This document shows, piece by piece, positions 1 to 64,000 of a stretch of DNA of 64,000 bases. How positions within the stretch are numbered: position 1 is the stretch's first letter; each line of letters begins with the position of its first letter. The DNA lies in the IMG/VR virus record IMGVR_UViG_3300031772_000002, positions 1 through 64,000 of that record; one strand, 5' to 3'. The position numbers and the translations under genes were made by a program. The notes under the pieces are model-generated. The model was not told the origin of the DNA and searched no databases. It saw only the letters and a program-made list of their open reading frames with translations. The DNA comes from a virus.

Positions 1-227
1 GTATCTACTGCATACCAATTATACAATGCACCATACTTTTCTTTATTGGCAATATCATTATTATACCAACAATATGCTGGTGTTTTAATATTTTTCCACT
101 TATTATTACCTTCTACTAAAGGTATATCAGAACCATCATTATACTTCGTTACCTTTAGATTTTCCGCCATCCATTCTTGGTCGCCAATCTTGACTGTATT
201 GTAAACATTTCCTTCAATGTCTATCAT
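1..227 (-). CDS. FISUMP (Fibrobacter succinogenes major paralogous) domain protein, runs off window edge
   Basis: Not in ORF track; manual translation from ATG 227 (AGGAG RBS upstream): MIDIEGNVYNTVKIGDQEWMAENLKVTKYNDGSDIP...AYCWYNND...YGALYNWYAV. Confidence 0.85.
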   Translation of the reverse strand, partial: MIDIEGNVYNTVKIGDQEWMAENLKVTKYNDGSDIPLVEGNNKWKNIKTPAYCWYNNDIANKEKYGALYNWYAVD

Positions 228-270
228 AATGTGCTCCTTAAGAATTGTTAATGGTAAATTCCATTAACAT

Positions 271-290
271 TATAGTTATACCAGATAATA
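271..290 (-). promoter_or_regulatory. Putative phage promoter motif (minus strand TGGTATAACTATA)
   Basis: Similar motif recurs upstream of other minus-strand units (2215, 19121, 19521, 53377, 60934). Confidence 0.5.
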
Positions 291-339
291 AGGATTAATA
301 AATAAAAAATAAATTTTCGCATCTCCCTTCAAAATAAAT

Positions 340-368
340 TTGATTTTTTCAAATAAATGAAGTATATT
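340..368 (+). promoter_or_regulatory. Sigma70-like promoter for tnpB (TTGATT-17-TATATT), likely leaderless mRNA
   Basis: TTGATT 340-345, TATATT 363-368, ATG 375. Confidence 0.5.
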
Positions 369-374
369 AATAAT

Positions 375-1451
375 ATGAAACTGACACTTCAAATTAAACT
401 TCTGCCGACGAATGAACAATCAAAGAGTCTTGGGAAAACCCTGAAGGCTTGTAATGCCACTTGCAATGATATTTCTGAAACAGCATGGCAGACAAAAACA
501 TTCAATCAGTTTAAGCTTCATAATCTGGTTTACCATCAACAAAAAGAATTTTCGCATCTTACAGCACAAGCTATTGTTCGTTGTATTTCCAAGGTATCCG
601 ATTCTTATAAGCTCGATAAAAATGTTAAACGAATTTTCAGGCTTGAAGGTGGTATTACCTATGATTCCCGCATCCTTTCGTATAAAGAGAATGTTGTTTC
701 GATCTGGTCTGTCGATGGAAGATTGAAGATTTCGTTTGTCTGTCACAATCAGAAATATCTTCCTCACATTAAAGGTGAAGCCGACCTTATTACCAAAAAG
801 GGCAAATGGTTTCTTTTTCAGACCGTTGAAATACCAGAAGAAATTATACATAATATCGAAGAATTTATCGGAGTAGACTTTGGCATTATCAATATTGCCA
901 CGCTGTCTTCCGGTGAAATAATGTCCGGCAAAGAGCTTGAAACATACAGAGAAAAACGTCAGAAGATTCGTTCGAGTCTCCAATCCAAAGGCACAAAGGG
1001 CTGCAAAAAGGTCTTGAAACGGCTTTCGGGAAAAGAGAAACGAACAACTTCTATCGTGAATCACACTATTGCAAAGAAAATCGTTGCGAATGCTGTACAG
1101 GAAAATAAGGGAATTGCTCTTGAAAAGCTTAAAGGTATTTGCAAATCCGCCAATAATAAGGGAAAGAAATTTCGTTCCCGCGTTGGCAAATGGAATTTTG
1201 CAGACCTTCGGACAAAGATTGAGTATAAAGCAAAACTTAATGGCGTTCCTGTAATCGCCATTAATCCAGCATATACTTCGCAGACATGTTCTCATTGTCA
1301 TAATCTTGGTTCCCGAAACGGCGAATCTTTTAAATGTCCGCATTGTGGTTTTGAAACACATGCGGATGTTAATGCAGCTAAGAATATCGGGGCAGCTGTA
1401 AATCTGCCTGAAAAATCGGTTAAAGAACATAAGGTTCCTAATCAGGTTTAA
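375..1451 (+). CDS. tnpB: IS200/IS605-family TnpB RNA-guided endonuclease
   Basis: MKLTLQIKL start, RuvC-I GVDFG, RuvC-II IALE, YTSQTCSHC..CPHCG zinc finger, HADVNAAKNI RuvC-III; start moved from 357 to 375. Confidence 0.93.
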   Translation: MKLTLQIKLLPTNEQSKSLGKTLKACNATCNDISETAWQTKTFNQFKLHNLVYHQQKEFSHLTAQAIVRCISKVSDSYKLDKNVKRIFRLEGGITYDSRILSYKENVVSIWSVDGRLKISFVCHNQKYLPHIKGEADLITKKGKWFLFQTVEIPEEIIHNIEEFIGVDFGIINIATLSSGEIMSGKELETYREKRQKIRSSLQSKGTKGCKKVLKRLSGKEKRTTSIVNHTIAKKIVANAVQENKGIALEKLKGICKSANNKGKKFRSRVGKWNFADLRTKIEYKAKLNGVPVIAINPAYTSQTCSHCHNLGSRNGESFKCPHCGFETHADVNAAKNIGAAVNLPEKSVKEHKVPNQV

Positions 1452-1630
1452 AGCCCACGGATTTATCCGTGGGATATTTACAATTACTCCTTATATTTTT
1501 TTATTAATAATTAAAAAAAACGGGTAATATGCCACTCTATCCGTGGGTCGATATAACACCCCGTTTTAATATGTTATATCCAAGCCTCTACCACAGTAGA
1601 AGCAAAATGACTAGAGAAATCATATTTTTT

Positions 1631-2110
1631 TTATCCTTTCTCTAAAAATCTAATACTTTTTACAATCGATCCGAGCTCAATTGAGCCACGGTTATTCATT
1701 AACAGCCATTTTTCGCCAGATTCAGACTCTATTCGTGCGGTCTGGCCGTTGTATAGGATAATAATCGAATCCACATATGTAAGTCCAGATCCGGTAGCAA
1801 CGATTTCCCACTTCCCTGTCGTTGACCAATTTCCTAGCACCTTAGCCTCAGTTATATCTGAGGATGTCAGAATTCTCAGTAGTATTGCTTTGGAGTCTCC
1901 ATCAGATTTTCTGATAACTGTTTTCTTGAAAGTTCCATATTCACTGGACGCTTCTGCGTCCATTACCAGTCCGTTTATTAGAGTTGGGGGATTTTTCTGA
2001 TCGAATTGCAACTTAGTTTGTTTCTTGGAGGTTTCTCCAAGAATTATTCCTTTGGAATTTGCTAATATCCCTTCCACCACGTCTCCATTGTGAAATGTAA
2101 AACATTTCAT
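1631..2110 (-). CDS. Hypothetical protein
   Basis: ORF; start moved to ATG 2110 following AGGAG RBS. Confidence 0.6.
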   Translation of the reverse strand: MKCFTFHNGDVVEGILANSKGIILGETSKKQTKLQFDQKNPPTLINGLVMDAEASSEYGTFKKTVIRKSDGDSKAILLRILTSSDITEAKVLGNWSTTGKWEIVATGSGLTYVDSIIILYNGQTARIESESGEKWLLMNNRGSIELGSIVKSIRFLEKG

Positions 2111-2331
2111 ACTTTTTACTCCTTTTTGTGATAGGTAAATTTTAATAATTTTTTTATCAATACACACAAAGTAGTGTGTTGATGATTTTAAAACATATAA
2201 TTAAATCATTCTATTATAGTTATTACATATTTTTGAAGATAATCACATTTTTGTAAAATGTTAAAATTGCTATAGTGTAACATTAATTGTATATTATAGA
2301 TATAATATTAATTTATTTAGGATTATAAATT

Positions 2332-5300
2332 ATGAATCTAAAGGAACAACAGACTCTTAATAAAATTCTTCAGATGACTAATGACGCTCGTGGAAATGTT
2401 TTATTAAATACAACTGTATCTGATACTGTAAAAAAAATTTTAAATTCTGTAGAAGATGATGATATAAAATTAAAAGTTAATAAAATTTTTGTTAATGAAA
2501 AATTTGATAATAAAGATATTGAATCTCAGATGACAGTAAGGAATAAAAATCAAATATGGGCAAATGATTTAAGAGCCGATCTTGAAATTATAGATAAAAA
2601 AACAGGCAAATCAATTGATAAAGTTCAAAATCTTAAAATTACTACAATTCCAAAAATAACCGATAGAGGAACATATCTTATTAATGGGAATGAATATGTT
2701 TTTACTAAACAGTCAAGACTTAAGCCCGGTGTATATACAAAAAGACAATCAAATGGTGAAATAAGTTCATTTTTTAATGTTGATAAAACTATAGATTTTG
2801 ATAGAGGATTTAATAATAATTTTAAATTGAATTTTGAACCGGAAACTAAAATATTTACAATGGGATATGGAAATAAAAATATTCCACTTATTAATGCTTT
2901 AAAAGTTATTGGAGTAAGTCCAAGTGAATTAATTAAAAAATGGGGACAGCAAGTTTACGATGCAAATTCTAAATCTTATGATAAGCATGAATTGAGGGAT
3001 CAGAATAAGTTATATGAAGCGGTTTTTGGAATTGCTCCTGCAAATAATATAAATAATGATACAATAAGAAGTCAAATAAAAGAAAGATTATTTGCGACAA
3101 ATCTTGATCCTGAAACAACAAAAATAACTTTGGGAAAATCATATACAAATGTTAATAAAGATGTTATTCTTGATGCGTCTAAAAAGATTATTGATATTAA
3201 TAAAGGTGAGATAGAATCTGATGATCGTGAATCTTTAGTGTTTAAATCTTTTTTTGATGTAGAAGATCATATACGTGAACGTCTTGTTAAAAACAGTAAT
3301 AAAATAATTAATAACATTAAGTATAAGTTAAAAAAAAATAAATTTATAAATAAATCAATTAGCGCTCAGTCTTTTGATCCTTTTGTTGTTGGAACAATTA
3401 CTACTAGTCAATTATCAACACCTCCTGAACAAACAAATATAATGTCTATTATCGGAGGGTCGTCTAAGTTTACTGTTATGGGAGAAGGTGGAATTGGATC
3501 AACAAATGCTATAACTAATGATATTAGAAAAATTTCTAATAGTGAAGTTGGATTTGTAGATCCTCTTCATACTCCTGAAGGGCAGGCTATTGGAGTTGCC
3601 GTTCATACATCTGTTGATACAATAAAGGTTGGTAATAATTTATATTCGAAAATGTTAAAAAAGAATGGTGAGAAAGTTCTTTTATCTCCTCAAGATGTTT
3701 GGGATAAAAATGTAGCATTTCCTGATGAATATGATGTAACTAAAAAGATTCCTGTTCCTAAAAATAATAAAATAAAAGTTGTAAATCAAGGAAAAATAAA
3801 AAGTGTTAACAGTTCTGATGTCGATGTAATAATAGCCAATCCTATTGGAATGTTTGATTCGTCTGTTAATATGATTCCATTTCTTAATTCTATTCAAGGT
3901 AATAGGGGATTGACTGCATCAAAAATGCAAGAACAGGCTCTTCCTTTAAAATATAGAGATAAGCCATTATTTAATATTGTTGATGAAAATGGAAGAAATT
4001 TTGGAAAAAATATTGCAAGCATTATAGCACTTCCCAAGTCTCCTGTTGATGGAATTGTTGAGGATGTTAATGAAAATAAAATTATTATTAAAGATAAAAA
4101 TAAAAATAAATATACTATTCAGTTATATAATAATTTTTCTTTAAATGGAGAGAGTTTTTTACATAATGAATCTAAGGTAAAAATAGGTGATTCTGTTAAA
4201 CAGGATGATGTTCTTGCCGATAATAATTTTACGAAAGATGGTAATATAGCTATTGGAGCTAATTTAAAAGTTGCTTATGTTCCTTATAAAGGTTATAATT
4301 TTGAGGATTCGGCTATCATTTCAGAGAGTGCTGCTAAAAAATTAACATCTGAACATATGTATGATTTTAAAACTAAAAGAACTTCTAATGGAGTTTTTTC
4401 GCGTGATAAATTTAAAGCATATTATCCTGAAGTATTACCATTAAATAAATCAAAAAAATTAGACAGCGATGGGGTTATTAAGGTTGGAGAAACGGTGGAA
4501 AGGGATGATGTTGTTATAGCTCATCTTGAAAAAAAATCACCTACGTCAGATGATATAATTTTAGGAAGGCTTGACAAGCAATTAAAAAGAGATATGTCTA
4601 ATAATGCTTTGCTATGGGATAAAGATGTAATAGGAGTTGTAAAAAAAGTTACTAAAAGTGGAAATAATGTAGTTGTTAATATAAAGACTGAAGAGCAGTT
4701 AAAGGTTGCTGATAAAATATCTGGATTACATGGAAATAAACATATCATTTCTAAAATTGTTCCTGATGATGAGATGCCTTATAATTTGGAAACTGGAGAA
4801 AAAATTGATTTAACAATGAGTCCTTTAGGAGTTTCAAATAGAATAAATACATCTCAATTACTTGAAGCTGCAGTGGGAAAATTAGTAAGTAAAACAGGAA
4901 AAACTTATGATATAAATAATTTTTCAGGGGAAGATAATTCTCGTAAAATTATTAGTGAGTTAAAAAAAGAAGGATTGTCTGATAAAGATATTTTAGTTGA
5001 TCCTGAAACTAAAAAACCGTTATTGAATCCTGTTGCTACTGGAACTGCTCATATTTTAAAACTTGAACATATTGTTGATCATAAATTTTCAGCTCGATAT
5101 AAAGATAGTTACGATGCTAATGAGCAGGCTGCTACTGGTGGTATAACAGGAGGAAAAAATTTAGGTAGAATGGAAATGGCTGCTCTATTAGCAAGAGGAG
5201 CTAATGAAAATTTAAGAGAAATGTTTCAGATTAAAGGTCAAAAAAATGATGAATATTGGAGAGCTATGGAAACCGGCCAAAGTCTTCCTCCACCTAAAAA

Positions 5301-8300
5301 ATCATTTGCATGGGACAAGATGTTGGCTATGATGTCAGGGGCTGGAATTAATGTTGAACAAAAGGGAAAAACATTTGCTTTAAAACCTATGACAGACAAA
5401 GATATTATTGAGATGTCTAGTGGAGAAATAACTAAACCTGAATTGTCATATCGTAAAAAAGACCTTGCTCCCATTAAAGATGGATTATTTGATCCTGTAA
5501 AAGCAGGAGGTTTGTATGGTAATAATTTTACTCATTTTAAACTTCCAGAACCTACATTAAATCCTATAACGACTTCAGCAACTGCAAATTTGTTAAATAT
5601 GCCTATTACTCATTTAGATAATATTTTAACAGGAAAAAAATTTATAGATAAGTCAAATGGTAAAATTGTTGAGCCTGGGTCTCCAAATTCTATATCAGGA
5701 GGGCCTGCAGTTAAACTTCTTCTTGAACGTATTAATGTAAAAAATGAACTTAAAAATGCTGAAGAAGATTCAAAAACAATAACCAATCCTACTGAACTTA
5801 ATAAGATACATAAAAAAATTCGTTATTTGAAATCGATTAAAGATAACAATATGAAACCTTCTGATTATATTATATCGAATGTTTTAGTTACTCCTTCAAA
5901 ATTTCGTCCTGTATTTCAAATTGGAACAGAAGGAACTGTTGTTGTATCTGATATTAATGATTTGTATCAACAAACCGCTTATACATCAAGTGCATTAAAG
6001 AATTTAAAAACAACTTTAGATGAATCTATTGATAATGAAGATATAAAAAATTTACAACTTGCAGAGGCTAGAGGGTCATTGTATAATGATTTAAAGGCTG
6101 TTGTCGGTATGGGTGATCCTACATCTTATTTGCATAAAGTAAAAAATAAGAAAGGATTTATTCCTCAAATTGACGGAGGCGCCACTAAACAAACTAAGGA
6201 AGGTTTTTTTCAGGATAAAGTTCTTGAACGTAGACAGGATTTAGTTGGAAGATCGACTATTATATTAAACCCTGAACTTGGCGGTGACGAATTGGGAATC
6301 CCCAAAATAATGGCTGGGAAAATTTTCCAGCCATTTATTATGAAGAAGATGGTTGAGTGGGGATATAAGCCCGTTGAGGCTCAGAAACTTATTAAGGATA
6401 ATGATCCTATATATCAGAGAGCATTACAGGTTGTAAGCGACGAGAGACTGGTTATAGCTAACAGGGCGCCTACATTGCATAGATGGAATATGACTGCATT
6501 TAAACCTAAATTAACTGATGGCAAATCTATTGAAGTTCCTGGCATAACAGTAGTAGAAAACATGGGTGGTGATTTTGACGGGGACTGTTGTTTTGGAGGA
6601 TTGTATATATCTATAGAAATTAATAAGTTAAATAAAGAAAATAAAAAAATTGATTTTGGAGATAAATTTTATAATAAATTTCTTGACACGGACAGTGAAA
6701 ATAGGTATATTAATACTAATGAACAATTTTTATTATTTATAAAATCATTGGAGGTTAATATGCCATGTCTTAATGAATTACCTGTTAATGTAAAAGATAA
6801 ATCAATACTTCATATTAATATTGCTGATTTTCCACGATTAACAGAAACTAAAGAAATAAAACAAAATGGTAATGAAATTTATAAAGTTCCTGAAGGGGTA
6901 TCTGTATTTTCTTTGGATAATGTTACTCATAAATTTATAGAACTTCCAGTTACTGAATTTTCAATTCATAAAAATATTTCAAATTATATAATTTTACTTT
7001 CAGATAGAAATGAATTATTACTTTCAAGTGATAAAAGTGCAATAGTATTGAATACAGATACTTTTAAATTAGAAAGTTGCTCTCCTAAAGATTTAATTGG
7101 AAAGGCAATTCCTAAAATTAAAAAAATTGAAATTAAACCATCATTGTTTGAAGTTAAATTAATTGATTATTCATTAAATAGTAAAAGTATAAAATGTAAA
7201 GATTCAATAGAATTAAATGAATCGGTTGGTCATTTTATAGGAATAATGATTGGTAATGGATGGATAAGTGATGATATGCGTATATGTATGGCTTCAGTAC
7301 ATGAAGATATAAAAAATCTTTTTAATGATACTATTAATAAAATGATGAAAGAAGATATAGGGATTTGTTCTATCGATTCTCCTCATTCATTTATGGGTTA
7401 TGATTGTTTTAGTACAAAACACACTAAAACAAGTATTTCTCTTGCACAAAATATTAAAATTTGGATTGGTCATTTGGCTAGAAATAAACATCTTCCTATA
7501 TTTTTTATGTCTACCTCAGAAGAGTTTCGTCTTGGCCTTCTATCCGGTCTTATAGATACGGATGGAACGTCTACATGGAACCATTCACAAGGTAAAAAAT
7601 CACAGTATATATTATTGTATTCTACGACGTCTGTACGTCTTGCGGAAGAAATAGTAACTCTTTCACGAACTCTTGGAATTTCAGCATCAATTACTTCTTC
7701 TGAACGTGATACATGTGTTGAGTATACTGTTGTATTTTCAACCCAAACTATTGTTGATAAAAAACTTAATTTTATAAATCCTGATAAAAAAGAAGCTTTT
7801 GAAAAATTTCAAGCAACAGGTGGCGAAACATCCGCTTCAATGGCTGCCAGACTTGATATGGTTCCTTTTAGTGATGATATGTATATAAAATTCAGGTTAC
7901 ATATAAAATCAAATAAATATCCTAACTTATATAGTTCAATGTATGATGCTGTAAATTCTGGATGTATATCAAGACCAACAGCTATTAAAATAATTACTAT
8001 ACTGCCTAAAGGTATTGCGGATGATAGATGGATTGAAATAGTTAATAATAAAAATATTACATGGGTATATGCTAAAAATATAGAATTAAATAAAGAACTT
8101 CTTACCATGTATGATATAACAGCTCCTGGTTCATATACGTTTATGTTAAATAATGGTATTATTTGTCAAGACACATTTCAATTACATGTTCCTATTTCGT
8201 CAAAAGCTTTACAAGAGGCAGAATTAATGAAACCCTCTGCCAGTATGCTTAAAACCGGTTATGATACAGTTCTTAATAAGCCATCTCTTGATATAACTGC

Positions 8301-10257
8301 AGGAAGTTGGCTTGTCTCAAAAGGTAAAGGTGGAAAAGAAACCAATTTATCTTTTAATAATATAGACGATGCTCGTGAGTCTTTTAAAAATAATAAATTT
8401 ACTTATGGTGACAATGTGACTATTAATAATATAAAGGCTCCATTTGGTATGCATGAAATTAATTCTATAGTTCCTGATGATATGAAAAAATATAATATAG
8501 AATTAACAAGTAAAAATACCGAAGGATGGATTCGTGACGTAGTAAAAAAATATAATGGAAAACAGGCACTTGCCCTTGCGGACAAGATTAAAGATGTTGG
8601 AAATAATTATGTTACAACTTATGGATTGACATTAGGAGTATCAGATACCATTATTGATAAAAAATTTAAAGATAAATTAGTGTCTGATGCATGGGAAAAT
8701 GTTAGTAAGGATGATAGTTCTTCTATTGTTAAGTCATTTAATGAAGCGGTATCAAAAGGTATTAAAAAATTAGAATCTGATTATGATGAAAACACTATGG
8801 TTGGTATTGGTTTAAAATCAGGAGCAGGTAAAGGTATAAGTAATTTTGCATCTATAGCATTAATGCCTGGAATAGTTACGGATATAGATGGAGCCGCTGT
8901 TCCTGTTCCAATTACTAAATCTTATTCTGAAGGACTTAATACTTCTCAATATTGGGCCGCAGCTCATGGGGCAAGAAGTGGAAATATACAGAAATCAGTA
9001 CAATCGTTTAAGCCGGGATGGTTAACAAAAGATCTTACTAATTCTATTTATGAAACAAGAATTAACAGTGAAGATCCTGTCGATACGGTTGGTTTTGAAT
9101 TTAATATTGATGATAAGAAATCTATTATTAATAGATATTTGGCAAAAGACGTTAAAGATACTCATGGAAAAATTCTTGCAAAAAGAAATGATCTTGTCAA
9201 TAGTGATCTTGTAAATAAATTGAACAGTCATAAAGTAAAAAATATATTTGTACAATCACCTATTACCGATCCAACTCCAGGTGATGGATTTTCAAGTTAT
9301 TCTTATGGAGCTGATTATGATGGAAAATTACATAATATAGGTGATAATATAGGAATTATTTCCTCTCATACAATAACCGAACCTTCATTAAAATTAGCTA
9401 TGAAGGCTTTTCATACAGGAGGAACTGTAGCCGCAGGAAAAACTGGATCTGCATTTGATGTATTGGAAAGAGTCTTAAGATTTACTACAAATATACCTAA
9501 CAAATCAACCCTTGCAAGTATTGATGGGATAGTAAAAAATATTATTAAATCTCCTATTGGCGGATGGGATGTTGTATTGCAAAATGATAAAAAAGAAGAC
9601 GTTCATTATATAGATCCTAATACTGAGCTGCTTGTTAAAAAAGGTGATAAAGTATTTATGGGTGATAATATTTCAACAGGAACAACAAGTGTGCATGATG
9701 TTTTAAAATATAGAGGATTTAAAGACGCTCAAAAATTTCTTGTAAAAGAAATAAATAATATTAATGAAGGAAAGCTTGATTCAAGAGATATCGAGACTGT
9801 TGTTAGAGGTATAACGAATACAACAAGAATATTACATCCAGGATCAAGTACATACGCCCCTTATGATGTTGCTCCATTAACAACTGTAGAATATTATAAT
9901 AACAATAATAATAAAGAAGATGATATTGAAAATACTGAAGGCGATCATTTATCTCAAAATTATGGCATATACAAAAAAAATACTAAAATTACAAATAATA
10001 TTATTGAAGATTTAAGTAATAAAGGAGTTAAAAGAATAAATATTTTTAAAGATAAAATTAAACATGAACCATTTTTAACTCCTGCAGGAATAAGCGCAAA
10101 GGCTCAAACAAGCGAAGATTGGATTTCACGATTAGCACATAATAGAATAGCAAAAGTTCTTGAAGAAGGAACAACTCAGGGATTTAAAAGTGTTATTGAT
10201 CCTAATGTAGGAAATCCAATTACTCAACTTATTACAGGGGAATATGGAAAAAAATAA
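2332..10257 (+). CDS. DNA-directed RNA polymerase, fused beta + beta' subunits, intein-containing
   Basis: beta motifs GTYLINGNE, TPEG, YNFEDS, DKISGLHGNK, LKLEH, GRMEM; beta' motifs GLFDP, GRSTII, NRAPTLHR, DFDGD, EPSLKLAMKAFHTGG; beta/beta' junction about 5359-5376 with no stop. Confidence 0.95.
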   Translation: MNLKEQQTLNKILQMTNDARGNVLLNTTVSDTVKKILNSVEDDDIKLKVNKIFVNEKFDNKDIESQMTVRNKNQIWANDLRADLEIIDKKTGKSIDKVQNLKITTIPKITDRGTYLINGNEYVFTKQSRLKPGVYTKRQSNGEISSFFNVDKTIDFDRGFNNNFKLNFEPETKIFTMGYGNKNIPLINALKVIGVSPSELIKKWGQQVYDANSKSYDKHELRDQNKLYEAVFGIAPANNINNDTIRSQIKERLFATNLDPETTKITLGKSYTNVNKDVILDASKKIIDINKGEIESDDRESLVFKSFFDVEDHIRERLVKNSNKIINNIKYKLKKNKFINKSISAQSFDPFVVGTITTSQLSTPPEQTNIMSIIGGSSKFTVMGEGGIGSTNAITNDIRKISNSEVGFVDPLHTPEGQAIGVAVHTSVDTIKVGNNLYSKMLKKNGEKVLLSPQDVWDKNVAFPDEYDVTKKIPVPKNNKIKVVNQGKIKSVNSSDVDVIIANPIGMFDSSVNMIPFLNSIQGNRGLTASKMQEQALPLKYRDKPLFNIVDENGRNFGKNIASIIALPKSPVDGIVEDVNENKIIIKDKNKNKYTIQLYNNFSLNGESFLHNESKVKIGDSVKQDDVLADNNFTKDGNIAIGANLKVAYVPYKGYNFEDSAIISESAAKKLTSEHMYDFKTKRTSNGVFSRDKFKAYYPEVLPLNKSKKLDSDGVIKVGETVERDDVVIAHLEKKSPTSDDIILGRLDKQLKRDMSNNALLWDKDVIGVVKKVTKSGNNVVVNIKTEEQLKVADKISGLHGNKHIISKIVPDDEMPYNLETGEKIDLTMSPLGVSNRINTSQLLEAAVGKLVSKTGKTYDINNFSGEDNSRKIISELKKEGLSDKDILVDPETKKPLLNPVATGTAHILKLEHIVDHKFSARYKDSYDANEQAATGGITGGKNLGRMEMAALLARGANENLREMFQIKGQKNDEYWRAMETGQSLPPPKKSFAWDKMLAMMSGAGINVEQKGKTFALKPMTDKDIIEMSSGEITKPELSYRKKDLAPIKDGLFDPVKAGGLYGNNFTHFKLPEPTLNPITTSATANLLNMPITHLDNILTGKKFIDKSNGKIVEPGSPNSISGGPAVKLLLERINVKNELKNAEEDSKTITNPTELNKIHKKIRYLKSIKDNNMKPSDYIISNVLVTPSKFRPVFQIGTEGTVVVSDINDLYQQTAYTSSALKNLKTTLDESIDNEDIKNLQLAEARGSLYNDLKAVVGMGDPTSYLHKVKNKKGFIPQIDGGATKQTKEGFFQDKVLERRQDLVGRSTIILNPELGGDELGIPKIMAGKIFQPFIMKKMVEWGYKPVEAQKLIKDNDPIYQRALQVVSDERLVIANRAPTLHRWNMTAFKPKLTDGKSIEVPGITVVENMGGDFDGDCCFGGLYISIEINKLNKENKKIDFGDKFYNKFLDTDSENRYINTNEQFLLFIKSLEVNMPCLNELPVNVKDKSILHINIADFPRLTETKEIKQNGNEIYKVPEGVSVFSLDNVTHKFIELPVTEFSIHKNISNYIILLSDRNELLLSSDKSAIVLNTDTFKLESCSPKDLIGKAIPKIKKIEIKPSLFEVKLIDYSLNSKSIKCKDSIELNESVGHFIGIMIGNGWISDDMRICMASVHEDIKNLFNDTINKMMKEDIGICSIDSPHSFMGYDCFSTKHTKTSISLAQNIKIWIGHLARNKHLPIFFMSTSEEFRLGLLSGLIDTDGTSTWNHSQGKKSQYILLYSTTSVRLAEEIVTLSRTLGISASITSSERDTCVEYTVVFSTQTIVDKKLNFINPDKKEAFEKFQATGGETSASMAARLDMVPFSDDMYIKFRLHIKSNKYPNLYSSMYDAVNSGCISRPTAIKIITILPKGIADDRWIEIVNNKNITWVYAKNIELNKELLTMYDITAPGSYTFMLNNGIICQDTFQLHVPISSKALQEAELMKPSASMLKTGYDTVLNKPSLDITAGSWLVSKGKGGKETNLSFNNIDDARESFKNNKFTYGDNVTINNIKAPFGMHEINSIVPDDMKKYNIELTSKNTEGWIRDVVKKYNGKQALALADKIKDVGNNYVTTYGLTLGVSDTIIDKKFKDKLVSDAWENVSKDDSSSIVKSFNEAVSKGIKKLESDYDENTMVGIGLKSGAGKGISNFASIALMPGIVTDIDGAAVPVPITKSYSEGLNTSQYWAAAHGARSGNIQKSVQSFKPGWLTKDLTNSIYETRINSEDPVDTVGFEFNIDDKKSIINRYLAKDVKDTHGKILAKRNDLVNSDLVNKLNSHKVKNIFVQSPITDPTPGDGFSSYSYGADYDGKLHNIGDNIGIISSHTITEPSLKLAMKAFHTGGTVAAGKTGSAFDVLERVLRFTTNIPNKSTLASIDGIVKNIIKSPIGGWDVVLQNDKKEDVHYIDPNTELLVKKGDKVFMGDNISTGTTSVHDVLKYRGFKDAQKFLVKEINNINEGKLDSRDIETVVRGITNTTRILHPGSSTYAPYDVAPLTTVEYYNNNNNKEDDIENTEGDHLSQNYGIYKKNTKITNNIIEDLSNKGVKRINIFKDKIKHEPFLTPAGISAKAQTSEDWISRLAHNRIAKVLEEGTTQGFKSVIDPNVGNPITQLITGEYGKK
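6586..8172 (+). mobile_element. Intein with LAGLIDADG homing endonuclease (529 aa), Cys start, atypical Gln-Asp C-terminus, Thr at +1
   Basis: Removal restores GGDFDGD|TFQLHVP (cf. NADFDGDQMAVHVP); LAGLIDADG-like IGIMIGNGW and LLSGLIDTDG; end block MYDITAPGSYTFMLNNGIICQD. Confidence 0.9.
6683..6762 (+). promoter_or_regulatory. Internal sigma70-type promoter and RBS inside the intein
   Basis: TTGACA 6683-6688, 17 nt spacer, TATATT 6706-6711, GGAGG 6750-6754, in-frame ATG 6760. Confidence 0.6.
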
Positions 10258-10263
10258 GTAATT

Positions 10264-11634
10264 ATGTTTAATTCCAATGATACAATATCGTATACTGTAG
10301 TACCATGTATTTGTGATGGGGTTATCACTAATAAACTTGATGATACTGAATCATATGAAGTTGCCATTCATAAATCTCCATTAGGATCTATAGGTCAAAC
10401 ATATTGTTCTTTATCATACCCTCCAGGATTGGAAGATAATTTTAAAATTGGAGAATTTGTTAAAGTATTAGTTCAATTTCATTTTGGAGGTCCTAAAAAT
10501 GAATTTATAGGAATAGCTCCTAATCATGAAAAAGTAATTATTGGAATTTATTCAGAAAGATCCATCGCTCCTATAAAAATAGAAAATCCTGTTTCTGAAC
10601 CTGATGATAATACATTTAGATTTGTTAATAAAAATTCTGGAGCAGGCATTATTGCTACAGATAATGGGCAGGTTGTATTAGCATCTGGAAATGTAATAAA
10701 TACAACCATGAAACCTTTTGGATTTGGAGTTAAAGAAAATCTTCATTATACATATGCTCAAAATATTCATAGAGTTATTTCTCATAATAGTAAAGCTTCA
10801 TATGCAAGAGAACAATTTGGATTATATGCAGGTAATGATATAAATGAAAAATCTACTATGGTTAGTCCTGAAGATTATTTAATTAATTATAGAAGATATG
10901 TTACTTGTAATAAAAATCCTGATGATTGGATTTCTACATGTGAAGGAACGTATGCTCCATTTGTTGGAGCAAATATGGATACTCTTGTTGTTGAGAAAGG
11001 AAAAGAAGTACTTTTATCAAAAGTTATAAATCAAAAAAAATCAAGAATTACTATTGAAATGGGAGAACCTGGGGATAGTTTTGTTAATATTAGAGTTGAT
11101 GATGTTATTAAGGATGAGGGATTTAGTATAGTGCCTCCAGGAGCCACTACAGCGATACTTGGTAATAGAATGAAGGTTGGTATAAGTGACAAAGGTGCTA
11201 TTGATATAAGGGCATCTGGGGCTGGTTTAAATCAATCTAATAAAAATGGATTGCATGTATCTCTGGACACTTCTGGAAATTTAACAATTCATTCAATTGG
11301 AATTATTACAATATCTCATGGAGATAATGAAAAATCTAACAATTCAATTGTTCTTGATCCTATAAAAGGAATCGATATTAAAGCTAAGAATGGATTAAAA
11401 ATTAATGATCAACCTGTTGTTTTAAAACCATTTGTTGATTTTTTTATTAATAATAAAACTCAATTATGTCAAGTTACATCTATTGGGGGCCCGGCTCCGA
11501 TACATCCGGCGATACTTCCAATTCTTGAAGCTGATGCTAAAAAAATTGCTGATAATAAAGGTTATACGTCAATTGGAGTTAATGGCCAAAAAGGAACTAT
11601 TAATGATAATAGTTCAATTTTTGAAACTGTTTAG
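10264..11634 (+). CDS. Hypothetical virion protein, possibly baseplate hub/spike-like
   Basis: 456 aa ORF, beta-strand-rich Gly/Ile C-terminal half. Confidence 0.35.
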   Translation: MFNSNDTISYTVVPCICDGVITNKLDDTESYEVAIHKSPLGSIGQTYCSLSYPPGLEDNFKIGEFVKVLVQFHFGGPKNEFIGIAPNHEKVIIGIYSERSIAPIKIENPVSEPDDNTFRFVNKNSGAGIIATDNGQVVLASGNVINTTMKPFGFGVKENLHYTYAQNIHRVISHNSKASYAREQFGLYAGNDINEKSTMVSPEDYLINYRRYVTCNKNPDDWISTCEGTYAPFVGANMDTLVVEKGKEVLLSKVINQKKSRITIEMGEPGDSFVNIRVDDVIKDEGFSIVPPGATTAILGNRMKVGISDKGAIDIRASGAGLNQSNKNGLHVSLDTSGNLTIHSIGIITISHGDNEKSNNSIVLDPIKGIDIKAKNGLKINDQPVVLKPFVDFFINNKTQLCQVTSIGGPAPIHPAILPILEADAKKIADNKGYTSIGVNGQKGTINDNSSIFETV

Positions 11635-11668
11635 ATTTATTTTATTATATTTATAATGGGAGTTTTTT

Positions 11669-11962
11669 ATGCCAACTGTACGTTTTTCTAAATCAGCTCT
11701 TGGAGTATCAATAGTTTCTGATATTGAAAAATTTATTAATGATAATGCAAATGCTTCTGAAAATGATAAAAGTTCTACACATGAAGATGGAGCAAAAGCA
11801 TTGGCAAATGCAATAGCTTATGGCATATCACGAGCTCTTTCTGATGTGTCTGTTCAGACAGCTTTTTATACAGGAATTGTTCCACCCACAGTTGGAGGAA
11901 ATCCAGGAATGTTGATACATAATGCTTTGTCAATAATAACAAAGGAAGTAATAGTTGATTAA
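11669..11962 (+). CDS. Hypothetical protein (3' end probably altered by IS607 insertion)
   Basis: ORF with GGAG RBS. Confidence 0.6.
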   Translation: MPTVRFSKSALGVSIVSDIEKFINDNANASENDKSSTHEDGAKALANAIAYGISRALSDVSVQTAFYTGIVPPTVGGNPGMLIHNALSIITKEVIVD

Positions 11963-12013
11963 AATATTGACTTTTCTATAAAAATCTATTATATTTATAG
12001 AAAAGGATATATT

Positions 12014-12604
12014 ATGAAATTTGTGCCACTAAGAAAAGCGATGGAATATTATGGTCAATGTGATAAAACAATCAGAAAATATGCGGAAAATGGAAACATT
12101 AAAGCAAAACGACTCCATTCTGGAAGATGGTTGTTTGACATCGACTCTTATGAAAAGCCATCCAAACAATCAACAATTTGCTACTGTCGTGTATCCTCAA
12201 TCAAGCAAAGAGACGATTTGGTCAGGCAGGTCGTCTTTATGCGAGAACAATTTCATAATGCAGAAATCATCCAGGATATTGGATCTGGACTTAACTACAA
12301 AAGAAAAGGGCTTAACTCCATTCTGGAACGACTTTTGCAAAGAGAAAAGCTTACAATTGTGGTTGCCTACAAAGACAGGCTTGCAAGGTTTGGAACAGAA
12401 CTTATCGAGTTCCTTATCAAGCAAAATGGTGGAGAACTCCTGGTTCTCAACCAATTGGTACATTCCCCCGAAAGAGAGCTTACCGAAGATCTACTCGCCG
12501 TTCTCACAGTATTTTCATGTCGAATGCATGGACTTAGAAGATATAAAAAGCAAGTCGAAGAAGATCCGGATTTACCCAAACCAGAATCAAAAGTCAATAT
12601 TTAA
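12014..12604 (+). CDS. tnpA: IS607 serine recombinase TnpA
   Basis: N-terminal HTH, YCRVSS catalytic motif, DIGSGLNYKR, DRLARFG, EDLLAVL. Confidence 0.93.
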   Translation: MKFVPLRKAMEYYGQCDKTIRKYAENGNIKAKRLHSGRWLFDIDSYEKPSKQSTICYCRVSSIKQRDDLVRQVVFMREQFHNAEIIQDIGSGLNYKRKGLNSILERLLQREKLTIVVAYKDRLARFGTELIEFLIKQNGGELLVLNQLVHSPERELTEDLLAVLTVFSCRMHGLRRYKKQVEEDPDLPKPESKVNI

Positions 12605-13646
12605 AAACTGGTTTGGGGCTGCAAGATTTTCTTTTAATCAAGCTTTTGCATATTTAAAAAACCCAGAGACTAAAGCAAATTGGATGTCTATTAAGGGCGA
12701 ACTGTTAGAAGCTCTCCCAGAATGGTCAAACAAAATTCCATATCAAATTAAATCAATAGCCATTAAAGATGCATGTACCTCAGTTTTGAATGCTAAAAAG
12801 AAATTTGCTATCACGCATGAATTTCAAGATGTGTCTTATAAGTCAAGGAAAGACACCAAACAATCATGCTATATTCCAAAGAGTGCAATTTCTGAATTGG
12901 GAATTTACCATTCAAAAATTGGTGAATTAAAATTTACAGAAAATATTCCTGACAATTGGTGTGACTCAAGGTTAACAAAAGAAAATGGTAGATATTATGT
13001 CTGTATACCACATAAGGTTCAATTACCCTCTATATGCGATAACCAAGCTAACAGGGTAGTTGCTCTCGATCCTGGTGTAAGAACATTTATAACTTTTTTT
13101 TCGGAAAATAGTTGTGGAAAGATTGGAGAAGGATGTTTTAAGAGAATTTTTAATTTATGCTTAAAGATTGATAAATTGCTATCGTCTTTAAGTAAAGAGA
13201 AACTATTCTTTAAAAGATGTAGAATTAAATCTTTAATAGGTAGAACAAAATGGAAGATTAAAGATTTAATTTCTGAACTCCATTTTAAGACAGCTAATTT
13301 TCTAGTCAAGAATTTTGATATTATTTTACTTCCAACTTTTGAAGTGTCAGATATGGTTGACAAATCAAAAAGAAAAATATCTTCGAGAACGGCTCGTAAT
13401 ATGCTGTCATTATCTCATTACAAATTTAAACAGATTATTAAATTTGTAGCTAATAATAATCATAAATTTGTTATTGACGTTAATGAAGCATATACATCAA
13501 AGACCGTGTCATGGACTGGTGAAATAATAGAAAACTTGAATGGAAATAGAGTTATAAAAAGTAACTTTGATGGACAAGTGATGGATCGAGATTATAATGG
13601 TGCTCGTGGAATATTTCTACGAGCACTACGGGGAGATACACCTTAA
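12051..13646 (+). CDS. tnpB: IS607 TnpB, Fanzor2-like (pro-Fanzor); alternative start 12528
   Basis: KIRIYP, ALDPGVRTF, LLPTFE, VNEAYTSKT, DRDYNGARGIF; zinc-finger cysteines absent. Confidence 0.88.
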   Translation: MVNVIKQSENMRKMETLKQNDSILEDGCLTSTLMKSHPNNQQFATVVYPQSSKETIWSGRSSLCENNFIMQKSSRILDLDLTTKEKGLTPFWNDFCKEKSLQLWLPTKTGLQGLEQNLSSSLSSKMVENSWFSTNWYIPPKESLPKIYSPFSQYFHVECMDLEDIKSKSKKIRIYPNQNQKSIFKNWFGAARFSFNQAFAYLKNPETKANWMSIKGELLEALPEWSNKIPYQIKSIAIKDACTSVLNAKKKFAITHEFQDVSYKSRKDTKQSCYIPKSAISELGIYHSKIGELKFTENIPDNWCDSRLTKENGRYYVCIPHKVQLPSICDNQANRVVALDPGVRTFITFFSENSCGKIGEGCFKRIFNLCLKIDKLLSSLSKEKLFFKRCRIKSLIGRTKWKIKDLISELHFKTANFLVKNFDIILLPTFEVSDMVDKSKRKISSRTARNMLSLSHYKFKQIIKFVANNNHKFVIDVNEAYTSKTVSWTGEIIENLNGNRVIKSNFDGQVMDRDYNGARGIFLRALRGDTP

Positions 13647-13730
13647 TTGGTAGAAAGTTATAGAATTTTCTACAAAGAAAGTATCGGAATAGTTAATTTT
13701 AAAATTTAACAATTTATAAAGGAAAAAATT

Positions 13731-15926
13731 ATGGTTAGTATTAAAGATGCTGTTATTCCTCAAACTGAGTTTATTAAACTTTCTACTTATAAACTTTCAA
13801 ATAATATTTCTGATTGGAATGATGAAATAATGAGTAAATTTTTTGAAGAGATTAATTACATTCCTAAAGAATATAATGTAGATATTGTAGTTAATAATAT
13901 TGATGAAGATAAGGGATATGCTAAGGGAAGCATTGTAGTGTCTTATAATAATAAGCAAATTAATTTTCCTATTATAGTTAATAATTATCAATTATCTCCA
14001 TTTGATACATTCGTACATAAAGATAAAGATATTATTAAATATTATCCTGCAAATATTATTAATATGACCAAATTGTTAATTAGTCAAAAAATTGGCAAAC
14101 CTGAAGATATTTATAAAGATCAGGGAAATTCAGAATCTATTAAAAGTGTTGGTGGTGTATATCCTAAAAGGGCCAATACTATCGGAAATATTGATGATGC
14201 TTCATATCCAACTTTTGCTAAATTATCATCATGGAATAAAAAGATATTAAAAGAAGATCTTGAAAAATTTGCTATACAATTAGAAAGTGATCCTACTATA
14301 AGTCAAAAATTTGTTGAAAATACAGGAGATTTAATGACCAATCTTATAGATCTTGAAACTCCTAAAGTTATTCCTAACAATGAAAAATCTGGTGTCTTAG
14401 ATGTAAATGATGTAATACAAGCAAAGCAAGTTGTTACTACAATAGATTCTCAAATATTTGATGTAAATAAATTACAACCAATGATAGCTCCTACTGTATG
14501 TGAATTAAGAATATATGAACAACCATCGTTAGAACAATTTATTGAGAGTGGAAATAGTGCAATTGGGAGATTCGAATCTTCTAATAATGGGATTCCTATA
14601 TCTGGAGTTGTTCTTGATTATAAAAAATCTAGTGATTTGTATGATTCAAATGAATGTGCAACCGCAGCGCCATTATCAGGTAAATATGAAGAAAAAAATA
14701 AGGATAAAATATTAATAAAAAATAGACGAGATCAGATATTTATTTCTCTTGATGGAAATTTATATTCTGAATTTTCAGATTATGATAAAAAAGGTATTGG
14801 ATTTTATGGATTAAAAACATTGACAGGAGATGGTGTTCTTGAAAAGGCAGTTGGCATGATTAGAGATAATACTAATAATGATATTATTAATATTTCTTCT
14901 GAAAATAAAAATGATGGAGCTGACAAATCTTTTAATTATATAAAAGATATGAATCAAGGAATTGGATATAATTCGTTTTGTTCATGTGATCCTGTGAGTT
15001 CGTCATTAATTATAATTTATGGAGCTAATAATTCTTATGAATGTATTCTTTTTAATGATAAATTTAAAAAAATTAAAATTAATGATAATAATGCATATGT
15101 CAGTAATGAATCAGCTATAATTCCAGCTAATATTATATCAGTTCAAAAAGTAACTGCAGTTAAAAATCCAATATACAAAATGGCATTAGGTAATGTTAAA
15201 AATATTTATTTAATTCCTGAATCTTCAATAGTTATTAATACACAACGTATGAGAAATATTCCTACAACCGGTAGAAATGGATTTATGACTCCAAGTTTAC
15301 CAATAAAAGAAATATATGAAAATTCGGGCATAAATGAAATAAAAATTAAAGCGACAAATGATGGATATAAAATTAAAGGAACAGCATTTGATCCTTTAAA
15401 AAAGGTTGCTCATTTAGTAAATCCATTATCGACTATTCATACTAAAACTGTATTAAAAATAATGGGAATGTCTGATGATATGATAAAGATTGCAATGACA
15501 TCTGCTCTTTTAAAATTATCTAATAATTCTATTATTGATAAAGATGTTTCAATTTTTGGCGTTAATGATGATTATATTAATCCTGATTCATTTAAATCAA
15601 TAGAAAAAAAAGCTAATATTGATAGTTTGTTTTCGCAGATATCTGATAAAATAAAATTAAATTTAGTAAAAGAAGCTAGTGAATTGGCAAGTCCTGATGC
15701 TGTTGATGTTGTTCTGTCTCTTAATTTTATTAATAAAGATAGTTTAATAGATTATGTTGATAATATTGATGAAATGGAAAAAGTTGTCAACGAATTATCT
15801 AAATATCTAATTGCATCTCGCATGGGATTAACAATGATTAATGAGTCTGCTACTAAAAAAGCTATTGATGGAATAACTGAAGTTATACAAAATCTTGAAC
15901 AAATTAAAATTGCTATTGGTAAATAG
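13731..15926 (+). CDS. Large hypothetical protein, probable head-associated (K-x-A/S motifs)
   Basis: 731 aa; EKFA, KKVA, EKKA, VKEAS. Confidence 0.45.
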   Translation: MVSIKDAVIPQTEFIKLSTYKLSNNISDWNDEIMSKFFEEINYIPKEYNVDIVVNNIDEDKGYAKGSIVVSYNNKQINFPIIVNNYQLSPFDTFVHKDKDIIKYYPANIINMTKLLISQKIGKPEDIYKDQGNSESIKSVGGVYPKRANTIGNIDDASYPTFAKLSSWNKKILKEDLEKFAIQLESDPTISQKFVENTGDLMTNLIDLETPKVIPNNEKSGVLDVNDVIQAKQVVTTIDSQIFDVNKLQPMIAPTVCELRIYEQPSLEQFIESGNSAIGRFESSNNGIPISGVVLDYKKSSDLYDSNECATAAPLSGKYEEKNKDKILIKNRRDQIFISLDGNLYSEFSDYDKKGIGFYGLKTLTGDGVLEKAVGMIRDNTNNDIINISSENKNDGADKSFNYIKDMNQGIGYNSFCSCDPVSSSLIIIYGANNSYECILFNDKFKKIKINDNNAYVSNESAIIPANIISVQKVTAVKNPIYKMALGNVKNIYLIPESSIVINTQRMRNIPTTGRNGFMTPSLPIKEIYENSGINEIKIKATNDGYKIKGTAFDPLKKVAHLVNPLSTIHTKTVLKIMGMSDDMIKIAMTSALLKLSNNSIIDKDVSIFGVNDDYINPDSFKSIEKKANIDSLFSQISDKIKLNLVKEASELASPDAVDVVLSLNFINKDSLIDYVDNIDEMEKVVNELSKYLIASRMGLTMINESATKKAIDGITEVIQNLEQIKIAIGK

Positions 15927-15928
15927 CT

Positions 15929-15958
15929 AAAAAAAACTCCCGTGTCGAATACGAGAGT
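15929..15958 (-). terminator. Intrinsic terminator of the RT operon
   Basis: Minus strand ACTCTCGT-7 nt-ACGGGAGT (one G-U) followed by a U-run. Confidence 0.8.
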
Positions 15959-15959
15959 A

Positions 15960-16137
15960 AGAATTATCAGACAATACCTGGCTGGGGTCGGGGCCAGACA
16001 GGGATCTTAACCTGTATGGCCCTGCACGAACTTTTATAAAAAGTTCGTGAACAGGCAGGTAATAGAAATTGTTCCACTTTAAACTAAAGTGGAACAATGA
16101 ACTAATTACCTACTTAGTTGGGCGATTCACCCAACTT
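15960..16137 (-). ncRNA. Candidate RT-associated structured RNA downstream of the operon
   Basis: Locally GC-rich; consecutive stems 16116-16136, 16055-16113 (13-bp perfect core), 16021-16055 (11-bp core), 15991-16022. Confidence 0.6.
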
Positions 16138-16329
16138 AGAATCTTTACTTTTACTAAGATTCTTTCTTCTGAATTCTTTTTTTATATTTTTAATTTCTTT
16201 TACTTCATTTGAAATGGTGTTGCTATTGTCAACAATAGCATCTGCCAAATCAAATATAGTATCGGTAATTTTTTTTACGTGTTTAATTATTTTTTTAGCA
16301 TTAGGAGTTTTGTAATCACTTTTATTCAT
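16114..16329 (-). CDS. Small basic hypothetical protein, last gene of RT operon
   Basis: 71 aa; start overlaps RNase H stop. Confidence 0.55.
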   Translation of the reverse strand: MNKSDYKTPNAKKIIKHVKKITDTIFDLADAIVDNSNTISNEVKEIKNIKKEFRRKNLSKSKDSKLGESPN

Positions 16330-16807
16330 GTGGACTTCTTTTAATGAAATCTTTTGCTATACGATCAACTTCTTGATTATTTTTATCATCCCCATGACCT
16401 TCAACCCATTTAAATTTAACAGTTTTAAATTCTAAAACTAATGAATATATTTTTTTCCACAATTTTTTATTTAATAAAGCTTTTCCATTGGATTTTCTCC
16501 AACCATTATTTGCCCATTCTATAATATAATCATTCCAATTTTCAGTTACATACTGAGAATCGCTATTAATAATGCAATCATGATCTTTTATTAATGATTG
16601 TGATGACCGTAAAAATTTTTTTAATCGTAATAAACTTCCTATTACTGCAATCAATTCCATTTGATTATTTGTTACATTGATACGGAATCCACCACCTTTC
16701 ATAATTTTTCTATAATTTAATATAATTATATATCCGTATCCTCCTTTGCATTCGCTATTTAATCTGTTTCCAGAACATGCTCCGTCTGTATATATTTCAA
16801 AAATCAT
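16322..16807 (-). CDS. rnhA: Ribonuclease HI
   Basis: YTDGACSGN, TNNQMEL, SDSQYV, WRKSNGK, WVEGH, NQEVDRIA; D-E-D-D intact. Confidence 0.95.
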   Translation of the reverse strand: MIFEIYTDGACSGNRLNSECKGGYGYIIILNYRKIMKGGGFRINVTNNQMELIAVIGSLLRLKKFLRSSQSLIKDHDCIINSDSQYVTENWNDYIIEWANNGWRKSNGKALLNKKLWKKIYSLVLEFKTVKFKWVEGHGDDKNNQEVDRIAKDFIKRSPHE

Positions 16808-17874
16808 TTGGCCCCCTTTGTCTTAAGGCCAAATTTTTCTTTTTCAAACTGTTTTAATTTTTCCATATATTTTTTACCTTGATAAGCATCAATAGACATT
16901 AAGTATGATGCCCATCCTTTTAATTTTCTTAACATTTTTTTAGTAGTTTGATCTGGATTTTTTTTTGTTGCATTATGAACTTTTGCTCTAAAAATTCTTA
17001 CATCGTATCTGGGGACTGATGTTTTTACATTAACTATTATTCCGCATGTTTTGAGTCTTCCAGATTTAGATTTAAATTTAGTTTTTTTCTTATTGGGTCG
17101 CAGTTTGTAAGCCCACAATTGTTGATATGCTAAATTTTTTACTTGTTTTTCAAGTTCGATTTTATTAATAGTTTTACTGGAAAAAGTTAAGTCATCAGCG
17201 TATCTGGTGTATACTATATTATTTTTTTCACAATGTTCAAGTAATTTTTTATCAAAACCTCTCATAATGAGGTTTGCAAGAATTGGTGATGTTGGAAATC
17301 CTTGAGCGCAAAATCCATTATAAGTACAGATATCAATTACTCGTGTCATTAATGATTGGTATCCTGTTTCGATACAATATTCAGGAATAAATACGGCTTT
17401 AATTTCTTCGCATTTAAATTCATAATCTTTTAATTTATTATGATACAATGACGGATTGCATCCATTTTCAAGCATTCTATCATAAAATTTACAAAACCTA
17501 CAAATTACTTTGTTTCCAAAAAGACAATTTTTTAAATGATCTTGAGATATTGAATCAAAAAAATTTTTTATATCTATCTTTCCTAAAGACATTGCTCCTA
17601 CGTGCAATCTTGCGTTTGTTACAATGCCCCTCTTATTAACAAATCCATGAGCTGCATCGCTTGGTTTATATTTTTTTAGAAATTTCCAATAAATACTTTT
17701 TTGTATATATTTTAATTTATTATCAGGAGCAATTATATTTCTTAACGATCCGTCACTTTTAGGTATATTCATTCTTCTTATATGTTTATCTTTATTTGCA
17801 ATGATTTCATCAATTTCATCTATTGATGAATTCATAAAGTATTGAATGTCGAAATTACTATTATCCTTGAACAT
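16804..17874 (-). CDS. Retron-type reverse transcriptase with Cys-rich insertion
   Basis: IPKSDG..R.I.AP, AAHGF, NARLH (retron NAxxH), DIKNFFDSI, AQGFPTSPILAN, YTRYADDLTFS, TCGIIVN (VTG-like region Y). Confidence 0.93.
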   Translation of the reverse strand: MFKDNSNFDIQYFMNSSIDEIDEIIANKDKHIRRMNIPKSDGSLRNIIAPDNKLKYIQKSIYWKFLKKYKPSDAAHGFVNKRGIVTNARLHVGAMSLGKIDIKNFFDSISQDHLKNCLFGNKVICRFCKFYDRMLENGCNPSLYHNKLKDYEFKCEEIKAVFIPEYCIETGYQSLMTRVIDICTYNGFCAQGFPTSPILANLIMRGFDKKLLEHCEKNNIVYTRYADDLTFSSKTINKIELEKQVKNLAYQQLWAYKLRPNKKKTKFKSKSGRLKTCGIIVNVKTSVPRYDVRIFRAKVHNATKKNPDQTTKKMLRKLKGWASYLMSIDAYQGKKYMEKLKQFEKEKFGLKTKGAK

Positions 17875-19042
17875 CTCCAGTCTCCTTTTTATCTATTTTT
17901 TTAACAGCTTGTTCGCGTGCGTCATCAATAGTGATTTCTTTATTTTCAGATGATGCTTGTTTAACTATTTCATTAGCTTTTTTTTCAACTGAATCTTCTT
18001 TGTCAACTGCATATTTTTCCATACTAATATCTTCTCCTTCATTTATATAAGTTGTTATTTGATTTAAAAATTTATCTAAATCACCAATTTTCAATATTGC
18101 TCCTCCAACTTTTTTATGCCCACCTCCTGATATAGGATATGAAAGATCTGAAAGAAATTTACCAATATTAAGATCGTATCTAAATTCAACCCATGGATTA
18201 GCTCCTATTTCACAATGAATAGATTCTTCTCCATGATTTATAATTCTAATAGAATAAGGAAGGTCTTGATTGACAAAAAATTCAGAATATCTAGGATATT
18301 CATATAATGAATTACAGTATATTATTCCTATATTAATATTTTTAACTATATTTTTTTCAATTTTTAAAGCTCTTTTTTTTAAATTTAAAACTTCTGAATT
18401 ATCTATATTCATCGAAAATAATAGATCATCAATATCAAAATCATATTTAACTATATTTTCAACTATACGACAATATGTATTATCAATATATAATTTCATA
18501 TTTTCAAGGTATGCTCTTAAAATCATTAATGGATGTAAACTATTGAAAACAGAATTTACATTAGTATAATTTGCAGAATCAATCATATCTATAATATTAA
18601 TATCATCAATAAAATTGTTGATTACATCTAATTTATTTGATTGATTTTTTATTATATAATTATATAAAACTCGTGTTGCGGATTTTTCACCTATTGAGTA
18701 TATAATATGTTTTTTATTATATATTTCTATTAATTCATTAGTTGTTTTATCGGTGAACTCTTTGTTTTGATGATGATCAATCCATATATTACATAAATCG
18801 TTGTATTGGTAATCAATGATTATAATATTTGGATTTATATTTTTTAAACAGATTTCTTTAATAAATGAATTAAATTTAATTCCTCTCATTGATGTTTTGA
18901 CAGGGCATAATTTGATTGGAAAATTTTTAGTGTCATTTTCAATAAAAGATTTAATAAATATGGCTGATGTGTATATGCCATCCATATCATCATGAAAAAA
19001 AATATAGTGTTTCTTTTTATTACAATAATTTTCTAATCCCAC
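17861..19042 (-). CDS. DHH/DHHA1-family phosphoesterase
   Basis: FHDDMDG, IIIIDY, WIDHH, MIDSA, GGGH; likely GTG start 19042 after GGAGG (ORF track start 19054). Confidence 0.88.
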   Translation of the reverse strand: MGLENYCNKKKHYIFFHDDMDGIYTSAIFIKSFIENDTKNFPIKLCPVKTSMRGIKFNSFIKEICLKNINPNIIIIDYQYNDLCNIWIDHHQNKEFTDKTTNELIEIYNKKHIIYSIGEKSATRVLYNYIIKNQSNKLDVINNFIDDINIIDMIDSANYTNVNSVFNSLHPLMILRAYLENMKLYIDNTYCRIVENIVKYDFDIDDLLFSMNIDNSEVLNLKKRALKIEKNIVKNINIGIIYCNSLYEYPRYSEFFVNQDLPYSIRIINHGEESIHCEIGANPWVEFRYDLNIGKFLSDLSYPISGGGHKKVGGAILKIGDLDKFLNQITTYINEGEDISMEKYAVDKEDSVEKKANEIVKQASSENKEITIDDAREQAVKKIDKKETGDVQG

Positions 19043-19069
19043 ATGTTCCTCCATTTGTTAGTAATAAAT

Positions 19070-19103
19070 AAAAAAAAAGAGAATCAGACGAATCTAATTC
19101 TCT
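19070..19103 (-). terminator. Intrinsic terminator-like hairpin just upstream of DHH gene
   Basis: AGAGAATTAGA-TTCG-TCTGATTCTCT plus U-run on minus strand. Confidence 0.7.
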
Positions 19104-19212
19104 CTTTAAAAATCTTCTATATTTGTTATTACATAATAATTATGAAAATAACATTTTTTTTTGTTTATAATTAAAAAAAAAAAAATAATAATAATATAAC
19201 ATAATATTATAA

Positions 19213-19497
19213 AAAGCATGCCAGTTCAATTAAAATCATTGAATACAGAACTGGAAACTCTATCTTGCATTTAAACATCTATGCAGAAGTCTTTGCTCTT
19301 TATATTACATATTTTTATATCCTACCCCTATATACCTTTCGATATATATTTTTTTTTAAATTATAATAATAAAACGGGGTAGGCCGTGATATTATTATTT
19401 TTACCTTTAACCTTGTTATATTTATAATGTTGGGTTAAAATCAACATTATAAACCTGTTAGTGAACAGGAACATTTAACCAGTGATATACATGCTTT
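19213..19497 (-). ncRNA. Candidate structured RNA upstream of RT operon
   Basis: Closing IR AAAGCATG/CATGCTTT and six internal stems; promoter motif upstream; long U-run downstream; no ORF in track. Confidence 0.55.
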
Positions 19498-19520
19498 AAG
19501 TAGGTTAAACGTACTCATTA

Positions 19521-19538
19521 TTGTTATACCATATTTTT
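19521..19538 (-). promoter_or_regulatory. Putative phage promoter AAAAATATGGTATAACAA driving the upstream RNA
   Basis: Matches recurrent motif; TGnTATAA extended -10-like. Confidence 0.55.
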
Positions 19539-19621
19539 GTAAAAAATAACATAATAGTTAACTACTTAAGAACCAGGGATCTTCGTACTTTAGGTTAAGG
19601 AATGGTCAATCAATTAATATT

Positions 19622-20659
19622 TTAGTAACGACGTTCAGCCCCAGTTCCTGTTGGAATTTGAGGATTGTTAGTTTGATTTAGTTCTGCTGTTTTTTTATGA
19701 CCAGTTAAAGCTTGGACACCTTTAACTCCGCCATATGCAGCTGCGCCTCCTCCAGCAAGTGTTAATCCAACTGCAGGGGTTGCTTTTTTAACTGCTGAAA
19801 GTAATGATAGTTTTTTTTCTGGAGATCCCCAACTATAAGGATTTTTAAATGATGCTGGTTGTTTTTTTAATGCAGAACTAATACTTCCTGGACCTTTTCC
19901 ATAAGCTGCTTTAAAAGATTCTTTGGTTCCTTTATATCCTGCTTTGGCGACGCCTTTAACAGCACCTTTAACTGCTTGATATATTTCTTTCGCTCCAGCT
20001 TCTTTTATTCCAGCTTCTTTTTTATGACCAGTTAATGCTTTAACTCCTTTAACTCCTCCATATGCTGCACCAGTTGCTGCAGCGCCTTGGATTGCTATTG
20101 CAGGAAGTGATTTAACAACAGCTTTTATTACTGGTTTAAATTGTTTTTTTTCTGGAGTTCCCCAACTATAAGAGTTTTTAAGCGATTCTGGTTTTTTTAA
20201 TGCAGAACTAATACTTCCTGGGCCTTTTCCATACATTGCTTTAAAAGATTCTTTAGTTCCTTTTATAGCCTGTCCTGGAGCGCCTTTAATTGCTTTATAT
20301 CCAGTAGTTAATGCTTTTTTTAGACTTGGCATCATTTCCTTCATCCACTTAGGTACTCCAGCGCCAATCTTTTCAAGTTCATCATTAAACCCTTCATAAT
20401 AGCATTCCATTGCTTCTTTTGGTATTTCAGAAGCAGCTCTAACTCCACGATTAAAAAATTCATTTGCAATTTGAGAATTTTCCTCTTGATTTGCAATATC
20501 AAATTGTGTAGCCATTTCATTACTTGCCTTTCTAGCACCTGATTGGTAGCCAAGTTTATGTCCTATTATAGCAGCAGCTGGAGTAGCAATAGCAGCTCCA
20601 GCTCCTACTGTTAACATCTTATTCAAAAAAGATCCAGCAATTTTTGTTTGAGTATTCAT
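19622..20659 (-). CDS. Ala/Gly/Lys-rich protein with about 110-aa internal duplication, probable virion internal protein
   Basis: KGTKESFKAxYGKGPGSISSALKK and YGGVKGVxALTGHKK each twice; FNDELEKIG motif. Confidence 0.6.
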   Translation of the reverse strand: MNTQTKIAGSFLNKMLTVGAGAAIATPAAAIIGHKLGYQSGARKASNEMATQFDIANQEENSQIANEFFNRGVRAASEIPKEAMECYYEGFNDELEKIGAGVPKWMKEMMPSLKKALTTGYKAIKGAPGQAIKGTKESFKAMYGKGPGSISSALKKPESLKNSYSWGTPEKKQFKPVIKAVVKSLPAIAIQGAAATGAAYGGVKGVKALTGHKKEAGIKEAGAKEIYQAVKGAVKGVAKAGYKGTKESFKAAYGKGPGSISSALKKQPASFKNPYSWGSPEKKLSLLSAVKKATPAVGLTLAGGGAAAYGGVKGVQALTGHKKTAELNQTNNPQIPTGTGAERRY

Positions 20660-20753
20660 TGTTTACCTTTCTGATAATTTATATAATTTCTGTTATAATT
20701 AAATATAACATATTTTTAAATATTATACAATTAAATTTAAAAATAATTACATA

Positions 20754-21821
20754 ATGTATATTTTGTTATATAATATTAGTATGGACATGTTTATGAATAA
20801 AGTACCATTTAAAAATTTTATTATTACTTTATTGTTTTGTGGTAAGACTATCAATGATATAATTGATAAACTTAAATCATTTAATTACTATATAACAGAA
20901 GATGAAATATTATTAATTTCAAATGAATTAAAATCTACACTTCCTAAAAGTGTTATTGATATTTTAAATAACAGATTATTACTAAATTTAGAAAATAATA
21001 TTCATGTTGAATGGTTGAAAAAATTAAATATATTTGAGTTATATCATTATATAACTAGTAATAATAAAAATAATTCAGATGTTCCTAATTATTTTAAATG
21101 GTGTGAAGATTGTGTTTGGATTCATTCTTATTATGATGTTATGTCAATTGTTAATATATTCATTTTCAATAACGAACCGCTTGAAAATATATCTGATATC
21201 ATAATGTTAAAGTATAAAAAAAAGATAGGTATTGATGCGTTAAATTTGTATAAAAAAATATTTTGGGATACTGAAAATTTAACTGCAAAGGATGCATTGA
21301 GATATTGTATTCCTTTTCATGATAACACTTTAATTATACGTAAATTTAATAATAATACTGAAATTGAGTGTCCATCTAATGATGGTAGTGATGTTACGGT
21401 TAATTTTCATAATATTAATTATATAAAATGGAAACTAGGAATTCCTATTACAACTCCTAATACTGATGATTTTCTTAAACAGGTTCAAACTGATAGTATA
21501 TACAAATTTTATGAGGTAATGAATTCTACTCAAAGTATTGAAGAGATTAAAGAAGAGGGTCAGAACGATAAGTTTGGAGTATTCGATAGTACAAAAACTA
21601 CAAAACGTAATGTAGAAGAAATGCGTGTTAAGTTGGCTAAACAATGGTTAGATATTTTTATTAAAGTTAAAGAACATACTGGGGCGTCTGATCAAGATTC
21701 TACAACTAAATTTTTTAATCAAATGAAACAGGTACAATTAGAATTTGATAATTGTGAAGAACATATTACTAAAATAGATGATATTCCAAATTTATTTGAA
21801 AATATTAAAGGTGATATTTAA
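20754..21821 (+). CDS. Hypothetical protein, possible terminase small subunit
   Basis: Immediately upstream of terL; positional evidence only. Confidence 0.35.
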   Translation: MYILLYNISMDMFMNKVPFKNFIITLLFCGKTINDIIDKLKSFNYYITEDEILLISNELKSTLPKSVIDILNNRLLLNLENNIHVEWLKKLNIFELYHYITSNNKNNSDVPNYFKWCEDCVWIHSYYDVMSIVNIFIFNNEPLENISDIIMLKYKKKIGIDALNLYKKIFWDTENLTAKDALRYCIPFHDNTLIIRKFNNNTEIECPSNDGSDVTVNFHNINYIKWKLGIPITTPNTDDFLKQVQTDSIYKFYEVMNSTQSIEEIKEEGQNDKFGVFDSTKTTKRNVEEMRVKLAKQWLDIFIKVKEHTGASDQDSTTKFFNQMKQVQLEFDNCEEHITKIDDIPNLFENIKGDI

Positions 21822-21825
21822 TTTA

Positions 21826-23493
21826 ATGTTTATAACTCCTATTCAATTTGCATCAAATATATTTCAACTTAATGGAATACCTTTGCAAATGCCAAAGAAT
21901 TCCATGAAACATTTAATTCCTATTTACAACAAACCATCATCTGCTATAGTTCTTAAATTTGGCAGGCAAACACATAAATCAACTATATTAGGTTTTAAAA
22001 CAGCTATACCTGCTATTAAGTATCCATATTATCATGTATTGTATGCGGCTCCAACCGGTAAACAAATATCAGTATTTTCAACTGATAAATTGGATACTGC
22101 TTTAAAAGATTCTCCTATAATTAAAAATCATTATTTTGATACTAAAACTAAAGATCAAATATCTTATAAAGAATTAGTAAATGGAAGTAAAATTTATTTA
22201 CGATCTATGTTTCATACTGCAGATTCAATAAGAGGAATTTCAGCTGACGTTATTGAAATAGATGAAGTTCAGGATATTATAAGCGATCAAATATCCGTTG
22301 TTGAACAATCAATGAGTCATAGTCTTGCTAAATGGGAAAGGATGAAAGATACAATTCCTAATCTTCCGATGCATTTATTTAATTGTAAGTTATATGCAGG
22401 GACTCCAAAAACTGTTGAAAATACCCTTGAAAGATATTGTTGGGCTAATTCTACTCAAAATGAATGGATTATTAAATGTGAAAATACTGGATGTAAAAAG
22501 TATAATTATATTAATGAAAACAATATTGGTGATACGTGTCTTATATGTAATAAATGTGGCAAACCAATTTATTATGAAAATGGTCAATGGGTATCAATGA
22601 GTTCTGGATTTATAGATGGATACAGACTCCCTCAAATAGTTTTAAATTGGATTAATAATGAAAAAAATCCTAAAGTATGGCAGATTAATGTTATACAAAC
22701 TAAAACTCAGTATAGTATTGAAAAGTATTATAATGAGGTTCTTGCATTATCATATGCAGCCGCAAGACATCCGATAACTTCTGCTGACATTAAAAAATGT
22801 TGTGAAAATGTTGATATGATAGAAGAAGGTATAGGAAATACAGATAAAAGATTAAAAGGAAAAAAAACATATGCCGGTATAGATTGGGGAAAAGGAGATA
22901 CCGCATCTGGTACATCGTATTCTATGTTAACAATTGGTACATATGATATGAATAAATTTATTGTTATATTTAAAAAAAAATATACTGGAAAGTTATCTGA
23001 AGCTACAATTCAAATTAAAGATATGTTAAAAATTATTAAAAAATTTGATTGTGTTCTTACTATCGCAGATAGTGGAGATGGAAGAACTTCCAATGCCATA
23101 ATGGTAGCTGCCCTTGGTCCTGTTAAATTTGCTGAAATATATGAACATGGAACATTAATAAAAAAAATAAAATGGGATCATAATAAAGGGCATTATATTA
23201 TTAATAGAACACGAGTAATGACTGATATTATCATGGAAATAAAAAGAACTGAAGTATCTTTTTTTAGATATGAACAGTTTAAAGAATTTGAACCGGATTT
23301 TACCGGTATAATTTCTGAATATAGTGAACAAACAAGAATGACAAAATACGATCATATAGTTCCTGACGATGCGTTTCATTCATTCATGTTTAGTAATATA
23401 GCATGTAAAGTTATTCGTGGAGAATATTCTAAATATTTAATTGGTGGTGATGATAGTGAATCTGATACTAATAACGTTATTACGGTAGGTTAG
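21826..23493 (+). CDS. terL: Terminase large subunit (GpA-like)
   Basis: Walker A GRQTHKST, Walker B IEIDE, GTP motif, Cys ribbon, nuclease AGIDWG and PDDAFH; start moved to 21826. Confidence 0.85.
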   Translation: MFITPIQFASNIFQLNGIPLQMPKNSMKHLIPIYNKPSSAIVLKFGRQTHKSTILGFKTAIPAIKYPYYHVLYAAPTGKQISVFSTDKLDTALKDSPIIKNHYFDTKTKDQISYKELVNGSKIYLRSMFHTADSIRGISADVIEIDEVQDIISDQISVVEQSMSHSLAKWERMKDTIPNLPMHLFNCKLYAGTPKTVENTLERYCWANSTQNEWIIKCENTGCKKYNYINENNIGDTCLICNKCGKPIYYENGQWVSMSSGFIDGYRLPQIVLNWINNEKNPKVWQINVIQTKTQYSIEKYYNEVLALSYAAARHPITSADIKKCCENVDMIEEGIGNTDKRLKGKKTYAGIDWGKGDTASGTSYSMLTIGTYDMNKFIVIFKKKYTGKLSEATIQIKDMLKIIKKFDCVLTIADSGDGRTSNAIMVAALGPVKFAEIYEHGTLIKKIKWDHNKGHYIINRTRVMTDIIMEIKRTEVSFFRYEQFKEFEPDFTGIISEYSEQTRMTKYDHIVPDDAFHSFMFSNIACKVIRGEYSKYLIGGDDSESDTNNVITVG

Positions 23494-23501
23494 GAGTAGT
23501 C

Positions 23502-25415
23502 ATGGAAATTGTAGCTTCTTTTAAAACTAATATTCAAAGAAAGGCTTTTTACGCACAAGCAACACCTAAAGAACTTGCTGCTAAAAAACGTAAAGATATG
23601 GCTAAAAAGGTTGAATTAGAAAAAATTGCTCCTTTTAAATCAGATGCTCAAAGAAGATGGATGTTTGCTGCAGAGGACCGTGGAGAAGTTCCTAAAGGAA
23701 CTGCAGATAGATGGGCTAAGCATACAAAGAATATTAAAAAACTTCCAGAACATGTTAAAAAAGCTAATATGGACTATGTTAATAATATTTTTTTAAAATT
23801 TGCTAAACAAGTTAATCTTAAGTTATTACCACATCAACAAGAGGCTGTTGATAAATATAAAAAAAGTAATTCAATTCTTCTTTATCATGGTGTTGGATCT
23901 GGAAAAACAGCTACATCAATAGCTGCAACTTCAAAAGATTTTCCTGAAGTTGTTGTCCCTGCGTCTTTAAGGGAAAATTTTAAAAAAGAATTAAAAAAAT
24001 TTAATATTAAAAATAATTATAAAATAAGATCATATCATCATTTTGCAAAACATGGACCAGAGTCTGGAGTAGAAACAATTATTATAGATGAGCCGCAAAA
24101 AATAGGTAGAACAAGTTCCGCAATATCACAAAAAATGGTTGAATCATCTCCTCAATATAAAAAGAGAATATTATTATCAGCCACCCCTGCATCTAATAAT
24201 CCTGCAGAACTTGCTCCTATTATTAGATTTTTAAATCCTGATGATAAAAATATACCATTAAATCCTACAGATTTTAATAAAAAATTTATTAAAGAAACTG
24301 TAATTCCAATTGGATTTTTTAATAAGCTAATGGGGATGAAACCTGGGATTGAAATAAGTATTAAAAATCCTGAAATTATATCTAAGGCTATTAAAAATAG
24401 AGTTCATTATTATGAACCTTCAAAGGAAAATTTTCCTGAAAGAATAGATCATGAGATAAAATCTTTAGCAAGCCCTGAGCAAACTAAATATTATAATTAT
24501 GTCACATCACACGCAGATCCTATTATAGCAAGTAAAATAAGATCAAATATTCCATTGGCTAAACAAGAATTAAAATATTTAAATGCATTTATGGCTGCAG
24601 CAAGGCAAGTATCTAATACTACAATTCCATATGGTGGCACAGAAGAGTTGTCATCAAAAATGAAATCTTTAATTAATAATGTTAAAAATAATATAATACA
24701 AAATCCTAATCATAAAAATTTAATTTATTCAAATTATTTAGATTCTGGAATTTTACCAATAGCAAAAAAATTAGAAGATGAAGGGATTAAATATAAATTA
24801 TTTACTGGCTCAATGAATGATAAAGAAAAAAAAGAAGCTATTGATTTATATAATAAAGATAAAATTAATGCATTGTTAATAAGTGGATCAGGCGCAGAAG
24901 GTATCGATTTAAAAAATACAGGAAGTATACATATACTTGAACCGCATTGGAATAAAAATAAAATTGAACAAGTTATTGGCCGTGGAATTCGTTATAAATC
25001 TCATGAAAATTTACCGGAAGAACAAAGAAAGGTTGATGTTTATAAATATCAAACAATACTACCAAAAACATTTTTTCAAAGATTATTTAATCTTAAACAG
25101 GGAACTTCTGCAGATGAGGCGTTAGAAGAGTTGGGAAATAAAAAACAATTATTATTAGATAAATTTTTAAATATTTTTAAGGAGGAGGGATTGTCAAAAT
25201 CTTCATCTTATATTAATAGTTTTCAAAAAATAGCTGAAAAACTTTTAAGTTCAAAAGAAAATCCATCAATCAAACCTGAAGAAAAAATTAAATTAGAAAT
25301 AAATTTAGCAAAACAAAAGAAATTTAAAGGATTGAGTCCTGCAGAAAAAAGGACTAATGATGTTAAGGTAAAAAATAATTCTTTTAGTCGAAATGCACAA
25401 TCTTTTAAACATTAA
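23502..25415 (+). CDS. SNF2-like superfamily 2 helicase with terminal extensions
   Basis: LLPHQ, GVGSGKT, IIIDEPQ, LLSATP, GAEGIDL, QVIGRGIR. Confidence 0.88.
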   Translation: MEIVASFKTNIQRKAFYAQATPKELAAKKRKDMAKKVELEKIAPFKSDAQRRWMFAAEDRGEVPKGTADRWAKHTKNIKKLPEHVKKANMDYVNNIFLKFAKQVNLKLLPHQQEAVDKYKKSNSILLYHGVGSGKTATSIAATSKDFPEVVVPASLRENFKKELKKFNIKNNYKIRSYHHFAKHGPESGVETIIIDEPQKIGRTSSAISQKMVESSPQYKKRILLSATPASNNPAELAPIIRFLNPDDKNIPLNPTDFNKKFIKETVIPIGFFNKLMGMKPGIEISIKNPEIISKAIKNRVHYYEPSKENFPERIDHEIKSLASPEQTKYYNYVTSHADPIIASKIRSNIPLAKQELKYLNAFMAAARQVSNTTIPYGGTEELSSKMKSLINNVKNNIIQNPNHKNLIYSNYLDSGILPIAKKLEDEGIKYKLFTGSMNDKEKKEAIDLYNKDKINALLISGSGAEGIDLKNTGSIHILEPHWNKNKIEQVIGRGIRYKSHENLPEEQRKVDVYKYQTILPKTFFQRLFNLKQGTSADEALEELGNKKQLLLDKFLNIFKEEGLSKSSSYINSFQKIAEKLLSSKENPSIKPEEKIKLEINLAKQKKFKGLSPAEKRTNDVKVKNNSFSRNAQSFKH

Positions 25416-25840
25416 TTAATATAGGTTGGTGTGTTCCCATGGAATGGAACAAATAATCCATGTTCATTTGTATACATGGTTTTATTAATTTCAAGATTTT
25501 GATTTACACTTACTACATTTTCTCCTTCATGATTAATCGCGGCGTCGTTAAATATTTCTTTAATAGTTTGTTCAAATAATTCATCATATTGATCGTCTGT
25601 TTTTTGATATTCACCAAGACTTGCTTTTGTAAACTCATTTATTAAGTTACGTTTAATCTGTATCATTGCATCTAATTCTATTCTGTTTTTTATTTTTTTA
25701 GATAATACATATTCAAAAAGTTTTGCTACATAATTTTTAAAAATATCAATAAGCAATTCATGTCTATTTATTTTAGATGAGTCTGAATTAAAAATAGCAT
25801 TTTCAAGATCTTTCTGAAAATTATATTCTTGACTTGACAT
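25412..25840 (-). CDS. Hypothetical protein
   Basis: 142 aa ORF with AGGAG RBS. Confidence 0.6.
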   Translation of the reverse strand: MSSQEYNFQKDLENAIFNSDSSKINRHELLIDIFKNYVAKLFEYVLSKKIKNRIELDAMIQIKRNLINEFTKASLGEYQKTDDQYDELFEQTIKEIFNDAAINHEGENVVSVNQNLEINKTMYTNEHGLFVPFHGNTPTYIN

Positions 25841-25953
25841 TGAATCTCTCCTTATTTAACTTATTTAAATAAAATTAAATACTTGCTTATTAAATATATT
25901 ATATTATAATATATATAAATACAATAATAGATATTAAAATTTTTTGGATATCT

Positions 25954-26616
25954 ATGAATAAAACTTTAAATCAACAAATATTAACTTCATTTGCTAATGA
26001 ATTTTCAAAAGAGGCTTTTATTGGTCATATTGGAAGTTCTTTATCAAGACTAGGAGCTAAATATTTACCAAAGGTTATTAAATATTCAAAGGGATTATTA
26101 AAAGGTTTAAGATCTAAAGTTAATGCCGCTAAATCTAATTTAGTAAAACCTATTGGCAGTTCATCTCCTGAACAAATAGCGTCTTCAGCTACTAAAATTC
26201 ATGCTGCAACTCCTACAGTTTCAACAACTAGTATGGCTCCATTAACTTCTAATAAGATTCATGTAGCAACTCCTAAAATGAATAAGATAACGATGGGATC
26301 GAATTTAAAACAACCAACAGAAGTTGCTTCTAAACCATTAGAATTTGAAGGTACAGATATATTAAAAAAACCAAAACGTATTAAATATAATAGATCTGTT
26401 AAAGGACAAAATATTTCTACTGATGTTTTGGCTGAAGAAGAAGTCAAGCCATTAACTAGTGGTGAAAAATTTAAATTACATCATCCATATGCTCATGCTT
26501 TTTTAAGTGATGTTAAAGCTTTACCAATAACAGTTGGTGGGACGGCTTTGGCAACAACTGTGTATGCAGGATCTAAAATGCCAAGGCCATTACGGACATC
26601 AGCAGAACCTTATTGA
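25954..26616 (+). CDS. Putative head internal protein
   Basis: N-terminal SFANEFSKEA leader, C-terminal hydrophobic segment. Confidence 0.45.
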   Translation: MNKTLNQQILTSFANEFSKEAFIGHIGSSLSRLGAKYLPKVIKYSKGLLKGLRSKVNAAKSNLVKPIGSSSPEQIASSATKIHAATPTVSTTSMAPLTSNKIHVATPKMNKITMGSNLKQPTEVASKPLEFEGTDILKKPKRIKYNRSVKGQNISTDVLAEEEVKPLTSGEKFKLHHPYAHAFLSDVKALPITVGGTALATTVYAGSKMPRPLRTSAEPY

Positions 26617-26647
26617 ATAAATTTCTATAGAAAGTGTAACTATTGAC

Positions 26648-27487
26648 ATGTCATTAATAGATCATATAAAAAACATTGCTCATGATATTTCAGAAAATTA
26701 TATAATATATAAAAAAGATTTAAATAAATCGATATTAGAAGTATATTATAATGGAGGGATAGATAATTTTGAGATATTAAAAAGAATATGTGAATTGGTA
26801 AATCAAAATGTTTATCTTGCTATATATAATGATTCTTCTGCTGATAAAACAAATATTCAATTTCCACTTGCGGATTTTGAATATTTAAAGAATGAAATTC
26901 AACAAAGTGAGAAAAATATGAATGATTATGAAATACCACCTGAAGATTTTCATAATAATGTAATGACTATTATTAATGATAGTAATGATATTTCTTTAGA
27001 ATCTATTCCTGAAAGTAAATATTCTTATCTTAATGATTTTACAAAATTAAGTCAGTATAATAATTCTATTGATAAATTTATAAATACATTGCAATGTATT
27101 AAATCTCAGGAAATTCGCAACTCTAAAGAAGAATTATTAAAAATAGCTAAACAAACAAAATCAATGGTTTTTAATAAAGAATCCATTGGGGATATAGCTA
27201 AAATATCATCTCGATATCTTAAATCTGAAGGTTTTGATATTGATAAGATAGCTGCTGTATATAATTTAATACATAAAGATCTTATTAAAGATGGTTTTAA
27301 TGTTTCTACTGAATTTACAAAAGTATCATCATTGACTATTAATAAAAATTCAGAAATTTTAAAACCTGTAAAAGAGTTTATGTTGTGTATTGAAAAGGCT
27401 GCGGCATGTCAGGAAATGATTGATAATATATTTAAATTAAATCAATCTATTAAAAAGGTAATTAATGAAGAAATAGTAAAGAAATAA
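26648..27487 (+). CDS. Putative head-associated protein
   Basis: Multiple K-x-A/S motifs. Confidence 0.45.
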   Translation: MSLIDHIKNIAHDISENYIIYKKDLNKSILEVYYNGGIDNFEILKRICELVNQNVYLAIYNDSSADKTNIQFPLADFEYLKNEIQQSEKNMNDYEIPPEDFHNNVMTIINDSNDISLESIPESKYSYLNDFTKLSQYNNSIDKFINTLQCIKSQEIRNSKEELLKIAKQTKSMVFNKESIGDIAKISSRYLKSEGFDIDKIAAVYNLIHKDLIKDGFNVSTEFTKVSSLTINKNSEILKPVKEFMLCIEKAAACQEMIDNIFKLNQSIKKVINEEIVKK

Positions 27488-27489
27488 TT

Positions 27490-28233
27490 ATGGTTGATCC
27501 AATTACAAAAATTTTAAAAGATAAAGAAGTGTCTCGTATTGTCAAAAAGATTGATGATAAAGCCATTGATTATTTGGCAAATAAAACATATGAAATTTCA
27601 AAAAAAAGTATTGAAGAATCTAAAAATAAAGAGCCTAATAAATTATTAAGTAATAAATATTTAATGAGTTCTCTTGGCGCCACTTCTCATTTGGTTGGTG
27701 GAACGCTGGCCAGATTAATTAAAATAAAATCAGAACCTTTATTTAATAAAAAATATTTAATACCATTGACAGCTGCAGGCGCAGTTGTTGGATATTTTTT
27801 ACCAGATACATTTAAAAAACTACAAGAAATTAATAATGATAAGAATGCTGTTAAATTATTAAAAGATAGATATAAAGGTCTTAATAAAGTTTATTCCACT
27901 ACGAATAAATTATTAATTCCAATAGGTCAAATTTCTCAATTAGCAAAAACATCATCATGGTATGGATCTGCATTAAAAGGGGCTGGAAGCTTATTAAATA
28001 AAGGAATTAGAAAGGCATGGTCAGTAACTCCTATAAGAAGGACTGCTCAGGTTGGTATAGGTGGCGGGGCTTTATATGGCGGTTATAAGGGATTTAAATA
28101 TCTAAAAAATAGAAATTTATCTGGTAATAATTATACTACAATGTTAAGAAACAACATTCTTTCTGGAAATATAGATCAGGAGCAATTATCACAACCAGAT
28201 CTTATTGATGTAAGAAGGATAGGAATGAAATAA
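27490..28233 (+). CDS. Putative virion protein with Gly-rich hydrophobic segments
   Basis: LTAAGAVVGY, VGIGGGALYGGY. Confidence 0.45.
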   Translation: MVDPITKILKDKEVSRIVKKIDDKAIDYLANKTYEISKKSIEESKNKEPNKLLSNKYLMSSLGATSHLVGGTLARLIKIKSEPLFNKKYLIPLTAAGAVVGYFLPDTFKKLQEINNDKNAVKLLKDRYKGLNKVYSTTNKLLIPIGQISQLAKTSSWYGSALKGAGSLLNKGIRKAWSVTPIRRTAQVGIGGGALYGGYKGFKYLKNRNLSGNNYTTMLRNNILSGNIDQEQLSQPDLIDVRRIGMK

Positions 28234-28234
28234 A

Positions 28235-28495
28235 ATGAATAATATATTAAATTCTTTTTTTAGTTCTATGGAAAAAAGGGCTGCAGGAATAGGATCAATT
28301 CTTATGAATTCAATTATGCCAATAATGGCTGTTGATGAAATGAAAGCAAAAATAAAACAAGAAAAGCAAGACATTCCATATAAAAGTGTTAATAAATTAA
28401 CAGATCAGGAACGTAAATTACAACCATCAACTGCGTATAGACAACCATATTCTTCCAGGAATATATCAGATACAATTAGTCCATATGCTCAGTGA
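28235..28495 (+). CDS. Small putative head protein
   Basis: SFFSSMEKRAA leader. Confidence 0.45.
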   Translation: MNNILNSFFSSMEKRAAGIGSILMNSIMPIMAVDEMKAKIKQEKQDIPYKSVNKLTDQERKLQPSTAYRQPYSSRNISDTISPYAQ

Positions 28496-29078
28496 GGAAA
28501 AGATGAATTCAAAAATTAAAGAAGCAGCGGATCGTTTATTAAATAAAGGTAACATTACTAAAGATGAATATCAACAATTGGAAAAAATTTCAGCTATTCC
28601 AATTCAACCAAAACAGGTATATAATAGAATTTTTGGTATAACTCCAGTTGGACCATTTGCTCAAAAAATGGTTGATTATGCTGGAAGGTATGCAATTCCT
28701 ATTGGTTTAATAGGTGCAGCTGCTTATGTAGGAAAGGAAGCTGTCGTTGATCCATTAATGCAATTGCTTAAAATATATAAATCAAAAAAAGAAATGGTAT
28801 CAAAAGTTCCTATATTAGAGGATCAAGATCCAGAACTTGTTAATGATTATTTTAATGTTGTAAAACAATATTCTCCTAAAGCTGCAGCCAATCCTTTAGT
28901 GGCAGGAGCTTTAGTTAATAAAATGATCCAGTTCGGAGGTGTTGATCATAAATTAATACAAGACCTTGGCTCTATAGAAGGTGAACCTGTTATTTCAGGA
29001 GCTATTAATAAGGCTGTTGAAGGGGCTACAAGGGGAATATATTCAGAAGGTTTTAAAAGTCAAGAATTTCATAGTTAA
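28485..29078 (+). CDS. Putative virion protein
   Basis: KEAA, EKISA, one hydrophobic segment. Confidence 0.45.
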   Translation: MLSEEKMNSKIKEAADRLLNKGNITKDEYQQLEKISAIPIQPKQVYNRIFGITPVGPFAQKMVDYAGRYAIPIGLIGAAAYVGKEAVVDPLMQLLKIYKSKKEMVSKVPILEDQDPELVNDYFNVVKQYSPKAAANPLVAGALVNKMIQFGGVDHKLIQDLGSIEGEPVISGAINKAVEGATRGIYSEGFKSQEFHS

Positions 29079-29086
29079 TTATTATT

Positions 29087-29365
29087 ATGGACAAGAATTC
29101 TAATATTATTGCTATTATTAAAAAACATCCAAAAATAACTATTGGAATTATAGGTGGAACTGGCGCTATTGGCGCTGGAATGTTAGTTAAACCTATTTTT
29201 GATATTTTAAGTTCTCCTGCAACTATTATTAATGAATTGCAGAAAAAATCTTTACTTAAACAACAGCTTGAAGAATTAAAGGCTATTAGAAATTTATCTA
29301 ATAATAAAAATGATACTAGTAAATTGCCATTACAACAAAAGTTAATTATTAATCCAATGTCTTAA
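29087..29365 (+). CDS. Small glycine-zipper protein
   Basis: GIIGGTGAIGAG. Confidence 0.5.
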   Translation: MDKNSNIIAIIKKHPKITIGIIGGTGAIGAGMLVKPIFDILSSPATIINELQKKSLLKQQLEELKAIRNLSNNKNDTSKLPLQQKLIINPMS

Positions 29366-29382
29366 AAATTAAAGGTGGGTTT

Positions 29383-29676
29383 ATGAATGAATTATTAGAA
29401 CAGATATACAATCAGTCATTTGAAGATGAATTGAATAAAATATCGGCATTTAAAGGTCAGGAGATTTTTAAAAGATTAAATCCAATAAAGGGAAAAAATC
29501 CATTATTTAAAATTTTATCAAATAATAAAGGTAGCATAATAAGTCAAAAAATACCTTTAGTTAAAGGATTGGAAGAAAAAGTATTTTTAGCTAAAAATAT
29601 TCCACGCGCTAAAGGATTGACAGGCAATGCTATTCAATCTACTAATATTAGACAAGTAAAAGGATTGACTAGTTAA
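29383..29676 (+). CDS. Putative head internal protein
   Basis: MNELLEQIYNQSFEDELNKIS leader. Confidence 0.5.
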   Translation: MNELLEQIYNQSFEDELNKISAFKGQEIFKRLNPIKGKNPLFKILSNNKGSIISQKIPLVKGLEEKVFLAKNIPRAKGLTGNAIQSTNIRQVKGLTS

Positions 29677-29679
29677 TTT

Positions 29680-29919
29680 ATGGATACTTTTAATAAAATA
29701 TACAAACAATCTTTTAATGAAGAACTGGTTAAATTAGCCATGCCTCCAAATGCAGGTCTTGTTAAAAATATTCAAAGATCTATCCTTAAAGGTCAATATG
29801 CAAATAAAGATGTTTTAAAACGTTTTTTACATTCTGCTACTGGAATTAATATTAAAGATTTACAAAAATCAAAAAGTTCTTTAGTAAGTAAGAACTTTTT
29901 TCCTATTATTAAAAAGTAG
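29680..29919 (+). CDS. Putative head internal protein
   Basis: IYKQSFNEELVKLA leader. Confidence 0.5.
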   Translation: MDTFNKIYKQSFNEELVKLAMPPNAGLVKNIQRSILKGQYANKDVLKRFLHSATGINIKDLQKSKSSLVSKNFFPIIKK

Positions 29920-29930
29920 ATATAGACTTT

Positions 29931-30320
29931 ATGAATGAATTATTAGAACAAGCATACAATCAATCATTTAAAGATGAATTGAATAAAATATCTGAATTAA
30001 CTCCAGAAAAGAAAAAAATATTAAATGATTATAAAGAGTCAGTTAAAAATTTAAAAGGGCCTGAATATCCATTTTTTCATAAATATAGAATTCCTGAAAT
30101 ATTGGGTGGTATTGGTGGAGCTACTGTCGGAGTAATTGCTGAAAAAGCTTTTAACAAAAGATACCCTAAATATATTGATTTAAAAAATCCTATTGCTAGT
30201 TCGTTTAGTTTAGGTGGAATTATTGCTGGAGGTGTATTGTCTAAAGATACTCTATATCGAAGAAAAATAAATGAATTGAAATTAAAACGTAAAGATGATT
30301 TAAAAAAAATACAACAATAA
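29931..30320 (+). CDS. Putative head internal protein with two Gly-rich helices
   Basis: MNELLEQAYNQSFKDELNKIS leader, near-identical to 29383. Confidence 0.5.
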   Translation: MNELLEQAYNQSFKDELNKISELTPEKKKILNDYKESVKNLKGPEYPFFHKYRIPEILGGIGGATVGVIAEKAFNKRYPKYIDLKNPIASSFSLGGIIAGGVLSKDTLYRRKINELKLKRKDDLKKIQQ

Positions 30321-30322
30321 TT

Positions 30323-32167
30323 ATGATTAAATATATTGAATATAATTCGATTGGTGATGATGGACAGCAATTAATTATTCCTGTTAATAATATGATGTCA
30401 ATGACCAAAACAGCATCGAATTATTCTCAGGAAATAATGGATTATATTACTGGCATGACTCGTAGGTCAGATCGTTATTATGTAGTTGTCAACGCTCTTG
30501 GTTCTTATGAAGTTTGGGGGGCTAATAGAAATGGGGATGCTTTTCCTGAATCAGGTTTAATTCATAAATCTCTTAGAACTGATATGGGAACCGTTAATGA
30601 TTATGGTTATAAAACTTTTGAATATTATGCTAAGTTTTTCAAGCATCATTGTAATAAAAATCCTAAAATGAATTTTGGAGAAGTATTATATTCATATTGG
30701 AATCCTATATTACATCGTGTTGAATTGATTGTTGCAATTGATACAGTTACAGGCGCTGATATAATTGAAGAACTTGAAAATGGTGACAATGTAGGAGTAT
30801 CGATGGGCGCTAAAGTCAAGTTTGATAGATGCTCTGTTTGTCAACATAAATCAACTACTCGTAAAGAATATTGCAAACATCTTGCTTTACATATGGGAGA
30901 AATAGTAACCCATGATCTATCTCAGATATGGTCTAAAGAATTAGGAGTTAGTATTTTTCCAGGCCAACAGGTTTTTGCCTTTAATGATTTTCCAAAATTT
31001 TTTGATTTATCGAGAGTATTTATAGGAGCTGATCGTATATCATATATTCTTGGAAAAGCTGCGTCATTGCATAAAATATCGTCTTTAGCGCTTGCGGATG
31101 CGTATGGAGTAACCGATATGATGGTAGATAAATTTGCTCAGGTTTTAAAAAAAAGTGAAATTGATAAAGAAGTTGGGGCTTTAGGCCCTGATGATATAGA
31201 TGGTCAGGTTAATCCAATAGATCAAAAGATAGAATTAAAAAATTCTATTGATGAAAAAATGAAAAATATTATAGTTGCTGAGCCTGCAATACCAAATGAA
31301 ATTATTGATAGTGTTGCTCCAACGCTTCCGTTGAGTACTATATTTTCTACAATGCTTGGAATGGGTGTCCAGCCTAAACCTCAAGAATTTCAACGTATAA
31401 TACTTATTAAAATTAACGCTAAACCTATTGCTGATTATCTTGATGAGAATAATCAAGTGTTTGATTATACCGATAATTCTCAATCACAAAATATTGATAT
31501 ATCACAAAATAATTTTAGTGACACATTGGGAAAAATTTTATCTGGTCTTTTAGATCAAAGAAGTGCTCATCCTTCATTTCTTGAACCTCGTTTAAATCAT
31601 ACTATTATTAAAGAAAGTGGTATTGTTGCTAACGATTTTACTGAAGAAAAAAAATATACTATTAATAAAAAACTTTCGTTACTTGCTGGAATAGCTGCAT
31701 TATACACAGGACTTAAGGCCAAAGCATTAGGATACACGTCTAAAGATGTGGCTTTTGAATTTGCAAAAAGACCATGGTTAAAATCAATTATTGGAGGTGG
31801 AATTTTATATCTACTTCTTAATAGATTAAATCAAGAAAAACTTTCTGACACTTTAGTACCTGCATCTAATTATTCAGATGTATTGCAGAATACTAATTTT
31901 TCTGGAAAACTTATAAAACAAGCTTCTAAAGAAAATAATATAATTACTGAAGGTATGATTTTAGGTGCAATAGTTTTGCCTGGAGCATATATTTATAATT
32001 CATACAATCAAGACACTTCTTATATTATTAAAACATCTAAATTTATTAAAAATGGTTTAATTAAGGCGTCTTCTTATATTAATAAAAATAATTTTTTAAA
32101 TAAAACACTTGTAATTAATGAACAAAAAGAATATGATTTAAAAGAAAAGTTGTTAAAACTAAAATAA
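30323..32167 (+). CDS. Putative prohead maturation protease (assemblin/HK97-type) with Zn finger
   Basis: NRNGDAF, FKHH, GVSMG candidate catalytic Ser, CSVC..YCKH; upstream of scaffold and capsid. Confidence 0.55.
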   Translation: MIKYIEYNSIGDDGQQLIIPVNNMMSMTKTASNYSQEIMDYITGMTRRSDRYYVVVNALGSYEVWGANRNGDAFPESGLIHKSLRTDMGTVNDYGYKTFEYYAKFFKHHCNKNPKMNFGEVLYSYWNPILHRVELIVAIDTVTGADIIEELENGDNVGVSMGAKVKFDRCSVCQHKSTTRKEYCKHLALHMGEIVTHDLSQIWSKELGVSIFPGQQVFAFNDFPKFFDLSRVFIGADRISYILGKAASLHKISSLALADAYGVTDMMVDKFAQVLKKSEIDKEVGALGPDDIDGQVNPIDQKIELKNSIDEKMKNIIVAEPAIPNEIIDSVAPTLPLSTIFSTMLGMGVQPKPQEFQRIILIKINAKPIADYLDENNQVFDYTDNSQSQNIDISQNNFSDTLGKILSGLLDQRSAHPSFLEPRLNHTIIKESGIVANDFTEEKKYTINKKLSLLAGIAALYTGLKAKALGYTSKDVAFEFAKRPWLKSIIGGGILYLLLNRLNQEKLSDTLVPASNYSDVLQNTNFSGKLIKQASKENNIITEGMILGAIVLPGAYIYNSYNQDTSYIIKTSKFIKNGLIKASSYINKNNFLNKTLVINEQKEYDLKEKLLKLK

Positions 32168-32262
32168 GTTAGTATATTTGTATTGTGGCTTTGTATAAAT
32201 AAAAAAAATAGATAAATTAATGTAGAATAAAATTTAACATTTAATTTTAATGGAGGAATTGT

Positions 32263-33168
32263 ATGAGTAAAAAAACTACATTCGAAGACCATGTTAAAAT
32301 AATAGAAGCTGGTCATCAAAAAGTTGCGGGTCTAAATCCAAAAACAGGAAAAATTCAAAGTTCTTTTCTTGACAAATTAGCACAAGAAATGGGATTTTCA
32401 ACAGAAGATGTAATACCTGACAACACAACGGTTGCGGGTACTGATCCTAATGTTGAATCTGCTATGGATCAAGTTATTGGCGATCAACTTATTCTTTCAG
32501 GCGGAGATCCTGTTGAAATAGCTGCTGGGGAAGTTCCTGCCGCTGCAACTCCTACAGATCAAAATCTTCCTATTTCAGATGGTGATTCAGTAATTACTGA
32601 TGCTAATAATTTTAGCAGGGAGCCTGAAGCTGTTGCCGCTGCTGCAGTTGGTGGTGGAGGTGATGAATCAGGAAAGTCTGCTATTGAAGGACCTGTTAAC
32701 GCTGAAACTATTGATGAAGAAGCTGCTAGTATTGGTGAGAAAATTGCATATGCTTTTCAAAATACTCTTGCAAAGCAAGCTGAAGATGCTGAATATTCTC
32801 AGGCTCTTGAAATTTTAAAAGAGGCCGGTGTTCTTGAAGGATACAATATTCATGATGAAGGTATTGAAAAGTCAGCTTCAGGAAATATTGATTATATTGA
32901 AAAAATTTCAAGTCGCCAACCTTTAACGCGCCAGGATATTATTGGAGCTGCTTATCAGGTTGTTGAGTTTGAAAAGAATGCGGCTGATGCAGAAAATAGA
33001 GGAAGAGAAGACGCTCATGCTCTTGTTGAGATGGTGGCTAAAAGTACAGAAGAGGTTTCTGCTATTGAAAAACAAGCATCGTCAGAGCAACAGGCAATAG
33101 ATAATCTTATGAAAGATCCTGCAGTTGTTAATGCAGTAAAAGTATTGAAAAGTAGAAATATAATTTAA
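32263..33168 (+). CDS. Putative scaffold/core protein
   Basis: Acidic, Ala-rich, GGAGG RBS, many K-x-A motifs, follows protease. Confidence 0.5.
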   Translation: MSKKTTFEDHVKIIEAGHQKVAGLNPKTGKIQSSFLDKLAQEMGFSTEDVIPDNTTVAGTDPNVESAMDQVIGDQLILSGGDPVEIAAGEVPAAATPTDQNLPISDGDSVITDANNFSREPEAVAAAAVGGGGDESGKSAIEGPVNAETIDEEAASIGEKIAYAFQNTLAKQAEDAEYSQALEILKEAGVLEGYNIHDEGIEKSASGNIDYIEKISSRQPLTRQDIIGAAYQVVEFEKNAADAENRGREDAHALVEMVAKSTEEVSAIEKQASSEQQAIDNLMKDPAVVNAVKVLKSRNII

Positions 33169-33189
33169 TCACAAAATTAATTAATTTTT

Positions 33190-33705
33190 GTGAGTATAAA
33201 TATGCAACAAGATATTAATATAGGTAGAATGATTTTAGATTTTATATCTTCTAAAAATTCTACTGAAAATACTGAAAAAATAGCATCAAACATTAATTTT
33301 AATGAAGCTAAAAAAATATCTGAAGGATTATTTAAAATAGCTTCATATCCATATAATGAAAATGTGTATGGATCTATTCAGGAGATAATGAAGATTGCTT
33401 CAAATTGTATTAGTTCTTTATTACAAACACTTAAAACTTCAAATTCGCAAGTTGTTGAATTAGAGAAGGCCGCTGAAATCAGATGTTTATTAGATGATAT
33501 GATTAAAAATGGACTTGTTAGTGATAATAATGTCGAAGAAAAGATAGCTGAATTAATGAAAAAAGATCATAATAATCTTTTAATATTAAAAGAAGCTATA
33601 AAACTTGCAAATAATAAAGAAAGTGAAAGTTTAATATTTGAACAAAATACTAATGAAGGATCTAAATCACGAATTAAACGTGGTATATTTGATGGTATTT
33701 TATAA
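33190..33705 (+). CDS. Putative head assembly protein
   Basis: KIAS three times, helical. Confidence 0.45.
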   Translation: MSINMQQDINIGRMILDFISSKNSTENTEKIASNINFNEAKKISEGLFKIASYPYNENVYGSIQEIMKIASNCISSLLQTLKTSNSQVVELEKAAEIRCLLDDMIKNGLVSDNNVEEKIAELMKKDHNNLLILKEAIKLANNKESESLIFEQNTNEGSKSRIKRGIFDGIL

Positions 33706-33767
33706 TTTTTTTTTTAACTATTAATAATTTCACCATTGTATATGGATTGAAATGATTGGAGAAACTT

Positions 33768-34229
33768 ATGCTAGATGTATTGACTCTTTTGAATAAAGTT
33801 GAGCGTGTGTCTCGTTTATTTGAACTTGACAATTTTGTTGCGGTTCCTGGAATATGGGCTGAAGTTGTTGATGATGGTTCTATTAAAAACGTTGTTACTG
33901 ATACTCCTGCTAAATGCAATAAACTTGTATTTAGTGGAGTTTCAGACAATGTTTACGAAAATAACGATACAAAGGCCGGCAGGGTAACTACCATAGAATC
34001 GCATGGTATTCGTTGTAAAGTTGATTCGGAAGGATATGATGGAACTATAAATGTTAATGATGATCTTGTTGTAGCCACAGGAGCAGGCATTGAAGGTAAA
34101 CTTGTGTCTGTAGCAGAAACAGCAGAGACAGGAATATATGAAGTTGTAGCTCGTGCTGAAGAGGTTAATGATACAGAAGGTTGGATTATATTCAGAACAT
34201 TGTCTCCTTCATATATTACATTAACGTAA
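33768..34229 (+). CDS. Putative capsid decoration/cement protein
   Basis: About 150 aa, beta-rich, in head operon, followed by terminator. Confidence 0.45.
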   Translation: MLDVLTLLNKVERVSRLFELDNFVAVPGIWAEVVDDGSIKNVVTDTPAKCNKLVFSGVSDNVYENNDTKAGRVTTIESHGIRCKVDSEGYDGTINVNDDLVVATGAGIEGKLVSVAETAETGIYEVVARAEEVNDTEGWIIFRTLSPSYITLT

Positions 34230-34266
34230 TTAATTATATTTGTATAAAATTCACACACTTATTAGT

Positions 34267-34299
34267 AAAAATCCCATAGTTTTAACTATGGGATTTTTT
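34267..34299 (+). terminator. Intrinsic terminator
   Basis: AAAAATCCCATAGTT/AACTATGGGATTTTT. Confidence 0.8.
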
Positions 34300-34309
34300 G
34301 GATTTTATC

Positions 34310-35734
34310 ATGACAAGAGGAATATTATTTATAGTATTTGGTGATTATTATAAATTAGCAATACAAACAATTACATATTCTCGTCAATTTACAAATCTTC
34401 CTATACAGATTATATACAATATTAAAGATCTTCCAGATTATTTAAAAATTAATAATACAATATTTACATATTCTAATCTGAATACTGAACTTAATAGACA
34501 AATAAAAACATTAATGCATTTACATTCAGTATTTGATGAAACTATTTATATTGATTGTGATGCGGTAATACAAAATTATGGCATAGAAAATGTTTTTAAA
34601 TATTTTGATGAAGGGAATGATTTACTTTTAGTAAATTATGGATTTTATAGAACTTCAGAAATTGTTCGTCGCCAATCTCCTTATACTAGTATATTTAAAA
34701 AATTTAATATTGAATCTCCTGTTTGTATATATTATGGGGCATTTATTGGATTTAAGAAAAATGATAATGTGTCTGATTTTTTTATAAAATGGAACAAAAA
34801 TTGGAAAGAAGATGGTGGTGGCAGAGAAATGCCTGCTTTATCAATGACAACACATTATACTAATGCCGTTATTAAAAATATTGAAATTAAAGACGATATA
34901 TTCATGTGGAAACCATATAATCCAAAATCTATTATACAACATGAGTTTGGAGGAGGGTCAGCCTTTTGGAAAAAATATTTTAATTTTAGTAAAAATTTAA
35001 TAGAAATTAAAAATAAAATAGAACTAGTTGAAGATATTGATAAAAATAAAATAGAATTAGTAAAAGATATTGATAAAAATAAAATAGAACTAGTTGAAGA
35101 TATTGATAAAAATAAAATAGAATTAGTAAAAGATATTAATGAAAATAAAATAAAATATAAAAATATCGATATAAAATCAAAAAATGTATTTGTAGATTGT
35201 GGATCTTTTAAAGGTGGAATCGCAAAAATTTTTAAATTAAAAAATCTTCATTATAAAGTTTTTGCTTTTGAATGTAATCCTTTTTTATCGTTAGCTATAT
35301 ATAGAAATCATATAATTAAAATTAATAAAGCTGTATGGATATATGATGGATTTGTAGATTATTATCTATCAGATGTTAGATTGGAAAATTTAAAAAATTC
35401 TTCTTTATATAAATATAATAGAAATTTAAATTTAAATACAATTAAACAATATCAGGTTCCATGTATTGATTTTAGTAATTGGTTAGGTAGTAATTTTAAT
35501 GAAAATGATAATGTAATTGTAAGAATGAATATTGCTGGCGCTGAATATGAAGTTTTAAAAAAATGTATTAATGATGGAACCATTTATTTAATTAAAAAAT
35601 TATTAGTACAATGGAGTTATAATAAAATAGATTCTATTAAACATTTACATAATGAAATATTCAATAAATTAGTTGATTTAAAAATAAATATAATAAATAA
35701 GCATATAGATCTTTATATTAATAATCAGGTATAG
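34310..35734 (+). CDS. GT-A glycosyltransferase fused to FkbM-like methyltransferase via repeat linker
   Basis: TIYIDCD (DxD); VDCGSFKG, AFECNP, KAVW, MNIAGAEY. Confidence 0.7.
   Translation: MTRGILFIVFGDYYKLAIQTITYSRQFTNLPIQIIYNIKDLPDYLKINNTIFTYSNLNTELNRQIKTLMHLHSVFDETIYIDCDAVIQNYGIENVFKYFDEGNDLLLVNYGFYRTSEIVRRQSPYTSIFKKFNIESPVCIYYGAFIGFKKNDNVSDFFIKWNKNWKEDGGGREMPALSMTTHYTNAVIKNIEIKDDIFMWKPYNPKSIIQHEFGGGSAFWKKYFNFSKNLIEIKNKIELVEDIDKNKIELVKDIDKNKIELVEDIDKNKIELVKDINENKIKYKNIDIKSKNVFVDCGSFKGGIAKIFKLKNLHYKVFAFECNPFLSLAIYRNHIIKINKAVWIYDGFVDYYLSDVRLENLKNSSLYKYNRNLNLNTIKQYQVPCIDFSNWLGSNFNENDNVIVRMNIAGAEYEVLKKCINDGTIYLIKKLLVQWSYNKIDSIKHLHNEIFNKLVDLKINIINKHIDLYINNQV
35009..35152 (+). repeat. 33-bp tandem repeat x4 (KNKIELV[E/K]DID), ABAB pattern
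   Basis: Units at 35009, 35042, 35075, 35108. Confidence 0.9.
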
Positions 35735-35738
35735 TATC

Positions 35739-36623
35739 ATGAGTATTGGAATATTAGTAAGTCATACTCCTGTACACATGAATAAATATTTTTCTTCAAA
35801 AAATTTAGCAAATGCATTAAATGCAAAATTATTTCAAATAGGGATTAAAAAAATAGAAGGAATTGATCATTTAATAATTATTGGTATGAAAGGTTTAGAT
35901 ACTTATAGTAAATTAAATGATAAAAATTTTAAATCAGTATCGGTTATATTTAGTGATACAAGATTTTGCATTGAACATAAATGGTGTAATGATTATGTTA
36001 TTAAAAATAATATACCAGTTTATGCCATGCCAGATCTTAATAATTTTATACGATGTAAATATGTTCCAGCTTATCAAACAATAACATGTCCAAATATTAT
36101 TGTTGAAAAGCCAACTGATAGAACAGTTATATGCCATTCTCCTGGAATAAAATGTTTAGATAATTGGAAAGGTACAAACCAAATCGAAAAAATTGTTAAT
36201 GAATTATCAAAAGAATATAAAATAGAATATAAATTATTAACAGGTTTATCAAATGGGCAATGTATAAAAGAAAAAAGTTCTGCTCATATTTTTGTTGATC
36301 AATTAATAAAAGGAAATAAATTTGTTGATCAAAAAAGATTTGGAGGGGATATAGTATATAATGGTGGACTTGGCAAATCTGGAATAGAAGGAATGTGTTT
36401 AAGGTGTTGTGTAATTACAAGTATGGATGAAGTTGAAACAGAACCATACTTTCCGTTTCCTCCTATCGTTATAACTGATTATGATAATTTTAAAGATGAT
36501 TTAGAAAGAATTATATGCAATGTTGGTTATAGAAATTTGTTTATAGAAAAACAAAAAAAATGGGTTGATAGATATTGTAGTCCTGAATTTGTATCAATGA
36601 ATGTTTTAAGGCATATTTTATGA
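35739..36623 (+). CDS. Putative GT-B glycosyltransferase
   Basis: ICHSP..KGT, IFVDQ, GKSGIEGM. Confidence 0.6.
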   Translation: MSIGILVSHTPVHMNKYFSSKNLANALNAKLFQIGIKKIEGIDHLIIIGMKGLDTYSKLNDKNFKSVSVIFSDTRFCIEHKWCNDYVIKNNIPVYAMPDLNNFIRCKYVPAYQTITCPNIIVEKPTDRTVICHSPGIKCLDNWKGTNQIEKIVNELSKEYKIEYKLLTGLSNGQCIKEKSSAHIFVDQLIKGNKFVDQKRFGGDIVYNGGLGKSGIEGMCLRCCVITSMDEVETEPYFPFPPIVITDYDNFKDDLERIICNVGYRNLFIEKQKKWVDRYCSPEFVSMNVLRHIL

Positions 36624-36871
36624 GTTTAAGAAGTGCATCCAAACTTAGAACTATATGTGAAGTAATTAGAGAAGTTAATGATATACTTCAAAATAAAGAA
36701 ATTCATAAAGAAATATTGCCAAAATTAATAGAAATTGAATATATGGCAAAAAAAATGGAAAAAAAACTTCTTGAATATAATAGAAATGGTTTTCCTGATT
36801 GGTGGAAAGAAAATGAAGATTATGAAAAAGATTTAGAAAAAAGGATTGATAAATCATATTTAGCAGAATAG
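36620..36871 (+). CDS. Hypothetical protein
   Basis: Translationally coupled ORF. Confidence 0.55.
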   Translation: MSLRSASKLRTICEVIREVNDILQNKEIHKEILPKLIEIEYMAKKMEKKLLEYNRNGFPDWWKENEDYEKDLEKRIDKSYLAE

Positions 36872-36879
36872 GATTAAAA

Positions 36880-37473
36880 ATGAAAGTATATATTGATTGT
36901 GGATCATACGAAGGTGGAACAATAAGAAAATTTATAAAAAGTGATTATTATTCTAATGATTTTAAAATTTATGCATTTGATCCAAATCCAAGACTAACTC
37001 AATCAAATTATTGTGATAATGTTATTTTTATTAAAAAGGCTGTTTGGACATCTAATGGTGTTATTGATTTTTATATAAATACAAAAAATACTAATAAACA
37101 ATGCGGGTCTTCCATTATTAAAGAAAAAATTACAGGATCTCTTGATAAAAAAAATCCTATAAAGGTTGATGCTATAGATTTTAGTTTATGGTTAAAAAAT
37201 AATTTTACTATTAATGATTATATTATTATACAAATGAATATTGAAGGGGCTGAATATAATGTTCTAAATAAATGTATTGATGATGGAAGTATTAATTTAA
37301 TAAATAAATTATTTGTTCAATTTCATGAAAAAAAAATATTTTTTGGAATTGATAATCATAATAAATTATTAAGGAGACTTGCAAATATAAAAGGATTATC
37401 ATTGCATATAGATAGTAAGGATCCGCTTGAACAAGAATTTTATGAGTTACACAAATGCTATACCAATGTTTAA
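36880..37473 (+). CDS. FkbM-family methyltransferase
   Basis: YIDCGSYEG, AFDPNP, KAVW, MNIEGAEY, VQFH. Confidence 0.8.
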   Translation: MKVYIDCGSYEGGTIRKFIKSDYYSNDFKIYAFDPNPRLTQSNYCDNVIFIKKAVWTSNGVIDFYINTKNTNKQCGSSIIKEKITGSLDKKNPIKVDAIDFSLWLKNNFTINDYIIIQMNIEGAEYNVLNKCIDDGSINLINKLFVQFHEKKIFFGIDNHNKLLRRLANIKGLSLHIDSKDPLEQEFYELHKCYTNV

Positions 37474-37529
37474 TAAATTATACGGGCACACCAAGAACTG
37501 CTCAATTTGGAAATGATTATTGTGGTTAA
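37455..37529 (+). pseudogene. 24-codon remnant resembling the N-terminus of the next gene
   Basis: GTPRTAQFG versus GTPRTAQIG in 37539 ORF. Confidence 0.45.
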
Positions 37530-37538
37530 GGTGTTAAA

Positions 37539-38213
37539 ATGTCTAAATTAATAAAAATTAAAGGAACTCCACGAACAGCTCAGATTGGAAGTGAAATTGA
37601 TGGTTATAGATCATTTAGTGATAATCATAATATAGAAAGAGTTGTTGAATATCCATGGGCTTTAAAATTTTTAAAATATATTAAAAGTGGAAAAAGAGAA
37701 AAGGTATTAGATATTGGTCCAGGGCCATTTTATGTTTTTCCACAAATATTACAATATATGAATTATAATGTTGTTATTATAGATGTTGGACCATATGCTG
37801 ATAGAATTATAAAAGATGATATTTGTGAAACTAAATTATTATCAAATGAATTTAATGTTGTTTTTTGTATTAATGTAATACAATTATGTTATGATCATTT
37901 ATTAGCTATTAATAATATTCATAGAATATTAAAAAATAATGGACTTGCTGTTATTACTGCTGGTTTTAGTAAAGAAAAAAAAGATTTATCAGTTAGAGGA
38001 TATATTTGTAATAAAAATAAAGTTAAGACTAATGGGTGTTTTACAATATATCAACAAGAAGTTGATGAATGGATAAAAAAATTTTCTAAGTGTTTGGAAA
38101 TTATATATTGGAAAGCGTGGGAAACGGATTGGCATGTTGGAGATAGGCTTCCGTTTCCTATCGAATACGGAATAGATGAAGCTCAGTTAATTGGAATTAC
38201 TTTACAAAAATAA
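37539..38213 (+). CDS. Class I SAM-dependent methyltransferase
   Basis: ERVVEYPW, VLDIGPG, HRILKNNG. Confidence 0.75.
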   Translation: MSKLIKIKGTPRTAQIGSEIDGYRSFSDNHNIERVVEYPWALKFLKYIKSGKREKVLDIGPGPFYVFPQILQYMNYNVVIIDVGPYADRIIKDDICETKLLSNEFNVVFCINVIQLCYDHLLAINNIHRILKNNGLAVITAGFSKEKKDLSVRGYICNKNKVKTNGCFTIYQQEVDEWIKKFSKCLEIIYWKAWETDWHVGDRLPFPIEYGIDEAQLIGITLQK

Positions 38214-38216
38214 ATT

Positions 38217-38825
38217 ATGGATAAAGAAAAATTTATATTAGATAGAAATACTGGAGTTTTAGATCAGATATGGGAAAGATATTTTGATAAAACGCATCCT
38301 AAACATCAACAAGTTGTAAATAGATTTAATTGGATTATTGATAGAGTACATGGCCCAAGAGTAATTGATATTGGATGCTCTAATGGATTGGGTATTTTTC
38401 TTTTTTCAAAAATAAATGATGTGGAAGAAATATATGGAATTGATATATGTGAAAAAATAATTGAAATGGCTAAAGTTAATAATTGTAATTCTAATAAAAA
38501 AATTGTTATTAAAACAGGAATGGCCGAAAAACTTGAGTTTGAAAATAGTTTTTTTGATTGTATAATAATGGGAGAAACTCTTGAGCATGTTTTTAATGAT
38601 ATAGATTCTATTTATGAGGCTTATAGGGTATTAAAAAATAAAGGTACAATTATTATAACAATTCCTGAGGGTGGAAGAATTTCAAGAAACCATCTTCGTG
38701 TATATTCAGAACAATCTATTGTTGATTTACTTACTATAACAAAATTTAAAATAATTGAAATTCATAGAATGTTATCAGGTCACGGGTCGTCTTCATATTG
38801 GATATTAATAAAAGCTATAAAATAA
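38217..38825 (+). CDS. Class I SAM-dependent methyltransferase
   Basis: VIDIGCSNG, GIDI, ETLEH, RVLKNKG. Confidence 0.85.
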   Translation: MDKEKFILDRNTGVLDQIWERYFDKTHPKHQQVVNRFNWIIDRVHGPRVIDIGCSNGLGIFLFSKINDVEEIYGIDICEKIIEMAKVNNCNSNKKIVIKTGMAEKLEFENSFFDCIIMGETLEHVFNDIDSIYEAYRVLKNKGTIIITIPEGGRISRNHLRVYSEQSIVDLLTITKFKIIEIHRMLSGHGSSSYWILIKAIK

Positions 38826-39754
38826 TGAATTATTTATTTCTTAGAGGGAAAGCAGCTGCTATATATGAAAAATCAGATATGTGGCAAAGTTTATTTATTA
38901 ATATGGTTGGTGGTAATGAAAATGGAGAAATGATATGTTATGGAAAAAAAGAATTTCATCAGGTATTAAATAATTTTAGTATTATATGCACTGATGATAT
39001 AAAAAATTATGAAGCGCCATTTGAACCAAATGTTATATTTTCAAGAGGTGGATTTGGATGGAATGATATTATTTTAAATAAATATAAATCTACAATTAAA
39101 ATTTATTATGGAGCAGGCCCTCGTTATAATCCAAAGAATGATATTTATTATGATATAATTTTAACAGATTGTAAAGAATTTTTAACTAATTGTAAATTAG
39201 ATCATAATAATTCTAAAGTAGTTCCATGGATAAAGCCTGCACATCCTGATTTTGCTCCTCCATTGTCTTATAGTCATGAATATGATATTTGTTATATTGG
39301 AAATACAAAAGAACCTAGACCACATAAGGGTCATAAGTTTGTAAAAGAAACGTGTCCTAAAAATTTAAGTATTTTACATCTTGGATATAAATCTGAAATT
39401 GATGATTTGAATAATGTAATTAATAAATTAGTATCAAGAAATGAAATGTCATATTGGATAGGTAAATGTAAAATTGGAATAATTCCATCTTTAATAGATT
39501 ATTGTCCACGTGCAATGTCTGAAATGCTTGCATGTGGCCTACCTGTTATTGCTCTTGATACAGTAAATTTTTGGCCTGAAATTTATAGAGATGTTATTGT
39601 TTTAAATAAAGAAAATTTTTGGAATGGTATAAATAAATTATTAAATTCTGATATTAATCATAAAGAAATAAGCGACACATATCAAAATGAATTATCAATT
39701 GGAGTTGCTTCAAGTTATTTAAAAAATTTAATTAATGAAAAAAAGTATGTATAA
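38825..39754 (+). CDS. GT4-like glycosyltransferase
   Basis: HKGH, PRAMSEMLACGLPVI. Confidence 0.75.
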   Translation: MNYLFLRGKAAAIYEKSDMWQSLFINMVGGNENGEMICYGKKEFHQVLNNFSIICTDDIKNYEAPFEPNVIFSRGGFGWNDIILNKYKSTIKIYYGAGPRYNPKNDIYYDIILTDCKEFLTNCKLDHNNSKVVPWIKPAHPDFAPPLSYSHEYDICYIGNTKEPRPHKGHKFVKETCPKNLSILHLGYKSEIDDLNNVINKLVSRNEMSYWIGKCKIGIIPSLIDYCPRAMSEMLACGLPVIALDTVNFWPEIYRDVIVLNKENFWNGINKLLNSDINHKEISDTYQNELSIGVASSYLKNLINEKKYV

Positions 39755-39855
39755 TGTTAAAAATTAATTATATTATCTATATATGTACAAATTATTAATA
39801 ATATGTTATAATAAAAATATGTGAAACTATTTAAATTATACCAAAGGAGTTTTTT

Positions 39856-40881
39856 ATGTTAGAAACACATGCCGCCATTCAAGCTAATGAAGCTTTTATG
39901 GAAAAAATTGCCACTCTTGAGGGGCAGGCTCAGCTTTCAGAGGCAGGAAAACAGTATGTTAAAACTGAACTTCAGGAAGCAGCATTCTCACGAGCTATTG
40001 TTCCACAGGAACCAATTACTGTAGCAGATTGTCAAAGAAATGTTAATGATACATCATTGTATCTTATACGTGATATTGAACCGGATGCAGCTGCCGTAGC
40101 TGTAGATAATCTTGGAGAGCCGGATGGCCAATATGTAAAAGGCGAAAAGTATATAATACCGATCGTTAATTTTACCACAAAACGTTTTCAGATTACCTAT
40201 GAAGATCTTCGTTCGTATCAATATAAAATCACCAAACGCATTGAAGATAAATCCGTTCCTATTCTTGAAAAACTTGAAGATAAGTTTTTCCTTCGTATTT
40301 GCGGATCCGCTCTTGGCGTTGCAATTGATACCAAAAGAAAATGCGTAAAGTATGCAGGAGCAACAGCGCTTACAATTGATCAAAAAGATCTTGTAAAAAT
40401 TAAGAACACTCTTGCTTCAGGTATTAATGGCTCGGATTCAAAACGTAAAGAAGTGGGATGTATTTTAATGTGTCAGGAAGTTTTTGAGACAGCGGTATTT
40501 CTTCCAGGTGCTGGTGATGATTTTGGTAAAGACAGGGTTTTGAATGGTATTACTTCAGACACTCTTCATGGAACCAAAGTTATTAAAACCATTAAAAGTG
40601 ATATTCTTCCTGTCGGCCATATTTGGGCGTTTACAACTCCAGATTTTCTTGGTCATAATTTCTCATTAGGAGATCCTAATTTTGAAATTAAATCAAATTT
40701 TGGTCTTATTGAATGGCAGACAAAGGAATCGGTTGGTTTTAATATTGGCAATGCACTGTCTGTTGCATTACTTACACTTTTGGGTTCGGTAAATCCAGGA
40801 GGGTCAACTGATATTGAGGTTAAAGCTGACGGAATTCTTCCTGCAAATATTACAAACTATTATAAAGGTTTAAAACTGTAA
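39856..40881 (+). CDS. Major capsid protein (HK97 fold, inferred)
   Basis: 341 aa, AGGAG RBS, own terminator, precedes neck and tail genes; N-terminal FMEKIA. Confidence 0.7.
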   Translation: MLETHAAIQANEAFMEKIATLEGQAQLSEAGKQYVKTELQEAAFSRAIVPQEPITVADCQRNVNDTSLYLIRDIEPDAAAVAVDNLGEPDGQYVKGEKYIIPIVNFTTKRFQITYEDLRSYQYKITKRIEDKSVPILEKLEDKFFLRICGSALGVAIDTKRKCVKYAGATALTIDQKDLVKIKNTLASGINGSDSKRKEVGCILMCQEVFETAVFLPGAGDDFGKDRVLNGITSDTLHGTKVIKTIKSDILPVGHIWAFTTPDFLGHNFSLGDPNFEIKSNFGLIEWQTKESVGFNIGNALSVALLTLLGSVNPGGSTDIEVKADGILPANITNYYKGLKL

Positions 40882-40913
40882 AAAGTTGTAATTTATTTTT
40901 TTTTGTTATCATG

Positions 40914-40950
40914 AAAGCCCAGCCCCAATTTGGAAGGGCTGGGTTTTTTT
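40914..40950 (+). terminator. Intrinsic terminator
   Basis: GCCCAGCCC/GGGCTGGGT plus T-run. Confidence 0.85.
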
Positions 40951-40966
40951 GTTAAATAGGATAAAA

Positions 40967-41437
40967 ATGACATTAAGTGAATATAGAGTAGCTTTAAAAA
41001 ACTTTATTAAAGATCACGATATATTAAATAGATTAATAGAGTTTAAAGAAGAAAATTCAAGTAATGAATTGGATATGTATATCCATATGGCATTGGGTTT
41101 TTTAAATTCTACACCTCCAATGATTCAATCATATACTATATCTACATTTCCATTGCCATCTTTACTTATACACCAAGCATCAATTGAATGTTTAATTTCT
41201 AATGGTATAGTAATGGCTCGTAACGATCTTGCTTATAACAACGGTGGAATAAATGTAAAAATTTCTGATGGAACTCGATATCTACAGCAATTACAAACTT
41301 TATATGCTGTTGCTGATAAAGAAATAGATGTTTTAACTAAAATAAAAATAGCAATAAATATAAATGCAGGATGGGGAGGTGTTGCCTCTCCATATGCATC
41401 TTTGCATGGTTTAGAAGGAACTGTTATTGACGATTAA
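40967..41437 (+). CDS. Putative head-tail adaptor
   Basis: Position after capsid, helical about 155 aa. Confidence 0.45.
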   Translation: MTLSEYRVALKNFIKDHDILNRLIEFKEENSSNELDMYIHMALGFLNSTPPMIQSYTISTFPLPSLLIHQASIECLISNGIVMARNDLAYNNGGINVKISDGTRYLQQLQTLYAVADKEIDVLTKIKIAININAGWGGVASPYASLHGLEGTVIDD

Positions 41438-41452
41438 TAAAAGGGGAGATGT

Positions 41453-42292
41453 ATGGAAAAAGTAAAAATTGTTATTGAAGATCTTCAAAAAATTGCTGAA
41501 ATGGGTAATATTTTAAATGCATTATTAAAATTAGCTGCTAAGGATGAAGAATCTAATTTTAATGAAAAATCAAATAAAGATAAGAAAAATGAAGATAGCA
41601 CTACAGATAATGAAGAAGGTGAAAGTGCTGAGGGCGAATCTACTGAAGAAGAACCTGTTGAAGATGTGGCCCAGGAAGAACAAGAAGTTGAACAACCTAT
41701 AGTTGACGCTCAAGTACCTCAAGAAACTAACACTCCTGCTCCTCAAGAAATAGGTGCTATGTCAGCAAGGGCATTTCTTGGTCCTGAAGTTTTTAATATG
41801 GCTATGCAAGGAAATCCAAATGCGCAAGATTTAATAGGTCGTGTAGCTGCTCATATTGCACAGGTTGGAACAGATTCAGCATCAAATCAAATGGATCAAA
41901 TGATTCAACAGCAATCTATGTCACAAAATGAAGGATATGCAGCCACTCCTGATGGTTATGCTCCACAAGAAGGTGGAGTAATAGATCCTAACGCTGTTCC
42001 GGTGGATCAAAATGGTGTTCCTATAGATCAAAATGCTATTCCTGTAAATTCAAATGTAGCACAGGGAGTTGTAACTCCTGAAGAAGATGTTGCTAATGAT
42101 ATAGTTCCTCCAGCAGCGCCTTCTAAAGCTTCTACAGGTTCATCTATTAAACCAAATTCAGTTAATGGTAGTCAAGTAGCATCTCAAGATCAAAATGCGG
42201 TAAAAGGCCCAGTAAACGTTAATGGGGTGAATATGTATGATGAAGAAACAGTAGCTAAATTAATTGAATTGGCTAAACAAGGACAAATTTAA
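41453..42292 (+). CDS. Acidic low-complexity protein
   Basis: E/Q/P-rich; LQKIA, LKLAA. Confidence 0.5.
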   Translation: MEKVKIVIEDLQKIAEMGNILNALLKLAAKDEESNFNEKSNKDKKNEDSTTDNEEGESAEGESTEEEPVEDVAQEEQEVEQPIVDAQVPQETNTPAPQEIGAMSARAFLGPEVFNMAMQGNPNAQDLIGRVAAHIAQVGTDSASNQMDQMIQQQSMSQNEGYAATPDGYAPQEGGVIDPNAVPVDQNGVPIDQNAIPVNSNVAQGVVTPEEDVANDIVPPAAPSKASTGSSIKPNSVNGSQVASQDQNAVKGPVNVNGVNMYDEETVAKLIELAKQGQI

Positions 42293-42324
42293 CAGGTAAA
42301 TTTAACTAGGTTTAAAGTTAAGTA

Positions 42325-42909
42325 ATGGAACAAAAAATAACAAAAAATTTTTCTTTTTATGAGTTTGCACCCAATCTGTTTGGTAAGGGTTGGGTTCCTG
42401 ATAGTAAATATTTGCAGTTATTAATTGTTAATCTTGCAAATAATATGCAAATAGTAAGAGATGCCATGCCTGTAAATTCATCTATTAGCATTTCATCAGG
42501 AGTAAGAAATAAAGAAGATTATGATAGACTTGTTTCAAATGGATACAATCCATCGGAAACAAGTGATCATAATTATGGTAATGCTGTATTGTTAAAATAT
42601 GGATCTGATAAATATTTAAAATATGGACCAACTTATAACTTTTCAGTTGGAGCGGCTGATTGTGTACCTAATGGAATTACTGCTAAAGAGTTATTCAATT
42701 TAACTATGGATTTAGTCATAAATAATAAATGTAAATTTGGTCAAGTTATTTATGAAAGAGATCCTGTTAGAAGAGTTGAATGGATTCATTTAGGTGGATA
42801 TGCAAAATATTATTTTAATGAATCAATAGTAAATTTAATTGATAAAAAATTATTCTTATCGAGTATAGATAGTGGAAAAACTTATCAAGAAATTAATAAA
42901 CCATTATGA
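42325..42909 (+). CDS. Peptidase M15 family (endolysin-like)
   Basis: ITKNFSFYEF, ISSGVR, SDH, AAD, WIH. Confidence 0.75.
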   Translation: MEQKITKNFSFYEFAPNLFGKGWVPDSKYLQLLIVNLANNMQIVRDAMPVNSSISISSGVRNKEDYDRLVSNGYNPSETSDHNYGNAVLLKYGSDKYLKYGPTYNFSVGAADCVPNGITAKELFNLTMDLVINNKCKFGQVIYERDPVRRVEWIHLGGYAKYYFNESIVNLIDKKLFLSSIDSGKTYQEINKPL

Positions 42910-43742
42910 TTTTTTCATCAGTAGAAGTCATAAAAACTATAGAAAATGAATTCTTTATAGAATGGGATTTAATTCCAGACGATCCGCCAATTACTGATGA
43001 TTATATAGATAATTATTTTTTTAATATTTATTGGTCTAAACATCCTGAAAATGAATTTGAAACTATTAATGATGTTGACGGGTATCCTATCGAAATTGAT
43101 GGGTATACCGGCCCTTTATCTTATACTCATAGAATTAAACAATACGAATTTAATGTTGATCATTATTATAAAATTTTTGCTGTAAATAAAAATGATCCTA
43201 ATTATAGTTTTTTTTCTAAAGTTGTTTTTATAGGAATGCATTATAATGGTATTCATGATACCATGCGCCACGCTGAGTATATTCTTTATAATATGTATCA
43301 TGGAGAACCATGCAAACTTTACAAAAGAAAAAATACCGGAACAAGATGTAATAAATGTTGGTCCGAAGAAAGACAACAACGAACACTTTCATTTTGTGAT
43401 GTATGTAATAGCACTGGATTTATTTCAGGTTTTTTTTCACCTATTGTAGTTCAAATATCTTTCGGAGCTTCCCATAAAATATCAGTTCCTCAACAAAATT
43501 GGGAAAATGTTTTTCTTCTAAATGAAGCTAGAATGAGTAATTATCCAATTGTTCGTCCAAAAGATTTAATAGTTAATAATGATAATAATAAAAGATTTGT
43601 AATAAGTAAAGTTGATATTACTAAACTTCCAAAATTAAGCGAAAGTTCTGCAATATTATCTAAACAAAATTATATTATAAGTCAGATATTAACTATTGAT
43701 GAAATAGTTAGTAGTGATAATGAATATGATATTATTGTATAG
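42906..43742 (+). CDS. Putative neck/head-closure protein with CxxC-CxxC
   Basis: CNKC..CDVC, position. Confidence 0.45.
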   Translation: MIFSSVEVIKTIENEFFIEWDLIPDDPPITDDYIDNYFFNIYWSKHPENEFETINDVDGYPIEIDGYTGPLSYTHRIKQYEFNVDHYYKIFAVNKNDPNYSFFSKVVFIGMHYNGIHDTMRHAEYILYNMYHGEPCKLYKRKNTGTRCNKCWSEERQQRTLSFCDVCNSTGFISGFFSPIVVQISFGASHKISVPQQNWENVFLLNEARMSNYPIVRPKDLIVNNDNNKRFVISKVDITKLPKLSESSAILSKQNYIISQILTIDEIVSSDNEYDIIV

Positions 43743-43745
43743 GAG

Positions 43746-44249
43746 TTGACTATGATTGATAACGAAAGAGAACTTGGAAAAATACAACAACAATTAGACA
43801 CTGCTGTAGAAAATATTACTTTATTACGAGATAATATTACTTTATTATTTAATAAATTAGATTCTGATTCTAAAGATACAATAAAAGAAATAGCTAAGGT
43901 TTATGAATCAGTAAATATTCATTTGCATTCATTATCTAATAAAATAGAAAATAATTCTAAGGAAACAGTTAAAGAAATTTCTAAAATTTATTCATCCCTA
44001 AATTCGCATTTGAACGTAACAAAAGAAAAAAGAGAAAATTGTGAGAAATTATTTACCTTGTTTGAAAATAGATTAAATGAACATGAAATTAAAATAGATG
44101 ATATTGATACTAACCAGCAAAGGATTGATACTAATATTGATATTTCTTTTAAAGCGGTAAAAGTTTTTGTTAGTATAATAAGTTTTATTGCTTTATTAAT
44201 AAGTATAGCATCAATGGCTATAACTTTTTTCAAGTTAATTCATAATTAA
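43746..44249 (+). CDS. Coiled-coil protein with C-terminal TM helix (holin-like candidate)
   Basis: VFVSIISFIALLISIASMAITFF. Confidence 0.4.
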   Translation: MTMIDNERELGKIQQQLDTAVENITLLRDNITLLFNKLDSDSKDTIKEIAKVYESVNIHLHSLSNKIENNSKETVKEISKIYSSLNSHLNVTKEKRENCEKLFTLFENRLNEHEIKIDDIDTNQQRIDTNIDISFKAVKVFVSIISFIALLISIASMAITFFKLIHN

Positions 44250-44308
44250 ATTTAATAACAATTTGTTTATTTTATCTTTATAGCTTATATTTATGTTGAA
44301 GGATCAGG

Positions 44309-45238
44309 ATGTCATCAGTATTAAAAAAATTTCCATTGGCTCTTATAAGTGATGCATTTATAAGTTATATACAATGGATGTTTGGAAATGAAGAGAAGGT
44401 TCCTGAATACTATAGATGGATTGCAGATGATAGGTTAAGTAAAATTCGTATATCATCACCATTTGTTATAGATAATCAAAAACCAATGAGTGCCCCATTT
44501 ATAGTAGTTGAAAGAAGTGGTTTTACATTTCAACATAATATTATAAATGATGTTAAGTCTGGATCAGAAAATACATTTGAACAAATAGAACAGGTGGTAA
44601 TATTAGATGGATTTATTAATATTATATGTGGTTCGCGGGTTGGGTCTGAGGCTTCATCATTAGCTAATTTTTTAGCTATTAATTTACAATCTGATAGACA
44701 TGGAATTATGGATGCTTTAAAATTTTTACGTAATATGAATTGTGTTGATATTGGACCTGAAACACCTGTAGTTATTAATACTGAAGTAAGAAGATATGAA
44801 GTTGTATTGCGTATTTCTGCATCAATACAACTTGGGTGGTTAAACGTATTAAGAGAGCCTGAATTATGGAATTCAGTATCTATATTTGCAGTAAATAAAG
44901 AATCTACAACATTTTCTGAAAATGGAGTGGTTGAAAAAGATAAAGATATATTGTATGATAATAGTAAAAGTTTTGGATTTGAAGAAGATGATGATCCAAG
45001 ACTAAATGAAAAAGAATTATCAAATGGATATTATTATATTAAATTTAATGAAAATCCACAGTTATATCCTATTGATAGTATAAAAGATAAAAATACATTA
45101 AAATTATTAACTCATAATGATTATAATGAACCTATACCATGGGTAGCTCCTGATAATGCTGATGATGTTAAATATGAATTATATTGGAATTGTATACATT
45201 TAACAGGCGAAATACCAAATAATAACCAAGGAGAATAG
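44309..45238 (+). CDS. Putative tail completion/terminator protein
   Basis: Directly precedes sheath; PFIVVER. Confidence 0.4.
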   Translation: MSSVLKKFPLALISDAFISYIQWMFGNEEKVPEYYRWIADDRLSKIRISSPFVIDNQKPMSAPFIVVERSGFTFQHNIINDVKSGSENTFEQIEQVVILDGFINIICGSRVGSEASSLANFLAINLQSDRHGIMDALKFLRNMNCVDIGPETPVVINTEVRRYEVVLRISASIQLGWLNVLREPELWNSVSIFAVNKESTTFSENGVVEKDKDILYDNSKSFGFEEDDDPRLNEKELSNGYYYIKFNENPQLYPIDSIKDKNTLKLLTHNDYNEPIPWVAPDNADDVKYELYWNCIHLTGEIPNNNQGE

Positions 45239-45241
45239 AAA

Positions 45242-47803
45242 ATGGCTACAACATATCAAGGACCAAATGTTTCAGTAACTCAACAGTTTGTTACAAGTCC
45301 AGGCGCAATTGCTGTGGAAGATATTCCATCTGCAATAGTTGCTACTGCATTTGATGTGTATCTTAATGAATTGATTGGATCATCATATGGAATTAAAGAT
45401 AATGTTTTAGAATGGGGTGTTGAAAAAGTAGTATATAATAAAGATGTTATTAATAAAAGAGCATACGATTTTTATCCTGTAAAAGTAAAAGGATCTTCAC
45501 CATTTGGAAATATTGATCTTGATATAGATAGTGATAATATATCAGAAGATGGTATTTCTATTGGATATGATGATAATTATACAGTTCCAAACACAGAACA
45601 AGTAGAAGGGGAATGCGAAGGTATAATTCCTTATTATAGAAAAGAAGGGGTTTCAGGTGAAGTTAAAATTCTTGCTTCTGATCTTAAAACGATTTTAATT
45701 ACTGACGGAGCTGTAGTTACTTCAAAAATTAAAACAGGTCAAAATGTTTTTATTAATATTAGTGATGCTTGGACATTTGTAGGAACGGTTGCTAATATTA
45801 GTACCGACGAAACAAAAATAAATCTTCAAAAAGCTTATTCTGCTGCTATACTTAATGGTGAAGGAATTGTTGTTGGAGCTCATAATGTTTCGACTATTGA
45901 TATTCCTAATACATTGTATGATGTAAATGCGAAATTTGTAACTAATAAAGTTAAAATTGGAGATGTATTATATTTATCATCATTAGCAATTTCAGATTCA
46001 ATAGATACTCCAATTCAAGTAAGCGTAACTTCAGTATTAAATGAAAATACATTAAAATTTAATACTATTCCGCTTGATACAGGCAGGGTTGATTATTCAT
46101 TTACTCAATACAAGGCATTTGAACAAACTCCATTTTCTACTCTTTATTTAAGTTATTATACCATTAAAAGATATCTTGGATTTTCTCAAAACTATGGATT
46201 AAAACTCGTTGGCGACGCTTCAATTGTAGAGAAAATAAATGATTATTCATTTAGTATTACAGACACTGGCGGGTTAGCTCCAGTGCTTTCTGCAGGAGAT
46301 TTATTTTTAGTAACTACTGCCATTATAGATGATGGTGTTGACGAACGTACTATTGACAATATAAGATTATATCGTATTAATACTATTGTTAAAAGTGGTG
46401 AAGTTTATACTATCACTACAAATTCAGTTATATATAAATCGGTAGTGTCTCCTAATGATACTAAGTTTATTACCGGAGATTTTTTAACTGCATGGCATCC
46501 TAAAATTGAAAGTGATATTCTTTCTGATTTTCGTGCAGTAAGAACTGAAGAAATTGGAGTTGTAAAACGTATCGCAAGTTTGAAAGATATTACCGATGCG
46601 TGGTCAAATGATGGTAGTATTAATTTACATAATGAGTTGGCTTTTATGGCTTCTGCAGCTTTTTCTCAATCAGGACAACAAGTTTTATATGGTGTTCATG
46701 TTGATGCTACTGAAAATAATCTATCTGAACAATATGCAGAAGCTCTTGAGGAGCTTAAACTTTATGATGTATATAGCCATACATTTGGAACTACCGATGT
46801 GGGTGTTAATGCTCTTGCGGGGCCATATTGTGATGAACAGTCTGAACCTTACGAAGGTCATGAACGTATTGCCACTGTAGTTTATGATGAAAATGATATT
46901 TATTTAATGGGATCAGATGATGGCAGTATTGATGAATCTACAGGAGTTATAACTATAAATGGATCCTTTGATCCTGTTTCTGCTGGAATAACAGTTAATG
47001 ACATTGTTGAAATATATGATGTTGATGGTGAACTTGTTACAACTGTTAATGTTATTGCAACTCCAGATTCAGAAACTCCTTTTGAAATACAAACAGATTA
47101 TAGTGGAGATTCAATAACTACTCCAAGTTTTAAATTCATGAGTGGACGAAAAGATAATCAAGCAATTAAAATAGCCGCTATAGATTATGGGAATCGTAGA
47201 GTTAAAGTGTTGTGGCCAGGATGGTTTTATGGATATTATAATAGTATCCAGTATCTTCTTCCTCCATATTATATCTCTGCAGCAATTGTTGGATTGGATT
47301 CAGGAGTAGTAGTTTCTCAATCATTTACAAATATGAATTTTAGCATACCAGGAATAGCTAATATTTCATTAAAAACAAATCATTATTTTAAGAAATCTCA
47401 ACTTGATGAAATTGGAGGCAGTGGAGTTGATGTTATGATTCAGGATGTATCTCCAAGCCAATCAATTAAGTCAAGACATGATTTAACTTCAAATATGGAT
47501 GCTGTAGAATATAGAGAGCATTCTATTACTAAACAGGCGGATGTTGCTGCGAAAACATTACGATCAGCTATAAATCCATATGTTGGAAAGTATAATATTA
47601 CTAACGATTTATTGAAATTTATAGCGTCTGTATGTGGAATAGTATCAACAACACTTACCAGAAAAGGAATTTTGCAATCACTTTATGTAAAATCAATTGC
47701 TCGTGATGAAGTTATTGCTGATAAAATTAATATTGTATGCGAAGCAACTGTATTTGTTGCGGGTAATTATTATGACATTACATTGATTATTAAATCACGT
47801 TAA
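45242..47803 (+). CDS. Contractile tail sheath protein
   Basis: YQGPNVSV N-terminus, PPYYISAAIVG, EHSITKQAD..YVGKYNI, followed by tube-sized gene. Confidence 0.75.
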   Translation: MATTYQGPNVSVTQQFVTSPGAIAVEDIPSAIVATAFDVYLNELIGSSYGIKDNVLEWGVEKVVYNKDVINKRAYDFYPVKVKGSSPFGNIDLDIDSDNISEDGISIGYDDNYTVPNTEQVEGECEGIIPYYRKEGVSGEVKILASDLKTILITDGAVVTSKIKTGQNVFINISDAWTFVGTVANISTDETKINLQKAYSAAILNGEGIVVGAHNVSTIDIPNTLYDVNAKFVTNKVKIGDVLYLSSLAISDSIDTPIQVSVTSVLNENTLKFNTIPLDTGRVDYSFTQYKAFEQTPFSTLYLSYYTIKRYLGFSQNYGLKLVGDASIVEKINDYSFSITDTGGLAPVLSAGDLFLVTTAIIDDGVDERTIDNIRLYRINTIVKSGEVYTITTNSVIYKSVVSPNDTKFITGDFLTAWHPKIESDILSDFRAVRTEEIGVVKRIASLKDITDAWSNDGSINLHNELAFMASAAFSQSGQQVLYGVHVDATENNLSEQYAEALEELKLYDVYSHTFGTTDVGVNALAGPYCDEQSEPYEGHERIATVVYDENDIYLMGSDDGSIDESTGVITINGSFDPVSAGITVNDIVEIYDVDGELVTTVNVIATPDSETPFEIQTDYSGDSITTPSFKFMSGRKDNQAIKIAAIDYGNRRVKVLWPGWFYGYYNSIQYLLPPYYISAAIVGLDSGVVVSQSFTNMNFSIPGIANISLKTNHYFKKSQLDEIGGSGVDVMIQDVSPSQSIKSRHDLTSNMDAVEYREHSITKQADVAAKTLRSAINPYVGKYNITNDLLKFIASVCGIVSTTLTRKGILQSLYVKSIARDEVIADKINIVCEATVFVAGNYYDITLIIKSR

Positions 47804-47844
47804 TATATATATATATAAATTGAAATAATCTAGGAGGAAATTTT

Positions 47845-48639
47845 ATGGGAAACCCTATTAATTTAGATAGCTTAGTTGATCTTAGTGGTGGGTGGGATTG
47901 GAAAAATAAACATGTCTCACAGGCTTATATTGACAAGACAGGATTTCAAGCTAACAAACAAGGTATAGCTATAAACGATATAGTTGAATCTGGAACTGTT
48001 TTAATATGTGCAGGACCTGCTGATTTTGAGCAAGCTCTTTCAGGATCTGTAGGTATTAGAATAGTTCCAATAGGTCTTGTTGACACTGCTCAAATAAGTA
48101 TGTCTAAACCACTTAGTAGAATATTTGAAATTGGCTCTCGATTAAGTTATTTAATACCAGGGAAAACTGTTGGAGCCATAAATATGAGTAGAGTGTTTTT
48201 TGATGGCGCCAATATATTAAAAGCTTTATATATGGGAGAGGTAAAGGCTGATTATTCTACTGTAGATAAAAAGTTTGCTAAATTTATGTCTAATAAATAT
48301 TTAGACTCTTCAGGTAATGAAAGTTATCAAGAGTTTGAACCAATAGGTTCTGGTCAAATGTCTATAAATTTAGCTTCTTCATTTTTTGATCAACCAACTG
48401 GACTTGCCTTTTACTTTAAAGATCAGCAAAGTGATACGGTAAGTCAAATTTATTTTGAAGGATGCAGAATCAGTACTCATCAACTTGGTATTTCAGCAGC
48501 AATGAATGTGTTGTCTGAGGGAGTATCTATTGAATTTATTAGAGTTAGGCCAATTAATACAGCAGCTTCGTATGATTATATAAAAGGTACAAATCTTGCT
48601 GATGTTAATATCATATCTCCTTTAATTAATAAAGGATAG
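47845..48639 (+). CDS. Tail tube protein
   Basis: Follows sheath; PIGLV, RIFEIGS, YFEGC..SEGVSI. Confidence 0.65.
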   Translation: MGNPINLDSLVDLSGGWDWKNKHVSQAYIDKTGFQANKQGIAINDIVESGTVLICAGPADFEQALSGSVGIRIVPIGLVDTAQISMSKPLSRIFEIGSRLSYLIPGKTVGAINMSRVFFDGANILKALYMGEVKADYSTVDKKFAKFMSNKYLDSSGNESYQEFEPIGSGQMSINLASSFFDQPTGLAFYFKDQQSDTVSQIYFEGCRISTHQLGISAAMNVLSEGVSIEFIRVRPINTAASYDYIKGTNLADVNIISPLINKG

Positions 48640-48662
48640 TAATTTTAGTGAATTTAATAGCT

Positions 48663-48694
48663 AAAAAAAAGGTCACTTAAAATGTGGCCTTTTT
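48663..48694. terminator. Bidirectional terminator between convergent regions
   Basis: A8-GGTCAC..GTGGCC-T5. Confidence 0.75.
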
Positions 48695-48845
48695 AGTCTT
48701 ACCTTAAATTGATTAGATGGCTCTATTCGGAAGAGTCACATCCATCATTTCCCAACGTCTTGGTGGTAACATCAGATCCGCGACGCGGCGCCACACCAAC
48801 GGAACCAGAAGTCGTTGCTCCTTGGGCTTTTGGCAGTCGCCATCG

Positions 48846-48915
48846 ATTTAATATCCTCCAAGTTGATAAATTTCTCTTATACACCTATTCTGTTATAACT
48901 TGGAGGATATTAAAT
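48846..48915. repeat. Perfect 19-bp inverted repeat, 32-nt spacer
   Basis: ATTTAATATCCTCCAAGTT 48846-48864 / 48897-48915. Confidence 0.9.
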
Positions 48916-49060
48916 AAAAATTGAAGAATGGAGAAACTCCATTCTATTCAACTCTAAGACTTGTACAAACTTCACTTGATTCGATATAATACTTATAGAA
49001 TTGAACTCCCAGACCGTGGAGGATTATCCTACTAACTAATAAAATTACTCCTGGTGGGTA

Positions 49061-49134
49061 TTTTTAACTTTCAATTTATATGGTTACATATTTCGCATAT
49101 TATTTTCTGACTAATATAAATTGAAAGTTAAAAA
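49061..49134. repeat. Perfect 21-bp inverted repeat, 32-nt spacer
   Basis: TTTTTAACTTTCAATTTATAT 49061-49081 / 49114-49134. Confidence 0.9.
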
Positions 49135-49209
49135 AAATAATAAATGGCGATACGCCATTAAAATTTCTTTGTACATTAATATTATTACAAAAAAAACATA
49201 TAAATAACA

Positions 49210-50127
49210 TCAATTGACTTTGTAAGGTTTTGATATTATTTCAGATAATTCTGGACCTTTCCAATATGGTAAAATCCATTGCTTTCTTCTTAAAGTTAAT
49301 TTTTCTCCATAAGCTTGATTTGTCCAATGGCCCCTGACTATAAATCTTTTATCTATAGTTCTATGCTTAGAACTATTTAAAGATTTATAATCTTTTGGAG
49401 TTGTTAAATATATATAAGTATTAGTAATTTTTTTATTTTTACTATTACTTTTAACATTTGTTTTTCGTGTACATATTTTTTGCACACAACCATTGTCAAC
49501 CCTTTCATTAATATACATTACTGTATTATAAAATATATTAACAACTTTTTGAGTTTCATTTTTTGTTATTCTTATGTCCAAATCTTTTGCTATTGGATGT
49601 ATTTGCTTTTCATACATTTCTTTAATAACATTATCTTTTTTTAAATTTAACCAAATATAATCCAGACCAGTATCTATATCTAATATTTTTACACCAGGGA
49701 CTATGGCCGATATTGAAATATCCCATTCAATATTATGAACATAGCCATCAATACTAATTAGTTTAGAATTTTTAGTTGCAGTTTCTTTATCAATATAAAG
49801 AATATTATATACATTTGTTTTTCTTCCATCACTAAAAAATACGTCAAACATTGGGTTTTCGCTTTCTATCATAAAGCACCCAAAAGGATATTGAAAATCA
49901 TTTGGTGTATAATTAAGATTAATATCTGTATTATTAAAAGCTTCAACAAGATCTGATGATAATTTAAAAGTTTTAGATCCTGTCATTTGCCATATTTTTA
50001 TTTTATTTAGTAATGATAAATACATGAATATTAATTCTGCTGTTTTAAAATTTTTACTATATTGATTATATTGATTTAATGAATTGGCAAAATTTTCTAA
50101 TATTTCCATTCTCTTAATTATATTCAT
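49210..50127 (-). CDS. Phage hypothetical protein with VRGHW C-terminal motif
   Basis: FIVRGHWTNQAYG..WILPYWKG. Confidence 0.65.
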   Translation of the reverse strand: MNIIKRMEILENFANSLNQYNQYSKNFKTAELIFMYLSLLNKIKIWQMTGSKTFKLSSDLVEAFNNTDINLNYTPNDFQYPFGCFMIESENPMFDVFFSDGRKTNVYNILYIDKETATKNSKLISIDGYVHNIEWDISISAIVPGVKILDIDTGLDYIWLNLKKDNVIKEMYEKQIHPIAKDLDIRITKNETQKVVNIFYNTVMYINERVDNGCVQKICTRKTNVKSNSKNKKITNTYIYLTTPKDYKSLNSSKHRTIDKRFIVRGHWTNQAYGEKLTLRRKQWILPYWKGPELSEIISKPYKVN

Positions 50128-50153
50128 TTATTTTCCTTTTGTAAATTTTTTTT

Positions 50154-50525
50154 TTAAATATTTTCTACTATTTCTGTTATATGTATTGGTTCAGTTTCAA
50201 TATTTATTGAGGTATTTTTAATTAATCCTTTCCAATATACCATTCTATCAGTAACACACGCAGTTAATATATCAATAGTTCCATTCCATTTTTTTACCAA
50301 TTCTATGTATTTAAATTGTATATCAATTTCGTCTAAATCATCTTCATAAAAAATTGGAGTAATATCAAAAATTTCTATACAATATGCATTAAGACTTTTT
50401 ACCGCTTCACATAATTTTTTTATTCTATTAACTAGATTTTCATTCATTACAATTAGAGCGCTGTTAGGATAGCCACTGCAATAATGATCAGAAACATAAA
50501 TTCTTTTAATAAAAGTTTTATCCAT
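50154..50525 (-). CDS. Hypothetical protein
   Basis: ORF with AGGA RBS. Confidence 0.6.
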   Translation of the reverse strand: MDKTFIKRIYVSDHYCSGYPNSALIVMNENLVNRIKKLCEAVKSLNAYCIEIFDITPIFYEDDLDEIDIQFKYIELVKKWNGTIDILTACVTDRMVYWKGLIKNTSINIETEPIHITEIVENI

Positions 50526-50615
50526 TTTATTCCTTTTAAAAAGTACGAGTTTTAGTATTAATTGGGGACGAGGTGAGATTATTTAATACATAAAACGTCG
50601 TACTTTTAATTTAAT

Positions 50616-51209
50616 TTATTTATTCAATAATTTTTTACGAATTCTTTTCCCACCACAATCTTCAGTATTTATAGCAGGACACGAATTACAAGCAGTTAAA
50701 CCATTCATTTGAATTAGCCAACATTCACTTGTTAAACTTCCCTGATTTATTTTTTTTTCATTAGTTATTTTTAGAGTTCCATTATCAACAATTCCATCAG
50801 ACATTGTAAAACAATTTGAATTTTCTCTTCCCCTAAGAATATCTCTACCAGTTAAATTATTTTTATATTTTGGTAAAGATAATTCTTCTTCTATATTATC
50901 AAATGATTCTGATATTTTAAATTTTGATTCTTCTAAACAGTTCCTTCCTTCAATATTAAAATATGGAATAAATAATCCAATGTTATAAAGGTATAATATT
51001 TTATCTTTAATTGTTTTATAATTTTTTTTTAATTCATCTGGAAATGTTTCAAAAATGTCTAATGACAATATTGAAACCAATACTTCCAACATGGAAAGTT
51101 TTTCTGTTATTTTATTTGTTTTAAGTTCAATTAAAAAATGAATTTTGAAATCAACAGTTTTTTGTTGATTACTTAAAAAAATATTTTTTTGTATTTCTCT
51201 AAAATGCAT
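50616..51209 (-). CDS. Hypothetical protein with C-terminal Cys cluster
   Basis: ECW..CNSC..DC. Confidence 0.6.
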   Translation of the reverse strand: MHFREIQKNIFLSNQQKTVDFKIHFLIELKTNKITEKLSMLEVLVSILSLDIFETFPDELKKNYKTIKDKILYLYNIGLFIPYFNIEGRNCLEESKFKISESFDNIEEELSLPKYKNNLTGRDILRGRENSNCFTMSDGIVDNGTLKITNEKKINQGSLTSECWLIQMNGLTACNSCPAINTEDCGGKRIRKKLLNK

Positions 51210-51353
51210 CTTTTATTCCCTTTCTTTTGATTAAAAAAAAATATTTTATATATATATTAATAATTAAGTTAAACCAATCTATAATAGTTATTTCATAATT
51301 TTGTTAATAATAACTAAACATATCCTACTGCTATGTAATTCATTTATAAATTT

Positions 51354-51815
51354 TCAATCCAATATTGCTGAACAATTTCCGAAGCACTTACCATTTTCAA
51401 TAATGTATTCATTGCATTCTTGACAAATATTTTTAACTATATATTCTTTTGCTTCTAAATCATAATAAGTAATATACTGTTCCACTAAACATCCTTTGCC
51501 ATTATAATCATAACTTGTTACTTCAAACGGATGTCCAAGTTTTTTGTTATATTTACACGATGTTTTAATTATTATTCCGTCGCCCCATTCACTTGTAAAT
51601 TCTGCATCAACTATTTCACTATCCTCTTTTTTTTTATTATTATTAGAATAGTATTTACAAATTGAAGCAATAAACTCTGGAATATAATTAATTGGAAATT
51701 GTTCTGATATTTCTTTTTTAATTATTAGTTCCAATAGTTCATTTGTTGCTTTTCTTATTGAACATATTTTGTTCAAATAGCATGCATAACAATTAAAATA
51801 TTTTTTTTCTTCCAT
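51354..51815 (-). CDS. Cys-rich hypothetical protein
   Basis: CYAC, CQEC..CFGNC. Confidence 0.55.
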   Translation of the reverse strand: MEEKKYFNCYACYLNKICSIRKATNELLELIIKKEISEQFPINYIPEFIASICKYYSNNNKKKEDSEIVDAEFTSEWGDGIIIKTSCKYNKKLGHPFEVTSYDYNGKGCLVEQYITYYDLEAKEYIVKNICQECNEYIIENGKCFGNCSAILD

Positions 51816-51819
51816 ACTT

Positions 51820-52089
51820 TTATCCTTTGATATATGATTTTGATTTTAGTGAATCTATTTTATTACAATTAAGATCATGAATAATGATATCAATTATAAA
51901 ATTTTTATCCATTTGATTTTTTTCTGCCAAATCAATAAAAGTATTCAGATCATAAAATGCTTTTATTCCTTTATATTCTTGGAAATACATCATAGATAAA
52001 ATAATGTCTATGGTATTAATTTCTGTACATTTTGTATATTCTAATATTTTTTTTTCTATAGTAAGAATATCATCATATCCGGGTTTCAT
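51820..52089 (-). CDS. Hypothetical protein
   Basis: ORF with AAGGA RBS. Confidence 0.55.
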   Translation of the reverse strand: MKPGYDDILTIEKKILEYTKCTEINTIDIILSMMYFQEYKGIKAFYDLNTFIDLAEKNQMDKNFIIDIIIHDLNCNKIDSLKSKSYIKG

Positions 52090-52546
52090 TTTTTTTCCTT
52101 ATATTAAATAAATTTTTTCATTACCAACTGAAATTTCGTACAACGGTTCGCTAAATGGCTGATAGTTGCCGCATTCGCTCAACCAAATCTTTAACATTCG
52201 CTATATCACAATCCTTAATATGAATATCAGAAAGTTCGTTTGCAAAAGCGTCAATTTCATTCTTTAGCTGCTGTGCGCTGTTGGCAATTTCTACAACACG
52301 TTTCAGAGCTTGCCATGCGTCCTTTAATTTTACACCATAGTTCAATTGCGGAAATTCAGATTCTATGATTGATAGTGCCTCTTTACCAGAAAGCATGGTA
52401 AACTCCTTTCAAAAAATTTAAGAGCAAAATTGAAGTTAATTTAGCAAATGTATACAGTCGGAACAGCATTGCATACTTTTTGAGTTTCATTTTTTTTCCT
52501 TATATTAAATAAATTTTTTCGTTACCAACTGAAATTTCGTACAACG
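52083..52546. repeat. About 63-bp direct repeat of a cassette leader (52083-52145 and 52484-52546)
   Basis: GTTTCAT-T-run-CCTTATATTAAATAAATTTTTTC[A/G]TTACCAACTGAAATTTCGTACAACG. Confidence 0.9.
52151..52396 (-). CDS. Cassette-like small hypothetical protein
   Basis: AGGAG RBS; 3' end lies inside palindrome. Confidence 0.55.
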   Translation of the reverse strand: MLSGKEALSIIESEFPQLNYGVKLKDAWQALKRVVEIANSAQQLKNEIDAFANELSDIHIKDCDIANVKDLVERMRQLSAI

Positions 52547-52595
52547 TTCCACAAACGGGCGAAGTTCTCGCCTATAATTCTAACTCCATAGTCAA

Positions 52596-52796
52596 CTACG
52601 GGTATTTTGTCATTTGTGTGTTATCAGCTGCAAACTGGATTACCGTATCTTCCAACATGGCCTGAAACGAAGTTACGATAGTTTCAAGTTCGTTGGTTTC
52701 AAGATTATTTACATAAGAAGAAGTCATTCCATTAAGTCGTAAAACTCGTTTCATGCGAACACGCCAGCGAGCTTCATCCGAAGAATATTTAGTCAT
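52596..52796 (-). CDS. Cassette-like small hypothetical protein
   Basis: Start moved to MTKY after AGGA; ends in palindrome. Confidence 0.5.
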   Translation of the reverse strand: MTKYSSDEARWRVRMKRVLRLNGMTSSYVNNLETNELETIVTSFQAMLEDTVIQFAADNTQMTKYP

Positions 52797-52872
52797 AAAA
52801 CTTCCTTTCTTGGCATCGCCTATAAACAAAAAATGCAGTTTATTGACACTAATTTAGCAAACGTATATAGTG

Positions 52873-53085
52873 CTACTTTCCTAACTGTACACAATTTCCA
52901 TTTAAACACTGATTTTTTGATCCAAGTGCATAACCGCATTCGGAACAGCATTGCATACTTTTCTGGTTATATGATACAGAATGGGCGCCATATTTAGAGT
53001 ACTGTTGCGTAAATATCAAATAACCGCACCATACTCCAAAACCAAATATTGGAATTAATAACAGAAATAATATAATGAATATCAT
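52873..53085 (-). CDS. Cassette-like small membrane protein with Zn ribbon
   Basis: GGAGG RBS, TM helix, CSEC..C..C. Confidence 0.55.
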   Translation of the reverse strand: MIFIILFLLLIPIFGFGVWCGYLIFTQQYSKYGAHSVSYNQKSMQCCSECGYALGSKNQCLNGNCVQLGK

Positions 53086-53429
53086 ATGCAGCCTCCAAAG
53101 TTTTACATAATAAAAAAAAGAATGAATAAAAATTCATTCTTATAGGAAGCTATTGAATAAGACATGAGCTTCCGTTTTTTTTTAAAAACCAAAACGACAA
53201 TTTTCCCCCTAGAAAATTAAAATCCTTTGAAGAAAAATACTTTTTATTTATGGGGTTTATCTTCCCATAAATTAAAAAGGCTTTTTTAATTAACTTATTT
53301 TTTTTTTTATTAAAAATTATTGATTTTAACATAAAAAAATCCTTTTAATTGTTAATACTTAATTGTATTAACATAATATTTATACCATAATTTTCATAAT
53401 AATAACGTATATAATTGTTTCTATTTATT

Positions 53430-53792
53430 TTATAAATTTGATTTTGATTTTATATCCACAATCGTTGGTTCCATATTAGGTAACGGTTTCAGTTTAGGAA
53501 CTATTTTATTTTCATCAACTGTTACAATAGGAATGCCACTTTTTGGTTCAGACCATTTGCCTATTTTAAGTAACTCATTTTTCCAAACAGCTGAAACTTC
53601 GTCAGAGCAATGAGCAACCGCATCAGCCCATGTAACACCACGTCCATATGTTGATTGAAACCATATCTGATATGGTAATGATTGTGCATTATGTGGTTGT
53701 GTGGAATTGTGTAAAGTTGCACATACTTGGCAGGTCCCTGCTTTCGATGGTAACATAAACATTGGCATAAAGTTCCAATTCCTTTCTTTCAA
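53430..53792 (-). CDS. Hypothetical protein (CxxC/His)
   Basis: CQVC..H..H, TWADAVAHC. Confidence 0.55.
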   Translation of the reverse strand: MKERNWNFMPMFMLPSKAGTCQVCATLHNSTQPHNAQSLPYQIWFQSTYGRGVTWADAVAHCSDEVSAVWKNELLKIGKWSEPKSGIPIVTVDENKIVPKLKPLPNMEPTIVDIKSKSNL

Positions 53793-53844
53793 AATATTAA
53801 AATTTTGTTTAAACTATTTGTGAAATTCTTGATATATATGATAC

Positions 53845-54078
53845 TTAACAACCATCTTTGTCATCTTTGTAACCATACAAAGACCACATTCCCATACACA
53901 TAACTCCTTTTTTAAGTTTATCGCATATAAATGTAGATCCAACGACAGGATCAATAACAATTCTTGAAGATTTAATAATTTTGTTAATTTGTAACGTATA
54001 GACATATAACTCGGCGGTACTGTTATCCTCTAATACGGTTACGTCCAAAATACAACCGTCTTCGTGATATTCAGCCAC
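53845..54078 (-). CDS. Hypothetical protein
   Basis: GTG start after AAGGA. Confidence 0.5.
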   Translation of the reverse strand: MAEYHEDGCILDVTVLEDNSTAELYVYTLQINKIIKSSRIVIDPVVGSTFICDKLKKGVMCMGMWSLYGYKDDKDGC

Positions 54079-54181
54079 AAATTATTCCTTTCTTGTGAAG
54101 GTCTATCAAATTAGAATCTTATATAATAACTCCATAAAAAAAATTTATTTCTCCAAGCGTTTGCCAAATGGATGCCGTTGC

Positions 54182-54379
54182 TCACCGAAGCGGGATACGG
54201 CAATCAGGACAATTTTTCATCCACGGATACTCTATTGACAAATCCTGATGGTTCTTCGAGCAATGGCATTCCTTTGGCTGTTGCTGGCTGTGCTGCGCTG
54301 ACTCCTTAGTGTCGTGCGCGGCAGTATCTTCGATGATGCGTCTCAATATTTTTTTACACTGATCTTTCGTAACAAGCAT
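54182..54379 (-). CDS. Cassette-like small Zn-ribbon protein
   Basis: GAGG RBS; CHC..CPDC encoded within palindrome. Confidence 0.5.
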   Translation of the reverse strand: MLVTKDQCKKILRRIIEDTAAHDTKESAQHSQQQPKECHCSKNHQDLSIEYPWMKNCPDCRIPLR

Positions 54380-54436
54380 ACATCCTCATTTTCTTGCCAC
54401 GCCTATAAATGGTTCGGCGTAGCATTGACAGCAACT

Positions 54437-54856
54437 TTATAAATGGTGCTGTTGTAGACAAGTAATAGCTGCTTTGATATGATTAACTGCGTTATCTACT
54501 TGTAAACAGCGCAAATAAGCCAATGCATCGTTTAGGTCTGCAATGGCATCCATTTGTGTTTGGTTGGTGGGTTTAAATTTTTCTTCCACTAGTAATTCCA
54601 ACAATCTCTTTTGTCCAGGAGTTACATTTATTTTATTATCTATTGCCCATCTACTAATAATTTCATATATTTTAATATGTAATTGTTGTAAGATAGATTG
54701 ACAATTTCCATCGAGACTGCGTTGAGTCTCGATGTCATACCGATATCCACACTCATCACACAATTCCCACATATCATTCCATAAATGATCTATCTCTTTT
54801 TGACAATTTCTGCATTTCATAATAAATTTCCAATCTTTTTTTTGGAACGAAACCAA
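54437..54856 (-). CDS. Cassette-like hypothetical protein
   Basis: CRNC..CDEC; ends in palindrome. Confidence 0.5.
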   Translation of the reverse strand: MVSFQKKDWKFIMKCRNCQKEIDHLWNDMWELCDECGYRYDIETQRSLDGNCQSILQQLHIKIYEIISRWAIDNKINVTPGQKRLLELLVEEKFKPTNQTQMDAIADLNDALAYLRCLQVDNAVNHIKAAITCLQQHHL

Positions 54857-55278
54857 GGTATTTTTTTATCTTGTGGATTGTCAGATGAGGAACTACCAGT
54901 TATAATTTTCGGATGTTTGCGATATACCTTATAACCAAGACTATTACATTTTGATACAGACAAACCTATCAAATTTACAACTGCGTCAACACCAAATTCT
55001 TTCGATACAACTATATCTCCACTAATGCATTTTCCTTTCTTAACAAGTTTCATTTCTTTTCTCAATCTCAAATCGAACCTCCTATAAAATTTATTTTTAC
55101 CGTTCGTTTTTTCTTCTACGCCACACCTTGCGTATTCTATTTTTATTAATTTAATCACACCAGAAAAAACTTCATCGTTACATTCATTTTCTACAAATGC
55201 AACTATTTCTTTTTTTGATTTACCTTTTAGTAACGTTTCTTTGTCTGTGTCAAATTCAAATGTAATCCATAATTTCAT
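54817..55278 (-). CDS. Hypothetical protein
   Basis: ORF, start moved to MKLW. Confidence 0.5.
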   Translation of the reverse strand: MKLWITFEFDTDKETLLKGKSKKEIVAFVENECNDEVFSGVIKLIKIEYARCGVEEKTNGKNKFYRRFDLRLRKEMKLVKKGKCISGDIVVSKEFGVDAVVNLIGLSVSKCNSLGYKVYRKHPKIITGSSSSDNPQDKKIPWFRSKKKIGNLL

Positions 55279-55356
55279 ATTTTCTTTTCCAGCACGGATG
55301 ATGTTTATTAGAATAAAGAAGGCTCCCACACAACGTTTGACAAATGTATGCCGAGC

Positions 55357-55572
55357 CTACCCGTAAACCTCAGAATGCGACTTACCGCAACGAATACACG
55401 AACCGCTATTAAGATCGAACTGGTGCTGACATGGTATACTTTGTTTGTTGGTGGATATAAATTTTTCCACCTCAGCTTTCAGTTTTCCGTACTTCGCTAC
55501 GACATCGGCGTGTACGGATTCTGGTAACTCCAACGCAAGGCATCTAACTACCTTATCAAATTCGGCAAACAT
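55357..55572 (-). CDS. Cassette-like small protein
   Basis: GGAGG RBS before MFAEF; ends TNKQSIPCQH..CIRC. Confidence 0.55.
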   Translation of the reverse strand: MFAEFDKVVRCLALELPESVHADVVAKYGKLKAEVEKFISTNKQSIPCQHQFDLNSGSCIRCGKSHSEVYG

Positions 55573-55625
55573 ATAACCTCCAGAGAAAACGGTTTTTCGC
55601 ACAACGTTTGACAAATACACGCTGT

Positions 55626-55817
55626 TTAGTCACGATGATTAGACATACAATCGACACAATAATGATACTCTGCTATTTCATCACAATCGTCGCACTTAAT
55701 AGATGGCGTACTTTGTTTGCTTAAGATGTAATTCCACGCTTCTAATGCAACGCCACGACCGTAACTTTGATTTTTGCCATACTTATCGTTAAACCACTGC
55801 TCGAAATTTTCTGCCAT
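55626..55817 (-). CDS. Cassette-like small Zn-finger protein
   Basis: CDDC..CVDC. Confidence 0.5.
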   Translation of the reverse strand: MAENFEQWFNDKYGKNQSYGRGVALEAWNYILSKQSTPSIKCDDCDEIAEYHYCVDCMSNHRD

Positions 55818-55847
55818 ATATACAACCTTTCTATATAGTTCCTTAAT

Positions 55848-56108
55848 TTATTTTTTTTTGTTTGTATTAAAGAATTTTATTTTCTCTTCTTTCTTCTCCC
55901 ACACTTTACAATTTCTATAAATACCTGAATTGTCAGAATATCTTATTATTTTTCGTTTTTTGATAATGATATAATCTGTTACACACGCAGGTAAAGATAT
56001 TAATTTAGGCAAAGGAAATTTACACTCTCCATTACATCTCGAATGTTCACCTATTGAAAAAGGAGTCCAATCCGGTTCGTATTTGCACGTTAAACATATT
56101 TTATACAT
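55848..56108 (-). CDS. Cys-rich hypothetical protein
   Basis: CLTC..C..C. Confidence 0.5.
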   Translation of the reverse strand: MYKICLTCKYEPDWTPFSIGEHSRCNGECKFPLPKLISLPACVTDYIIIKKRKIIRYSDNSGIYRNCKVWEKKEEKIKFFNTNKKK

Positions 56109-56121
56109 TTTGATATCCTAT

Positions 56122-56478
56122 TTAAATTTTAATAATGTTATTTACTAAAATTTTTTTTAAAAATTTATTAATTATATCTTGATTTACTTTTTCATATTTA
56201 AAGAGATCATATAAATTAGTAGATTCACTGTTTGCAGTTGTTCTTAACTTTATTCCTTCTTTTCCTTTTATCCAATATCTACAGAAATATCCTGAATATG
56301 ATTTTGAAGTTATAAAGCCATATTCAATATACGAATCTTCTATTATATTAAATTCATCTATTGCATGGCCAGGAACATATGCAATTTGATATCCTGTTTC
56401 AATTTTTGAAAGTTGCTCTTGACTTAAACTACTTAATTTTTGCATTTGCATAACATTCATAAAAACTCCAATTTTCAT
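56122..56478 (-). CDS. Hypothetical protein
   Basis: ORF. Confidence 0.5.
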   Translation of the reverse strand: MKIGVFMNVMQMQKLSSLSQEQLSKIETGYQIAYVPGHAIDEFNIIEDSYIEYGFITSKSYSGYFCRYWIKGKEGIKLRTTANSESTNLYDLFKYEKVNQDIINKFLKKILVNNIIKI

Positions 56479-56647
56479 CCGTTCATTATAATTTAAAAAG
56501 CATAATAATTTTGTACAATGTGTGATAAATGTACTGTCGTTTTAATTTAATATCTCTTACTTTCCAATAATTTTGAATTCCAAAAAATACCTTAGTGTAA
56601 TCCGCATTGCATAACGCCGGTGTTGTGCGCTGATTTTCGCGCTTTCC

Positions 56648-56905
56648 TTAGTGTACTCCCGGCGCTCTTTCTGTTTCATCCTCCATGAAATCAAACTGAC
56701 CCATTGCTACCTTTGCCCGTTTGTACGCATCGAAACATCCGCCATAAATTCCATCTTCTTCCGCACCCCATGATTCGATACCACGGAGTAGTCCGCTTAT
56801 AATTTCCATTAATTCCGTGACCGGCATATATGCCTCGCATTTCCGATGATGCGATAACAACGGCAATCGTCCATCGCTCGCCCAATTTTTGCATTCGCAT
56901 TCCAT
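56648..56905 (-). CDS. Hypothetical protein
   Basis: ORF, higher GC. Confidence 0.5.
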   Translation of the reverse strand: MECECKNWASDGRLPLLSHHRKCEAYMPVTELMEIISGLLRGIESWGAEEDGIYGGCFDAYKRAKVAMGQFDFMEDETERAPGVH

Positions 56906-56988
56906 GTTTTTTCTCTTTCTTGCGCCGGGCTATAATAGTTCTTCAGCGCGAAAATTTGCGTACAACGTATAACAAATGTACGCCGTGT

Positions 56989-57195
56989 CTACCGCTTAGG
57001 AAAACAAGTCCACGCACGAGTATAAATTGTGTCATGAATGTAAACAGTATCTGGACACGAACATGGCGTACTTTTTTTGTTGTAAGATGTGTTTTTAATT
57101 ACCTTAATGTCAGAGGCAATATCACGGATGTTTATTATCGCAGTGATACTTCCAATAAGCAAAAAGATAAATAACAAAACCGAACCTGCTCTCAT
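56989..57195 (-). CDS. Cassette-like small membrane/secreted protein
   Basis: N-terminal hydrophobic helix; ends in the clearest attC-like palindrome. Confidence 0.5.
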   Translation of the reverse strand: MRAGSVLLFIFLLIGSITAIINIRDIASDIKVIKNTSYNKKSTPCSCPDTVYIHDTIYTRAWTCFPKR

Positions 57196-57210
57196 ATTGC
57201 CGCCTATAAA

Positions 57211-57414
57211 TTAAAGATTTAAAACATTACTTTCTGCGGGCGCACTCTTTCTTATTGCTAAATATTCCATTAAACACCGTCTGATTGTTAACGAATATAC
57301 TGCCAACGATGGTAGTTTTATCAAATCATTTTTCATAAAATTTGTTATTGCACCAATTGATTCCTGTATATCTTCAATGGTGGTAATTTCACCAGATTTG
57401 TCTATTATATTCAT
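57211..57414 (-). CDS. Hypothetical protein
   Basis: AGGA RBS. Confidence 0.5.
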   Translation of the reverse strand: MNIIDKSGEITTIEDIQESIGAITNFMKNDLIKLPSLAVYSLTIRRCLMEYLAIRKSAPAESNVLNL

Positions 57415-57468
57415 TTTCCTTTCCTTTCTTATGTCCGCTTATAAATAAGTTTTGCGAGTGCAAATGGT

Positions 57469-57798
57469 TTACAACGGTTTATAAACGTCTGATAGTTCGC
57501 GCAGTTCGTTGACGGCATTATCTACCGCCATAGGATCAGCGGTACGATACGAAATTTCAAGTCCATCTGCAATAGCGCGAATTTTGGCTTGCAGTTGTTG
57601 TACGTCTGTAAGCTTTTTTACATTAGCGTACCGTTCGCACTCTTCATTAAGAGCACGAGTGTTAGGCTCATCTTCTCTATAAGGACAATTTTTGTCTTCA
57701 CCGTCACAGTCGTCTCTATCAATAGCACATACTGTTTTTGATTTACTTTTTACTTCTACAATTTTAACTAAAATAGTCTCTATTTTTTTGCAAGTCAT
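57469..57798 (-). CDS. Cassette-like hypothetical protein
   Basis: AAGGA RBS; ends in palindrome. Confidence 0.5.
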   Translation of the reverse strand: MTCKKIETILVKIVEVKSKSKTVCAIDRDDCDGEDKNCPYREDEPNTRALNEECERYANVKKLTDVQQLQAKIRAIADGLEISYRTADPMAVDNAVNELRELSDVYKPL

Positions 57799-57904
57799 AT
57801 TAATATCCTTAATTGTTTACAAATTAATAACATAAATAAAAGGTTCGTGTATATAAACACACGAACCTATTATTAATTATATAATTATTTTTTTTTAAAT
57901 TTAA

Positions 57905-58513
57905 TTAAATATTTCTCCACTTATTATCAATATATTGGAACAACTGCCTATCATTATAAGTAATGATAGGGGCTCCTTTTACTATTCTAACTAACTTATA
58001 AGTTTTATCGATTGGCATCAAATACATACCTCCGACAATACTTGCCTTAGCAGTTTCACAATTCTCAAAGAAATTAATAATTTCTTTACTCATATACCCA
58101 GATCCTTTAGTGATTTCAATCATAACAGAAAATCCAGATACTTCCCATTTATCAATTTCTTTTTTTTGTTTATTATATTTCATTATATACCCCTCTTCTT
58201 GGGAGCCGTCTCTTTCACTAAATCTTATAGTTGACGGTCTTGCAATACCCCCTTCCAATTCTTCATCAATTCGTGCATCTTGAATTTCATTGTTATTAAA
58301 TCCTGGTTTACCAGAATTTTTTAATATAGGAGTTTTAACAAATATAGGATTATTAGACTCTTTACTATCATCCTTTTCATTCTCTGTATAGGCAGGATAT
58401 TCAATAGCTTCATTAGTATTAATTTCTAAATTATTATTATTTTCTTCATTAACCAAATTTAACATTGGGTTGTTTTCTTCTAAAACACTATCTTCATTTA
58501 AATTTTCATTCAT
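57905..58513 (-). CDS. Hypothetical protein
   Basis: Coupled to 58506 ORF. Confidence 0.6.
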   Translation of the reverse strand: MNENLNEDSVLEENNPMLNLVNEENNNNLEINTNEAIEYPAYTENEKDDSKESNNPIFVKTPILKNSGKPGFNNNEIQDARIDEELEGGIARPSTIRFSERDGSQEEGYIMKYNKQKKEIDKWEVSGFSVMIEITKGSGYMSKEIINFFENCETAKASIVGGMYLMPIDKTYKLVRIVKGAPIITYNDRQLFQYIDNKWRNI

Positions 58514-58871
58514 GAGATTTCAACTCCTTATAAATTGTTTCAAAAATATCGTCTATTACATCCTTTATTATTTCTTTTTTAATAATTATAAAAATAGGAT
58601 AATCAAGATTTAAAACCATAGTTGGATCTATCAATCCAATATCACATTCATTTCCTAAATATTTATTAAGAAAAAATATCATATTTTGTATTGTAATATC
58701 GTTAACAGCTATATGATATTCTCCTTTTAAAACATTATTTATATAAACTTTTCTAACTGTAAATTGACTATAATAAGAATATCCATAAGTAATATTTTCA
58801 GGTATTATATTTAAAGTAATGTTTTTTAATTTATCATTTAGTTGAAGATTATCATTTTGATCGCTTTCCAT
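58506..58871 (-). CDS. Hypothetical protein
   Basis: GGAGG RBS. Confidence 0.6.
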   Translation of the reverse strand: MESDQNDNLQLNDKLKNITLNIIPENITYGYSYYSQFTVRKVYINNVLKGEYHIAVNDITIQNMIFFLNKYLGNECDIGLIDPTMVLNLDYPIFIIIKKEIIKDVIDDIFETIYKELKSHE

Positions 58872-59046
58872 TACTCACCTCCAATTTAATATTAAACATT
58901 GCAGGAGATTTGTTATAAGTTTTTATAAATAACTCTAACATTTCCTGCATTGTTTTTCTATGGTTTTTCTTAACTATTTTTTTAAATTTGTCCCTATCGA
59001 TTCTTGATAGTTTCAAATTTAATATTACTATATCTATTTTTTTCAT
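58852..59046 (-). CDS. Ribbon-helix-helix-like DNA-binding protein
   Basis: LNLKLS..DKFKKIVKK..TMQEMLELFI pattern. Confidence 0.5.
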   Translation of the reverse strand: MKKIDIVILNLKLSRIDRDKFKKIVKKNHRKTMQEMLELFIKTYNKSPAMFNIKLEVSNGKRSK

Positions 59047-59141
59047 AATATATATAATATAATATAAAATATAATAAAATATATGATATAAATTTAAAAA
59101 AAATAAGAAATTATTACAAATATATATAAACTTCTATTTTT

Positions 59142-59423
59142 TTATTCTTTTTTTTTGAATTCTTTGATAGTGTTAGTATTTTCCACTATGCTAATTGCAA
59201 TTATGTTTAATGTGGAATTAATTCTTTCTAAATTAGAATTTAAATTATTAAAACATTTTATTATACTATCCATATTATTTCCAATAGTATCATTAATATT
59301 ATTCATAGTTTCGCCAACGTCATGAAATGAATTATTAATATCATTAATGTGTTCTGTCGTTATTTCAATGTTTTCAAATAAATTAATGGCAGAATCAATA
59401 ATATCATTTATTCCTTCTATCAT
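59142..59423 (-). CDS. Coiled-coil hypothetical protein
   Basis: AGGAG RBS, heptad pattern. Confidence 0.55.
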   Translation of the reverse strand: MIEGINDIIDSAINLFENIEITTEHINDINNSFHDVGETMNNINDTIGNNMDSIIKCFNNLNSNLERINSTLNIIAISIVENTNTIKEFKKKE

Positions 59424-59590
59424 ACTTGCTCCTTTAAATAAAATTATAATTCAATTTCTATATTATTAGAATTATTATTATTATTATTATTATTATTTAT
59501 TTTTTCTATTAATAATTCTAACTCTTCTGTCAATTCTTGTAATTCCAAAATATTAAATAAATCCTTTTCTTCCATTAATTAATTACTCCT

Positions 59591-59630
59591 TTGACATACT
59601 ACCCGCCCTGAAGGACGAGGTTTTACGGGC
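59591..59630 (-). mobile_element. Orphan IS200/IS605-type right-end remnant
   Basis: Minus strand CCTCGTCCTTCAGGGCGGGTAGTATGTCAA; paralogous to 60853. Confidence 0.6.
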
Positions 59631-60781
59631 TATTGGATAATTTGATTATCAATTTTAGAATCTTTTATATATTTACAATTAACATCAAAATATTTAATTA
59701 TATGTTGTATAATTTTTTTAGAAGCGTCTCCATATCCATACATATTATTTATATAATTTAATTTATTATTATTAATATCATTTAGAGTTAAATATATTGC
59801 ATGAATTATTTGTTCAATATGATTGGGATTAACAATTTTATTCCAACCTAATTCAACAGTTTCAGTCCATTCTGTTTCTTCACGTAAAGTAACACAGGGT
59901 ACTTTATGAAAATAAGCTTCCTTTTGTATTCCCCCAGAATCAGTAATAATTAAATTTGCATTATTCTCAAGAGATATCATATCAAAAAATCCAACTGGTT
60001 CTATAATCAAAATATTTGACATAAGTGAGGTGTAATTAAAATGATAAATCATCTTGCTGGTACGAGGATGCATAGGTAAAATTATATTAATTTTTTTTGC
60101 AAGAGTATTTAAAATTGTAAATATATTAAATAATTTATCTTTATTGTCAACATTTTCAGCCCTATGTATTGTAGCAAGAATATAATTTTTACTTTTTATA
60201 TTTAGATCGGTTAATATTTTGCTTATTTTATTTGCTTTGTTAGTATATTTTAATGCTATATCATACATTACATCTCCAACATAAAAAACATTTTTATTAA
60301 TTTTTTCTTCTTCTAAATTATTAGAAGCTAAACTGGTAGGGGTAAAAAGTAATGTAGATAATTTATCAGTAATAATTCTATTTTTTTCTTCTAGCATTCT
60401 TATATTATAACTTCTTAAACCTGCTTCAATATGTGCTATTGGAATGTTTAATTGAGATGAGATTAAAGCACCAGCTAAAGTGGAATTAGTATCTCCATAT
60501 AATAATACTAAATCTGGTTTTTCTACACAAAGAATTTCTTCTATACCTATCATCATTTTTCCAATTTGATTTCCATATGATTTTTCAATAATATTAAGAT
60601 TATATTTTGGTTTAGGTATATTAAGTTCTTCAAAAAATAATTTAGACATATTTTCATTATAATGTTGACCAGTGTTTAATATTATTTCATTAAGTAAAGA
60701 TTCTTTTTTAATTTCTTCCGATATAATTGAAGCTTTTATAAACTGAGGTCTAGTTCCAATTATAGTAATAATTTTTTTCAT
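59630..60781 (-). CDS. wecB: UDP-N-acetylglucosamine 2-epimerase (non-hydrolysing)
   Basis: GTRPQFIK, TGQH, GDTNSTL, HIEAGLRS, TIHRAEN, TDSGGIQKEA. Confidence 0.95.
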   Translation of the reverse strand: MKKIITIIGTRPQFIKASIISEEIKKESLLNEIILNTGQHYNENMSKLFFEELNIPKPKYNLNIIEKSYGNQIGKMMIGIEEILCVEKPDLVLLYGDTNSTLAGALISSQLNIPIAHIEAGLRSYNIRMLEEKNRIITDKLSTLLFTPTSLASNNLEEEKINKNVFYVGDVMYDIALKYTNKANKISKILTDLNIKSKNYILATIHRAENVDNKDKLFNIFTILNTLAKKINIILPMHPRTSKMIYHFNYTSLMSNILIIEPVGFFDMISLENNANLIITDSGGIQKEAYFHKVPCVTLREETEWTETVELGWNKIVNPNHIEQIIHAIYLTLNDINNNKLNYINNMYGYGDASKKIIQHIIKYFDVNCKYIKDSKIDNQIIQ

Positions 60782-60852
60782 TCAAATCCTTTCAATTAAT
60801 TAATTTAATAATTAAAAAAAGACTTAATTATATAATTTAATTAAATCTTTTT

Positions 60853-60935
60853 TTGACATACCCCCCGTCCTGAAGAACGAGGATTCCTGAGACTTATCGA
60901 GTCCCGCAGCCAATATATTATTTGCAGCATTTATA
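60853..60935 (-). mobile_element. Orphan tnpB 3' tip plus right end (omegaRNA-scaffold-like remnant)
   Basis: Encodes INAANNILAAG then GGAATCCTCGTTCTTCAGGACGGGGGGTATGTCAA. Confidence 0.7.
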
Positions 60936-60968
60936 TAATTATACCAGATTTTTATTTTAAATAACATA

Positions 60969-61988
60969 TTATAATCCATGTTGGATTAAATAATCATTCG
61001 ATATTACTTTAAAAGATATTTTATCATTATTATAATAAAGTCTAAACACCATTCCTTCTTGAAAATAATTTGGAGATAATTTACTTTTTGTATTAGCTAA
61101 TGATAATAATTCATCGCAAGAATGATTAAGTATAAAATTATCATTAATTATAGGAACCATTTTTAAACCTAAATTTTTTACAAATTCTATCATTTCATCA
61201 AGTAATAAATATTTACTATTTAAAATATCAAAAACATAAAAACTAAAAAAATCAACATCTTTTAATTTAAGTCTATTTTTTTGAATACCAGGCCCGGAAG
61301 TTTCTCCTTGAATTGCATAACCATTTGGAAATTTATTTGAAAGATCATATTTTTTAGCTAATATCCAAAAAATATTTTTGTTACTTTCTTTAAATTCATA
61401 ATTATGCCCACAGACCCCAAATGCATTATCATATTTATAAAAAGTTGAAGAAGTGCCATCAATTTTTTCAGTAATATAAAATCTATTGTTTTTATATAAT
61501 TCTAATAAAGGAATACAATTTTGTATTCTTTCTTCATTAGTTATAGGTATAAAACCAGGCATCCTTCCTTTTGCATCTCCAGATATACTTGCGTCTAAAG
61601 GAGGATTGTATTTATAAATATTTAAAATTTCAGACACATCGGTATTTGTTTCAATATCTTTATTAATTTCAGGAAATACACTTAATGGAAGAGCAAGCCC
61701 TTGAGATATTTGACCTTTTAATTTAATAGTTTTTAAACGATAACCTTCAACTTCTTTTCCATTATCAATTATACTTTTTTTAAGTGTAGAACCTTTATTC
61801 ATAAAACTATATTGTTCAACATTTGGAAGCAATGAATCAATTTCATGATATATACATTTATCACCAACTTTAAATTCATTTTTTCTTACAACACATTTCC
61901 ATCCTTTTATATAAACCATTTCTATATTATCTGCCCCTTCTATTGAAGTCAGATTATTAATAACCTGAATAGTAGCAAGTCTTCTCAT
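60969..61988 (-). CDS. ATP-dependent RNA ligase, DRB0094/Rnl2-like
   Basis: LATIQ..IEGADNIE, SQGL, TEKIDGTS (KxDG), QGE, EGMVF, FKVIS. Confidence 0.88.
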   Translation of the reverse strand: MRRLATIQVINNLTSIEGADNIEMVYIKGWKCVVRKNEFKVGDKCIYHEIDSLLPNVEQYSFMNKGSTLKKSIIDNGKEVEGYRLKTIKLKGQISQGLALPLSVFPEINKDIETNTDVSEILNIYKYNPPLDASISGDAKGRMPGFIPITNEERIQNCIPLLELYKNNRFYITEKIDGTSSTFYKYDNAFGVCGHNYEFKESNKNIFWILAKKYDLSNKFPNGYAIQGETSGPGIQKNRLKLKDVDFFSFYVFDILNSKYLLLDEMIEFVKNLGLKMVPIINDNFILNHSCDELLSLANTKSKLSPNYFQEGMVFRLYYNNDKISFKVISNDYLIQHGL

Positions 61989-62318
61989 TTAACCTTCCTT
62001 TTTTTTAATTTTATATTTTGATTTAATCAACTTAATCATTTTTTCATTTTTTAACACAAATTCTCCCATTCGACAATTAGTATTTTTTCGTTCTATTTGT
62101 ACATAATTAAAACACGGAGTTTTTTTATACCAAGGGAATTTATGAATGCCACATAAAAATTCCCCTGGAACATTACCTGTAATATGTCTGCATCTTTGAT
62201 TTGTAGGTTTATATTCAATATTTTCTTCTCTCTCAACACTTTTTCGTGGACCCAAATTTTTTAATACTATTACGACATCATATGTTATACAACAATATCC
62301 ACAATGCAAGCAGATCAT
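61989..62318 (-). CDS. YkgJ-like CxxCxxCC protein
   Basis: CLHCGYCC..CRH..CGIH; start moved to MICL. Confidence 0.6.
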   Translation of the reverse strand: MICLHCGYCCITYDVVIVLKNLGPRKSVEREENIEYKPTNQRCRHITGNVPGEFLCGIHKFPWYKKTPCFNYVQIERKNTNCRMGEFVLKNEKMIKLIKSKYKIKKKEG

Positions 62319-62347
62319 TTTATTACCTCTTATTAGTGAACAAAATA

Positions 62348-62602
62348 TCAAACAAGCAACGAGGGGCACAACCTTACTTCCTCAGCCTCCCCATTCATTA
62401 ATACTAAACTTTTGATATTTATAAATTTACTTTTAGAGGAATTTATATAACTTGCAAACCAAATTTTATAACCCCTCTTTTCATAAGATATTTTTAGTTT
62501 CTTTATATATTCACAAGCTTCTTTTACAGATTTTATATCAATTGCATATCCTATGTCTCGCGATCCGTCTTTATCTATTATTCCCCAATATAATTTTCCC
62601 AT
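62348..62602 (-). CDS. Hypothetical protein, paralog of 63544
   Basis: MGKLYWGIIDKD..YEKRGYKIWFA. Confidence 0.65.
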   Translation of the reverse strand: MGKLYWGIIDKDGSRDIGYAIDIKSVKEACEYIKKLKISYEKRGYKIWFASYINSSKSKFINIKSLVLMNGEAEEVRLCPSLLV

Positions 62603-62677
62603 ATTTTCCTCCTAAATGTCAATTCTATTATTGCTTTGATTGAGTATAAAAGTATCATCGTGGTTTAATCCTTAGTT

Positions 62678-63349
62678 TTATTCTATTTTTTCTATTATTG
62701 TTCCATAAATAACTCCTAAATAAATATAATGGAGTCTTTTATATTCTTGCATGACAGTTGAGCGATACTCTCCAATATAAGTTTTGTCGCTTACTATTTT
62801 GACAGATACTAAAGGTCCCCCAATATATTTTTTTACAGCTATTTCAAGAAGGGAATCAACTTCTTTTAATGTGGTATCGCTTTTGATATTTTCAGAAAAA
62901 TATGTGAATCCAATAACTAGATTAATCAATTCATTCCACAGAGTTATGTTCTCCACATATTTAATACCTAATTTACTAGCAATCTCTTTACCGGTTGATT
63001 CAAGAATTTGAGCAATTCCTTTTGCTCCTTTTTCTGATCTTAATCCAACTTCAAAATTGGACTCGATTCTAATTAATGCTGGATAAATTTCCCAAGGAAC
63101 ATTATAAATTGCTGAAAAATCTTCAAAAATATATGAATAATATTTTGCCTCATACGAAGACAGTTTTGGATATGCTATAATTAAAGATTTTTGCATATTC
63201 AATAACTTCTGTTCTTTGTCCTTGTATTGTTCAATTTTCTTTTCATAAATTTGACAATTGCATTGTTTATGTGAAAAATATTTATTATACCATATATAAT
63301 ATGTTGATAAAAAAATAACTATAAAACTTATAATTAAAAAATATTTCAT
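62678..63349 (-). CDS. Membrane-anchored lytic transglycosylase (SLT domain)
   Basis: N-terminal TM; ALIRIESNF, SEKGAKGIAQI. Confidence 0.8.
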   Translation of the reverse strand: MKYFLIISFIVIFLSTYYIWYNKYFSHKQCNCQIYEKKIEQYKDKEQKLLNMQKSLIIAYPKLSSYEAKYYSYIFEDFSAIYNVPWEIYPALIRIESNFEVGLRSEKGAKGIAQILESTGKEIASKLGIKYVENITLWNELINLVIGFTYFSENIKSDTTLKEVDSLLEIAVKKYIGGPLVSVKIVSDKTYIGEYRSTVMQEYKRLHYIYLGVIYGTIIEKIE

Positions 63350-63543
63350 TATTATAATTCCTTAGTTAAAAATTTATATAAAAATAATTTTATGGCTTAT
63401 TGCCCATTGTGCATTATATAATTCATTAGTACTTTTATTAATTTTTTCCCGAATACATTCATTTAATAATGTTTCAAATTCTTCTATTTCTACTGTATTG
63501 AGAGTTCCGTTATTTATATTAATTCTAATTTTAAATTTAATTA

Positions 63544-63762
63544 TCATAAGCATTCCTTTCTTTTGATATTTATAAATTTACTTTCAGGAGAATCTTTATA
63601 GTTTGCAAACCAAATTTTATAACCCCTTTTTTCATAAAATATTTTTAGTTTTTTTATACGTTTACAAGCTTCTTTTAAAGATTTTACATAAATTAAATCG
63701 CCTACATCTCGCGATCCGTATGAATTGTCTTTGTCAACTATTCCCCAATGTAATTTCCCCAT
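63544..63762 (-). CDS. Hypothetical protein, paralog of 62348
   Basis: MGKLHWGIVDKD..YEKRGYKIWFA. Confidence 0.65.
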   Translation of the reverse strand: MGKLHWGIVDKDNSYGSRDVGDLIYVKSLKEACKRIKKLKIFYEKRGYKIWFANYKDSPESKFINIKRKECL

Positions 63763-64000
63763 ATTTTTCTCCTATAAATTATTTTTTTTTAATTTCATTA
63801 ACTATTTTAAATTTCCATTCAAAATTAAGTTTAATATTATCTTTAATTAACTCTTTAATAGAAATATAACCTAATTCAAATGTTTCTTCTAAATTATACA
63901 TTCCAAAAGCTTCTGTTTGATTTTCTTTATTATCTTTTTCTATTATATACCAATTAATTATTGTAAGACTAGAAGGTAAATTTTTAAAATAATGCAGATA

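What the first reader, a model, noticed from the sequence alone, without database searches (positions are those of the whole stretch)
19173..19538. Stand-alone RNA of about 300 nt upstream of the RT operon, closed by an a1/a2-like inverted repeat
Seen: promoter motif 19521-19538; closing IR AAAGCATG 19213-19220 / CATGCTTT 19490-19497; stems CCTGTT/AACAGG 19454-19469, TTTATAATGTTG/CAACATTATAAA 19421-19453, CCTACCCC/GGGGTAGG 19321-19383 with an inner GAAA-tetraloop hairpin on the minus strand, TGCAT/ATGCA 19266-19285, CCAGTTC/GAACTGG 19221-19254; U-run 19173-19185. The loop GGTTAAA (19433-19439) complements TTTAACC at both 19406 and 19474, a possible pseudoknot. Inference: second candidate msr-msd-like RNA, or an independent novel phage ncRNA. 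I cannot assign a branching G.
Basis: partly seen in the sequence, partly recalled or inferred. Interest (0 to 1): 0.75.

Follow-up and report, generated by a model that had tools for sequence, protein, structure and literature searches.

The report
Optional folded RNA cassette in phage
A roughly 300-nt folded non-coding RNA with its own promoter lies in a swap-in/swap-out cassette just upstream of a phage reverse-transcriptase operon; compensatory mutations keep its hairpins, but sister phages with the same operon lack it, so it is probably not the reverse transcriptase's own template RNA.

Summary
The minus-strand fold beats shuffles (z -4.5). Four alleles were recovered from other metagenomes. 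They share a 5' hairpin, the closing helix AAAGCAUG/CAUGCUUU and an ~85-nt 3' domain. The central core is hypervariable. Hairpins are kept by compensatory changes: 4 of 80 predicted pairs changed on both sides and none broke.

The promoter is real in kind. It is one of about 8 extended -10 promoters (TGTTAT-N17-TGGTATAAC) in this 164-kb phage, and the others sit 29-149 nt from a gene.

The retron reading is not supported. The whole ~465-nt block (about 19159-19625) is missing, at one identical junction, from at least seven contigs that carry an intact DHH-RT-RNase H operon. Six of these have a neighbouring gene about 100% identical to the window's. The RT family's conserved RNA lies downstream of RNase H instead (motif CCCCGACCCCAG, 44 of 53 loci; window ~15930-16113). 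There is no Rfam match.

Best reading: an accessory, self-promoted structured ncRNA or leader cassette in a recombination hot spot. Its function is unknown, and expression is untested because no RNA runs were found. Moderate interest.

The parts
19159..19625 (-). Indel block (cassette) of about 465 nt. It is present in the window and in alleles L089/L090, L093-95 and L096, and L088 holds its 3' end. It is absent with the same junction in L020/L102, L099, L100, L101, L092 and two ENA contigs.
   Evidence: the ends are uncertain by about 5 nt because of A-runs
19523..19551 (-). Promoter P: TGTTAT (19551-19546), a 17-nt spacer, and an extended -10 TGGTATAAC (19531-19523). The inferred start is about 19516.
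   Evidence: 8 copies in the genome, all on the minus strand; the other copies lie 29-149 nt before an ORF; conserved in alleles A, B and C and relocated in D
19474..19509 (-). 5' hairpin X': UUUAACC (19509-19503) pairs with GGUUAAA (19480-19474). Its loop carries the 5' arm of the closing helix.
   Evidence: allele C has CCAACC/GGUUGG at the same place, which is two compensatory pairs
19490..19497 (-). 5' arm of closing helix Y (AAAGCAUG)
   Evidence: invariant in all four alleles, so no covariation is possible
19213..19220 (-). 3' arm of closing helix Y (CAUGCUUU)
   Evidence: invariant in all four alleles
19300..19473 (-). Hypervariable core. It holds hairpin H1 (19469-19454), H2 (19453-19421), and H3 (19383-19321, with an inner GAAA-loop hairpin at 19348-19329; an alternative local hairpin lies at 19387-19374).
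   Evidence: compensatory changes against L089; unrelated sequence in allele C; replaced by an IS200/605-like piece in allele D; identity is 53-91% while the flanks are 99-100%
19221..19291 (-). Conserved 3' domain: GACUUCUGCAU..., hairpin H4 (19285-19266), linker AAGAUAGAGUUU, and hairpin H5 (19254-19221)
   Evidence: nearly invariant across alleles whose flanking proteins are 72-83% identical; the outermost H5 pair changes C-G to U-A in allele C
19159..19212 (-). A/T-only tract of variable length that includes U13 (19185-19173). It is not preceded by a stable hairpin.
19125..19153 (-). Second promoter-like site P2 (TGTTAT 19153-19148, TGTAATAAC 19133-19125). It lies outside the indel and is kept in the empty alleles.
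19066..19107 (-). Strong intrinsic-terminator-like hairpin (15 pairs, UUCG loop, U9) about 25 nt before the DHH start. It is the likely 3' end of transcripts from P.
   Evidence: conserved in all alleles

Best explanation
The block at about 19159-19625 is an accessory, self-promoted non-coding RNA cassette on the minus strand. It lies in a recombination hot spot between the 345-aa gene and the DHH-RT-RNase H operon.

An extended -10 early-type promoter (start about 19516) drives an RNA with two kinds of parts.
- A conserved frame: the 5' hairpin, the long-range helix AAAGCAUG/CAUGCUUU, and an ~85-nt two-hairpin 3' domain.
- A fast-changing central set of hairpins, whose pairing is kept by compensatory mutations.

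The transcript most likely runs on through the A/T tract and promoter P2 to the strong terminator at 19107-19066, giving about 450 nt. It is not the cognate template RNA of the retron-type RT. That RNA lies downstream of RNase H.

Shown:
- the structure is real and under selection;
- the cassette is optional;
- the promoter belongs to the phage's gene-promoter family.

Inferred: how it works.
- My leading guess (about 35%) is a cis-acting leader. It would add a second promoter and a folded 5' domain in front of the terminator-guarded RT operon, and so tune read-through or dosage.
- Next (about 25%) is a stand-alone trans-acting small RNA.
For: - Fold stability: z -4.54.
- Structure under selection: 4 compensatory and 4 one-sided compatible changes with 0 broken pairs among 80, against allele L089; permutation P about 0.001. 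Further compensatory pairs in allele C lie in H5 and the 5' hairpin.
- No coding or known-RNA signal: no ORF longer than 43 aa, no tRNA, no Rfam hit at gathering score or at E<=10.
- Promoter: one of 8 copies. All the others lie 29-149 nt from an ORF with a Shine-Dalgarno site, and this one lies 461 nt from the next ORF.
- Presence or absence at one identical junction: empty in L020/L102, L099, L100, L101, L092 and two ENA contigs; filled in the window, L089/L090, L093-95, L096 and L088.
- Mosaic conservation: flanks are 99-100% identical while the core is 53-91%.
- In allele D the promoter sits directly in front of the conserved 3' domain. The same layout is seen in an independent run.
- The only strong terminator lies after P2, just before DHH.
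- The RT family's own RNA is elsewhere: CCCCGACCCCAG lies 230-460 nt after RNase H in 44 of 53 loci, including the empty allele L020.
Against: - No expression data exist. All runs that hold the sequence are DNA contigs.
- The strand is not settled by energy: z is equal on both strands. One wobble pair favours each strand.
- The closing helix and H4 never vary, so they have no covariation support.
- Perfect palindromes could also serve at the DNA level.
- Only four alleles are known, all from one phage clade.
- The empty alleles keep P2, the terminator and the operon. Any cis-regulatory role is therefore dispensable.
- An unrelated RNA in the same slot in L002 has its own terminator before the DHH promoter. 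That fits a stand-alone gene better than a leader.
- A 37-aa hydrophobic ORF starts in the 3' arm and stays in frame in 3 of 4 alleles.
Confidence: 0.6

Rival explanations
1. It is an optional second msr-msd-like template. The neighbouring retron-type RT would prime on this RNA and copy part of it into single-stranded DNA, and the variable core would be the payload.
For: - It lies directly upstream of a retron-type RT operon (PADLOC RT_XIII 3.5e-63).
- It is a multi-hairpin RNA closed by an 8-bp terminal inverted repeat that ends in G.
- Its hairpins change with compensation, as msd stems do.
- Read on the plus strand, the order would be closing arm, then two conserved hairpins, then the variable part, then closing arm, which is retron-like.
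- Two distant relatives also hold a small promoter-driven unit in this slot.
Against: - It is absent from at least 7 contigs with an intact operon and from all distant family members.
- The family-wide conserved RNA is downstream of RNase H.
- It has no similarity to that RNA and lacks the CCCGACC word.
- The G at the end of the arm is paired with C rather than opposed to a G.
- The only recurring promoter points the other way from the retron-like plus-strand order.
- There is no Rfam msr match on either strand.
- The unit in that slot in L044 is a small ORF, not an RNA.
Confidence: 0.1
2. It is the mRNA of a small hydrophobic peptide (37 aa, 19219-19109) with a long structured 5' UTR. The long-range helix would hide the start codon, as in type I toxin mRNAs.
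For: - The ORF starts in the GCAUGC 3' arm and ends at the foot of the strong terminator.
- It is in frame in alleles A, B and D despite indels: 66, 66 and 75 nt to P2.
- The peptide is a hydrophobic helix followed by N-K-K-K.
- L044 holds, in the same slot, a Shine-Dalgarno site plus a 32-aa hydrophobic ORF plus a terminator.
Against: - There is no Shine-Dalgarno site.
- Allele C is out of frame and gives 16 aa.
- The ORF runs through a T13 homopolymer and across promoter P2.
- Changes in its 3' half are almost all non-synonymous.
- The A/T-only composition alone produces Ile/Phe/Leu/Tyr runs.
- There is no Pfam match.
- Three in-frame alleles are expected by chance about 1 time in 9.
Confidence: 0.1
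3. The palindromes work at the DNA level, as operator sites or as a recombination or replication structure, and the RNA fold is incidental.
For: - Most stems are perfect DNA palindromes, and z-scores are the same on both strands.
- The block sits where alleles are exchanged.
- An IS200/605-type piece has landed in it in allele D.
Against: - H2 keeps pairing through three double changes plus a bulge, which is unusual for protein-binding palindromes.
- There is a GNRA loop on the promoter strand.
- A gene-type promoter reads into it.
- There is no GC-skew turning point here.
- The block is dispensable, so it is not an essential origin.
Confidence: 0.1
4. It is decaying filler: the remnant of a lost gene cassette with no present function.
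For: It is optional, A/T-rich (23% G+C), and its tract lengths vary.
Against: - It shows compensatory substitutions and no broken pairs.
- The 3' domain is more conserved than the neighbouring genes across lineages.
Confidence: 0.07

Closest known systems
Retron msr-msd ncRNA (e.g. Ec86, Mx162; Mestre et al. 2020, PMC7736814)
   Same: It lies next to a retron-type RT. It is a several-hairpin RNA closed by terminal inverted repeats. Its variable hairpins are kept by compensatory changes.
   Different: It is dispensable in sister genomes and absent from the rest of the RT family. It lacks the unpaired priming-G geometry. In the promoter's orientation the order of conserved and variable parts is reversed. 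The family has another conserved RNA downstream of RNase H. There is no Rfam match.
Phage morons and promoter-bearing mobile regulatory cassettes of T4-type phages (PeSL; cited from my own knowledge, not checked here)
   Same: It is an early-promoter-bearing block. It is present or absent between near-identical genomes at a fixed junction, in a mosaic region, with similar promoter copies nearby.
   Different: The cargo is a structured non-coding RNA, not an ORF. Recombination between the two promoter copies would not give the observed junction.
Promoter-proximal cis-acting antiterminator RNAs (HK022 put, EAR; cited from my own knowledge)
   Same: A conserved two-hairpin RNA domain lies downstream of a promoter and upstream of a strong intrinsic terminator that guards an operon.
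   Different: No sequence or structure similarity was shown, and no functional evidence exists. The operon exists without it.
IS200/IS605 TnpB omega-RNA / right end (Rfam HgcC, sot0042)
   Same: This applies only to the core of allele D (L096:1555-1690). It scores 27.9 bits against HgcC. It also has 89-91% identity over ~35 nt to the sequence directly after the tnpB-like genes in two of three unrelated phages with this match.
   Different: The score is below the Rfam gathering score (50). There is no tnpB gene. The window's own allele has no such piece.

Membership tests
Retron msr-msd | Terminal inverted repeats (a1/a2) that close the transcript | tested here: met
   An 8-bp AAAGCAUG/CAUGCUUU helix is present in all four alleles. 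It is invariant, so it has no covariation.
Retron msr-msd | An unpaired priming G at the inner end of the 5' arm, opposed by a G | tested here: not met
   The terminal G pairs with C. The next base is U or A. The base before the 3' arm is G in alleles A, B and D but A in C.
Retron msr-msd | Co-occurs and co-evolves with its RT | tested here: not met
   It is absent from at least 7 contigs with an intact operon. It is also absent from about 70 more distant loci. A different RNA tracks the RT in 44 of 53 loci.
Retron msr-msd | A conserved msr part 5' of a variable msd part | tested here: not met
   On the promoter strand the conserved domain is 3' of the variable core. The feature is met only if the RNA is read from the plus strand, which has no recurring promoter.
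Retron msr-msd | Gives RT-dependent branched RNA-DNA (msDNA) | not testable with these tools
   This needs expression and a nucleic-acid gel or sequencing.
Any Rfam 15 family | A covariance-model score at or above the gathering score | tested here: not met
   There are 0 hits in the window at gathering score and none in 19055-19621 at E<=10.
Stand-alone bacterial/phage sRNA gene | Its own promoter and its own intrinsic terminator | tested here: inconclusive
   The promoter is met. No canonical terminator lies at the U-run. The first strong one is at 19107-19066, after P2.
Type I toxin mRNA | A conserved small hydrophobic ORF with a ribosome-binding site | tested here: not met
   There is no Shine-Dalgarno site. 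Allele C is out of frame. The changes are non-synonymous.

The most novel reading that the evidence does not exclude
The cassette is an exchangeable second template for the phage's retron-type RT. The conserved frame would dock the RT, and the hypervariable core would be copied into DNA. Related phages would then swap 'payload' DNAs by recombination at this locus.
Probability: 0.08. Interest if true: 0.85.

Novelty: new member of a known kind. Interest (0 to 1): 0.42.

Why it matters
This finding separates the two structured RNAs that flank a phage-borne DHH-RT-RNase H module. The family-wide RNA downstream of RNase H is the one to test as the RT's partner. The upstream one is an optional add-on.

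The add-on is itself a clean example of a phage non-coding RNA with a fixed frame and a rapidly exchanged core. It is polymorphic among co-occurring phages in lake sediments and is not in Rfam. If it tunes or feeds the RT operon, it would be a handle on how phages control a retron-like enzyme.

Tried and rejected
- Rfam gave nothing for the region, either at gathering score over the whole window or at E<=10 over 15800-19700. ARAGORN found no tRNA or tmRNA.
- Blastn and nhmmer of the block against all fetched loci and the phage's own genome matched only the promoter motif.
- Three exact-pattern scans of viral contigs gave 0 hits. Phage GenBank blastn matched only an unrelated Lak-phage stretch at 20663-20838.
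- Sequencing runs: no RNA holder is listed. All nine holders are sediment DNA contigs, so nothing can be said on expression.
- Strand by thermodynamics is inconclusive. The z-score is equal on both strands in all four alleles.
- Origin of replication: there is no cumulative GC-skew extremum near 19 kb. The skew simply follows gene direction.
- Antisense targets: the longest complementary word elsewhere in the genome is 13 nt, at 162355, which is about chance level.
- Shared motif with the downstream RT RNA: only a 9-mer, CCUGUUCAC. This was read from the sequences, and no alignment was run to test it. It lies in the variable core, so it was judged insufficient.
- Small ORF 19219-19109: there is no Pfam family. 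One typed coordinate for L096 was wrong (error).
- The atlas look-up of the 345-aa neighbour gave scores of 0.78 or less and was uninformative. A literature search on 'HgcC' returned only unrelated papers.
- MAFFT plus RNAalifold on 22 downstream RNAs aligned only the central hairpin. The closing helix there was read by eye.
- The idea that recombination between P and P2 made the deletion was rejected, because the empty alleles also lack the ~70 nt upstream of P.

Full report
**Setting**

The window is the first 64 kb of a 164-kb phage genome with 28% G+C and direct terminal repeats. The finding lies in a 567-nt gap (19055-19621) inside a minus-strand gene group, in this order:
- a 345-aa protein of unknown family (20659..19622);
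- the gap;
- a DHH-like phosphoesterase (19054..17861);
- a retron-type RT (17874..16804; Pfam RVT_1 3e-20; PADLOC RT_XIII 3.5e-63, closely followed by III-A and II-A);
- RNase H (16807..16322);
- a 71-aa ORF.

**Observation**

The minus strand folds at -81.3 kcal/mol against -60.8 +/- 4.5 for shuffles (z -4.54). The plus strand gives z -3.25. In a second test on four alleles the z-scores were the same on both strands, so energy alone does not choose the strand. There is no ORF above 43 aa, no tRNA and no Rfam match, even at E<=10.

**The promoter**

The motif is TGTTAT, 17 nt, then TGGTATAAC (19551-19523). It is an extended -10 promoter. Eight copies with up to 6 mismatches occur in the genome, all on the minus strand. 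The other copies lie 29-149 nt before an ORF, in most cases an ORF with a Shine-Dalgarno site. This copy is 461 nt from the next ORF. A second, similar site (P2; TGTTAT 19153-19148, TGTAATAAC 19133-19125) lies just downstream of the block. P2 is followed by a strong terminator-like hairpin (19107-19066; 15 pairs, UUCG loop, U9) about 25 nt before the DHH start. The U13 run (19185-19173) has no stable hairpin before it. I therefore think transcripts from P end at the strong terminator; this is inference.

**Relatives and the indel**

DHH homologues led to about 80 loci in which DHH-RT-RNase H is a conserved phage module. Closer relatives, found through the DHH protein and the 345-aa neighbour, show that the block at about 19159-19625 is an indel.
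- It is missing, with the same junction, in L020/L102, L099, L100, L101, two ENA contigs listed without DNA, and L092. All but L092 have a 345-aa protein about 100% identical to the window's; L092's is 77% identical.
- It is present in L089/L091 and L090 (allele B), L093-95 (allele C) and L096 (allele D). Its 3' end is present in L088.
- Contigs of another run show the D-type layout and, at low depth, the A-type core in one sample.

**Anatomy from four alleles**

The conserved parts are:
- the transcribed 5' end, including AACCUACUUAAAGCAUG;
- an ~85-nt 3' domain, made of GACUUCUGCAU, hairpin H4, AAGAUAGAGUUU, hairpin H5 and CAUGCUUUUUA;
- everything from the end of the A/T tract through P2 and the terminator to the DHH start.

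The centre is hypervariable.
- Allele B is about 90% identical to the window.
- Allele C is unrelated there.
- In allele D the core is replaced by a G+C-rich piece, the promoter is deleted at its usual place, and a copy of it sits directly in front of the 3' domain.
- In L090 and L096 the flanking genes are 99-100% identical to the window, while the core is 53-91% identical.

**Evidence for selected structure**

Against allele B, RNAalifold predicts 80 pairs. Four changed on both sides and stayed paired, four changed on one side compatibly, and none broke. By eye, H2 carries three double changes plus a bulge, and H1 carries one. The change around CCUACC fits either the outer H3 stem or a local hairpin at 19387-19374. 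A permutation of the 30 substitutions gives P about 0.001 for three or more compensatory doubles, and never more than three in 20,000 trials. In allele C the outer pair of H5 changes C-G to U-A. Also in allele C, the 5' hairpin UUUAACC/GGUUAAA becomes CCAACC/GGUUGG. The closing helix and H4 never vary, so they are neither supported nor contradicted.

**Why it is not the RT's cognate RNA**

The non-coding stretch downstream of RNase H is conserved across the family. It has two covarying hairpins, an invariant CCCCGACCCCAG and a terminator whose loop often repeats CCCGACC. The motif lies 230-460 nt after the RNase H stop in 44 of 53 loci. That count includes the empty allele L020, and most of the loci without the motif simply end too soon. 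The window's copy is at about 16113-15930, with the motif at 15982-15993. The upstream block shares nothing with it beyond a 9-mer that I read by eye in its variable core. The block is restricted to one clade and is optional even there.

**What else sits in this slot**

- In L002/L013 (DHH 36% identical) the same position holds an unrelated promoter-driven 311-nt RNA (z -4.46). It has a 16-bp closing helix and its own terminator, followed by a second promoter.
- In L044 the slot holds a Shine-Dalgarno site, a 32-aa hydrophobic ORF and a terminator.
- Most other loci have a small 80-120-aa ORF and only a short gap.

The boundary in front of the DHH promoter therefore looks like a general insertion slot for small transcription units. 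That fits a moron-like cassette better than a dedicated RT cofactor.

**Allele D's foreign piece**

L096:1586-1705 scores 27.9 bits against Rfam HgcC (gathering score 50) and weakly against sot0042. About 35 nt of it are 89-91% identical to a stretch in three unrelated phages. In Saccharomonospora phage PIS 136 and a Morganella phage that stretch lies directly after an IS605 OrfB/TnpB-like gene. The third match, in a Pseudanabaena phage, lies under a hypothetical protein and was not examined further. From my own knowledge, these Rfam families correspond to the 3'-end (omega/right-end) RNA of IS200/IS605 elements. So allele D carries a miniature IS200/605-derived insertion. This concerns the locus's plasticity, not the window's allele.

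**Mechanism**

Shown:
- an optional cassette;
- a gene-type promoter;
- a selected fold with a fixed frame and a variable core.

Inferred: minus-strand transcription from about 19516 to the terminator at 19066. I rank the readings as follows, on my own estimates.
- A cis-acting leader that adds a promoter and a folded domain in front of the terminator-guarded operon: about 35%.
- A trans-acting small RNA: about 25%.
- An optional RT template, a small-peptide mRNA, or a DNA-level element: about 10% each.
- Filler: about 7%.

**Small-ORF rival**

The ORF is 19219-19109 and encodes 37 aa. It is in frame in alleles A, B and D but not in C. It has no Shine-Dalgarno site and crosses the T13 run and P2.

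**Earlier notes of this scan**

Earlier notes on the same window described the RT operon 'bracketed by two structured RNAs' and the G+C-rich RNA at 15960-16137. I tested the second and found it family-wide. The present finding has not been seen by the scan on other DNA.

**Verdict**

This is a real, new structured phage RNA (or leader) family. It is accessory and polymorphic, and it is not supported as a retron msr-msd. Its function is unknown.

Noticed in passing
window 15930-16113 (-): A structured RNA downstream of RNase H is conserved across the RT family. It has a closing helix, two covarying hairpins, an invariant CCCCGACCCCAG (15982-15993) and a terminator whose loop often repeats CCCGACC. 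The motif is found 230-460 nt after RNase H in 44 of 53 loci.
   Followed up: partly
window 19066-19153 (-): A promoter-like site P2 is followed within about 11 nt of its inferred start by a strong terminator hairpin (15 bp, UUCG loop, U9), right before the DHH ribosome-binding site. It is conserved in filled and empty alleles. The RT operon therefore looks terminator-guarded.
   Followed up: partly
L096:1555-1690: A G+C-rich piece replaces the RNA core in allele D. It resembles the right-end/omega-RNA of IS200/IS605 (Rfam HgcC 27.9 bits). About 35 nt of it match sequence directly after tnpB-like genes in two of three unrelated phages with this match. No tnpB gene is nearby.
   Followed up: partly
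L002:3590-3900; L044:3268-3430: The same slot upstream of DHH holds other small units in distant relatives. L002 has an unrelated 311-nt promoter-driven RNA (z -4.46) with its own terminator. L044 has a 32-aa hydrophobic ORF with a Shine-Dalgarno site and a terminator.
   Followed up: partly
window 19800-20300 (-): The 345-aa neighbour has a hypervariable middle part. It is 64-88% identical at the DNA level in relatives whose flanks are 99-100% identical. It lies adjacent to the variable RNA core.
   Followed up: no
window 2247, 51315, 53407, 60966; genome 65028, 71177, 74456 (all -): These are further copies of the TGTTAT-N17-TGnTATAAC promoter. They share transcribed-start similarity (...AUAAUG..GUUUAA) and each lies 29-149 nt before an ORF.
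   Followed up: partly
L093:4130-4165: In allele C a hairpin CCCCGACC/GGUCGGGG sits just upstream of promoter P. It shares the CCCCGACC word with the RT-family RNA.
   Followed up: no
window 20663-20838: This is the only DNA match to GenBank phages: 71% identity to Prevotella Lak megaphages, in the divergent intergenic region between the 345-aa and 355-aa genes.
   Followed up: no

Follow-up and report, generated by a model that had tools for sequence, protein, structure and literature searches.

A probable integron-like array of gene cassettes without its own integrase in a sediment phage genome

Results

Gene content and composition of the island

The window, a 64,000-nucleotide stretch of a phage genome of sediment origin, was found to carry an island of 16 small ORFans between 52.1 kb and 57.6 kb, with all of the island ORFs on the minus strand. 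The genome itself is 164 kb and complete (direct terminal repeats, CheckV 100%). The GC content of the island was 0.31–0.36, compared with 0.22–0.25 in the flanks. PHROG and Pfam searches matched no family for the first seven ORFs: g1 (52151–52396), g2 (52596–52796), g3 (52873–53085), g4 (53430–53768), which had approximately 50% identical relatives in other phages, g5 (53845–54078), g6 (54182–54379) and g7 (54437–54820). The remaining ORFs were g8 (54817–55278), g9 (55357–55572), g10 (55626–55817), g11 (55848–56108), g12 (56122–56478), g13 (56648–56905), g14 (56989–57195), g15 (57211–57414) and g16 (57469–57798); g8, g11 and g12 were AT-rich and had a backbone-like composition.

The recurrent leader motif noticed in the original prediction, which had been made from the sequence of the window, was confirmed. 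The motif TTATAGGCG had four copies in the 164-kb genome, none outside the island and none on the plus strand (57201–57209, 52569–52577, 52817–52825 and 54400–54408), lying 5–24 nt before start codons or inside the site designated S2 below. Additionally, a 96-bp direct repeat (copy A, 52064–52159; copy B, 52465–52560; 83% identity) spanned a site core as well as the AT-rich leader and opening codons of the following gene, with the high identity beginning at the core.

Sites punctuating the ORFans

Approximately 11 sites with a CAACG...TGTTG core punctuated the ORFans, all on the plus strand and in the same orientation throughout. The extended core ACAACG[GT]T had eight matches on the plus strand of the 164-kb genome, five of which were in the 5.5-kb island, and an additional ACAACG at 56962 was the sixth in the island. 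The sites were folded as single-stranded DNA and scored against dinucleotide shuffles (z). The strongest hairpin of the island was S4 (54153–54283), which is at the 3′-end of g6 and has the variant core CCAAGCG (z −3.75; 0 of 200 shuffles folded as well). End-to-end folds were found for S5 (54428–54572; core AGCAAC, 54430–54435) at the 3′-end of g7 (z −2.0), for S10 (56961–57084; core 56962–56967) at the 3′-end of g14 (z −1.2) and for S11 (57470–57602), the first site in gene order, at the 3′-end of g16 (z −1.2). S6 (55329–55452), at the 3′-end of g9, had an end-to-end minimum-energy fold with a z of −0.3. The geometry of the wider family described below (AAC-G, spacer, covarying stems, variable tip, T-GTT) was seen at 54153, 54428, 55329, 56961 and 57470.

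S1 (52139–52285), behind g1 at the low-coordinate edge of the island, contained an ACAACG core (52140–52145) and a decayed hairpin (z +1.9). S3 (52842–52972), at the 3′-end of g3, had the variant core GCAAACG and a weak fold (z +0.9), and S7 (55600–55722), at the 3′-end of g10, had a decayed right arm (z +1.3) and a 16-nt left arm identical to that of S6. These three and 52437–52486 scored between +0.7 and +1.9, not better than the shuffles, and are decayed or half sites. S2 (52539–52600; core 52541–52546) was a small GC hairpin holding one TTATAGGCG; with no ORF attached to it, this is possibly a cassette that is empty or has decayed. A decayed site at 56510–56546 retained the canonical tip of the family, CGTTTTAAT, and a minimal, box-only site (AACG, 4 nt, TGTT) was located behind g13 (56607–56628). 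These last two sites and S5 are additions to those in the original prediction.

Bulged palindromes in one orientation had been predicted, overlapping the 3′-ends of small ORFs and imprinting similar peptides on unrelated proteins. The shared core and the orientation stood; only about five of the approximately 11 sites folded convincingly, the others being decayed. The right arms were indeed within ORF 3′-ends and encoded TNKQSIPC, SKQSTPS, YNKKSTPC and YNQKSMQC, to which TNQTQM of g7 can be added. That most sites of the window are thermodynamically unremarkable counts against reading the island as an array. With a 4-nt core, generic hairpin detectors did not raise the island above the background of this AT-rich genome. 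What makes it significant is that the core is extended, that all sites point one way and are placed at ORF ends, and that they belong to an outside family.

Variation among wild relatives

Relatives whose flanks were 97–100% identical to those of the island were found in other sediment metagenomes (JGI, ENA and Logan assemblies). Gene order across the sites was not fixed; the relatives differed by whole cassettes that had been gained, lost or swapped, and most junctions were at the CAACG core or a few bases away, as expected of the gene-shuffling or capture array on attC-like sites that had been proposed. The S10 core at 56962 was a natural hotspot, followed in relatives by three different cassettes. 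A 365-nt cassette in the relatives, the product of which is a Lar-type restriction-alleviation protein, was flanked by the 5-nt core only.

The g6 cassette (54157–54434, minus strand, GC 0.46) was replaced by a different 276-nt cassette in one relative (L318). This swap ended at 54156/54157 in S4 and at approximately 54434/54435 in S5; the junction on the g7 side is just within 2–3 nt of the core owing to two extra bases in L318. The g9 cassette (55346–55600, minus strand, GC 0.44), a 271-nt unit, was present or absent between two cores (junctions 55330/55601) and was missing from L318 and L320–L322; this indel sits in a 16-nt direct repeat and could be due to slippage. At the g13 cassette block (56594–56961, minus strand, GC 0.47) relatives had 778 or 1139 other bases, and in L319 the g13 cassette was located behind a different site, its start being identical behind both sites. 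Crossover in the R box, by which integron array sites become hybrids with cassette ends at G|TT, agreed with the box complementarity (see below) and with the junctions at 56962, 55330/55601 and 54156/7.

Other junctions were off the cores. A deletion of 51816–53088 was at start codons, the end of the g13 block (56593) was inside an ORF, and changes within g8 and g11 were also away from cores. Such junctions count against the array reading and mean that ordinary recombination, too, shapes the island.

A wider family of sites and its recombinase

A pattern scan of IMG/VR revealed matches in at least 120 phage stretches, with 151 elements of a modal length of 46 nt. AAC/GTT was invariant in all 84 aligned members, and 11 of 12 inner-stem pairs changed on both sides; 87% of cells in this 84-sequence alignment were paired, compared with 36–47% when the partners were slid. 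The spacer was asymmetric, with 3–4 nt on the AAC side and 0–1 nt on the GTT side, and a 6-bp stem was followed by a 1–3-nt bulge on the AAC-side arm. Many members had classic boxes of the CTAAC/GTTAG type. The box of the window, ACAAC/GTTGT, is one position off the RYYYAAC/GTTRRRY consensus and agrees with an R box; a deviation from canonical attC, as noted in the original prediction, was confirmed. Arms of the window sites shared 16–17 identical nt with sites in the L017, L020 and L028 arrays, which also hold canonical-tip members. Leaders following the cores, for example of the TTTTCTCTGGAG and TTATAGG types, were common to unrelated phages.

The outer box was fully complementary (5/5) to its own partner in 2% of sites. 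Among 25 neighbouring pairs, 6 had a 5/5 match between this box and that of the next site; for random pairs the rate was 1.8%. In L028 cross-cassette matches of 7–9 nt, judged by eye, were present at most junctions. Complementarity of outer box halves across the intervening gene is a hybrid-site signature as in integron arrays. Genes in most outside arrays ran along the AACG strand of the site; in this window, L017, L020 and L028 they ran in the opposite direction. This opposite direction counts against the array reading of the island.

A covariance model built on canonical-tip members (R1), of the custom kind that had been recommended, matched none of the sites of the window. At 80 recombinase loci in other phages it had 114 matches, and 114/114 were on the upstream side of a 266-aa Xer-like tyrosine recombinase and in its orientation; no match was found downstream of the recombinase in 437 kb at these 80 loci. 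The 266-aa recombinase was found at the L028 array in addition to the 80 other loci. Recombinases at related arrays were 265–298 aa and scored below all curated cut-offs, and the integron-integrase model matched them in two pieces, the first covering profile positions 1–180 of 315. This two-piece match suggests that they lack the middle of IntI and, with it, probably the extra domain specific to IntI.

The complete 164-kb genome of the phage gave no PF00589 match and no tblastn hit for a tyrosine recombinase, so that a search within its own genome, as the original prediction had advised, led to none, and no Xer-like recombinase stands at the end of its array. The window is therefore an orphan array, and the enzyme would act in trans. 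The expectation that the recombinase is encoded elsewhere agrees with the tie between the family and the Xer-like enzyme at the 80 other loci. That this complete genome has no tyrosine recombinase counts against the array reading. A speculative link to the reverse transcriptase at 16.8–17.9 kb was not upheld, as nothing was found connecting it to the array.

Discussion

We interpret the island as an array of mobile gene cassettes, integron-like and without its own integrase, and put the probability of this at about three in four. In this reading, a cassette in gene (minus) orientation starts just past the conserved GTTG core and continues with a short leader and one small ORF; an imperfect inverted repeat of its own closes it, and the distal end of that repeat forms the next core. 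Read along the plus strand, a well-preserved site opens with the AAC box and G. A spacer of 3 nt and a stem of 6 bp follow, then a small bulge and another stem, and beyond the tip come the return arm, T and the GTT box; the tip varies from 10 to 130 nt and can hold the last codons of the ORF. A tyrosine recombinase would recognise the folded site by its shape and exchange strands at the AAC/GTT box, by which whole cassettes could be excised, inserted or replaced. The plus strand of the sites is antisense to the genes and would correspond to the recombinogenic bottom strand of integron attC. The substrate is probably a single strand rather than a cruciform, cleavage presumably falls exactly between A and C, and we infer that the enzyme is supplied to this phage by a co-infecting phage or by the host. 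Lacking a recombinase of its own, an array would be expected to decay, and many of the sites here are decaying.

The most serious alternative is that the sites are regulatory linkers like the PeSLs of T4-like phages (Arbiol et al. 2010, PMC2839356; Comeau et al. 2014, PMC4122927), the hairpins serving mainly to terminate transcription or to stabilise mRNA, in combination with promoters or ribosome sites, and the shuffling being a by-product of homologous or microhomology recombination between these repeats, as in T4-like hyperplastic regions, with no dedicated recombinase. PeSLs, too, are repeated intergenic elements that flank ORFans in an early, plastic part of a large lytic phage genome, mark indel ends between close relatives and give mini-circles (PMC2839356); they combine a sigma-70 promoter and a short GC stem-loop terminator in one short intergenic motif and act by homologous recombination. 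Inside the island, however, no intrinsic terminators with a U-tract were found on the gene strand, and sigma-70 promoter-like sites were not in excess (37, compared with 32 ± 5 in shuffles). The hairpins here are 46–170 nt, their arms vary in sequence and keep their pairing, and outer box halves pair across genes. A modest bias of mispairs also followed the site strand and not the mRNA strand, G:T exceeding A:C on the same site strand irrespective of gene direction (47:23 and 39:24; 20:10 in the window). Leaders shared by unrelated phages, variant junctions at start codons or ribosome sites and the 16-nt direct repeat at the g9 indel would all suit linkers, but nothing beyond the 5-nt core is shared at the Lar insertion or among the three alternative cassettes at 56962, and homologous exchange requires a longer match. 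Likewise, the phage lacks a tyrosine recombinase, as linkers would allow, but the family has a dedicated one to which it is tied strictly in position and strand. We regard regulatory linkers as unlikely.

It is less likely still that these are canonical integron cassettes, that is, attC sites of a host chromosomal integron that the phage acquired and the host IntI recombines, with the island a plain CALIN. The array resembles integrons and CALINs (PMC5027507, PMC9892861) in its one-gene cassettes in one orientation, in imperfect hairpins that conserve AAC/GTT only and have arms that vary yet pair, in a variable terminal structure of few to >100 nt, in the cassette ORFs of this window lying antisense to the AAC-first strand and in exchange at an AAC/GTT box of which the outer half belongs to the neighbouring cassette. 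CALINs can exist without an integrase and have been published in virulent phages (PMC9892861). However, in attC sites each arm contributes 5–6 unpaired nt to the central spacer, and a 6-bp stem sets the spacing of the extrahelical bases, which are on the L″ arm (Nivina et al. 2016, PMC5027507), whereas the spacer of this family is 3–4 and 0–1 nt and the bulges are on the other, AAC-side arm. Also unlike in integrons, its short form has a conserved tip, TCGTTTTAATG, every cassette brings a leader and ribosome site of its own, and the genes of most outside arrays run inverted with respect to the site. No IntI was found by the array or in the genome, and the recombinase of the family, downstream of and co-directional with the array in other phages, is short and Xer-like. 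The cultured Polaribacter phage P12002L carries six family sites without a recombinase. One of them, P12002L_attC1 (57.5 bits with model R1), is the one published member of the family; HattCI predicted it as attC, but among six phage sites assayed with IntI1 it alone failed to recombine (Qi et al. 2023, PMC9892861). The system is integron-like, not a canonical integron.

Rickettsia palindromic elements reportedly insert into genes and stamp peptides on them, and selfish MITE- or RPE-like palindromes inserted at or into gene 3′-ends, the genes themselves being immobile, would explain the palindromic architecture and the similar peptides on unrelated ORFs in the same frame through AAC, but this is the least credible reading: the natural variants are whole gene-plus-site units and not the palindrome alone, no orthologous genes in relatives were seen to differ by a clean palindrome insertion, the element interiors are unrelated in sequence, and the family goes together with arrays and a recombinase.

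Beyond the mobile cassette array of this phage, the evidence tips slightly towards a widespread second kind of integron, in which a short Xer-like tyrosine recombinase and folded sites recognised by shape move single-gene cassettes among lytic phages of Bacteroidota-type hosts and also load, in trans, phages without the enzyme, as here. If so, its cassettes include Lar, DNA methyltransferases, Mom and many ORFans. As at least one cassette in the relatives is anti-restriction (Lar), the array is probably a store of accessory and counter-defence genes.

In CTX phage, a Xer-type tyrosine recombinase acts on a hairpin of single-stranded phage DNA, the host enzyme serving a phage that has none of its own. 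PMC5027507 cites the recombination by XerCD of CTX attP in its folded, single-stranded form. The array would share with it a Xer-type enzyme acting on folded phage DNA, which a host can supply, but there the whole phage genome integrates at dif, whereas here tandem sites delimit single-gene cassettes.

Cassette differences among natural variants of the island

The island between 52.1 kb and 57.8 kb of the window belongs to an integron-like phage cassette system, of which it is an orphan and partly decayed member. The record behind the window (G000) was 164,446 bp with direct terminal repeats, was rated complete and had a GC content of approximately 27%. It encoded a large terminase, a helicase, a prohead protease and a reverse transcriptase; no cultured phage was close to it, its terminase relatives reached only 25–27% identity and the island had no DNA match to known phages. 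GC content was 0.31–0.36 between 52.1 kb and 57.8 kb compared with 0.22–0.25 on both sides. All 16 small ORFs of the island (g1–g16) were on the minus strand and none of their 16 proteins matched a PHROG or Pfam family. An Rfam scan returned nothing at gathering thresholds, with one chance microRNA match in the island (E ~1).

The island stretch was present in at least 10 other sediment metagenomes. Variants were compared using metagenome contigs and six near-identical loci (L318–L323) retrieved via the exact g14 protein; looking for relatives with the upstream flanking gene had returned none. The flanks were 97–100% identical and gene content differed at the sites, which bears out the gene shuffling in the original prediction. 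Read in gene orientation, the core at 56,962 bp was followed by the g13 cassette in the window, by an 86-aa gene in L320–L323 and by a 105-aa Lar-type restriction-alleviation gene (PF14354; 6268 bp–6585 bp of each locus) in L318 and L319. The Lar cassette of L318 was 365 nt and had its own core at its end, after which came exactly the sequence that follows the first core of L320; the insertion is therefore flanked by the 5-nt core only. In L319 the g13 cassette opened with identical bases behind a different, well-folded site (z −4.1). The 271-nt g9 unit was absent from four relatives, with its junction inside 16 nt common to the two flanking sites. The g6 cassette (54,157 bp–54,434 bp) was exchanged in L318 for a different 276-nt cassette; one end of this swap was at the core (54,156/7) and the other was 2–3 nt from the g7-side core (~54,434/5), with two extra bases in L318. 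The polymorphic cassettes were the GC-richest genes of the island (0.44–0.47). Repeats of 5–16 nt are too short to give rise to chimeric assemblies, and independently assembled data contained the same forms.

Further differences lay away from the cores. These were a 1273-bp deletion running from start codon to start codon, the end of the g13 block at 56,593 bp within an 81-aa ORF, changes internal to g8 and g11, and in L318 a 410-aa TnpB insertion (10,198 bp–11,430 bp) near the point matching 53,385 bp of the window. Ordinary recombination is therefore active in the island too. The L318 TnpB element adjoined a 126-nt copy of 56,074 bp–56,199 bp of the window. The weak joints 52,495–57,884, 51,304–56,155, 54,283–57,579 and 56,988–57,061 were not counted, as their sides were 20–23 nt in T-runs or arms. 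Outside the island, relatives had 1450 other bases between the points 51,318 bp and 51,347 bp, which are intergenic in the window (runs X3 and X4).

Sites within the island

The sites are foldable plus-strand elements that run from an AAC core (AACG) to a GTT box at ORF 3′-ends. ACAACG[GT]T occurred eight times on the plus strand of the whole genome, five of them inside the 5.5-kb island, and an additional, sixth ACAACG was found at 56,962 bp. The recurring leader motif of the original prediction, TTATAGGCG, was indeed present four times, always on the minus strand and within the island. Each core closely followed the stop codon of an ORF, and the partly complementary right arm lay 60–130 nt beyond the core, inside the ORF. 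As the right arm lies inside the ORF, a short peptide is common to g3, g7, g9, g10 and g14, which agrees with the similar peptides already noticed on different ORFs. The AAC is read as Asn in this peptide, g10 with its decayed core being the one exception, and the ORFs read through the site arm in one frame. The idea that these are swappable C-terminal tails was rejected: every core junction observed was at a box downstream of a stop codon, which means that each gene takes its own tail along.

Folded as single-stranded DNA, the site at 54,153 bp–54,283 bp was far above shuffles (z −3.75) and that at 54,428 bp–54,572 bp clearly above them (z −2.0). End-to-end folds were obtained for 56,961 bp–57,084 bp and 57,470 bp–57,602 bp (both z −1.2) and for 55,329 bp–55,452 bp (z −0.3), whereas the folds of 52,139 bp–52,285 bp, 55,600 bp–55,722 bp, 52,842 bp–52,972 bp and 52,437 bp–52,486 bp were not above shuffles. 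The site at 56,510 bp–56,546 bp was decayed and retained TCGTTTTAATG, the tip of a site family found in other phages. On these motif counts and fold tests the predicted repeat family is real, but about half of its island copies are worn. Three hairpin detectors (simple, 4-nt cores) could not tell the island apart from shuffled AT-rich DNA, and a first alignment of eight mixed sites (MAFFT/RNAalifold) recovered the 5-bp box alone.

A related site family in other phages

A scan with a left-arm 16-mer gave 20 matches, 17 of them due to chance, and led to arrays on three unrelated phage contigs, L017, L020 (45% GC) and L028 (28% GC), whose ORFs were unrelated to those of the window. All three shared one architecture: on the AAC side a core, a 3-nt spacer, a 6-bp stem, a small bulge and a second stem, followed by a tip of 10–130 nt, the return arm, a T and GTT. 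Some of these sites were short, with TCGTTTTAATG as their tip. Searching with a pattern based on this tip gave at least 151 elements, mostly 45–47 nt, in at least 120 IMG/VR stretches. When 84 distinct copies were aligned, little or no variation was seen at the AAC, at the G after it, at the tip or at the T-GTT. Both sides had changed in 11 of the 12 inner-stem pairs, and 87% of cells were paired compared with 36–47% with slid partners. A covariance model of this alignment (R1) recovered the short sites of L017 and L020. It leans on the canonical tip and matched no island site; the long-tipped island sites were out of its reach. A lone minimal site was seen at 1550 bp–1580 bp of the window, approximately 100 nt downstream of a TnpB gene (357 bp–1451 bp; Cas12f-like TNB domain and OrfB_IS605); its perfect 8-bp AAC/GTT box closes directly onto the family tip CGTTTTAAT, and R1 scored it at E 1.6 only.

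The cultured lytic Polaribacter phage P12002L carried six R1 sites (29,248 bp–32,285 bp and 37,305 bp–38,940 bp) flanking three DNA methyltransferase genes and a Mom-like gene, and could serve as a laboratory model. No tyrosine recombinase, of this family or otherwise, was found in it. One of these six sites, P12002L_attC1, has been classed as attC by HattCI prediction, and it was the sole failure with IntI1 among six phage sites (PMC9892861).

No U-tract terminators were found on the gene strand and sigma-70-like sites were not in excess. The ratio of G:T to A:C mispairs on the AACG strand was 47:23 where genes were on that strand; where they were opposite it was 39:24 in other phages and 20:10 in the window. 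Because the G:T excess follows the AACG strand whichever way the genes run, this modest bias speaks for selection of the fold on one DNA strand and not in mRNA. Genes were inverted relative to the site in 135 of 148 cases in the outside arrays.

Inside a single site, the four or five outermost positions of the box usually did not complement each other. Across neighbouring sites in the arrays, 6 of 25 pairs had a GTT-side box that matched the following site's AAC-side box perfectly, compared with 1.8% of pairs taken at random and 2% of pairs made by a site's own boxes, and 7–9-nt matches were read by eye at most L028 junctions. Within the window itself this signature was not decisive. A crossover inside the box gives such hybrid sites, a classical mark of integron arrays (criteria of PMC5027507).

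A candidate recombinase

An Xer-like tyrosine recombinase directly adjoined the L028 array. A search with this single protein returned only itself. Six hairpin loci encoded a conserved 266-aa relative in which every catalytic residue was present. In the reverse test, 80 loci were retrieved via the 266-aa protein and scanned with R1. This gave 114 significant matches, every one upstream of the recombinase on the same strand, and none downstream in 437 kb. G000 had no tyrosine recombinase, in line with the expectation that the enzyme would be encoded elsewhere; the family enzyme was tied to the outside arrays. Relatives at 40–51% identity were common in Bacteroidota genomes, and a few of these loci carried sites as well. 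The family recombinases fell below every curated cut-off (XerA, XerC, XerD and IntI) and gave two separate matches to the integron-integrase model, suggesting that they lack the IntI-specific middle part. Many R1 matches at L180, L158, L202 and other recombinase loci were 95–98 nt long, suggesting a second site length class with a conserved larger tip.

A small serine recombinase of the window (12,014 bp–12,604 bp; Resolvase domain, 59.8 bits) was rejected as the array enzyme since it resembles an IS607-type transposase. It overlaps a 531-aa ORF that is a possible TnpB, and together (12,014 bp–13,646 bp) they look like an IS607-type TnpA/TnpB pair. The reverse transcriptase, with PHROG polymerase/RT matches, lay in an operon between 16,322 bp and 19,054 bp; it had been speculatively linked to the cassettes and no connection to the array was found.

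Relationship to integrons

Like integrons, the system has sites defined by their shape, exchange at AAC/GTT, cassettes of one gene each and hybrid boxes. Three features set it apart from canonical integrons: the lack of an IntI-type integrase, a different spacer and bulges on the opposite arm. We found no paper describing such a phage cassette system. Integron search tools may class its sites as attC, despite the failure of the sole member tested with IntI1, and this would bear on the reading of 'integron components in phages'.

How lytic phages come by, and swap, their many small genes for accessory and counter-defence functions has largely gone unexplained; illegitimate or homologous recombination is usually invoked. 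With the island the question becomes directly testable, as its site is defined, there is a candidate family of enzymes, and natural alleles represent the states before and after a change. As the cassettes observed include anti-restriction functions, the system probably lets phages move faster in the arms race with host defences.

Five 77-nt R1 matches in a row were also seen on the chromosome of Desulfitobacterium sp. Sab5 (L273, 8419 bp–12,160 bp), downstream of a 42% identical recombinase and on the opposite strand; they may form an array of this type on a bacterial chromosome.
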